Shown: positions 1 through 24,006 of the stretch, piece after piece | Layout of the letters: each line of letters opens with the position of its first letter | Position numbering within the stretch: the first letter of the stretch is position 1 | Notes under the pieces: generated by a model | Seen by the model: only the letters and a program-made list of their open reading frames with translations | Databases searched by the model: none | Told to the model about the DNA's origin: nothing | Program-made: the position numbers and the translations under genes | Source: Promethearchaeota archaeon | GTDB taxonomy: Archaea > Asgardarchaeota > Lokiarchaeia > Sigyniarchaeales > SOKP01 | Length of the DNA: 24,006 nt | Assembly (NCBI GenBank): GCA_016839585.1 | Contig: JAEOTZ010000066.1 | Location: forward strand, 1 to 24,006 | Reading direction: 5' to 3'

Positions 1-483
1 GTTAAACTTGATGATTCTGATGAGTCAGTTGGCAATAAATTTTATTATTGGGAATTAAAGGGAGTTCCAATTAGAATTGAGGTGGGACCAAAAGATATTG
101 AAAAAAATCAAGTAGTAATAGTTAAACGCCATAACGGTGAAAAATTCATTGTAAAGGATGATGAGTTACAAAAATTTATTGTTAAAATCGCTGAAAATTA
201 TACTAAAGAGATAAAAGAAAAATCCTTAATCGATTTTGAATCTCAAGTTGAATGTGTATATGAAAAAGATGCTGCAATTGAAGCAATTAATAATGGAAAA
301 ATAGTGTGCTGTGGTTTTTGCTCAATTGATATGGATGCTTATCAATGTGCTGAAGTGGTTGAAAAAGAAATTGGTGGAGAAGTTCGAGGTATAAGGGTTG
401 ATGAGGAAAAGCATGAATTTGCAACTTGTTTAATATGTGGAAAGCCTGCTGGATGTACTGTTTATATTGCTAAAAGCTATTGA
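1..483 (+). CDS. proS: Prolyl-tRNA synthetase, C-terminal part (anticodon-binding domain plus archaeal/eukaryotic-type C-terminal Zn domain); 5'-truncated by the window edge
   Basis: Frame 1 is open from base 1: VKLDDSDESVGNKFYYWELKGVPIRIEVGPKD (the WELKGVPxRxExGPKD signature). Cys cluster CCGFC...CLIC and terminal YIAKSY match the xxSY C-terminus of archaeal/eukaryotic ProRS. The ORF-track start at 82 is internal. Confidence 0.95.
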   Translation, partial: VKLDDSDESVGNKFYYWELKGVPIRIEVGPKDIEKNQVVIVKRHNGEKFIVKDDELQKFIVKIAENYTKEIKEKSLIDFESQVECVYEKDAAIEAINNGKIVCCGFCSIDMDAYQCAEVVEKEIGGEVRGIRVDEEKHEFATCLICGKPAGCTVYIAKSY

Positions 484-484
484 C

Positions 485-491
485 TTTTTTT
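485..491 (+). terminator. Oligo-T tract, probable archaeal intrinsic terminator of proS
   Basis: T7 run immediately after the TGA stop at 481-483. Confidence 0.5.
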
Positions 492-554
492 AAAAATATC
501 AAATTTATTCAAAGTATTAATTAGTATTCCGATTATTAACCCAACAGTTTAAGG

Positions 555-573
555 TTCCCTTTTAAATAGGGAA
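555..573. promoter_or_regulatory. Inverted repeat TTCCCT-N7-AGGGAA, possible transcription-factor operator upstream of the DUF2061 gene
   Basis: Perfect 6-bp arms containing G/C in an otherwise very AT-rich spacer, directly followed by a TATA-like AATTATAA. Confidence 0.3.
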
Positions 574-680
574 AAATTATAATATCTCAAAGATTATATT
601 AAAAAAATTAAAAATTTGGTAAGAAATCCAACATTATTCCATATTTAATTTGTAAGTTGGAAAAAATAAAGGAGAATTAG

Positions 681-1151
681 ATGAAAACTAAAGATATTGA
701 ATGGAAGAATAGTTTAATAAAAAGTTTAATTTATAGAAGTATTACCTTAGTATTAGGAACTTTAACAGCTTACGCCTTAACAGGTAGTATAGCGATAGCT
801 ACAGGTACAGCTCTTTTAACAGAATCTGTGCAGGGTGTGAATTATTTTGTATATGAATTAACTTGGAGTAATATTTCGAGAAAAAAACTTGAAAAGCAGA
901 TTATTCAGAAAATTAGGAATAGAGAAATTAGTTTGAAAATAGATTACTCATCAATTATAGATTTAGCATATCAACTTTCGCAAATTGATACGTTTGTTCC
1001 TAAACTGTACCTATCTACATTGAATATCTTTGATAAGATGTTAGTTAATATAGAATTAGAGGAGATTTATGAAGAGATTGAAAATTATAGAACTTATTTT
1101 GTAAATGCTCACTCAAGTAGAAAATTTTTCTCTTTTAGTGAAAAAGAATGA
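681..1151 (+). CDS. DUF2061-family small membrane protein with a C-terminal helical extension
   Basis: N-terminal SLIKSLIYRSITLVLGTLTAYALTGSIAIA...YFVYELTW fits the DUF2061 pattern (S-x-x-K-x-x-x-W/Y-R...TG...Y-x-x-H/Y-E-x-x-W). GGAG Shine-Dalgarno at 671-674. Confidence 0.7.
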   Translation: MKTKDIEWKNSLIKSLIYRSITLVLGTLTAYALTGSIAIATGTALLTESVQGVNYFVYELTWSNISRKKLEKQIIQKIRNREISLKIDYSSIIDLAYQLSQIDTFVPKLYLSTLNIFDKMLVNIELEEIYEEIENYRTYFVNAHSSRKFFSFSEKE

Positions 1152-1178
1152 GATGGGCATATCATAAATAATTTTACC

Positions 1179-1199
1179 AAAATAAAAATAAAAAAAAAA
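1179..1199 (-). terminator. Oligo-T tract on the minus strand downstream of the small zinc-ribbon gene
   Basis: A-rich run aaaataaaaataaaaaaaaaa on the + strand, starting about 18 nt after the TAG at 1217-1219. Confidence 0.5.
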
Positions 1200-1216
1200 T
1201 ACAAATAGCAAGGGAG

Positions 1217-1381
1217 CTAATGGGAGTAGGGAATTGAGGTGTATTTAGTCTTCTCATCCTTGATAAATTTAATTTCAAAATTTATGTAACGACAGTCCGA
1301 ACACCTTACTGTTATGGGAGGAAAATACTTTATTATTTCAGGTTTTTTCCTGCTCATACAATTGGGACAACAATAATGCAT
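1217..1381 (-). CDS. Small (54 aa) zinc-ribbon protein, not in the supplied ORF track
   Basis: Hand translation: MHYCCPNCMSRKKPEIIKYFPPITVRCSDCRYINFEIKFIKDEKTKYTSIPYSH*. Contains CPNC-x18-CSDC, has a GAGGT SD 9 nt upstream (1391-1395) and a T-tract downstream, and fills an otherwise empty 414-bp gap. Confidence 0.8.
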   Translation of the reverse strand: MHYCCPNCMSRKKPEIIKYFPPITVRCSDCRYINFEIKFIKDEKTKYTSIPYSH

Positions 1382-1565
1382 TTTTATGAAACCTCTTCGA
1401 TTTTTTCTATTTTAATTAAATGTAATTCAAGAGGTTAATACAAATTTAACCACTTATATTTTTCAGAAAACAATAAAAAGTCCAATAATTCATTATAAAT
1501 AAATCCAAACATTTAAGACATGTAAAACCTTTAATTCTTTCAAATTCTTGAGTTAAAGGGTCGTT

Positions 1566-2468
1566 ATGGATAATTTTGTAGAACATTTTACAGATGAATT
1601 TAAGAAGATTTATTTTATAAGAGGAGCAAGAAATGGAAAATATCCTTACTCACACTCTTTACTTATTGAAGATTATTTAATTGATACAGGAATCTCAAGT
1701 AGATTATTAAGAAAATTAAAAAGACAATTTCCTATAAATAACGTTTTACTTTCTCATTGGCATGAAGATCATACTTCAGGGAATAGACTTTTATCTAATT
1801 CTAAATTTTTCATCCACTCAAACGATAAATTTTTAATAGAAAATGTTGATAAATTTTATGAATATTATGGTATCTCAAATAGTCCAGCAGAAGAAGAATT
1901 TGAATGGCTTTGGGAAAGTTTCAAATTAGAGAATACCAAAATAGAAAAAGCTTTAACGGACAATGAGATAATAAAAGTTGGACATGATTGTGATTTAAAA
2001 GTAATTCATACTCCTGGGCATACAGCCGGTCATTGTTCATTTTTAGAACTAAATTCTAAAATAGCTTTCTTGGCTGATATTGATTTAACTAATTTTGTAT
2101 TTTATGCTGGTATTGACTCAAATTTAATTGATTTTGAAGAATCAATAGATAAATTATTAAATTTGGATATAGAGATGGTTGCTACGGGTCATAGAGGAAT
2201 AATTAAGGGGGGAAAAGAAATAAAAGAAGAATTAATTAAGTACAAATCAGTAATCCATAAACGTGATGAGCGCATTTTATCAAATTTCCCTGAGACAAAA
2301 CCAATATTAGTAATAGATTTTAAGGGTAAAAATCTTATATATAAATATTATAGTGAATTCAAGAACTATGACATTATTGCTGAGATGATAATGATCCAAA
2401 AACATTTTGATAAATTCATTAAAAATAAATTGATAGAACGAGAAGGTAAAGGTTTTATTTTAAGCTAG
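1566..2468 (+). CDS. Metallo-beta-lactamase-fold hydrolase (glyoxalase II/LACTB2-like)
   Basis: IDTG, SHWHEDH (HxHxDH), HTPGHTAGH, AD and TGH motifs; possible C-terminal winged-helix tail. Confidence 0.9.
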   Translation: MDNFVEHFTDEFKKIYFIRGARNGKYPYSHSLLIEDYLIDTGISSRLLRKLKRQFPINNVLLSHWHEDHTSGNRLLSNSKFFIHSNDKFLIENVDKFYEYYGISNSPAEEEFEWLWESFKLENTKIEKALTDNEIIKVGHDCDLKVIHTPGHTAGHCSFLELNSKIAFLADIDLTNFVFYAGIDSNLIDFEESIDKLLNLDIEMVATGHRGIIKGGKEIKEELIKYKSVIHKRDERILSNFPETKPILVIDFKGKNLIYKYYSEFKNYDIIAEMIMIQKHFDKFIKNKLIEREGKGFILS

Positions 2469-3988
2469 CATTTTGATTTTGGGAAATTCTTTATAATCCG
2501 AATTAATAATTCATAGATCGTTCCAACATCAGATATTTTCAATTTTTCATTAGTTGTGTGTTCCCCAATTATTGTAGGACCAATAGAGATCATATCTATT
2601 CCTGGAATTTTTTCACTTATCATTCCAGTCTCCAATCCTCCATGTATTACATTAACTTTGACAGGTTTTTTTAAGAGAGCTTCATATTGTTCTTTAGCAT
2701 AACTTAAAAATATTGATTCTGGTCGTGGTATCCATTCAGGTAAGACGGAACGTAGTGTGATTTGCCAATTTGTTAATTCTCCTAAATGAATCATTCTACG
2801 ACAGAAATTATTTAGTTCTGTACGTATAATACTACGAGGGTATAATTGAAATTCAATCTCATTATTTTCTGTCTTAACTACAGCAAAATTATTTGAAGTC
2901 TCTACAAAGTCCTCAAAAAAGGGAGAATCACGGATGACTCCATGAGGAATGATGTTTGATGTATAGATAACATTTTTTGTATCTTTTAAAGATAGAAAAT
3001 CTTCTGATTCTCCTTTCTTCCATTCAATTTGCAGATTTGGCTCCAAATTGGGTGGGTTAGATATTTTACTTTTATAGTAGTCATAATAGGCAGAAATTTC
3101 TTTATCAATTAAATTTTCAAATAAGTTTTGATCTTTTGAATTAATTGCAAATTTTACTTTAGATTCACTAGGAATAATATTCCCTTTAATACCCCCATTC
3201 CAATTACAAATATATAAGTCAATTTCTTGAATTATAGCAGATAGTATTCTAGTTACTAATTTATTTGCATTTGCTCTAGGGAGATGAATAGCACCTCCAG
3301 AATGACCACTCAAAAGTCCACTAATTGCAAGTTCAATAAATAATAATTCCTTTTTTGATTCTGGTTTTAACCATTCAAACTTTTTCCTAAAATAAGTTCT
3401 TCGCCCACAAACAGACCCTATAATAATTTCTCCTTGCTGTTCACTATCTAAATTTATCATATATTTACTTGTAATATTAAGCGCTTTAACATCAAGATTA
3501 ATTGCTCCCGTAAATCCATCTTCCTCATTAACAGTAAAAAGCACCTCAATAAGTCCATGAGATTCTTCAATTTCTTTTTCTATTAGAATAGAAAGTGCTA
3601 ATGCTATTCCTATACCGTTATCTGCTCCTAATGTTGTTCCATCGGCATCTACCCACTCATTATTTTCTTGGATTCGTAATGGAATCCCCTTTTCAAAAAA
3701 ATTATACCCTTCTGACCGTTTTGTGACGCATATCATATCTAGATGCCCTTGAAGTAAAATAGAAGGACTTAATTCCATTCCTCTTGAAGCGGGTCTCTTA
3801 ATTAATAAATTTCCAACATTATCTTCATAAATTTTAAAGTTAATGGTAGTTATTCTTTTTTGCTCGGATATCCATTCCTTAATCTTATTACGGATTTTTT
3901 CTTCATGTTTGGAGGGTCTAGGAGTACTAGCAACGACATTTTCGAAAATATCCCAAACAATTGTTGGTTTCAGCTTCTCTAAAACCAT
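2465..3988 (-). CDS. pepD: Aminoacyl-histidine (beta-Ala-His) dipeptidase, peptidase M20C
   Basis: PRPSKHEE, LQGHLDM, GTTLGADNGIG, EEDG, NLDSE, GHSG..IH..RANA, IHGGLE and GEHTTNE motifs. Convergent 4-bp overlap with the MBL gene. Confidence 0.92.
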   Translation of the reverse strand: MVLEKLKPTIVWDIFENVVASTPRPSKHEEKIRNKIKEWISEQKRITTINFKIYEDNVGNLLIKRPASRGMELSPSILLQGHLDMICVTKRSEGYNFFEKGIPLRIQENNEWVDADGTTLGADNGIGIALALSILIEKEIEESHGLIEVLFTVNEEDGFTGAINLDVKALNITSKYMINLDSEQQGEIIIGSVCGRRTYFRKKFEWLKPESKKELLFIELAISGLLSGHSGGAIHLPRANANKLVTRILSAIIQEIDLYICNWNGGIKGNIIPSESKVKFAINSKDQNLFENLIDKEISAYYDYYKSKISNPPNLEPNLQIEWKKGESEDFLSLKDTKNVIYTSNIIPHGVIRDSPFFEDFVETSNNFAVVKTENNEIEFQLYPRSIIRTELNNFCRRMIHLGELTNWQITLRSVLPEWIPRPESIFLSYAKEQYEALLKKPVKVNVIHGGLETGMISEKIPGIDMISIGPTIIGEHTTNEKLKISDVGTIYELLIRIIKNFPKSKC

Positions 3989-4093
3989 ATTGTATCACTA
4001 TATAAAACAATATAGAAAAAATTGTAATTTTTGATTTTCCTTACTCAATAATAAAAATATAAAATAATACTATAAATAAGATTTGATATTAAA

Positions 4094-5713
4094 TTAAACT
4101 AACTTAAATTCTTCTAGAATTTGTTTTTGGAGCGCTGGCCTATCTATTTTGGCTAGACGAGTAATAGGAAGTTCTTTCTTAATAATAACTTTTTTAGGAA
4201 CTTTGAAATCTGCTAGTTCTTTTTCGCACATTTCAATTATTTCACTTTCATTGATTTCTTGTCCGGATTCTGGGACAACAGCAAGCCATACTACCTCATT
4301 ATAAATTTTATCAGGTACTCCAACAGCTGCCACCATAGCTACTTTAGGGTGTTCAATAACTACACTTTCTACTTCAGAGGGCAATACAGTATAACTACCT
4401 ACTCGAATAATAAACTTCTTTCTTCCTTTAATGTATATTCTGCCATCCTTAGTGATATAACCTAAATCTCCAGATCTGCACCAACCATCTATAGTGAAAG
4501 TTGATTTGTTTTCCTCGGGCATTTTATAATATCCGGGTATAGTTAAAGAACCTCGAAACAACATTTCGCCAGTTTCTCCTGAGTTCAATTCATTATCATT
4601 CTCATCTACTATTTTCATCTCCTGATCAGGTAATAATTTACCAATATAACCCTTTGCTAATTCATCTAATGGATCACCTATATTAGTAAATGTAACTTCT
4701 GGTCCTGATTCTGTACTTCCATAAGCATTGAGAATAATAGGACAAATTTTATCTCTCATACCAGTCAAAAGTTCCATGCTCAATTTTTCTCCACTAACAA
4801 CAGCTAAAACTAATGATGATAAATCAAAATTATCTAAATCTGGTAAACTTAACATTATTGCATACATTGTTGGAACGCCACCAATCAATTGTAATTTTAA
4901 TTTTCGTATTGCTCTTAACACAGCATATGGATTCCATTGTTCTTGTAAAATTATTTCACACCCTGCAGCAATTATGGTGCCCATGATTTCAACAGAGCCG
5001 CCTACATGACTAGGTGGAAAATGATTAATCATTTTAAATCTTGGTTTTAATCCTAAAGGTTCACCTTTATCCTTAATATACTTTGCTTCTAAATAGCTTG
5101 CTCGTGCAATGTTTCTATGAGTTAGCAGTGCTGCCTTTGGTACACCTGTAGTTCCACCGGTAAAGATAATTAGAGCACCGTCATCAGGGTTCAATTCTAA
5201 CCGAACCTCCTCTAATTCATTACTTAAATTATAGTTTTTTGTTAATAATTCTTCAAATGGAATTCCATATTCATCTCTTCCTATTATATAGTATTTGATT
5301 TTATGGTTAAACTGCGAACTTAATTCTTTAATGATATTGGCAATATTATATCCACGTGCTTTTCCTATTAAAAATACTAGTTTAGGGTCTGCATGGTTGA
5401 TAAAACGTCTATAATCTGCTGATCTAAAGCGGACATCCATTGGGACACAAATTGCACCTATAGAATTAGCTGCAAAGTATATTAAAACATATTCTATAAT
5501 CATTGGTAATATTGTTACAATTGTGTCACCTTTTTTTACCCCAAGATCGAGAAAAGCTTCAGCTAAATGATCAACTGTATCAGAGAATTCTTTCGCATTA
5601 TATTTTTTCCATTTGAATTTTATAATAGGAAATTCAGGATCCATCGAAGCCCAATGTTTTACATATTGCCATAGATAATCAAACTTAGGAATATCAGATT
5701 TTTTATTCATCAT
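4094..5713 (-). CDS. Class I adenylate-forming enzyme (acyl-CoA synthetase / fatty-acid-CoA ligase)
   Basis: FTGGTTGVPK P-loop, YGSTE, SGDLG, GRKK hinge, C-terminal catalytic Lys (LPITRLAKIDR). Confidence 0.93.
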   Translation of the reverse strand: MMNKKSDIPKFDYLWQYVKHWASMDPEFPIIKFKWKKYNAKEFSDTVDHLAEAFLDLGVKKGDTIVTILPMIIEYVLIYFAANSIGAICVPMDVRFRSADYRRFINHADPKLVFLIGKARGYNIANIIKELSSQFNHKIKYYIIGRDEYGIPFEELLTKNYNLSNELEEVRLELNPDDGALIIFTGGTTGVPKAALLTHRNIARASYLEAKYIKDKGEPLGLKPRFKMINHFPPSHVGGSVEIMGTIIAAGCEIILQEQWNPYAVLRAIRKLKLQLIGGVPTMYAIMLSLPDLDNFDLSSLVLAVVSGEKLSMELLTGMRDKICPIILNAYGSTESGPEVTFTNIGDPLDELAKGYIGKLLPDQEMKIVDENDNELNSGETGEMLFRGSLTIPGYYKMPEENKSTFTIDGWCRSGDLGYITKDGRIYIKGRKKFIIRVGSYTVLPSEVESVVIEHPKVAMVAAVGVPDKIYNEVVWLAVVPESGQEINESEIIEMCEKELADFKVPKKVIIKKELPITRLAKIDRPALQKQILEEFKLV

Positions 5714-5765
5714 TATTTATGGGTTTTTACTGAAAATTAAATTTTGCATAAAAATGAAAAATAAT

Positions 5766-5779
5766 TTCTTATATAAGAA
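5766..5779. promoter_or_regulatory. Perfect 14-bp palindrome TTCTTATATAAGAA containing a symmetric TATA-like core, between divergent acyl-CoA ligase and enoyl-CoA hydratase genes
   Basis: Self-complementary sequence in the 102-bp divergent spacer; GGAGGT SD at 5806-5811 for the + gene. Confidence 0.45.
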
Positions 5780-5815
5780 CTTTTTATTCATAATAAATCT
5801 GATATGGAGGTTTGA

Positions 5816-6589
5816 ATGTTGGAAGAGATCATCTTATATGAAAAACAAGGAGATATTGGAAAAATAACACTAAACAAACCAGAACAGCGAAATACTTTAG
5901 ATTTAGTAACTCTTAAAGAATTGATTAATGCTTTTAAAAAAAGTACTGAGAATAATGATGTTTGTGTTATTTATGCAGCTAATGGGAAACATTTCACTGT
6001 TGGTGCTGACCTGAAATATGGATATGATCTACTTACAAGTAGAGAAAGATTAGCTGAAGCTATAGAGTTTTTGGAATCCTTTCAAAATTTAACAAGAGCT
6101 ATGATAGCCCATCCAGGAGTGATTATTGCAGGTCTTCATGGTTGGGTTATTGGTGGAGGATTTGAGCAGGTATTATATTGTGATTTAAGAATCGCAGCAA
6201 ATGATACAAGGATAATGCTCCCAGAACTAGGAGTAGGACTATTCTTTTCTAATGCATCTACTAAACTATTGCCAAGAATTATTGGTGAAGGTCGAGCAAA
6301 ACAATTAATGTATTTAGGCACAGAAATTAATGCTGAAGAAGCTCTTAATATCGGATTAGTAAATCAAGTTTGTAAGCCTGAAGGACTAAAAAGAATTCTT
6401 AAACGTACAGCAAATTCAATAGTACAAAAAGATCATTTAACTCTCAAGTGGGCAAAAAAATTGATAAATGAAAACCAAGACGACACTTTTGAATCAGTAC
6501 TAGCCAAGGAATTACGAGTAATGATTTTAACAGGTCAATCTGAAGAACTGAAACAAAGACTTGAAAAGTTTGTGAAAGAAAAGCATTAA
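5816..6589 (+). CDS. Enoyl-CoA hydratase/isomerase (crotonase family)
   Basis: ITLNKPEQRN, FTVGADL oxyanion loop, both catalytic glutamates (GGGFE; LPELGVG), AEEAL.IGLVN.V; strong SD. Confidence 0.93.
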   Translation: MLEEIILYEKQGDIGKITLNKPEQRNTLDLVTLKELINAFKKSTENNDVCVIYAANGKHFTVGADLKYGYDLLTSRERLAEAIEFLESFQNLTRAMIAHPGVIIAGLHGWVIGGGFEQVLYCDLRIAANDTRIMLPELGVGLFFSNASTKLLPRIIGEGRAKQLMYLGTEINAEEALNIGLVNQVCKPEGLKRILKRTANSIVQKDHLTLKWAKKLINENQDDTFESVLAKELRVMILTGQSEELKQRLEKFVKEKH

Positions 6590-6657
6590 ATATTAAACAA
6601 AATTGTATTTTTCTCTCATATTATAAAATTTTTTATTGATTCAATATTTTAATCAAT

Positions 6658-7956
6658 ATGGAACGAATAGAACCTCTTTTATTTAAAAAATATCCTAATC
6701 TGAAGAAAAAAGTTCCTTGGATACCTTTACTTACTAATGTGCCTACACCTGTAGAAAGATTAACTAAATTAGAAAAATATTTTAATTTAGAAGATGGCCA
6801 AATTTACATAAAACGAGATGACAAAAATCACCAAATTTATGGTGGTAATAAACTCCGAAAGTTAGAATTTATTTTTGGAAATACAATTAAAAGAAAGAAG
6901 AAGAAAGCAATTGTAACTTGTGGAGGTATTGGGACAAATCATGGATTAGCCTGTTCAATTATATGTAATATATTAAATCCCCCCTTAAAATGTGATTTAT
7001 TTCTCTTTAATCAACCTCTCACTTGGCATGTACAACGATCATTATTACTATATGATTATTTTGGAGCAAAACTACATTTTGGTAAAACAGATGTAAGTAT
7101 ATTAATTAAAGCCTTATTTTTTTGGATTTTTCATCGCAAGTATGATTTTATACTTCCAGGAGGAAGTCCTTTAATTGGTAGAGGAACTCCTTTAGGAATA
7201 GTTGGTTTTATAGAAGCAATTTTAGAGTTAAATGAACAAATTAAAAAAGGACAAATCTCTGAACCTGATATAATATTTATAGCAGCTGGTACTACAGGAA
7301 CTGCAGCAGGATTAATAGCAGGTTGTAAATTACTAGGACTTAAAACTAAAGTTTATGCAGTAGCAGTGGTTAAAGATTTCATTGTTAATAGCTCTAATTT
7401 AGCTAGAAATGCGAGTAAAGCTCTTAAATATTTACATAAAAAAGATAAAAACTTCCCAAAATTAAAGGTTACTGAAGATGATTTTGAATTAATAAAAGGT
7501 TATTTGGGATCAGGATATGGTGTGAAAACAATTAGAGGGCAAAAAGCCGTAGATACCATATTTGAATTGGAAGGGAAAGAAAAAGGATTTGATTTAGAAA
7601 CTACTTATACGGGAAAAGCAATGGCAGGAATGTTTGATTTCCTCATAAAGGAAGAAAACAAGAATAAAATTATACTATTTTGGAACACCTATAATTCAAA
7701 TGATTTGGACAACTACATTAAAGAGGCTCAGTTTGATTATAAAAAGTTGCCAAAAAAATTCCATAAATTTTTTGAAGAAACCAATTTTCAATGCTGGCAG
7801 ATTACAAATTGTCCTGATGATATAAAAATGAACTGTCCTGCTTATCTTAACCATGAATATAGATTTTGGAGGATAATAGAATGTCAACTTGATGAAGAGA
7901 AGAGAAATGAAGCTTATGAAGCATTGAATAAAGTAATAAAACTAAATGATGCTTAA
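6658..7956 (+). CDS. PLP-dependent D-cysteine desulfhydrase/ACC-deaminase-family enzyme with a C-terminal Cys-rich (CW-type) extension
   Basis: PTPV, IKRDD...GGNKLRKLEF (PLP lysine), TNH, AAGTTGT phosphate loop, LETTYTGKA. Y-T-G-K rather than Y-E-G-K argues against a true ACC deaminase. Confidence 0.85.
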   Translation: MERIEPLLFKKYPNLKKKVPWIPLLTNVPTPVERLTKLEKYFNLEDGQIYIKRDDKNHQIYGGNKLRKLEFIFGNTIKRKKKKAIVTCGGIGTNHGLACSIICNILNPPLKCDLFLFNQPLTWHVQRSLLLYDYFGAKLHFGKTDVSILIKALFFWIFHRKYDFILPGGSPLIGRGTPLGIVGFIEAILELNEQIKKGQISEPDIIFIAAGTTGTAAGLIAGCKLLGLKTKVYAVAVVKDFIVNSSNLARNASKALKYLHKKDKNFPKLKVTEDDFELIKGYLGSGYGVKTIRGQKAVDTIFELEGKEKGFDLETTYTGKAMAGMFDFLIKEENKNKIILFWNTYNSNDLDNYIKEAQFDYKKLPKKFHKFFEETNFQCWQITNCPDDIKMNCPAYLNHEYRFWRIIECQLDEEKRNEAYEALNKVIKLNDA

Positions 7957-7965
7957 TAACTTTAA

Positions 7966-8967
7966 TTACATAATTTTTAATCGCTGTAATAAACCTGTAA
8001 TCAGGATAGGTAATGCGATAGTAGCGTCACACCATACACTTACATATTTTGAATCTGAAGAATATTTACCCCAAGATTTCGATTCTGCAATTGTACAACC
8101 AGATAAACCTCCATCATACTCTGTTGCAGTATGAATTCTTATTGAATACTTATATCCAAATTCATAGTCTTTCCTTGTTAATCGTTCAATATTCTCAATA
8201 TAAGGATAAATTTGTTGAGCCCAATTTCTTGGAACACCTCCACCAATTATAATTGTACCACATGTCGATGCTTTTCTAATTATATTAGCAAATTTTCTTA
8301 CATCCCTCAAAACACGGAAATCAATGTCATAACCTTCTGTAACTGTAAATTTAATTAAATCTAAAGCAAATTCAGAGTCAGATATTGCAGGAACAAATAT
8401 AGGGATATCTTTATTCGCTGCTGCTGAAAGTATACATTTTCTTTTTATTTCTTTTCCAATAATTCTAAAGAATTCTGATGGTAATATTTCAAATTCTTTA
8501 GTAGGAAACGCTTTATTTATTATTTTTAATAATTCCTTTTCAGCTCTATCGTAATTTTCTTCTGGAAGAAAAACATTATAGATACGATTAATCCTATGCC
8601 TGAATAAAACATTATCATCAACTTGATGACTTCCTATATAATGTCCCCCTTTCATAACAGCATCAATGAAATCATGAGTAATATTAGCACCAGTTGATAC
8701 TAATACATCGATTAACTTATATTCAATTAATGTGCATATTAGATCTCCCATTCCAGCAGGTACCATAGCTCCTGAAAGAGTTAAAATCGTAAGACAATCC
8801 TTATCTGTCACCATTTTATAAAGAATATCAAGTGCTTTTCCTAAATTTCTTCCTTGGAAGCCACAATATTTTACTGCAGTTAATATATCATCAATGTTAT
8901 TTATCTTCTTAACATCATAAGGAATGATCTTTTTTATTAAGTAGTCTTTTTTATTATGATGAGCCAT
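7966..8967 (-). CDS. dys: Deoxyhypusine synthase-like protein, paralog A (non-canonical/SpeY-like signature)
   Basis: GFQGRNLGKA, SGAMVPAG, STGAN, PAISDS, GGGVPRN, DGGLSG..E.SWGK (catalytic Lys present), DATIALP. Confidence 0.9.
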   Translation of the reverse strand: MAHHNKKDYLIKKIIPYDVKKINNIDDILTAVKYCGFQGRNLGKALDILYKMVTDKDCLTILTLSGAMVPAGMGDLICTLIEYKLIDVLVSTGANITHDFIDAVMKGGHYIGSHQVDDNVLFRHRINRIYNVFLPEENYDRAEKELLKIINKAFPTKEFEILPSEFFRIIGKEIKRKCILSAAANKDIPIFVPAISDSEFALDLIKFTVTEGYDIDFRVLRDVRKFANIIRKASTCGTIIIGGGVPRNWAQQIYPYIENIERLTRKDYEFGYKYSIRIHTATEYDGGLSGCTIAESKSWGKYSSDSKYVSVWCDATIALPILITGLLQRLKIM

Positions 8968-8990
8968 ATATTAAATTAAAGACTAAAACT

Positions 8991-8998
8991 TTTAAAAA
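8991..8998 (-). promoter_or_regulatory. TATA-like box (TTTTTAAA) 24-31 nt upstream of the DHS paralog A start
   Basis: Position fits a leaderless archaeal transcript; same spacing as for paralog B. Confidence 0.4.
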
Positions 8999-9006
8999 TT
9001 TTAGAA

Positions 9007-9996
9007 TTAGATAATCTTTAAACGTTGCAATAAACCTGTAATCAAGATAGGTAATGCGATAGTTGCATCACACCATACACTAACGTATCTCGACTCTAGT
9101 GAATACTTTCCCCATGATTTTGATTCAGATACAGTGCAACCAGAAAGACCTCCATCATATTCTGTTGCTGTATGTATCCTAACAGAATAATTATATCCCA
9201 TTGTTTCAATTTGATCAATTTGATCGAGTAAAGGAAAAATTTGTTGAGCCCAATTTCTTGGAACTCCTCCGCCAATAATAAACGTACCATACTCTTTTGA
9301 ATTTTTTATAATATCTGCAAATTTAAGCACATCACCAAAAATATCAAAATTGAATTTATAACCTTCTCTCACTGAATATTTTATTAAATCTAATGCAAAT
9401 TCAGAATCAGAGAAAGCAGGTACAAAGACAGGGATATTATATTTTGCTGCTAGGGAAAGAATACATCTTTTCTCAATTTTTTCTCCAACCTTTTTCAGGA
9501 GATCAGAAGGAGTGATATTAATTTCCTTTTCTTCAAAAATTTCATGTATTATTTTTAATAAAATCTCTTCTGCTTGTTTATAGTTATCTTCAGGAAGAAA
9601 TATATCATAAATTCGATTAATTCGAGCTTTAAATAATTCATTATCATCTACATTAGAACTACCAATATAATGTCCCACATTAGTTACAACATCTACTAAA
9701 TCGTGAATAATATTTGCTCCAGTAGTAATTATAACGTCAATAAGTTTATTTTCAATTAATACACATATTAAATCTCCCATACCAGCAGGAACCATGGCTC
9801 CAGAAAGTGCTAAAGCTGTTAAAATATTATCATCTGAAACCATCTTGTAAAGAATATCAAGAGCTTTTCCTAAGTTTCTTCCTTGAAATCCGCATTTTTT
9901 CAATGAAATTAATAAATCCTCAACTTTTTTTACTTTTCTCACATTAAATGGAGTTATTTTATCAATTAAGTATTCTTCTTTATTCTTTTCATTCAT
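9007..9996 (-). CDS. dys: Deoxyhypusine synthase-like protein, paralog B (non-canonical/SpeY-like signature)
   Basis: Same motifs as paralog A including SWGK; colinear with A over the full length apart from a 4-aa indel. Confidence 0.9.
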   Translation of the reverse strand: MNEKNKEEYLIDKITPFNVRKVKKVEDLLISLKKCGFQGRNLGKALDILYKMVSDDNILTALALSGAMVPAGMGDLICVLIENKLIDVIITTGANIIHDLVDVVTNVGHYIGSSNVDDNELFKARINRIYDIFLPEDNYKQAEEILLKIIHEIFEEKEINITPSDLLKKVGEKIEKRCILSLAAKYNIPVFVPAFSDSEFALDLIKYSVREGYKFNFDIFGDVLKFADIIKNSKEYGTFIIGGGVPRNWAQQIFPLLDQIDQIETMGYNYSVRIHTATEYDGGLSGCTVSESKSWGKYSLESRYVSVWCDATIALPILITGLLQRLKII

Positions 9997-10019
9997 AAAT
10001 AAAGATTAATGGTTGAAAT

Positions 10020-10027
10020 TTTATAAA
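10020..10027 (-). promoter_or_regulatory. TATA box (TTTATAAA) 24-31 nt upstream of the DHS paralog B start
   Basis: Consensus archaeal TATA at leaderless spacing from the ATG at 9996; no SD visible. Confidence 0.45.
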
Positions 10028-10347
10028 TAAATCTAAATTATTTTTATAAAAAATAAATTATAATCATTAAATGGCCAATGATTCTCATTATTAATGAATA
10101 TATAATTTCTATAACAGCACTTCCAAAGAAATAGAAATATCAATTTCATTTTTTATGAATAAACTCAAAAGAGATTTAGAATAGTTTTAATAACAATGAT
10201 CTTATTATAGTTATTTTTAAATTGATAAAACTATTAACTCGTTATTATATAAAAGTTTGTTATATTTTTACAATTTGAATATATTTAAATAATTTAGGAA
10301 TTTATTATTTTATTAACTATTAATGAAAATAAATTTCAAAATGAAAG

Positions 10348-10896
10348 ATGTCACTCGTCCCAAAGAAAGTATTTTTCGTTAAAGGGAAAGGATTTCACAA
10401 AACTAAGTTAGCAGCTTTCGAACAAGCTCTCAGAGATGCTGGAATTGAAAAATATAATTTAGTTAATGTCTCTTCAATACTTCCTCCCTATTGTATTGAG
10501 ATAAATAGTGAGGATGGATTAAAACAACTTCGTCCCGGTCAAATAATATTTACTGTTTTGGCAAGAAGAGATTCCAATGAGTATAATCGCTTAATTTGTG
10601 CTTCTATAGGAGTAGCAAAACCTGCTGATAAAGGACACTATGGGTATTTGAGTGAACATCATTCTTTTGGTATGAAACCTGAAAAAGTTGGAGATATTGC
10701 TGAAGATCTAGCAGCAGAAATGCTAGCAACTACTCTTGGAATTCCGTTTGATCCCAATGCAAATTATGATGAAAAAAGAGAAGTCTTTAAAATGGGAGGA
10801 AAGATTGTTGAGACTAAAAATATTACAGCATATGCAACAGTTAGAGAAGAGGAGGAATGGGCATCTGTATTAGCAGCAGCAATCTTTATTTTATAA
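10348..10896 (+). CDS. pdaD: Pyruvoyl-dependent arginine decarboxylase (makes agmatine)
   Basis: LVPKKVFF..G.G, LAAFEQALRDAGI..YNLVNVSSILPP (Ser-Ser autocleavage site), GYLSEH, AEDLAAEMLATTLG. Confidence 0.95.
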   Translation: MSLVPKKVFFVKGKGFHKTKLAAFEQALRDAGIEKYNLVNVSSILPPYCIEINSEDGLKQLRPGQIIFTVLARRDSNEYNRLICASIGVAKPADKGHYGYLSEHHSFGMKPEKVGDIAEDLAAEMLATTLGIPFDPNANYDEKREVFKMGGKIVETKNITAYATVREEEEWASVLAAAIFIL

Positions 10897-11017
10897 TTTT
10901 GAAATTTATACAACCCAAACTCTTATTTTTTTATCTGCTCTTTACCTTCTTTTACTAATGATTTATGCCCAAAATTACTTGTATATATTAACACAGAATT
11001 AATTAATTGACGTAGAT

Positions 11018-12610
11018 TTAATTAATTTTCTTAAAATAGTCAAAGTTTATATTTTGGAAGCAAGAGTCAATGGATTCAATTTTATCTAAAGTTTCTAAAG
11101 ACAATCTTTTTTTATCATTAAAATCTTTTGCTGCCCAAATTAATTTGTTAAATCTCTGGTGGTGATGGTGAAATCTTTGGTTAGCATATTCTTTTGCTTG
11201 TCTAGTATACAATAGAAACGGCCAATCGCTTCCTTCCATTAATAACAGTTCACGCGCAATTTGTTTAAGAATTCTTTCTTCCCATGAATTTGGATTAAGG
11301 TTATTTTCTAAGACATTTTCAAACTCTTTTATTGAACCATTGATATATGGCCAAATCCAACCATGTTCAGGGTTCTTCCATACTTGAAAATGACCTCCTT
11401 CACCCCAGCTACTCTCACTCATTTTAATAACTGAAAAATTATCCTTATAATTAGAGAGGTAGTCATAAATAGTAATCATTTCAACTTCAACATGTTGATT
11501 TATTAATTCAAATACTCTCTTTAACCACAAAATCCCCTCCATCCACCAATGACCATAAAGCTCAAAATCATAGGGAGAAACAATTATACCCTTTGTCTTA
11601 AAATTATTTGTGAATTTACTTAGTTCTTCTATAATCGATGAAACAAAATGAGGTGCGTGAGATTCAACTGTCTCTTCTGCCTTTTCACTATTATAAAATT
11701 GTTTCTCTTCTTTTCCTAATTCTTTACTAGTAATTCTCCAATAATTTAATCCCGATTCTTGATCTTTTTTATGAAATTCTCTATAAAATTCATTTCCAGG
11801 ATAACCTATTTTTGCATCCCATACTTGGCGACACGATTTTTTGTTTCTCCCAAACACTGATACACCAGTCTCTAAATTATACCCAAAATTTGTATTTAAT
11901 CCTATGTTATTCTTCTGCTCAAGTATCTCAGCATCGAGGATTCCATGAGAATCAACAAAAAAATATTCTATACCAGAATTATTTAACCAATAATCAATAC
12001 TCTCTCGAATTTTACCATAATCTTCCTCCTTAGGTCGATAAGCACATTCAGGAAGCCATATACCTCTTGGTTCTCTTTGAAAATACTTCTTATGAGTATC
12101 TACGGCTACCTGGATCTGAGAAAAAATTCCAGAATCACTTTCAAAAAGTGGTAAAAAACCGTGTGTTGCTCCACATGTAATTAATTCAATCATCCCCTCA
12201 TCTTGGAGCCATCTAAAACCTCCCAAAATATCTCTGTAATAGTTTTGGTAAAAAGTATCTAATATATGCTCAAAATTTTTTAAATAAAATTCAGCAATTC
12301 TCCTTCGTTCAGGATGGTTTTTAAATCTATTAATATCACTTTTTGCTCTTGAGATTAAATTTTCCATGTACTCTGAAAATCGTTGTTGCATGTATTCATC
12401 TGCTAGTTGTTCAGCTAATATTGGCGTAATATTTATAGTAATCGCTGTTTTAATGTTATCCTCTTTCAATTCCCTCAAAATATTTAACATAGGAATATAT
12501 GTTTCATTCATAGCCTCCATGAGCCATTCTTCACCTGCAGGCCAAATTCCGGACTTTTTACACCAAGGAATATGACCATGTAATACCAAACCAAAATATC
12601 CTAAACTCAT
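11018..12610 (-). CDS. GH57 1,4-alpha-glucan branching enzyme (DUF1957-containing)
   Basis: LHGHIPW, GEEWL.EA..ETYIP, THGFLPL, nucleophile motif WLPECAY, YREFH, acid/base motif PYDFELYGHWW.EG, SSWGEGG, ARELLL.EGSDWPF. Confidence 0.92.
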   Translation of the reverse strand: MSLGYFGLVLHGHIPWCKKSGIWPAGEEWLMEAMNETYIPMLNILRELKEDNIKTAITINITPILAEQLADEYMQQRFSEYMENLISRAKSDINRFKNHPERRRIAEFYLKNFEHILDTFYQNYYRDILGGFRWLQDEGMIELITCGATHGFLPLFESDSGIFSQIQVAVDTHKKYFQREPRGIWLPECAYRPKEEDYGKIRESIDYWLNNSGIEYFFVDSHGILDAEILEQKNNIGLNTNFGYNLETGVSVFGRNKKSCRQVWDAKIGYPGNEFYREFHKKDQESGLNYWRITSKELGKEEKQFYNSEKAEETVESHAPHFVSSIIEELSKFTNNFKTKGIIVSPYDFELYGHWWMEGILWLKRVFELINQHVEVEMITIYDYLSNYKDNFSVIKMSESSWGEGGHFQVWKNPEHGWIWPYINGSIKEFENVLENNLNPNSWEERILKQIARELLLMEGSDWPFLLYTRQAKEYANQRFHHHHQRFNKLIWAAKDFNDKKRLSLETLDKIESIDSCFQNINFDYFKKIN

Positions 12611-12699
12611 CTTATTACAGTCTTTTCCAATTAATAAAGCTATATTTATTATTTAATATTATATGATTATAATACATAATTAAAATGTAGGAATGTAGA

Positions 12700-13869
12700 A
12701 TGAGTATAAAAATAAAAGCTATTACTTCTCCACCAAGTAGAGAAGAATTATCAAATCGTTTAGAAAGATTAAGAACGAAGATGATAGAGCAGGATTTAGA
12801 TTACTATGTGTCGTTTGATCCTGTTAACATATATTACTTAACTAACTTTGCTTTCTATGTTCATGAACGACCTTTTATTTTGGTGATTCCTATTGAAGGT
12901 TTGCCAAGAATGTTAATTCCACTGTTAGAAAAAGGACATTTTGAAGAGAGAGTTAGATGTGATGTTGATACTATGACTTATTATGAATTTCCTGCAAGAG
13001 AGGGGGAAAATTGGTTTGACCATTATCAAGAACTCATTGAAAAAGATGCAAAGGTTGGAGTAGAATCAATGATGCCTGTAGGCATTGTTAATAAAACACC
13101 TGGTTATCAATTAGTTACTGATATAATAGAAGAAGTACGCATAATAAAAACTGATTATGAGATAGGGAGGACTGTACATGCTTGTAAGGTTGCTAATAAG
13201 GGACACAGAGTATTACTGAAAAAATGTCGTCCTAAAGTTCTCGAATTTGCTTTGTATAAAGAGGTTACAGATGCCATGACCTCCAAAATAGTGCAAGATA
13301 TACCTAATGCTAATTTTAAAGTTATAGACACTATGGGAATAGTGTGGCCTCCATCAATATCGTATGATCCCCATTCTGTGCCACATATTTTTTCTGAGAT
13401 GGAAGAAGGTGGACCACATGTTTCTATAATTCAAGCACAAGTTGATGGTTATGGAGTAGAGGTTGAAAGGACATTTTTTTTAGGTAATATTCCTGAAAAA
13501 GCAAAAAAGCCATTTGAAGTAATGCTTAATGCTAGGTCATTAGCTTATGATTTATTAAAACCTGGAGTTATAATGAGTGAGATTGATAAAAAAGTACGAA
13601 AATTTATCAATGCCCAAGGTTATGGGGATTTTATACTTCATAGGACTGGACATGGTCTTGGTATTACTGGACATGAAGCCCCTTTCATTGCTGAAGGATA
13701 CGATCGTGAACTTGAACCAAATATGTTAATTAGTATTGAACCCGGAATTTATATACCTAATCTAGGGGGATTTCGCCATTCTGATACAATCTTAATTACT
13801 GAGGATGGATACATGAAATTAACTAAAGCACCAGAGGAACTTGAGGATTTGATAATACCTATTCAATAA
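12700..13869 (+). CDS. M24 (pita-bread fold) Xaa-Pro peptidase/creatinase-family protein with a creatinase-like active site
   Basis: Creatinase_N-type N-terminus (RLERLR..M...DLD....NIYYLTNF), RIIKTDYEI, GYGVEVERT, HRTGHGLG..GHEAP, SIEPGIY, GGFRHSDT. Confidence 0.85.
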   Translation: MSIKIKAITSPPSREELSNRLERLRTKMIEQDLDYYVSFDPVNIYYLTNFAFYVHERPFILVIPIEGLPRMLIPLLEKGHFEERVRCDVDTMTYYEFPAREGENWFDHYQELIEKDAKVGVESMMPVGIVNKTPGYQLVTDIIEEVRIIKTDYEIGRTVHACKVANKGHRVLLKKCRPKVLEFALYKEVTDAMTSKIVQDIPNANFKVIDTMGIVWPPSISYDPHSVPHIFSEMEEGGPHVSIIQAQVDGYGVEVERTFFLGNIPEKAKKPFEVMLNARSLAYDLLKPGVIMSEIDKKVRKFINAQGYGDFILHRTGHGLGITGHEAPFIAEGYDRELEPNMLISIEPGIYIPNLGGFRHSDTILITEDGYMKLTKAPEELEDLIIPIQ

Positions 13870-13884
13870 TATAAATAAAAAGGA

Positions 13885-14391
13885 TTAAACAATTTCTCTT
13901 TTAATTTTATCTAAATCTTTTCTATAAGTTTGTTGAGGAACTTTTCCTTTAATATATCCAAATGGTAATACTGTTAAAAGAAGATCATCTTTTGATATTT
14001 TTAGTAATTCTTTTGCTTTTTCTCTATTTAGATTACCAATCCAGCATGTCCCAACATTTAACGACCATGCCATTAGCATCATACTCATTGAAACTAAGGA
14101 AGTATCTTGTAAACACCATTTAGGACTTACTTTCTTTTTACCAATAATAGCAATAGCTACTGACGATTCTTCAATGAACTTTGCATAACCTGCTAATTTA
14201 GATATTGCTTTCAAAATTTCTTTATTTTTTATGACAATAAACTCCCATGGCTGTCGATTACTAGCTGAAGGTGTCCATCGACCAGCTTCAAGAATCATAT
14301 CGATTTCTTTATCAGAAATTGGTTTTTCTTGAAAATTTCGAATACTCCTTCTACTTATTAGAAATTTCAAAAATATTTCAGGATCTATCAT
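13885..14391 (-). CDS. Nitroreductase-family flavoprotein
   Basis: RRSIRNF, ILEAGRWTPSASNRQPWEF, MMLMAWSLNVGTCWIG, PFGY, C-terminal RK. Confidence 0.93.
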   Translation of the reverse strand: MIDPEIFLKFLISRRSIRNFQEKPISDKEIDMILEAGRWTPSASNRQPWEFIVIKNKEILKAISKLAGYAKFIEESSVAIAIIGKKKVSPKWCLQDTSLVSMSMMLMAWSLNVGTCWIGNLNREKAKELLKISKDDLLLTVLPFGYIKGKVPQQTYRKDLDKIKREIV

Positions 14392-14533
14392 CTTAATTCA
14401 TCTTTTTATCTCATTTTAATGTTTATATTGAATTAAAAATTATTAAATCAAATTTTAGATTATCTGTAATGATAATATTTAATATTAAATAAGTTTCAAA
14501 ATTAATAATTTTTATGAGATATACTGATAATTA

Positions 14534-15937
14534 ATGCCTTTAACAGATTTAAAATCTAAATATTCACGAAAAGAATTAAAATTTGGTCCAAAAAGCGAAG
14601 GAGCTAAATTTGTATCAAAATATTATGATGGTCATCATAAAGAACCCCATGAAGATCTTCTATATGGCTTTTTATGCTTGATATATGATGGCACTACTAA
14701 TATTGATAATTTAAAATCTGAAATGAAGGTTTTTTTTATATCGGCAACAAAACAAGTCATTATTGAAGATAATGATGTAGACGAATATATTCAAAAGGCC
14801 AAACAAAAACAATTAATTGAAATAACTCAGAATCAAACCATTAGACTTACAAAAACTGGTATTAAATTGGTAGAAACAAGTTATCACTGGAACTTACATA
14901 CAACATATTGGATGAGAAAATTGTTCTCTGTGACGTCAGTAATGCTTGCTTCTGCATTTTTTTTAATCATTCTCTCAATTCTAAAAATCTTAACTGGTTT
15001 GCAATTAGGTTCCCAGGGTATGTTGACTGAAGGTTATGAAAATTTAACCGATTTAATAAAAATTGCAATCATTGGATTGGTTGGATTAAAATTTAAAAAA
15101 GATAGGCTTGCGAGTATCCTTATAATCATTATGATGATGTTTACAGGAGCAATATTGGTTTGGACTGGTATTGAGAGTTTGTTTACACAGGAGATTATCA
15201 TCCCAAATGTCCAAGCCTATATGATTGGATTTATATCAATTGCCATGAATGCCGGTTTAATGTATCTTAAAGGGATGGTGGGGAGAACCTCAGGGAATTT
15301 GGCTCTTTTAAGTGATTCTAAAGATTCTGAATTTAACATTAAGCTTTCTCTAGGAGTTCTAATCGGATTAACTTTTGCCATATTTAAAATATATTTTATC
15401 GATGCTCTAGTTGGAATACTAATTGCAGTTTTTGTGTTTAAAGAGGGAATTGAAATTATCTGGGAAATTTCAAAGAAAGAAGAAGATTTTGATATTACAT
15501 CTATAAAAGTTTACGCTGATAATATATATGAAAATCGATTAACTGGATATATTCTAGGTAGTATTAGACGAGAAAACCTCTCTCGAAAAAAACTTATTGA
15601 AAATTTTTCTAAAGGTCTAAGTTTAGGACGTATGTATTATGAAGGATTTGCTGATTTCTTTTATGATGAATTAGGTCCTGAAACTGCTGATAAACATTTG
15701 AATAAATTAATAGAGGGAGGATATATTGAGGTTTTGGATGAACAGCTCATCTTAACAAGAAAAGGATTATACGCTTTTTATCATGCTAAAATAAAAGAAT
15801 TCAAGCAAAGAGCAAATAATATCAATTTAAAAAGTCAAATAGTATTCAAAAGTTTATCCTGTATTATTTTTATAGTTTTTCTAGCACTATTGATAATTTT
15901 TGCACCTCAAATTAATGCTTGGTTAAATAGTCTTTAA
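14534..15937 (+). CDS. Cation-diffusion-facilitator (CDF)-like membrane domain flanked by N- and C-terminal winged-helix-like domains
   Basis: TM core LSILKILTG...GSQGMLTEGYENLTD...SGNLALLSDSKDS...IDALVGILIA resembles CDF TM1-6. Both flanks end in a wHTH wing motif (LIE-x5-6-LT-K/R-x-G). One extra C-terminal TM helix. Confidence 0.7.
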   Translation: MPLTDLKSKYSRKELKFGPKSEGAKFVSKYYDGHHKEPHEDLLYGFLCLIYDGTTNIDNLKSEMKVFFISATKQVIIEDNDVDEYIQKAKQKQLIEITQNQTIRLTKTGIKLVETSYHWNLHTTYWMRKLFSVTSVMLASAFFLIILSILKILTGLQLGSQGMLTEGYENLTDLIKIAIIGLVGLKFKKDRLASILIIIMMMFTGAILVWTGIESLFTQEIIIPNVQAYMIGFISIAMNAGLMYLKGMVGRTSGNLALLSDSKDSEFNIKLSLGVLIGLTFAIFKIYFIDALVGILIAVFVFKEGIEIIWEISKKEEDFDITSIKVYADNIYENRLTGYILGSIRRENLSRKKLIENFSKGLSLGRMYYEGFADFFYDELGPETADKHLNKLIEGGYIEVLDEQLILTRKGLYAFYHAKIKEFKQRANNINLKSQIVFKSLSCIIFIVFLALLIIFAPQINAWLNSL

Positions 15938-15987
15938 AGAAAGAAAGCATATTGTAATTTATAATTGATAGGGAAAGAAGATGAGGC

Positions 15988-17238
15988 TTATTTTTTATTA
16001 AAATAGTCAGACTCTAGGTTTGGGAATATTTTTTTCTTCCTTCCTTCTTTTTTAAAGTTTATCAAGCCTAATTCTTCAAGTTTCCTTATATGATATTGTA
16101 TTGTTTTATGATCAACCTTGAGTTTTTTAGTAATTAAATTATTCCATATTCCTGGATCTTGCTCAATCATTTCTAGTATTTCTAAAGTGAATTTACTTTT
16201 TTGTAACTTTAAATCAATATTAGAAATAGGATTTTTTTGATAATAAGGAAAATAAGCAATAAAGTTACCTACTCTTTTTTTTCCAATTATTTTGTAAGTC
16301 TGAAGAATATCAAGGTGCCACACCAAGTTTCCAGCAGCAAGGCTTGTCTTTCGTAATAATTCATTAAAATGAACTCCAGGCTCGTTTAAAATTAGTTCAA
16401 TAATTTTACTTCGATTTTCGTTTTCTAGAACATCATCTAAGGATAATCTATGAGCCCCTTTCTCAATTGAGATAGTTCTGGTTCTTAAATATTGAAAATA
16501 ATCTCTTTTTGAAATTAAATATGCTATTGATAAAATACTAACAACAGTTATTAATATTGTTGTTATCAACCATGTCCAATCATAAGATTCTACAGTAAAC
16601 TCAAAAAGTGTGACAAAATAATCAATACCTCCTCCAAGACCTAAAAGAGTACCTTCTAAGTATGGTTCCAAAGTTGATTCATTGATCTTCTCTTCTGTGT
16701 CAATTAATTCCCACGAGTCTTGATTTGTTTCATATATCGCCAAAGAGTAATTGATACTAGGTCTTAATCCATATAAACTATTTTTTCGATACATAATAGT
16801 TAAATTTTCAATTGAAGTATTGACCCTTATTCTAAAAATACAATTATATTTGTATCTCAGCTGAAAATTTCCTTTTTTTGGATTTGGGGGGAGATTTGAG
16901 ATACCATAGCTTTTCATGCTTGTTTTTGACGTTATATTTAAAGACATAGACTCATTGTTGCTAAACATAAAATAAGATTGACGATTTTTTATATTGTTAT
17001 CATATTCCATATAGAGATCTATTAGAGAATCTGTTGAAATTTCAAATATAATATTATTTGGAAAATAATAAGAAACATGTTCTCCAGGGTTAACTGTATC
17101 TTCTGTCCAAAAATCGGGAATATCTTCATCTCTAGCTAATACATAATAAAAAAAAAAATTAAACTCAAGAATAAGAATAAATACGAATAAAATTTTTAAC
17201 CGATGCTTTTTCTTAGTAATTCTTCTATTAAAAATCAA
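15988..17238 (-). CDS. Membrane-spanning transcriptional regulator: signal peptide/anchor, beta-rich ectodomain, TM helix, tandem winged helix-turn-helix (COG3398-like)
   Basis: TTG start; basic n-region plus hydrophobic stretch ending VLA; six N-x-S/T sequons; TM WLITTILITVVSILSIAYLI-SKR; LENENRSKIIELILNEPGVHFNELLRKT.L..G.L.WHL..L and ILEMIEQDPGI....ITKKL.VDHKTIQYHIRKLEELGLI. Confidence 0.85.
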   Translation of the reverse strand: MIFNRRITKKKHRLKILFVFILILEFNFFFYYVLARDEDIPDFWTEDTVNPGEHVSYYFPNNIIFEISTDSLIDLYMEYDNNIKNRQSYFMFSNNESMSLNITSKTSMKSYGISNLPPNPKKGNFQLRYKYNCIFRIRVNTSIENLTIMYRKNSLYGLRPSINYSLAIYETNQDSWELIDTEEKINESTLEPYLEGTLLGLGGGIDYFVTLFEFTVESYDWTWLITTILITVVSILSIAYLISKRDYFQYLRTRTISIEKGAHRLSLDDVLENENRSKIIELILNEPGVHFNELLRKTSLAAGNLVWHLDILQTYKIIGKKRVGNFIAYFPYYQKNPISNIDLKLQKSKFTLEILEMIEQDPGIWNNLITKKLKVDHKTIQYHIRKLEELGLINFKKEGRKKKIFPNLESDYFNKK

Positions 17239-17279
17239 ATAAGTTCAATTTTTGGTAATATTTTCTTAATTTAATTAAT

Positions 17280-17310
17280 AAAAATAAAAAAAATTTTTAG
17301 TTTTAAAAAA
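17280..17310 (-). terminator. Oligo-T tracts on the minus strand between the surface-protein gene and the regulator gene
   Basis: A6 at 17305-17310 and an A-rich run at 17280-17293, just downstream of the TAA at 17319. Confidence 0.4.
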
Positions 17311-17318
17311 TTGGTTGC

Positions 17319-17990
17319 TTATTGTTGTATTCTTTTTCTAAGAAAAGCAACTGAAACTACAGCAATTACTCCTATTATAGCAGCAATACCAACATAAATT
17401 ACAACATTTTCTACACCTATTGGAATTAAAATAGTCCACGAAGAAAAGTGATCCACTTCCGCAGTTAAATAGTCATCTTCAATTGTAGTAGGAACAGGAA
17501 CCCATTTGTCACCTTCATAATGTGCCCAAACACCATTTCTATTATGGATTGATGCTTTAATGCGTAATCTTGCTTGGATTTCTGAACAATTACATCCTAT
17601 TGAAATACAGAATCCTTCTCGATAAGTATATCTATTACGGGTTCTTGTATGAACCCTATAACCTTTTAATAATCCAAGCTCAGCTTGCTCTTCTGTACAA
17701 GTCATATTCATTAGACAATCACCAGATGTACTAAGCTCTAATATAAAATCCTTTGCTCCAATCTTCAAAGCTTCACATTCTATGTTTATACAAACACATT
17801 GATCGCAATCTATACGTATCTGTGTTTGATTACGAAATCGTATTGCATTTTCACCTGGATCTAGAGTACCACTATATTCATCTGTTGGAATATCTAAAGG
17901 CGATGCTGCTGCTACATTACTTATGCTAACTATGGAAATTAGTGCTATAAAAACAAAAGCTCCCAGTAAAATTTTATTAAATTTTTTCAT
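17319..17990 (-). CDS. Type I membrane/surface protein, Cys-rich, with a juxtamembrane HFS (GAIN/ZU5-like autoproteolysis) motif
   Basis: Signal peptide MKKFNKILLGAFVFIALISIVSISNVAA; 9 Cys; sequons NQT/NMT/NCS; W.....T......YLTAEVDHFSSWTILI; C-terminal TM plus RKR; AGGTG SD at 18001-18005. Confidence 0.85.
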   Translation of the reverse strand: MKKFNKILLGAFVFIALISIVSISNVAAASPLDIPTDEYSGTLDPGENAIRFRNQTQIRIDCDQCVCINIECEALKIGAKDFILELSTSGDCLMNMTCTEEQAELGLLKGYRVHTRTRNRYTYREGFCISIGCNCSEIQARLRIKASIHNRNGVWAHYEGDKWVPVPTTIEDDYLTAEVDHFSSWTILIPIGVENVVIYVGIAAIIGVIAVVSVAFLRKRIQQ

Positions 17991-18036
17991 TTTTTTTAAA
18001 CACCTAATTTAGTCTAATTTAAGAGAATTAAATTAT

Positions 18037-18068
18037 TATAAAAAGGATTGAGGAATAACTTTTCCCAA
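18037..18068 (-). promoter_or_regulatory. Putative promoter of the surface-protein gene: TATA (TTTTTATA, 18037-18044) with an imperfect palindrome TTGAGGAA-N5-6-TTCCCAA (18048-18068) immediately upstream
   Basis: TATA position predicts a leader of about 20 nt that would contain the SD; the palindrome abuts the BRE position. Confidence 0.35.
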
Positions 18069-18176
18069 TTAAAGGAAAAATTACAGAAAAGATTTAAGAA
18101 GAAAAAATCAACTGCTTAAAACCTTAAGTTTTAATATCATCATTTTGAAAATATTATTAAAGCCTTTCAGATTAAA

Positions 18177-18212
18177 ATATTAATATAGAATTCATATTAA
18201 TATAGAATTCAT
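18177..18212. repeat. Perfect tandem 17-bp direct repeat ATATTAATATAGAATTC x2 (+AT)
   Basis: Copies at 18177-18193 and 18194-18210, about 35 nt upstream of the ATG at 18245. Confidence 0.85.
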
Positions 18213-18244
18213 TTTATTTTTAATCGAAATATGGAGAAAAATTT

Positions 18245-20500
18245 ATGTCGTTAAAAGAATTCACTAAAGAAGTATTTACGAGGTATGGATTCGCTGAAGA
18301 ACAAATTAATATATATATAGTTTATTTAAGAGTGCCTCGTGCAACACCTTCTGAAGTATACATGACTCTAACCGAGGAACATAAAGAATTAACCTATGAG
18401 AAAGTATTAGAAATTACAAATTGGTTAGTTGAGAAGGGTTTTCTTAAAAGAGTTGAAGGTATTGTAGATAGATACATCCCTCTTGAACCCTACTTCGAAT
18501 TATTTACAACTGAATCAGAACTCTTTAGAAATGAAATTGCTAAAATAAAAGATAATATCTTAGCAGATCAATCTAACCGTTTTGAAAAACTTGAAGCTAT
18601 ACAAAACAAAAGTATAGGAGAAGTAGAAACTGCTGTTGATGGTCAAATTAAAGCATTTTTCGAAGATTCTGACTCAAAAAATAATATTAAGAAAAATAAA
18701 ATTGATAATGCAAGAACTCGCTTTACAGAAACTACTAAAGAATTAGAGACTAATATTCACACTATAATGGATACATTAAACACTGATTTAAAGAATATTT
18801 CAACTACAGCTGTAGGTGACAATGAGTCAACTGTCAATAAAACAAAAGATAATTTGACAACTTTAATTGCAGATTTGTTAAATGATTTTTCAACTCGTGT
18901 GGAGAATTTAGATAAAGAATTGAAAAGGGAGTTAGATGAGCACGTAGAAAGACATAAAACTACTGCAAATGAACTAAAACCAAAAATGGAACAGATTTTA
19001 GAAAAATATCTAGAGAGAATGGATAAGGTAGTTACTGATTTAAAAGAAAAAATTTCTGGTCTATTAAAAGAGCATATGAATCATGTGAAAAACACTACAG
19101 ATACACTTCAAACCAACTTAAAAGCAACTGTTGATGAGAGACATAGAATATTAACTGATCAAACTAATGATTTTAAAAGTATGACTCTTACTTTAATTGA
19201 TAATCTTCTTGAACATGCTAATCGTTTTACTGATTTTTCAGAAGATATGGCTAAAAAAGGATTTTTCTGGCTTGGAAAAAAGAAAAAATATAAAGCTAGG
19301 CATGAGACTACCATACAAAATATATTAACTTACACTGAACCTATGAAAGATGATTTTGTTAAAACGAGTGAGGATTATATTACTACGACCAGAGAAACAA
19401 CCGATCAAATAAAAACAGATGTAACTGATATAATGACTAAGGAAAATGATGGACTAGGCTCTGAAACCACTGATCTTGATTATAAAGCTCAAGAGACAAT
19501 TGATGCGCAATTAGAGAACTTAGCGACAGATATGGCGTCTGAAATTGATAGTACATTGCAAAGTGGAGTAAAAGACTGTTCTGATACCAATTTAAAGTTA
19601 AAGGATTCCACAGAAAGTACTTTAAAGCAACATCATAGACAATATGATGAAGCAATTAATAGGCATAAAGACGGCTCTTTAAGACATTACACTGATTTTG
19701 ACACTGAAATTAAAAGAATTAATGAAAACTGGACTAGAGATACAGATAGTAAATTTTCTGGAGGGAAAAGAGATTGCTCTGACAAAATTAATAATGAGAT
19801 TCAATTATGGAATGGAGAAACTAGTGAATTAGATAAAAGTTTAACTGATATGCTGGCTGATCACAAATCTAAATATGAAGAAAACGCGAAAACATTACAA
19901 AATAGTTTATCAAATACAACTCGAGACACCACACAGAATATTAAAGATGCCATTGCTGATTTTACACTCCAATTCATGAATTCCATCGATGATGGCACAG
20001 AATTAGCTGAAAATAATGAAGATAAATTGAAGGATATCCATCATGCATCTAGTTCAATTCCAGAAAGATCTAAAGTTACAACTTGGCATGTAGTTGGACG
20101 GGATGCAATGATTGCTGCAATAAAAGATGCAGTATATAGAACTAAATCATCGATAATCATTGTGACTCCAGTAGTAATTCCCGAAATTTTACAAGTTGTT
20201 TCTGAATTTGCATTCCAGAAAAAGGCAGCGCGATTCATGCTTACCTCCCAATGGGATTTGAAACAGTATGCCGGCATTATTGCGAAGATGAAGCAACTTG
20301 GAAATATTCAGTTTCGACAATTGTCTACCGCCGGAGAGTTCTTCGCTGTCACTAGAGATGCTGAGGAAACTATAATTGGTCCTTACACTGCCAGAGAGGG
20401 TGATATGATTAGTATTGTGAGCAATCAGGAGCAATACTCTAAGCTTTACGCACAATTTATCGGACCAATATTCCAGGCGAATTCTAGGCCGATAAAGTAG
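18245..20500 (+). CDS. TrmB-like protein: N-terminal winged HTH, ~530-aa helical/coiled-coil insert, C-terminal TrmB effector/PLD-like domain
   Basis: YGFAEEQINIYIVYL....ATPSEV...L....V......LVEKGFL....G...RY.PLEP (TrmB wHTH pattern); long helical region with 22-aa periodicity; TWHVVGRDAM...IKD...RTKSSIIIVTP...FAVTRDAEETIIG (TrmB C-terminal pattern, no HxK); GGAG SD. Confidence 0.8.
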   Translation: MSLKEFTKEVFTRYGFAEEQINIYIVYLRVPRATPSEVYMTLTEEHKELTYEKVLEITNWLVEKGFLKRVEGIVDRYIPLEPYFELFTTESELFRNEIAKIKDNILADQSNRFEKLEAIQNKSIGEVETAVDGQIKAFFEDSDSKNNIKKNKIDNARTRFTETTKELETNIHTIMDTLNTDLKNISTTAVGDNESTVNKTKDNLTTLIADLLNDFSTRVENLDKELKRELDEHVERHKTTANELKPKMEQILEKYLERMDKVVTDLKEKISGLLKEHMNHVKNTTDTLQTNLKATVDERHRILTDQTNDFKSMTLTLIDNLLEHANRFTDFSEDMAKKGFFWLGKKKKYKARHETTIQNILTYTEPMKDDFVKTSEDYITTTRETTDQIKTDVTDIMTKENDGLGSETTDLDYKAQETIDAQLENLATDMASEIDSTLQSGVKDCSDTNLKLKDSTESTLKQHHRQYDEAINRHKDGSLRHYTDFDTEIKRINENWTRDTDSKFSGGKRDCSDKINNEIQLWNGETSELDKSLTDMLADHKSKYEENAKTLQNSLSNTTRDTTQNIKDAIADFTLQFMNSIDDGTELAENNEDKLKDIHHASSSIPERSKVTTWHVVGRDAMIAAIKDAVYRTKSSIIIVTPVVIPEILQVVSEFAFQKKAARFMLTSQWDLKQYAGIIAKMKQLGNIQFRQLSTAGEFFAVTRDAEETIIGPYTAREGDMISIVSNQEQYSKLYAQFIGPIFQANSRPIK

Positions 20501-20571
20501 CGCGAGATTGACGGAAACCTAAAACCGAGAGACCTCCAATAAGATTATAATAAACTCGTAAAGAATCAAGC

Positions 20572-20601
20572 TTTTATTTAATTTTTATTTTCTACTTTTT
20601 T
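20572..20601 (+). terminator. T-rich tract downstream of the TrmB-like gene
   Basis: ttttatttaatttttattttctacttttttt in the convergent spacer. Confidence 0.4.
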
Positions 20602-20651
20602 AATTATAGCAATAAAACATAAGAACTAAAATAATGAGTTTGTTATTACCC

Positions 20652-21263
20652 TTATATGTAAGGTGAAATGTCAAAATCCTGCTCTAATGAAAGATTTATG
20701 AACTCATCTACTTCCTGCTGCGAGTCTCCATAAATTTTTAAAAGGAATCCATTATCTTTTTTCTCAATTTCGGCCCTAAAACCATAAGACTTTGCTTTAT
20801 ACTCGAGAACTTTTACCTTCTCTTCATTTTCAATCCCTTTAATTAAAAATTCGCCGAAATAATGACCTTTTGAAATTTTGCGGAGGTCACAAGCTTGTAC
20901 TCGTATAATTTTTCCGTTTGGTGCTTGGCATTTTAAGAATATTGAACCACCTGATGGTTTTTCAAGTAATTTAACTTCATTGTAAGTTCCAACTTTACAA
21001 AAAACAGTATCACCTATCTGGGCATTTTTTAATACCTCCAAGCCCATATCACGAGCAATCTTTCTGATAAAATCTAACCGCTTTTCTTCTTTTTGTATCC
21101 ACTTACATGCCCTCCGTATTAAAGAAGGTATCTTTGAAAATTCACGATTTATGATAAGTCGAGCATGTAATCGAAAATAATCGCAAAGAGGATAATCTTT
21201 TTCTAAGTCATATATCCTATAAGGACAATTCTTAAAATCTTGATCACAGACAATATCCGTCAT
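20652..21263 (-). CDS. Hypothetical protein (Cys-rich N-terminus, SH3/KOW-like middle, small alpha/beta C-terminal domain)
   Basis: 203-aa ORF with ATG start and normal composition, with no competing ORF; no family recognised. Confidence 0.75.
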   Translation of the reverse strand: MTDIVCDQDFKNCPYRIYDLEKDYPLCDYFRLHARLIINREFSKIPSLIRRACKWIQKEEKRLDFIRKIARDMGLEVLKNAQIGDTVFCKVGTYNEVKLLEKPSGGSIFLKCQAPNGKIIRVQACDLRKISKGHYFGEFLIKGIENEEKVKVLEYKAKSYGFRAEIEKKDNGFLLKIYGDSQQEVDEFINLSLEQDFDISPYI

Positions 21264-21336
21264 AATCCGAATTATAATGTAACTAATATTGAATTAATTA
21301 TGAAAAAAATGGTTGATAAATTATTTAAAATTATTC

Positions 21337-21561
21337 TTATTTACCTCCAATATATTTACTAAGTTCATTAAGCTTTTCTTGCTTAATTTCTATTCCTGTT
21401 TTTGTTTTTATTTGTTCAAAAATCTTAATTATCCATGTATCTTCATCCCAATTATCCCAGATCTCTAATAATATTACATTCTTTTCTTTGCAAATAAGGC
21501 GCTTTTTTCTATCTGGTTCTTGTTGATTAGGAAACGCTTCACTGTGGTGATAGAAAACCAA
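21337..21561 (-). pseudogene. Probable C-terminal remnant of a PD-(D/E)XK / Vsr-DUF559-like endonuclease
   Basis: HH...NQQEPDRKKRLICKEKNVILLEIWD resembles the H...Q...D..K...C...(g)I.L..I tail of these nucleases. TTG start, and I could not find the expected upstream D...E-x-x-G catalytic strands in the adjacent sequence. Confidence 0.45.
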
Positions 21562-21689
21562 GGGATTTCCAATAAGATTAACATAAATTCGTAAAAATCT
21601 AGGCTTTTATTTAATTTTTACTTTTTTTTATTGTTTTTTGACAACACGTTAAAAGTAAAAATGATAAAAAGTATCCAAAAACGAGGACT

Positions 21690-21699
21690 AAAAAAAAAA
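21690..21699 (-). terminator. Oligo-T (T10) terminator after fae-hps
   Basis: A10 run on the + strand directly after the minus-strand TAA at 21701-21703. Confidence 0.55.
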
Positions 21700-21700
21700 T

Positions 21701-22987
21701 TTAATCCCATGTAGCTTTCTTTACTGACTCGTCATCATCTTCGCTATGAATTCGTTTCAAATTAATGTCTTGATATCCGGGGAGAACACTTAACATCCTT
21801 CTCATTGCAAATTCAACATCTTTCGCGCTGGCTATAAATCTGCCAACAATAAGAATATCTGCTCCTTGTTCTAAGGCATACACAGCAGTACTGGGTTCGA
21901 TACCGCCAGCAACAGCGACTAAAACTCTATCTCTTCCCGAAGCTTTCCTTTGACCAGTATATAACTCTTTAATTTTTGGAACTAAACCCCATCTAGCTTT
22001 TTGAGCTGAGTCAGGAGATTTATCTCCCTCTATAGATTGCTCAACATCAATAGCTCTATGGATTATTACAACATCTGGGGTCTGCATGAGCGACCCCAAT
22101 TTCTCAATGGGATTTGGAACTTCCATTGTATCGACAAATGCATGAATTCCAAGTCGTTGGGCCTCCATAATAAATTTATCGAGTGAAGCAGTAGAAGCTA
22201 AACCACTTGCCACAACTCCATCAGCAGTAGCATCAAAAGCAAAATCAACTTCTAATTTTCCAACATCTAAAGTCTTTAAATCAGCAACAATAAACTTATC
22301 TTTCGCAAGCTCACGAATCTTCTTAATGGATTCAACGCCATATTTCTTGAGAAATGGTGTACCAACTTCTAGTAAAATTCTATCACTTTTAGGTAATTGA
22401 TTAACAACTTTCATTTGCTTTTCCAAGGCAGGATGGTCTAAAGCTACCTGTATATAAGGTGGACGCCATAGTCTAGGGACTCTAATCCCTGCAACTGGAT
22501 GTTTAGCCCTATCTTTATCATAAAAAATCTTTTCAATTGGAGGATATCCTCTTAAAGCTCTCTGAATTGCTAATTTTGTAGCGCCATAATTATATTGATA
22601 AATTTTACGATAATCTTTGGCATCTGGATGAATATATACAGTTGCGATTATCAACCAATCATCTATTTTATTCATTGGAATAATTCCTTCTTCAACGGCA
22701 TCAGCTATCCCTTTAGCAACAGCAGCTTGAGCAGGTCCAAAGATTTTGCTTGCATCTTCCATTTTAGCAACAGTTACTTTGGGAACAATTATTGCATATG
22801 GACGAGTCAAGAGATTTGGTCTGATTCCTGCTAATAACCCCCCATGCCCTTTTGAAGGTGATCCAATCGCATTCGCAAATGAGATACCTATAGGTCCATT
22901 CTTAGAACCTATTACTAAATCTATGTGTGCTAAATCAGCTCCTTCTCCAACAAGCGCCTCGCCAACGTAATACTCAGGTTTTGGCAT
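21701..22987 (-). CDS. fae-hps: Bifunctional formaldehyde-activating enzyme / 3-hexulose-6-phosphate synthase (Fae-Hps)
   Basis: Fae: GEALVGEG..LAHIDLVIG, PNL, PKVT, GPAQAAVAK..AD.VEEG, YNYGATK.AI.RA. Hps: YIQVALD, LEVGTP, ADLKTLDVG, HRAID, VAGGI, GADILIVGR. ATG at 22987 chosen; an in-frame GTG at 22996 is the alternative start. Confidence 0.95.
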   Translation of the reverse strand: MPKPEYYVGEALVGEGADLAHIDLVIGSKNGPIGISFANAIGSPSKGHGGLLAGIRPNLLTRPYAIIVPKVTVAKMEDASKIFGPAQAAVAKGIADAVEEGIIPMNKIDDWLIIATVYIHPDAKDYRKIYQYNYGATKLAIQRALRGYPPIEKIFYDKDRAKHPVAGIRVPRLWRPPYIQVALDHPALEKQMKVVNQLPKSDRILLEVGTPFLKKYGVESIKKIRELAKDKFIVADLKTLDVGKLEVDFAFDATADGVVASGLASTASLDKFIMEAQRLGIHAFVDTMEVPNPIEKLGSLMQTPDVVIIHRAIDVEQSIEGDKSPDSAQKARWGLVPKIKELYTGQRKASGRDRVLVAVAGGIEPSTAVYALEQGADILIVGRFIASAKDVEFAMRRMLSVLPGYQDINLKRIHSEDDDESVKKATWD

Positions 22988-23179
22988 AAATATCACAACT
23001 AATTTTTCTTTTAAACCTTACTTTTTTTGTATATCTTGTAGATATTTTTTATTTATAATAGTGTATTTTATAGGTAATATAAAAAAATATTTACCTACAT
23101 GAAATTAGAGTTAATACACCATATATTAAAATTTTCATATGATTGATATATTAAAGATTCTATTTTTAAAGAACTAATT

Positions 23180-24006
23180 TTAAGAAATCCTTCTTTTAAA
23201 CATTTTTTCAGTATTTTTAGCGATTAGATAAAATTTATTTAAATTAATACTGCTTAATTCTTCAGTTTCGAATATGATATGGTTGCAATCATACTTTGAA
23301 AAATCTTTCTCTATTATTCTTATATTAAACATTTTATCTTCCCATAAGCGTGAGCCAGGATAGGGTGTAGCTACAAAATAGTCTATTGTATCATTATTAT
23401 CCAATGGTAATGTTTTTATGAATTGAATTGTCTTATAAAAGCTTTTTTCTGTTTCACTTGGCAAGCCTAAGACAAAATATGCTTGAATAGGGATACCAAC
23501 TTCTTTTAAATTAGACACTCCTTGATAAACTTCAACCGGATCTTGAAATTTGAAATTTTTTCTCAGAACTGTTTTACTTGCTGATTCTATGCCAGTAGCT
23601 ACAAGTTGGCATCCAGCTTTTTTTAATAATTTGGCATCTTTTTTAGAAATATTATCTACTCTTAACTCGCAACCCCATGGTATTTTTATATTGTTATCCA
23701 TGAACATTTCACAAAAATCCTTAAAAAATTTTTTATCAATGTTGATGTTGTCATAAAAATTTATGTAATTATATGTTTGCATTGAAAGTATGTCTCTAAT
23801 TTCAGTAAGAATAGATTTAATACTTCTAATTCTTACATTCTTAAACAATTTTGTTCTTGAACAAAAAGAACACTGATTTGGGCATCCTCTATTTATAATT
23901 ACATTTGCAACATTATAAAAATATTTATCCTGAGTTAGTTTATAGCGAGCAGGTAGGGGTAGAGATTCAACATCTATAAGTTTATCAGGATATCCTGTAA
24001 AAATGA
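23180..24006 (-). CDS. Radical SAM protein, probably cobalamin-dependent (class B/BchE-like); 5'-truncated by the window edge
   Basis: Frame is open to the window end: ...VESLPLPARY...NRGCPNQCSFCS (CxxxCxxC), then RIRS, FYDN, W.CELRVD, AGC...TGIES, FVLGLPSET, TPYPGS. The ORF-track start at 23848 is internal. Confidence 0.9.
   Translation of the reverse strand, partial: IFTGYPDKLIDVESLPLPARYKLTQDKYFYNVANVIINRGCPNQCSFCSRTKLFKNVRIRSIKSILTEIRDILSMQTYNYINFYDNINIDKKFFKDFCEMFMDNNIKIPWGCELRVDNISKKDAKLLKKAGCQLVATGIESASKTVLRKNFKFQDPVEVYQGVSNLKEVGIPIQAYFVLGLPSETEKSFYKTIQFIKTLPLDNNDTIDYFVATPYPGSRLWEDKMFNIRIIEKDFSKYDCNHIIFETEELSSINLNKFYLIAKNTEKMFKRRIS

Follow-up and report, generated by a model that had tools for sequence, protein, structure and literature searches.

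For a long time GAIN domains were considered to have been invented by eukaryotes as force sensors of the cell surface. ToxR/ToxS, CadC and TcpP/TcpH are membrane-tethered regulators in which a DNA-binding domain is combined with an outer sensor and with a co-encoded single-pass partner. The Asgard archaea are the archaeal group closest to eukaryotes.

Self-cleaving relatives of GAIN from bacteria and archaea have been described as MAIN (Microbial Autoproteolysis INducing) domains, for example in B. subtilis YfkN (Brogan and Rudner, bioRxiv 10.64898/2026.05.12.724683). According to this preprint, the MAIN domains of YfkN and others cleave between the F and the S of an HFS motif, and the described proteins average 158 kDa and contain adhesin or enzyme domains. 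No signalling is linked there to these relatives or to the MAIN stubs, and neither Asgard archaea nor a fusion to a transcription factor is mentioned.

The window analysed here, a stretch of 24,006 nucleotides from a Promethearchaeota archaeon, contains two adjacent genes, A and B (Table 1). Gene A is ordered as a signal peptide, a single MAIN/GAIN_B-like β-sandwich, a TM helix and an RKRIQQ tail, and gene B as an N-terminal TM or signal anchor, a paralogous ectodomain without HFS, a TM helix and two wHTH domains.

Protein A resembles the described MAIN domains in its GAIN_B-like sandwich, in the HFS of its last β-turn, in its signal peptide and in the position of the domain directly before the surface anchor. 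It differs from them in having no passenger and in being anchored by a TM helix and not by a sortase or SLH signal, while the A–B pair as a whole differs in that the HFS-bearing copy is accompanied by a cleavage-dead one, which is fused to a transcription factor. The best structural matches are adhesion-GPCR/polycystin GAIN domains (CD97, BAI3, CELSR1, GPR56, GPR110, GPR97 and Gpr126), and as in adhesion GPCRs an H-x-S/T is present at the same turn and a conserved hydrophobic post-site strand leads into the membrane. Unlike GAIN domains, A has neither a helical GAIN_A subdomain nor the GPS cysteine pattern, and it has one TM helix where adhesion GPCRs have seven, with any output passing through a separate protein. 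The ZU5-UPA/FIIND proteins NLRP1, CARD8, PIDD and UNC5 share the sandwich class, and their F–S site end-aligns with F182 of A (6x6c_E, 7crv_C and 7jkq_B); they function in cytosolic animal death-fold signalling, whereas A has no UPA or CARD domain.

In coupling a juxtamembrane ectodomain that would cleave itself to gene regulation across the membrane, the module resembles SEAL-domain anti-sigma RsgI/SigI, as described in bioRxiv 10.64898/2026.05.12.724683, and Notch-type receptors. These have a SEA-like fold, carry the cleaved domain and the regulator on one chain and signal by intramembrane proteolysis, whereas in B the regulator has its own copy of the domain without the cleavage site. M50 proteases are encoded in the genome, unlinked to the A–B locus. 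With ToxR, CadC and TcpP, B shares a tethered DNA-binding domain and an outer sensor, and A would take the place of the co-encoded single-pass partner. B may work like the ToxR/CadC regulators and yet is not a member of that family, as the domain order is reversed: its wHTH are C-terminal, and they are of the ArsR/MarR type and not of the OmpR type. In those regulators an OmpR-type wHTH is N-terminal and cytoplasmic and is followed by one TM helix and a periplasmic sensor at the C-terminus. A further difference from ToxR/ToxS is that the partner and the sensor domain are paralogous. B is also similar to the HVO_0163-type archaeal tandem-wHTH membrane proteins (PF24266; COG3398-like), its first wHTH scoring above the PF24266 cut-off, and differs from them by the MAIN-like ectodomain, which is specific to the B branch. 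No published function for HVO_0163 was found in the literature, where its sole mention is in a proteomics list.

An earlier sequence-only reading of this DNA had drawn an analogy to adhesion receptors, which is made more plausible by the match of the A fold and of HFS to GAIN_B/ZU5 and MAIN domains. The same reading recognized no described system with this architecture. This holds for the pairing with a pseudo-domain transcription factor, which the 2026 preprint does not describe, and not for the kind of domain, which is the subject of that preprint.

Overall organization of the locus

The two open reading frames, both on the minus strand, have exactly the coordinates that had been assigned to them from the letters, and the suspected Asgard host agrees with the relatives, which are Asgard/Promethearchaeota MAGs. 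The proposals of two winged helices in B, of a wHTH pair on the opposite side of the membrane from the ectodomain and of an RKRIQQ tail after the TM helix of A are also supported: both helices score above the Pfam cut-offs (PF24266 and PF13412), and the topology derived from the sequence agrees with the AlphaFold models.

Table 1. Features of the A–B locus, numbered along the window
Feature	Position	Strand	Basis or remark
Gene B	15988..17238	-	ORF, TTG start; 416 aa (P0002)
B wHTH 2, residues 349-405, PF13412 HTH_24, MarR-like	16024..16194	-	Pfam 1.1e-11
B wHTH 1, residues 273-331, PF24266 HTH_HVO_0163_N, ArsR/SmtB-like	16246..16422	-	Pfam 1.4e-17
Second TM helix of B, residues ~221-243, then KRDYFQYLRTRT	16510..16578	-	Helix 222-252; W221/W223 and K244 conserved
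B ectodomain, residues 36-219, predicted pseudo-MAIN β-sandwich	16582..17133	-	Homology to A ectodomain
Oligo-T run past A stop codon, archaeal terminator-like	17286..17293	-	Followed by AT-rich TATA-like stretch for B
Gene A	17319..17990	-	ORF; 223-aa type-I membrane protein (P0001)
A TM anchor, residues ~193-217	17340..17414	-	Helix 193-222 in model; hydrophobic block and basic tail conserved
A ectodomain, residues 30-192, all-β sandwich	17415..17903	-	VIA-align and Foldseek matches
H181-F182-S183, candidate cis-autoproteolysis site (between F and S)	17442..17450	-	Conservation, DSSP turn, end-aligned cleaved chains
Predicted Sec signal peptide of A, residues 1 to ~29	17904..17990	-	MKKFNK, hydrophobic core, VAAAS; block conserved in A alignment
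TATA region CTTTTTATAA of A promoter	18036..18045	-	~50 nt upstream of ATG; near-invariant CTTTTTATA in upstream alignment
Operator-like box TGGGAAAAGTTATTCCTCAA, imperfect palindrome (GGGAA..TTCC)	18048..18067	-	Abuts BRE/TATA of A promoter

Protein A has 224 homologues, every one of about 225 amino acids. Its N-terminus is signal-peptide-like, and the TM helix begins ten residues past S183, adjoins the post-HFS strand SWTILIP and is followed by a basic tail. Only about eight residues separate the signal peptide from the first strand, and no N-terminal adhesin or enzyme passenger is present in A. Archaeosortase-type processing of the A C-terminus was considered and rejected, as the 99%-complete genome contains no exosortase homologue.

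Fold and candidate cleavage site of protein A

The AlphaFold model of A has a pLDDT of 86 overall and of more than 90 for residues 31–190, with strands between residues 38 and 190 and a helix at 193–222. In VIA-align the four best matches of this model are all GAIN domains, namely CD97 (Z = 7.1, 134 aligned, r.m.s.d. 4.3), CD97 again (6.7), BAI3 (6.4) and CELSR1 (6.3), followed by ZU5/FIIND matches with Z between 5.8 and 4.3, among them the ZU5-UPA of CARD8 (5.8), the ZU5 of ankyrin (5.4) and NLRP1 (4.8). Over the GAIN_B and ZU5/FIIND structures Z ranges from 7.1 to 4.0; even the maximum of 7.1 is rated 'middling' by VIA-align, although the ranking is coherent. Foldseek retrieves the same GAIN/ZU5 families with weak E-values. 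In its predicted structure A belongs to the MAIN/GAIN_B/ZU5 fold class.

HFS is located in the turn that joins the last two strands of the model (residues 174–179 and 184–190, assigned by DSSP). Among 49 sequences of the A family there is no variation at F182 or S183, and H181 is conserved to at least 90%, with E replacing H in a few members (P0142 and P0157). Nearly all of the 143 matches to the A profile have HF[ST] followed by a C-terminal TM helix. In five cleaved reference proteins the N-terminal chain ends in alignment with residue 182 of A: NLRP1 (ending at 1212), GPR56 (382), GPR110 (566), GPR97 (249) and Gpr126 (827). The A domain probably cuts itself. A fits a MAIN (microbial GAIN) domain without a passenger domain, and the 'cargo release' logic proposed for MAIN proteins is therefore not directly applicable to it.

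The A profile also matches the HFS-proximal 40–50 residues of bacterial SLH-anchored multi-domain proteins (P0343, P0353 and P0384; E = 1e-6 to 1e-3), giants that give weak Pfam ZU5 matches as well. Pfam GPS (PF01825), GAIN and ZU5 (PF00791) are absent among the 25 most often matched of the 46 families to which the 49 A members gave matches at E-values up to 10. The only recurrent weak Pfam match is DUF5803 (PF19119), seen in 23 of the 49 members with a best E of 0.0026 and not in the A protein of this genome; a literature search for DUF5803 returned no function. In the Haloferax and Methanosarcina control genomes DUF5803 co-occurs with PF24266. A search of PDB chain sequences with the A profile gave just a short match to enterovirus VP2 (E = 0.03), which is at chance level and was discarded.

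Topology and winged helices of protein B

B has 522 homologues, with identities of 60–95%, and TTG starts recur across the family. Its N-terminus is basic (RRITKKKHRLK) and continues into a hydrophobic helix. The AlphaFold model consists of a helix at residues 2–33, strands between 35 and 216, a helix at 222–252 and then the two wHTH. The positive-inside rule, applied to KRDYFQYLRTRT and to the basic N-terminus, places the ectodomain on the outer and the wHTH pair on the inner side of the membrane, and B is accordingly predicted to be a membrane-spanning tandem-wHTH protein with a cytoplasmic wHTH pair.

wHTH 1 scores 63.9 bits against PF24266 (cut-off 31) and wHTH 2 44.6 bits against PF13412 (cut-off 21.9), and both families are matched by all 50 of 50 B relatives; an NCBIfam ArsR/SmtB match of wHTH 1 lies below its cut-off. 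In VIA-align wHTH 1 gives a Z of 12.1 to Rv0081 and 11.4 to CzrA, and wHTH 2 a Z of 11.5 to MarR. This cytoplasmic, DNA-binding part is near-invariant across the family. When the whole B model is used, Foldseek retrieves the tandem-WH scaffolds ScpB, RPC62/34, TFIIIC, ESCRT-II and SelB; with Foldseek and VIA such searches return wHTH matches only, so that the fold of the B ectodomain rests on its homology to A and on an ESM Atlas match.

Some genomes have additional B paralogues at other loci. A shorter one in the same genome (G000:C67:13609-14181) has a TM helix and two wHTH without the large ectodomain. In the rarer relatives P0302 and P0255 an HFS-bearing copy is fused straight to the wHTH pair; a word-index search with the P0302 ectodomain found nothing beyond the query itself.

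Paralogy of the two ectodomains

The ectodomains of A and B are paralogous, far beyond chance. They align over 135 columns in hhalign (P = 8e-5, probability 61%). The HMM of the B ectodomains scores up to 31.8 bits on A ectodomains (median 20.9) and that of the A ectodomains up to 41.1 bits on B ectodomains (median 23.5), compared with a maximum of 7.8 bits for reversed or shuffled decoys. When the A model was used to search the ESM Atlas by fold, a B-family cluster was retrieved at TM 0.69 over 189 residues. An alignment made by eye, from which the sequence-only reading had proposed the paralogy, is reproduced by hhalign with both of its N-glycosylation sequons (N95 with N100 and N134 with N140), and all three approaches agree with the proposal.

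The last hairpin of B reads ...GLGGGIDYFVTLFEF, with a family consensus of DTDYYITLFE. Throughout the B family it has the form D-Y-F/Y-I/V-T-L-F-E after a Gly-rich or DT loop, without H-x-S/T, and none of 50 sequences has a His in it. Because H-x-S/T is absent while the fold is common to A by homology, the B ectodomain is best described as a non-catalytic pseudo-MAIN domain. Prediction of a complex of A (30–192) and B (36–219) with both alignments gave a score of 0.00, which counts neither for nor against binding.

Conservation of the gene pair

In 74 of 80 related loci the gene directly downstream of A, and on its strand, is B. In five of the remaining six the locus is cut off by the contig edge or B is truncated, and the sixth (L087) is a paralogue. 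Within its own family of 134 genomes, A is found in 113 and B in 112; both are absent from 15 genomes, six of which are 93–99% complete, and the two genes are thus retained or lost together. A nitroreductase gene follows downstream in 60 of the 80 loci and a divergent gene for a TrmB-like protein of 751 amino acids is a neighbour in 55. Because synteny extends broadly over the neighbourhood in this order, some of the adjacency reflects inherited gene order.

The pair is found again in sister families and on contigs of 56–64% GC, which extends the conserved adjacency that had been expected for it. On the 61–64% GC contigs (L106 and L107) the other neighbours differ, and none of the high-GC loci in which the pair and the promoter box are both retained has the TrmB-like gene. 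Where sister-family genomes have the two genes side by side (G135 and G143, each a single contig, and G279), and likewise on the high-GC contigs, the sole transcription factor seen beside A is B. The A protein of G279 (56% GC, family f4 of the same order) is similar to those on L106 and L107. One sister-family genome, G138, has its A-type and B-type genes at widely separated places. The A–B module is retained across the whole order of these Loki-type Asgard archaea.

The promoter box of gene A

In an alignment of 79 upstream regions the columns of the promoter box are 80–99% conserved, near-invariant in comparison with the A proteins themselves, which are mutually just 45–50% identical. It is single in its own genome, with a PWM score of 30.7 bits compared with 20.3 for the next site and a null maximum of 25.2. 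Over strict patterns, relaxed patterns and the PWM, the A promoter alone exceeds the null in the genome scan; two matches with one mismatch are inside coding sequence and have no TATA box. Related boxes are retained in the relatives of 56–64% GC and in the sister families, and the A-type gene of G138 retains its box although B sits elsewhere in the genome.

In 72 A–B spacers the run of seven or eight T is 90–99% conserved, and it is found in high-GC loci too. A terminator-like T-run belonging to A, together with an AT-rich promoter region and a weak TTG start belonging to B, is as expected for a low-copy regulator.

The box suggests that B may control A, as had been guessed before the comparative work. 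Circumstantial evidence favours this guess, as the box is near-invariant and unique in the genome and the DNA-binding part of B is near-invariant too. The sole tie of B to the box is their co-conservation, and the TrmB-like 751-aa neighbour or another factor could bind it.

Proposed mechanism and alternatives

Computational evidence establishes the folds, the motif with its position, the paralogy and topology, the co-inheritance of the pair and the unique, conserved promoter box. We propose that they belong to a two-gene surface-sensing module in which A cleaves itself and B reads the state of A and controls the A promoter, to which we give a probability of roughly one half. A would be a minimal MAIN/GAIN_B-type domain that is anchored in the membrane by its C-terminal TM helix and that most probably self-cleaves between F182 and S183. 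As modelled on adhesion GPCRs and bacterial MAIN proteins, its sandwich of about 150 residues would stay non-covalently bound to a short strand-plus-TM stub. B would be a membrane-spanning one-component transcription factor, its sensor having arisen by duplication of the domain and lost the cleavage motif, and its two cytoplasmic ArsR/MarR-like winged helices would bind the GGGAA..TTCC box, giving B control over A. In the resulting feedback loop, B would distinguish surface A that is intact from A of which the outer fragment has been shed or pulled off, either through contact of the paralogous sandwiches or with the exposed stub of A, and would tune A transcription. The cleavage of A, the binding of B to the box, any contact between A and B and the nature of the signal are what we infer in this scheme.

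A more specific version, a mechanosensing or surface-integrity circuit of archaea made of GAIN-type domains, is tentative and on balance rather doubtful. Force or contact would strip the outer fragment from self-cleaved A, and the cleavage-dead copy in B would read the loss or the exposed stub, upon which B would switch the A promoter straight from its place in the membrane. P0302 and P0255 would then represent a one-chain, Notch-like version of the circuit.

B could instead use its β-sandwich to sense a different signal from outside, for example a glycan, a ligand or stress on the envelope, with A a mere target, an effector or surface protein that has no part in the sensor, and the paralogy a trace of duplication. 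The promoter box and the co-inheritance apply equally to such a regulator, and the box kept in G138 with B elsewhere, as well as the extra B paralogues at other loci, are in its favour. We consider it unlikely, as it leaves unexplained why target and sensor domain are paralogous in every case and why the two genes are adjacent in 74 of 80 loci and on distant high-GC contigs. Proteolysis would not be required at all if HFS were purely structural and A a stable single-chain chaperone or co-receptor that stabilizes or gates B in the manner of ToxS. The invariant F–S with an H conserved to at least 90%, exactly at the scissile position of GAIN and FIIND, speaks against this, as do the HF[ST] before a C-terminal TM helix in nearly all 143 profile matches and the fact that bacterial HFS MAIN domains do cleave. 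Such a pair therefore seems quite improbable, even though topology and gene pairing resemble those of membrane-tethered regulators with a single-pass partner, B does well without HFS, and P0142 and P0157 have E for H.

The identity of B as a transcription factor can also be questioned. Its tandem winged helices could be a membrane-tethering scaffold for protein or nucleic acid like those of ScpB, ESCRT-II and RPC34, the box being bound by another factor such as the TrmB-like protein; the Foldseek matches of whole B are to tandem-WH scaffolds, and the gene for the TrmB-like protein of 751 amino acids is often found as the divergent neighbour. Each winged helix alone, however, best matches DNA-binding ArsR/SmtB and MarR repressors (Z = 10–12), the Pfam and NCBIfam matches of B are transcription-factor families, and the TrmB-like gene is missing from the high-GC loci that retain the pair and the box. 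A pure scaffold is thus very unlikely.

Implications

The module combines the smallest possible MAIN protein, an adjoining membrane transcription factor with a cleavage-dead sensor copy and one sharply defined promoter box, which can serve as a read-out. Even if the proposed wiring is not real, A would still be of use as a minimal MAIN-fold model. Should the mechanosensing circuit be true, it would be the first signalling role of a prokaryotic GAIN-like domain. If the wiring is real, GAIN-type cleavage signalling in prokaryotes becomes directly testable with three small components, namely the ectodomain of A, the cytoplasmic domain of B and a DNA site of 20 bp, and the module would bear on how the logic of adhesion receptors arose before eukaryotes.

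Gene layout and membrane topology

Positions 15988–17990 of the minus strand are occupied by two co-oriented genes, A and B, encoding a surface protein and a membrane-spanning regulator, respectively. No Pfam or NCBIfam family is assigned to A, while the two winged helices of B match PF24266 (63.9 bits, cut-off 31) and PF13412 (44.6 bits, cut-off 21.9). Both hydrophobic helices of B carry basic residues at their cytoplasmic flank, and its N-glycosylation sequons are conserved in the middle part only, which places the winged-helix pair in the cytoplasm and the β-domain on the outer side. This topology, already proposed from the sequence, is also seen in the AlphaFold models (pLDDT 86 for A and above 90 at residues 31–190; pLDDT 79 for B with most of the ectodomain at 85–94).

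Coordinates of the genes and promoter elements
Feature	Position	Strand	Description or basis
A	17319-17990	-	223 aa: signal peptide, ~160-residue ectodomain, TM helix, tail RKRIQQ
B	15988-17238	-	416 aa, TTG start: basic N-terminus, hydrophobic helix, ~185-residue ectodomain, second TM helix, 25-residue basic linker, two winged helices
A ATG	17990	-	ORF start
A TATA box	~18036-18045	-	upstream alignment
A promoter box	18048-18067	-	upstream alignment
TrmB-like gene	18245-20500	+	751-aa protein, weak TrmB-like N-terminal wHTH, long coiled-coil middle
Cation-diffusion-facilitator gene	14534-15937	+	PF01545 core (residues 138-311), long extra N- and C-terminal regions

The C-terminus of A (residues 188–223, 17319–17429) looks tripartite, with a conserved (I/L)P, the TM helix and a basic tail. 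Weak LPXTG-anchor Pfam matches are seen in 12 of 49 family members, and no exosortase homologue was found in the genome itself (99% complete). This genome also encodes a 262-aa paralogue of the TM helix and tandem winged helices of B that is devoid of the large ectodomain (G000:C67:13609-14181, locus L005; E 7e-44), and weaker paralogues are present on contigs C48, C29 and C89.

The ectodomains of A and B are paralogous

A BLASTP comparison of A with B gives E 1e-4, but this alignment takes in the signal peptides and both families were therefore trimmed to their ectodomains. The trimmed families align collinearly over 135 columns using hhalign (P 8e-5, probability 61%), and all paired segments and both aligned sequons that had been matched by eye are recovered. 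The HMM of the B ectodomain scores up to 31.8 bits (median 20.9) against 49 A ectodomains and the reciprocal search up to 41.1 bits (median 23.5), while no reversed or shuffled decoy scores above 7.8 bits. Independently, the model of A, searched by shape against the ESM Atlas, retrieves a B-family cluster (423 aa, PF13412 and PF24266) with a TM score of 0.69 (189 residues) and another B cluster at 0.50. The paralogy is thus real. The sequence-only reading had described a paralogous pair forming a candidate transmembrane signalling system, with the regulator perhaps controlling the surface-protein gene; it is supported in part, with the paralogy confirmed.

A is probably a minimal MAIN protein

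Foldseek matches of the A model to the PDB have weak E-values yet share a single theme: ankyrin ZU5, the GAIN domain of adhesion GPCRs and the FIIND of NLRP1. An independent VIA search ranks the CD97 GAIN domain first (Z 7.1, r.m.s.d. 4.3, 134 aligned residues), followed by CD97 again (6.7), BAI3 (6.4) and CELSR1 (6.3), with the CARD8 ZU5-UPA at 5.8, ankyrin ZU5 at 5.4, NLRP1 at 4.8 and GPR56, Gpr126, GPR97 and GPR110 at 4.6–4.0. Taken alone, this match is moderate evidence, since the tool warns that a Z below 8 may mean merely a common arrangement. At residues ∼120–145 the A profile also gives a short match (YxYxxGFCxxxxCNxS, E ∼0.03) to PDB entries of the enterovirus capsid protein VP2, a resemblance that we attribute to chance.

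What renders the GAIN/FIIND match specific is the motif His181-Phe182-Ser183 (HFS). Among 49 family members Phe182 and Ser183 are invariant, as are the following Trp185 and Thr186, and His181 is at least 90% conserved. In the model the motif forms the turn joining the last two strands (174–179 and 184–190). The deposited cleaved N-terminal fragments (NLRP1 to Phe1212, GPR56 to Leu382, GPR110 to 566, GPR97 to 249 and Gpr126 to 827) all end-align at residue 182 of the model, whereas the alignment with the uncleaved CD97 chain continues to residue 192. By position, Phe182-Ser183 thus corresponds to the scissile bond of the GPS and of the FIIND.

The domain of A is exactly of the kind described as MAIN (Microbial Autoproteolysis INducing), GAIN_B-like sandwiches with an HFS motif from bacteria and archaea (Brogan and Rudner, bioRxiv 10.64898/2026.05.12.724683, May 2026). 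According to that preprint, Edman sequencing places cleavage between Phe and Ser, a Ser-to-Ala change abolishes it, the fragments remain associated, the proteins are large (mean 158 kDa) and, as its authors state, signalling has not been linked to the remaining stub; neither Asgard archaea nor fusions to transcription factors appear in its text.

A profile of the A ectodomain finds 143 matches (E ≤ 1e-3) among 1.84 billion representative proteins, nearly all with HF[ST] immediately ahead of a C-terminal TM helix and some with two or three tandem copies. For other Asgard families the match is limited to the last ∼60 residues (...W..VPS.V...N.V..NTTHFSxWT) of 360–560-aa proteins, which are TM-anchored and contain two or three of these repeats. 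Three bacterial matches are very large SLH-anchored proteins that combine Big, cadherin-like and Glug domains and match Pfam ZU5 weakly, the same architecture as the MAIN proteins of the preprint. Compared with this wider family, A is a stripped-down member entirely without a passenger. Many relatives in the genus carry an additional ∼300-aa ORF (for example G201:C62:15228-15665), of which the first 140 residues resemble the N-terminal half of A (E ∼1e-50) and the C-terminal half does not; this paralogue is absent from the present genome.

B carries a pseudo-MAIN domain

The hairpin of B equivalent to the HFS site reads ...GLGGGIDYFVTLFEF (family consensus DTDYYITLFE), with a longer loop and no His at this hairpin in any of 50 family sequences. 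The B ectodomain is thus a pseudo-MAIN domain. As two rare relatives show, the regulator can itself carry the live domain. Protein P0302 (481 aa, from the 61% GC contig L106) has NTSHFSTFTLL followed by a TM helix and the winged-helix pair, and its gene lies directly downstream of an HFS-bearing A-like gene. In P0255 (L105:51-1205) an A-type HFS ectodomain and TM helix are fused in frame to the cytoplasmic winged-helix pair of B, with the usual nitroreductase next; known from one 2.5-kb metagenome contig only, it may be a genuine one-gene form of the module or may have arisen by deletion or as an assembly chimera.

A and B are linked across the order

Of 80 loci that the A profile retrieved from species-representative genomes, 74 have B downstream of A in the same orientation. 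Among the remaining six, five stop at a contig end that falls ahead of or inside B, and one (L087) is a paralogue. Of 134 genomes of the same family, 113 contain A and 112 the B ectodomain; both are absent from 15, six of which are 93–99% complete, and in several single-gene genomes the gene present is at a contig edge. This adjacency within the family is weaker evidence than the co-loss and the distant loci, as the gene order around the pair is also fairly well conserved: in 55 of the 80 loci the TrmB-like gene lies within 4 kb of A as its divergent neighbour, and in 60 a nitroreductase lies downstream. The cation-diffusion-facilitator gene lies between B and the nitroreductase in only 21.

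Genomes G135, G143 and G279, from sister families within the order, also have A and B side by side; in G138 a double-MAIN A gene and the B-like gene are far apart. Two high-GC metagenome contigs (L106:4066-6446, 61%; L107:107-2103, 64%) also contain an A-like followed by a B-like gene among otherwise different neighbours, the TrmB-like gene being absent. Adjacency is thus conserved in related genomes, one of the points on which the sequence-only reading could have failed. The sister families also show variants: G143 has two tandem A genes ahead of B (L114, C1:2677675-2679278), and the G138 gene (L115, C1:3656533-3657705) encodes 407 aa with two MAIN repeats and an HFS in each.

A dedicated promoter box precedes A

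An alignment of 79 regions upstream of A reveals a shared block, TGGGrAnnnnTrTTCCTyAA, that directly abuts CCTTTTTATA and is better conserved than the A protein; beyond CCTTTTTATA follow a conserved start region and an AGGTG motif ahead of the ATG. With its halves GGGAA..TTCC the box forms an imperfect palindrome, the kind of site expected for a dimeric winged-helix protein. It is unique in the genome: a pattern search gives one exact match, the two one-mismatch matches lie within coding sequence without a TATA box (a reversed-pattern control also gives two), and in a PWM scan it scores 30.7 bits against 20.3 for the next site and a null maximum of 25.2. Related boxes precede the A-type genes of G279 (GGGGAACGAGTGTTCCTCACTCCTTATAT, 56% GC), L106 (TGGGAGAGGTGTACCCCAATCCCTTTTATA, 61% GC) and L107 (..ATGCCTCAATCTTTTATA, 64% GC) and each A copy of G143.

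A run of 7–8 T residues 3′ of the A stop codon is 90–99% conserved, is followed by an AT-rich stretch and is kept in L106 and L107, and the start codon of B is often TTG in relatives. A and B thus look like separate transcripts, and by these features A resembles a strongly regulated structural gene and B a low-level regulator. A perfect 17-bp tandem direct repeat at 18178–18211 (TGAATTCTATATTAATA twice, minus-strand reading), 35–65 nt upstream of the ATG of the TrmB-like gene, may serve this gene as promoter or operator.

Proposed mechanism

By sequence and model, A is an exported protein with its C-terminal helix as membrane anchor. From its motif, the position of this motif and the way in which bacterial MAIN domains behave, we expect with a probability of about 0.7 that A would cut itself between Phe182 and Ser183 and persist as a non-covalent pair; alternatively, A may be an uncleaved ToxS-like partner of B. 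B spans the membrane, exposing a copy of the sandwich that cannot be cleaved and keeping two winged-helix domains inside, and probably would bind the box beside the BRE/TATA of the A promoter. Activation and repression cannot be told apart from position, because the proximal half-site and the expected BRE overlap. The tandem winged helices may instead be a scaffold, with the box bound by another factor. The cytoplasmic part of B is near-invariant across the order and B is the only transcription factor to accompany A, both on the high-GC contigs and wherever a sister-family genome has the two adjacent; in G138 the box is kept at the A-type gene although B is not adjacent.

More tentatively, with chances slightly short of even, the output of B would follow the state of A through contact between the two sandwiches or capture of the exposed SSWTILIP stub. 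B may also sense another cue and merely regulate A. Release of B from the membrane would be unnecessary in a cell without a nucleus; M50 site-2 proteases are encoded elsewhere in the genome, with no link to the A–B locus.

The MAIN/GAIN_B-like kind of domain and membrane-tethered regulators are already known. New with respect to the MAIN preprint and the other literature searched are a minimal passenger-less MAIN protein, a cleavage-dead copy fused to a tandem winged-helix regulator and the order-wide pairing of the two with a dedicated promoter box. If B reads the state of A, the pair would place a surface protein prone to shedding under feedback control or act as a force or contact sensor.

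Follow-up and report, generated by a model that had tools for sequence, protein, structure and literature searches.

The window, a 24,006 nucleotide stretch of contig JAEOTZ010000066.1, includes a gene for a 751 aa Lokiarchaeial protein, here called the rod protein, in which two end domains related to those of TrmB and TrmBL2 are separated by two very long helices (Table 1). Mirror-image insertions in relatives, a helix break at the midpoint and two symmetry signals described below allow us to conclude with high confidence that the chain folds back on itself between these helices to form a rod. The names carried by family members in databases, 'hypothetical', 'sugar-specific transcriptional regulator TrmB' and even 'V-ATPase subunit E', all miss the nature of the protein.

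The rod protein gene is present in a single copy in a 3.45 Mb genome that is 99% complete, and a GGAG Shine-Dalgarno-like motif lies 9 nt 5' of its ATG. More than 100 homologues that are 74-97% identical to the query are also exactly 751 aa long, and 118 of these align with it without a gap. The promoter region is conserved, with two GAATTC-containing repeats in the interval that separates the start codon from a TATA-like box. Downstream of the gene, no site resembling an intrinsic terminator was found.

Table 1. Features of the rod protein gene (positions in the window)
Feature	Residues	Positions	Strand	Net charge and other properties	Basis
Whole gene	751 aa and stop codon	18245-20500	+		ORF; more than 100 homologues of equal length
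N-terminal TrmB-type winged helix-turn-helix	1-82	18245-18490	+		Profile, Pfam, AlphaFold2 secondary structure
Outgoing arm, one continuous helix	83-336	18491-19252	+	-13; period 3.65	AlphaFold2
Apex, KKGFFWLGKKKKYKAR, with loop 338-345 (G339-FFWL-G344)	337-352	19253-19300	+	+8	Sequence, AlphaFold2
Returning arm, one continuous helix	353-603	19301-20053	+	-25	AlphaFold2
Short linker and C-terminal PLD-like alpha/beta domain	604-751	20054-20497	+		Foldseek, transitive sequence link

At a threshold of E<=1e-10, 77 of 151 sampled Asgard genomes had a member of the family, as did 24 of 25 genomes from the window's own taxonomic family; the gene is usually single-copy, and within that taxonomic family it is. 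Sizes differ by lineage (roughly 600, 760, 840, 1040 and 1110 aa or more), and the rod lengths, which are conserved within lineages, reach about 440 residues per arm. Across 16 loci from distant Asgard families no neighbouring gene is universally conserved and synteny is seen at the level of the lineage only; the locus of one relative, P0125, is a 3 kb contig with no flanking context. The ESM Atlas returned only clusters of Asgard 'hypothetical protein' entries and ordinary short TrmB clusters, and no description of a TrmB-headed fold-back rod was found in the literature searched. In a Haloferax cell-shape paper, TrmB and coiled coils appear in unrelated contexts only, and an Asgard chromatin preprint lists a 'TrmBL' class that there is no way to map onto the rod protein.

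TrmB- and TrmBL2-like end domains

Both end domains are TrmB- or TrmBL2-like. In the AlphaFold2 model the strands of the winged helix stop at residue 79 and the first helix of the rod starts at 83, in agreement with the sequence-only reading, which had ended the winged helix near residue 80. Its relationship to the TrmB family is evident at the family level, with the query alone falling below threshold: against PF01978 the query scored 19.7 bits (E 8e-4; gathering cut-off 25.6), and all 27 family N-domains matched that model (best E 7.5e-13). A profile of the family N-domains matched TrmB (3qph) over residues 8-97 with an E of 1.7e-10 and TrmBL2 (5bpd) with an E of 1.4e-7. The profile alignment to 3qph places Leu55 and Glu56 of the query opposite Tyr50 and Asp51, the DNA-recognition residues with which the recognition helix of TrmB starts, and the family consensus does not have Tyr at this position; our first guess, that Y51 and E52 were the counterparts, was overturned by this alignment. 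Given the slight net acidity of the winged helix (-3) and the replacement of Tyr50 by Leu55, DNA binding by the head is not assured.

The alpha/beta domain at the other end spans residues 613-749 in the model, close to the start at around 609 proposed earlier. Its counterpart in TrmB is the effector domain's first subdomain (PF11495 positions ~1-135), a PLD-like sheet with flanking helices, an assignment that is made through the fold and a transitive sequence link. Foldseek matched it to TrmB 2f5t, the best fold match (E 1.5e-7), to TrmBL2 (E ~1e-7) and then to members of the PLD superfamily. The 2f5t structure superposed with an rmsd of 4.0 A over 145 columns, and of 2.8 A over 144 columns in a second comparison. 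The sequence link is through the homologue P0248, which matches the C-domain HMM as well as PF01978 and positions 2-134 of PF11495 (22.7 bits for the latter, cut-off 22.2). Direct searches with the C-domain sequence gave no match in the PDB (phmmer) and only noise in Pfam, where the query has no direct match to PF11495; the C-domain profile matched 3qph residues 105-235 weakly (E 0.2), and the TrmB entries from the PDB, at E 0.2-0.5, lay among noise.

The conserved residues of the C-domain are R632, K634, S635, G686, N687, R691, R704, D705, E707 and E708. The HKD catalytic motif, HxK(x)4D, is absent and neither its His nor its Lys has a conserved equivalent. The sole His of the domain, H615, is replaced by Gln or Pro in the majority of homologues, and in an alignment made by eye only the Asp (D705) is retained. 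The second effector subdomain, the sugar-binding beta-barrel that includes Asn305, Gly320 and Glu326 in TrmB/TrmBL1, is also absent: the protein ends ~140 residues past the start of the C-domain, and matches to PF11495 in relatives end at position 134 of 233. TrmBL2 has lost the same subdomain (PMC4158304).

The rod protein and TrmBL2 (TK0471 of Thermococcus kodakarensis and PF0496 of Pyrococcus furiosus; 5bpd, 5bpi, 5bqt and 5box) have the same domains in the same order, namely a TrmB-type winged helix, a helical connector and one PLD-like C-domain that lacks the sugar-binding barrel, although the two share only 10-14% identity. A 323 aa mini homologue of the rod protein aligns over its full length with TrmBL2 (E 2e-11), which accounted for its top eight matches. 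TrmBL2 is a chromatin-architectural protein and not a sugar sensor (PMC4158304); any chromatin role of the rod protein, in which the equivalent of Tyr50 is Leu, would be putative. TrmBL2 is only 264 aa long and has one connecting helix, whereas the rod protein has a hairpin of 255 and 258 residues with a basic and hydrophobic apex. The TrmB proteins of P. furiosus and Thermococcus litoralis (3qph and 2f5t) share the winged helix and the first effector subdomain with the rod protein and differ in having the beta-barrel subdomain and its sugar-binding residues, both of which the rod protein lacks. In TrmB, a coiled-coil helix that follows the winged helix mediates dimerisation (PMC4158304). The rod protein does not have this single short connector; its linker is about 17 times as long and is folded back on itself.

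With both terminal domains homologous to TrmB regulators, the protein might still be a transcription factor, its shaft serving as a sensory or allosteric module that controls the winged helix and its apex mainly as a structural turn. The signal could be temperature, ionic strength, a ligand of the PLD-like domain or sequestration at the membrane. The polar cluster formed by R632, K634, N687, R691, R704, D705, E707 and E708 could be a ligand site, and the GAATTC repeats in the promoter region could be an autoregulatory operator. We nonetheless regard this reading as very unlikely: the TrmB sugar-binding subdomain is missing and Tyr50 is not conserved (PMC4158304), and the conserved, lineage-specific rod lengths suggest that length itself is under selection. 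The conservation of the apex, described below, also speaks against it.

A predicted helical rod that folds back at its midpoint

AlphaFold2 predicts two unbroken helices, residues 83-337 and 346-603, and their 255 and 258 residues, at a rise of 0.1485 nm each, correspond to about 38 nm. These values replace the earlier estimate of ~260 residues and 39 nm per arm. The only helix break, at 338-345, is within the 335-350 interval where the sequence-only reading had proposed to look for a hairpin turn. It had also placed FFW within a few residues of the midpoint of the insert, and FFW (residues 340-342) indeed lies next to residue 343, halfway along the helical region ((83+603)/2). The pTM of the model is 0.37, and we infer the antiparallel packing of the arms, and a putative contact between the N- and C-domains, rather than reading them from contacts.

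Length variation constrains the topology. Relatives at 40-55% identity have matched insertions at residues ~169 and ~507, the midpoint of which is 338; among longer relatives the sites range over residues 163-169 in the outgoing arm and 507-512 in the returning arm. The inserts are of equal size in the two arms (+44/+44 in P0122, +62/+62 in P0124 and +150/+150 in P0127), and in P0125 they are arranged in mirror order (44,62|62,44). These mirror insertions are equidistant from the tip and were seen both in the multiple alignment and in independent pairwise alignments. At the other extreme, the 323 aa relative retains only the base of both arms, modelled as two helices at 78-119 and 124-174. Length variants gain and lose residues equally in both arms, as had been envisaged for a fold-back chain, and the matched, mirror-order indels show that each arm is under a constraint to pair with the other.

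Two further signals have the same symmetry. The pLDDT values of the arms are mirror-symmetric about i+j=682 (r=0.99), and parallel shifts gave r<0. When about 500 antiparallel and parallel registers were compared, smoothed covariation was highest at i+j=681-686 (z 3.6-3.8); parallel offsets reach a similar z on unsmoothed single anti-diagonals, and only the smoothed profile has a clear top peak. Together with the mirror insertions and the midpoint break, these signals bear out the fold-back rod that the sequence-only reading had put forward.

The arms have a hydrophobic period of 3.65, and the similarity autocorrelation peaks at lags of 22, 44 and 66. Self-BLAST detected no internal repeats, so that the 22-residue periodicity is seen only in the autocorrelation and in the pieces inserted into both arms of relatives, which are 22-residue repeats. 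A rod built from such two-hendecad repeats should be nearly straight. The 520-residue shaft is acidic (net -38 in total), and across the 118 gap-free sequences the arms have no indels and are overall as conserved as the globular domains. In NCBIfam all matches were weak, to helical proteins including coiled coils, for example the ZorA tail.

The period of 3.65 and the 22-residue repeats also recall the amphipathic 11/22-mer helices of apolipoproteins, perilipins and LEA proteins, which would open flat on lipid instead of forming a rigid rod, and the query has a weak Pfam match to Apolipoprotein (E 1.5e-10). The score of that match, 41.5 bits, is far under the cut-off of 90 for the exchangeable apolipoprotein family (PF01442), and the repeats lack proline punctuation; residues 86-608 include just three prolines (246, 366 and 606), none of them at a repeat boundary. 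A shaft with a net charge of -38 would be repelled by an anionic membrane, and the mirror-order indels tie the arms to each other. Flat opening on lipid is therefore extremely improbable.

Chemoreceptors (MCPs) provide a parallel for this mode of length change. In the work of Alexander and Zhulin in 2007, their cytoplasmic part is reportedly an antiparallel hairpin that forms a four-helix bundle in the dimer, falls into length classes that differ by symmetric indels and is most conserved at the tip. The rod protein likewise has symmetric two-arm indels, a conserved tip and a predicted four-helix shaft. However, the MCP repeat is a heptad, whereas that of the rod protein is a hendecad or 22-mer with a period of 3.65 rather than 3.5, and the MCP tip is the kinase-docking surface of a membrane receptor, whereas the tip of the rod protein is basic and hydrophobic and its head is of a DNA-binding type. 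The query had no Pfam match to the MCP signalling domain (PF00015) at E<=1. SMC, Rad50 and MukB resemble the rod protein in that their N- and C-terminal globular parts are joined by antiparallel coils that extend for tens of nanometres and have a functional element at the fold-back. They have an ABC ATPase head and a hinge or zinc hook, unlike the rod protein, which is much smaller and has a TrmB-type head. No Walker A, CxxC or other known hook motif and no hinge domain were found in it, nor did it match SMC or Rad50 in Pfam or NCBIfam.

Two chains probably pair through both arms to give the four-helix shaft, and the predicted dimer is probably also joined by the edge strand of the C-domain. 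These predictions come from P0134, a short homologue with 48% identity, for which a custom alignment was used. Two copies gave an ipSAE of 0.43, compared with 0.00 for the best control, which barely passes the mark of 0.42 that was reached in calibration by 20 of 30 solved homodimers and 1 of 23 solved single chains. As TrmB and TrmBL2 oligomers have been solved, this pass may reflect model memory. Three runs agreed in at least 80% of contacts with a partner pLDDT of at least 73, and both arms contribute to the interface, as do the conserved T613/W614, P713 and S726 (query numbering). P0134 was not found on any contig, and the short form may be a true gene or an assembly product.

The apex and its possible targets

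The 8-residue apex loop is of low confidence in the AlphaFold2 model. The stretch around it is the most basic 15 aa window of the protein (+7), with 8-9 Lys/Arg plus a Tyr, and GFFWLG is its most interfacially hydrophobic hexamer. F340, W342, G344 and the lysines at 338, 345, 346, 348 and 350 are invariant in the 118 close homologues, and conservation along the rod is highest in the tip block (column identity 0.93). The sequence-only reading had described the only aromatic-basic cluster of the insert here. It is unique as a combination of aromatic and polybasic residues, but aromatics occur elsewhere, at F138-139, F328, F331 and other positions.

In relatives whose helical regions range from 521 to 879 aa, a basic break containing Gly or Pro is found at the geometric midpoint. 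Gly or Pro is at most 10 residues from the midpoint in 14/14 relatives, and the best-scoring basic-plus-Gly/Pro window is at most 8 residues from it in 10 of the 14. The FFW triplet itself, whose retention among orthologues had been proposed as a check, is confined to the closest lineage. Relatives at 40-55% identity have KRGSAWKALFLGKHK at the apex, and in more distant ones only the hydrophobic, basic and Gly/Pro character is kept, with just one to three hydrophobic residues and, in several, just 2-4 basic residues. If the apex were a plain turn, it would hardly be the rod's most conserved, most basic and most hydrophobic element or keep that character across families, which further weakens the case for a transcription factor with a structural apex.

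In composition, the apex of the query (charge +8, with GFFWLG as the top interfacial hexamer) resembles a membrane-targeting element. Exposed loops or short helices that are both hydrophobic and basic bind membranes in other proteins, as do Phe17/Arg18 of DivIVA and the C-terminal KGFLKRLFGG of MinD. Those elements are likewise short, exposed hydrophobic or aromatic segments flanked by Lys/Arg, and that of DivIVA, too, is at the end of a coiled coil. Neither protein is homologous to the rod protein, in which the element is an internal loop at the apex of a hairpin and membrane binding would be putative.

In the mechanism that we propose, a TrmBL2-type head, consisting of the winged helix and a catalytically dead PLD-like domain, would bear a giant helical hairpin in place of TrmB's single connecting helix. 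In a dimer, both winged helices would lie at one end and both apex loops at the opposite end. As the shaft is acidic and the apex, with an exposed, Gly-flanked FFWL, is its sole basic patch, docking would be end-on, by the tip alone. The target would be an anionic surface with a hydrophobic interior, most likely the inner face of the cell membrane, and by homology with TrmB and TrmBL2 the head may hold DNA or chromatin at a fixed, lineage-specific distance from it. The role would be that of a tether or spacer instead of a sugar-sensing regulator. The protein is probably a fixed-length tether or spacer, most likely of DNA to membrane; that it tethers DNA through a membrane-binding tip is quite possible, though somewhat short of probable. 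DNA or an acidic protein could equally be the target of a polybasic tip, and among the neighbouring genes no conserved one suggests either membrane or chromatin. The segregation and lipid-sensing roles that the sequence-only reading also raised are likewise conjectural.

The near-invariance of the tip block is typical of a specific protein interface, and exposed aromatics in a low-confidence loop suit such an interface as well as they suit a membrane. The apex could be where another protein docks, be it a cytoskeletal filament, a component of the division or ESCRT machinery or a second rod, in the manner of the chemoreceptor hairpin tip or the Rad50 hook, with the rod as a scaffold that links the TrmB-like head to this partner. 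Alternatively, rods paired by their tips would connect two heads on DNA at a separation of about 76 nm. Arms that are as conserved as globular domains and free of indels may carry partner-binding surfaces. Protein docking is, however, unlikely, as no conserved neighbouring gene hints at a partner, known hook motifs are absent, and the tip sequence drifts strongly between Asgard families. Drift that keeps only the basic and hydrophobic character is better explained by a generic surface, such as lipid or DNA, than by an interface with one specific protein.

Were that surface DNA, the apex would be a second DNA-binding site. A dimer, bound to DNA at both ends, would then bridge or loop it across a span of about 38 nm and, as a variation on TrmBL2, be an architectural protein of chromatin that is SMC-less. 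TrmBL2, the closest relative of solved structure, is a chromatin protein that is abundant and non-specific (PMC4158304), the Lys/Arg and Tyr residues at the tip suit this role, and an acidic shaft would hold all but the ends off DNA. An FFWL or FFF loop flanked by Gly would be unusual for DNA binding and is the part of the protein with the strongest preference for lipid, and the tips of several distant relatives have just 2-4 basic residues; we consider a second DNA-binding site distinctly unlikely.

Implications for Asgard archaea

In the rod protein, the scaffold of a transcription factor has been turned into a long mechanical element. Its rod changes length by paired gains of repeats in both arms, a rule so far known mainly from chemoreceptors. 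Taken to its fullest form, the membrane-tether proposal is of a fixed-length chromatin-membrane strut in Asgard archaea, with the TrmBL2-derived head on DNA and the apex of a rod of 27-66 nm, according to lineage, in the membrane, which we offer tentatively and as a whole regard as somewhat doubtful. If such a strut exists, it would set the distance between nucleoid and envelope and be the functional counterpart, in a prokaryote, of the tethers of chromatin at the nuclear envelope of eukaryotes, and the length of the rod would be a molecular ruler, evolving in paired steps of 22 residues. Were the tip to bind membrane and the head DNA, the protein would concretely link the organisation of the genome with that of the membrane in the prokaryotes most closely related to eukaryotes.

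Probable fold-back topology of the helical region

The rod gene encodes a 751 aa protein. Its AlphaFold2 model (alignment of 55 sequences; mean pLDDT 77, pTM 0.37) has a winged helix up to residue 79, a helix from 83 to 337 (arm 1), a low-confidence loop at 338–345, a second helix from 346 to 603 (arm 2) and an alpha/beta domain at 613–749. The sequence-only reading had located the domain boundaries and a tip at the midpoint of the insert correctly (the helical region is centred on residue 343), and the hairpin turn that it expected at 335–350 corresponds to the loop predicted between the two helices. The tip motif, KKGFFWLGKKKKYKAR (aa 337–352), is more basic than any other 15-residue window in the protein. 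Its 16 residues have a net charge of +8, compared with −13 for arm 1 and −25 for arm 2, and GFFWLG has the highest interfacial hydrophobicity of the protein's hexamers. The tip had been described as the sole aromatic-basic cluster; it is unique as an aromatic-plus-polybasic cluster, but the rod has other aromatic residues.

Four partly independent lines of evidence, namely matched indels, a midpoint rule, model confidence and covariation, make it very probable that the helical region is a fold-back rod. Relatives at 40–55% identity carry equal-size insertions in both halves, at query positions of approximately 169 and 507 (midpoint 338), as anticipated for symmetric length variants. In a multiple alignment, the insertions in arm 1 and arm 2 were +44/+44 in P0122, +62/+62 in P0124, +150/+150 in P0127 and a net +51/+51 in P0126, and those in P0125 were in mirror order (44,62 then 62,44). 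Independent pairwise alignments gave the same per-arm sums. With tandem homologous repeats, insertions would be expected at the same offset from the beginning of either arm; these are instead equidistant from the tip. The inserted segments consist of 22-residue repeats in both arms. A 323 aa relative retains the bases of the arms and nothing more of either, and is modelled with two short helices.

The midpoint rule was checked in 14 members of the family, drawn from several Asgard families and with helical regions 521–879 aa long. In all 14, a Gly or Pro falls no more than 10 residues from the geometric midpoint, and in 10 the single window scoring highest for basic charge plus Gly/Pro is within 8 residues of it. 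Reflected about i+j=682, the AlphaFold2 confidence profiles of the two arms correlate at r=0.99, while parallel shifts gave negative correlations. Inter-arm covariation (smoothed APC-corrected mutual information, approximately 500 antiparallel and parallel registers) peaked at i+j=681–686, with a modest z of 3.6–3.8 at an effective sequence number of approximately 51. We infer that the arms pack against one another.

Each arm is 255–258 residues, or approximately 38 nm. The shaft has a hydrophobic period of 3.65, which is hendecad-like and not heptad-like, and its similarity autocorrelation peaks at lags of 22, 44 and 66. This periodicity accounts for a sub-threshold Apolipoprotein match, and an apolipoprotein-like lipid binder is scarcely credible. 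In a gap-free alignment of 118 homologues, all exactly 751 aa, column identity in the shaft was 0.70–0.93, on a par with the globular domains, and was highest in the tip block (0.93). A tip that serves as a docking site for a protein, an alternative to the role proposed below, is rather unlikely.

The only two cysteines in the protein are in the returning arm, within a repeated motif (GVKDCSDT, aa 441–448, and GKRDCSDK, aa 507–514) spaced 66 residues (3 × 22) apart. The second motif, in which the Cys position is C, T, V or G among close homologues, sits exactly on the insertion hot-spot at 507–512.

Relationship of the terminal domains to TrmB and TrmBL2

At family level, both terminal domains are related to TrmB/TrmBL2. 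The query N-domain alone scored 19.7 bits against PF01978 (TrmB winged helix), under the cut-off of 25.6, but 27/27 family N-domains matched PF01978, and a profile of these 27 matched TrmB (3qph, E 1.7e-10) and TrmBL2 (5bpd, E 1.4e-7). Sequence searches of PDB and Pfam returned no direct match for the C-domain. Its predicted fold is closest to the TrmB effector domain (2f5t, E 1.5e-7) and to TrmBL2, with PLD-superfamily proteins next. The related 364 aa protein P0248 matches PF01978, positions 2–134 of PF11495 (TrmB effector domain) and also the C-domain HMM, and links the C-domain to the TrmB effector domain at sequence level. Conserved C-domain motifs are RTKS, GNIQxR, RDxEE and IGPxFxAxSxP; as no His is conserved in the family columns, the domain is not an HKD enzyme. 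As P0162 and P0190, from outside the window, exemplify, it also occurs in stand-alone proteins of 130–230 aa and behind N-terminal TPR repeats, and is thus an independent module.

The rod protein differs from sugar-sensing TrmB in its defining features: the second, sugar-binding subdomain and the short linker are missing, and the recognition Tyr50 lies opposite Leu55 of the query in the profile alignment. TrmBL2 likewise lacks the second, sugar-binding subdomain (PMC4158304). Given the Leu55 substitution, predicted DNA binding derives solely from fold homology. Of two further alternatives to the role proposed below, DNA bridging, with the tip as a second DNA site, is unlikely, and a regulator with a sensory shaft is decidedly so. 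The protein resembles chemoreceptor and SMC rods in topology and symmetric-indel evolution; SMC, MCP, apolipoprotein and HKD enzyme were each rejected as its identity.

The natural mini form P0134, 48% identical to the query, was predicted as a homodimer with a borderline ipSAE of 0.43 (best control 0.00; author-built alignment), just reaching a mark attained by 20/30 solved homodimers and 1/23 proteins solved as single chains. Three runs had at least 80% contact agreement, with pLDDT of at least 73. The interface comprises both arms and the C-domain edge strand, and includes the conserved T613/W614, P713 and S726 (query numbering). As TrmB-family oligomers have already been solved, the model may draw on memory.

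Genomic setting and distribution

The window is AT-rich (26–38% GC) and belongs to contig 55. The names that near-identical proteins bear in databases assign the organism to the Lokiarchaeia/Promethearchaeota, within the Asgard archaea. Its 3.45 Mb genome (99% complete) has one copy of the rod gene, with a GGAG motif 9 nt 5' of the ATG (features listed below). Both copies of the 17 bp repeat contain the palindrome GAATTC; they follow the TATA-like box and precede the start codon. The orthologous loci also have two GAATTC-containing copies, spaced more widely. These repeats are a candidate operator for autoregulation of the rod gene.

Features of the rod gene and its surroundings
Feature	Position (nt)	Strand	Remarks
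Two co-oriented genes	15988–17990	−	Divergent from rod gene
Conserved upstream block	18119–18212		Shared with orthologous loci L002, L004 and L005
TATA-like AT-rich stretch	18145–18162		TTGAAAATATTATTAAAG; within upstream block
Perfect 17 bp tandem repeat	18179–18195, 18196–18212		ATTAATATAGAATTCAT; within upstream block, this window
Rod gene	18245–20500	+
Tip motif	19253–19300
First Cys motif	~19565–19588
Second Cys motif	~19763–19786
203 aa ORF	20652–21263	−	Directly downstream of rod gene; lacks Pfam match
Fae (formaldehyde-activating enzyme) fused to OMPdecase/HUMPS family (hexulose-phosphate-synthase-like)	21701–22996	−	Convergent to rod gene

The divergent pair encodes a 223 aa protein without a Pfam match and a 416 aa protein with HTH_HVO_0163_N and HTH_24 at its C-terminal end. 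In L002 and L019 it likewise adjoins the rod gene; in more distant Asgard families it does not. Five loci from related genomes also have the Fae fusion gene close to the rod gene, and in L002 a Peptidase_U32 gene replaces the 203 aa ORF. When rod-gene loci were compared across Asgard families, no neighbour was found to be kept outside close lineages.

The family was found in 77/151 sampled Asgard genomes and in 24/25 of the window's own family (E≤1e-10), with protein sizes that cluster by lineage at ~600, 760, 840, 1040 and 1110 aa or more. Orthologues are named 'sugar-specific transcriptional regulator TrmB', 'vacuolar-type H+-ATPase subunit E/Vma4' or 'hypothetical' in databases. The TrmB and Vma4 names mislead as to the rod architecture, of which a literature search found no published description.

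Proposed role

A straight acidic shaft with one basic, hydrophobic and flexible apex would touch anionic surfaces end-on alone. The apex would, in the reading we favour, dock on the inner leaflet of the membrane, and the TrmBL2-like head would bind DNA. We infer each of these functional steps, and tentatively propose that the rod protein may be a tether or spacer of fixed length between membrane and DNA.
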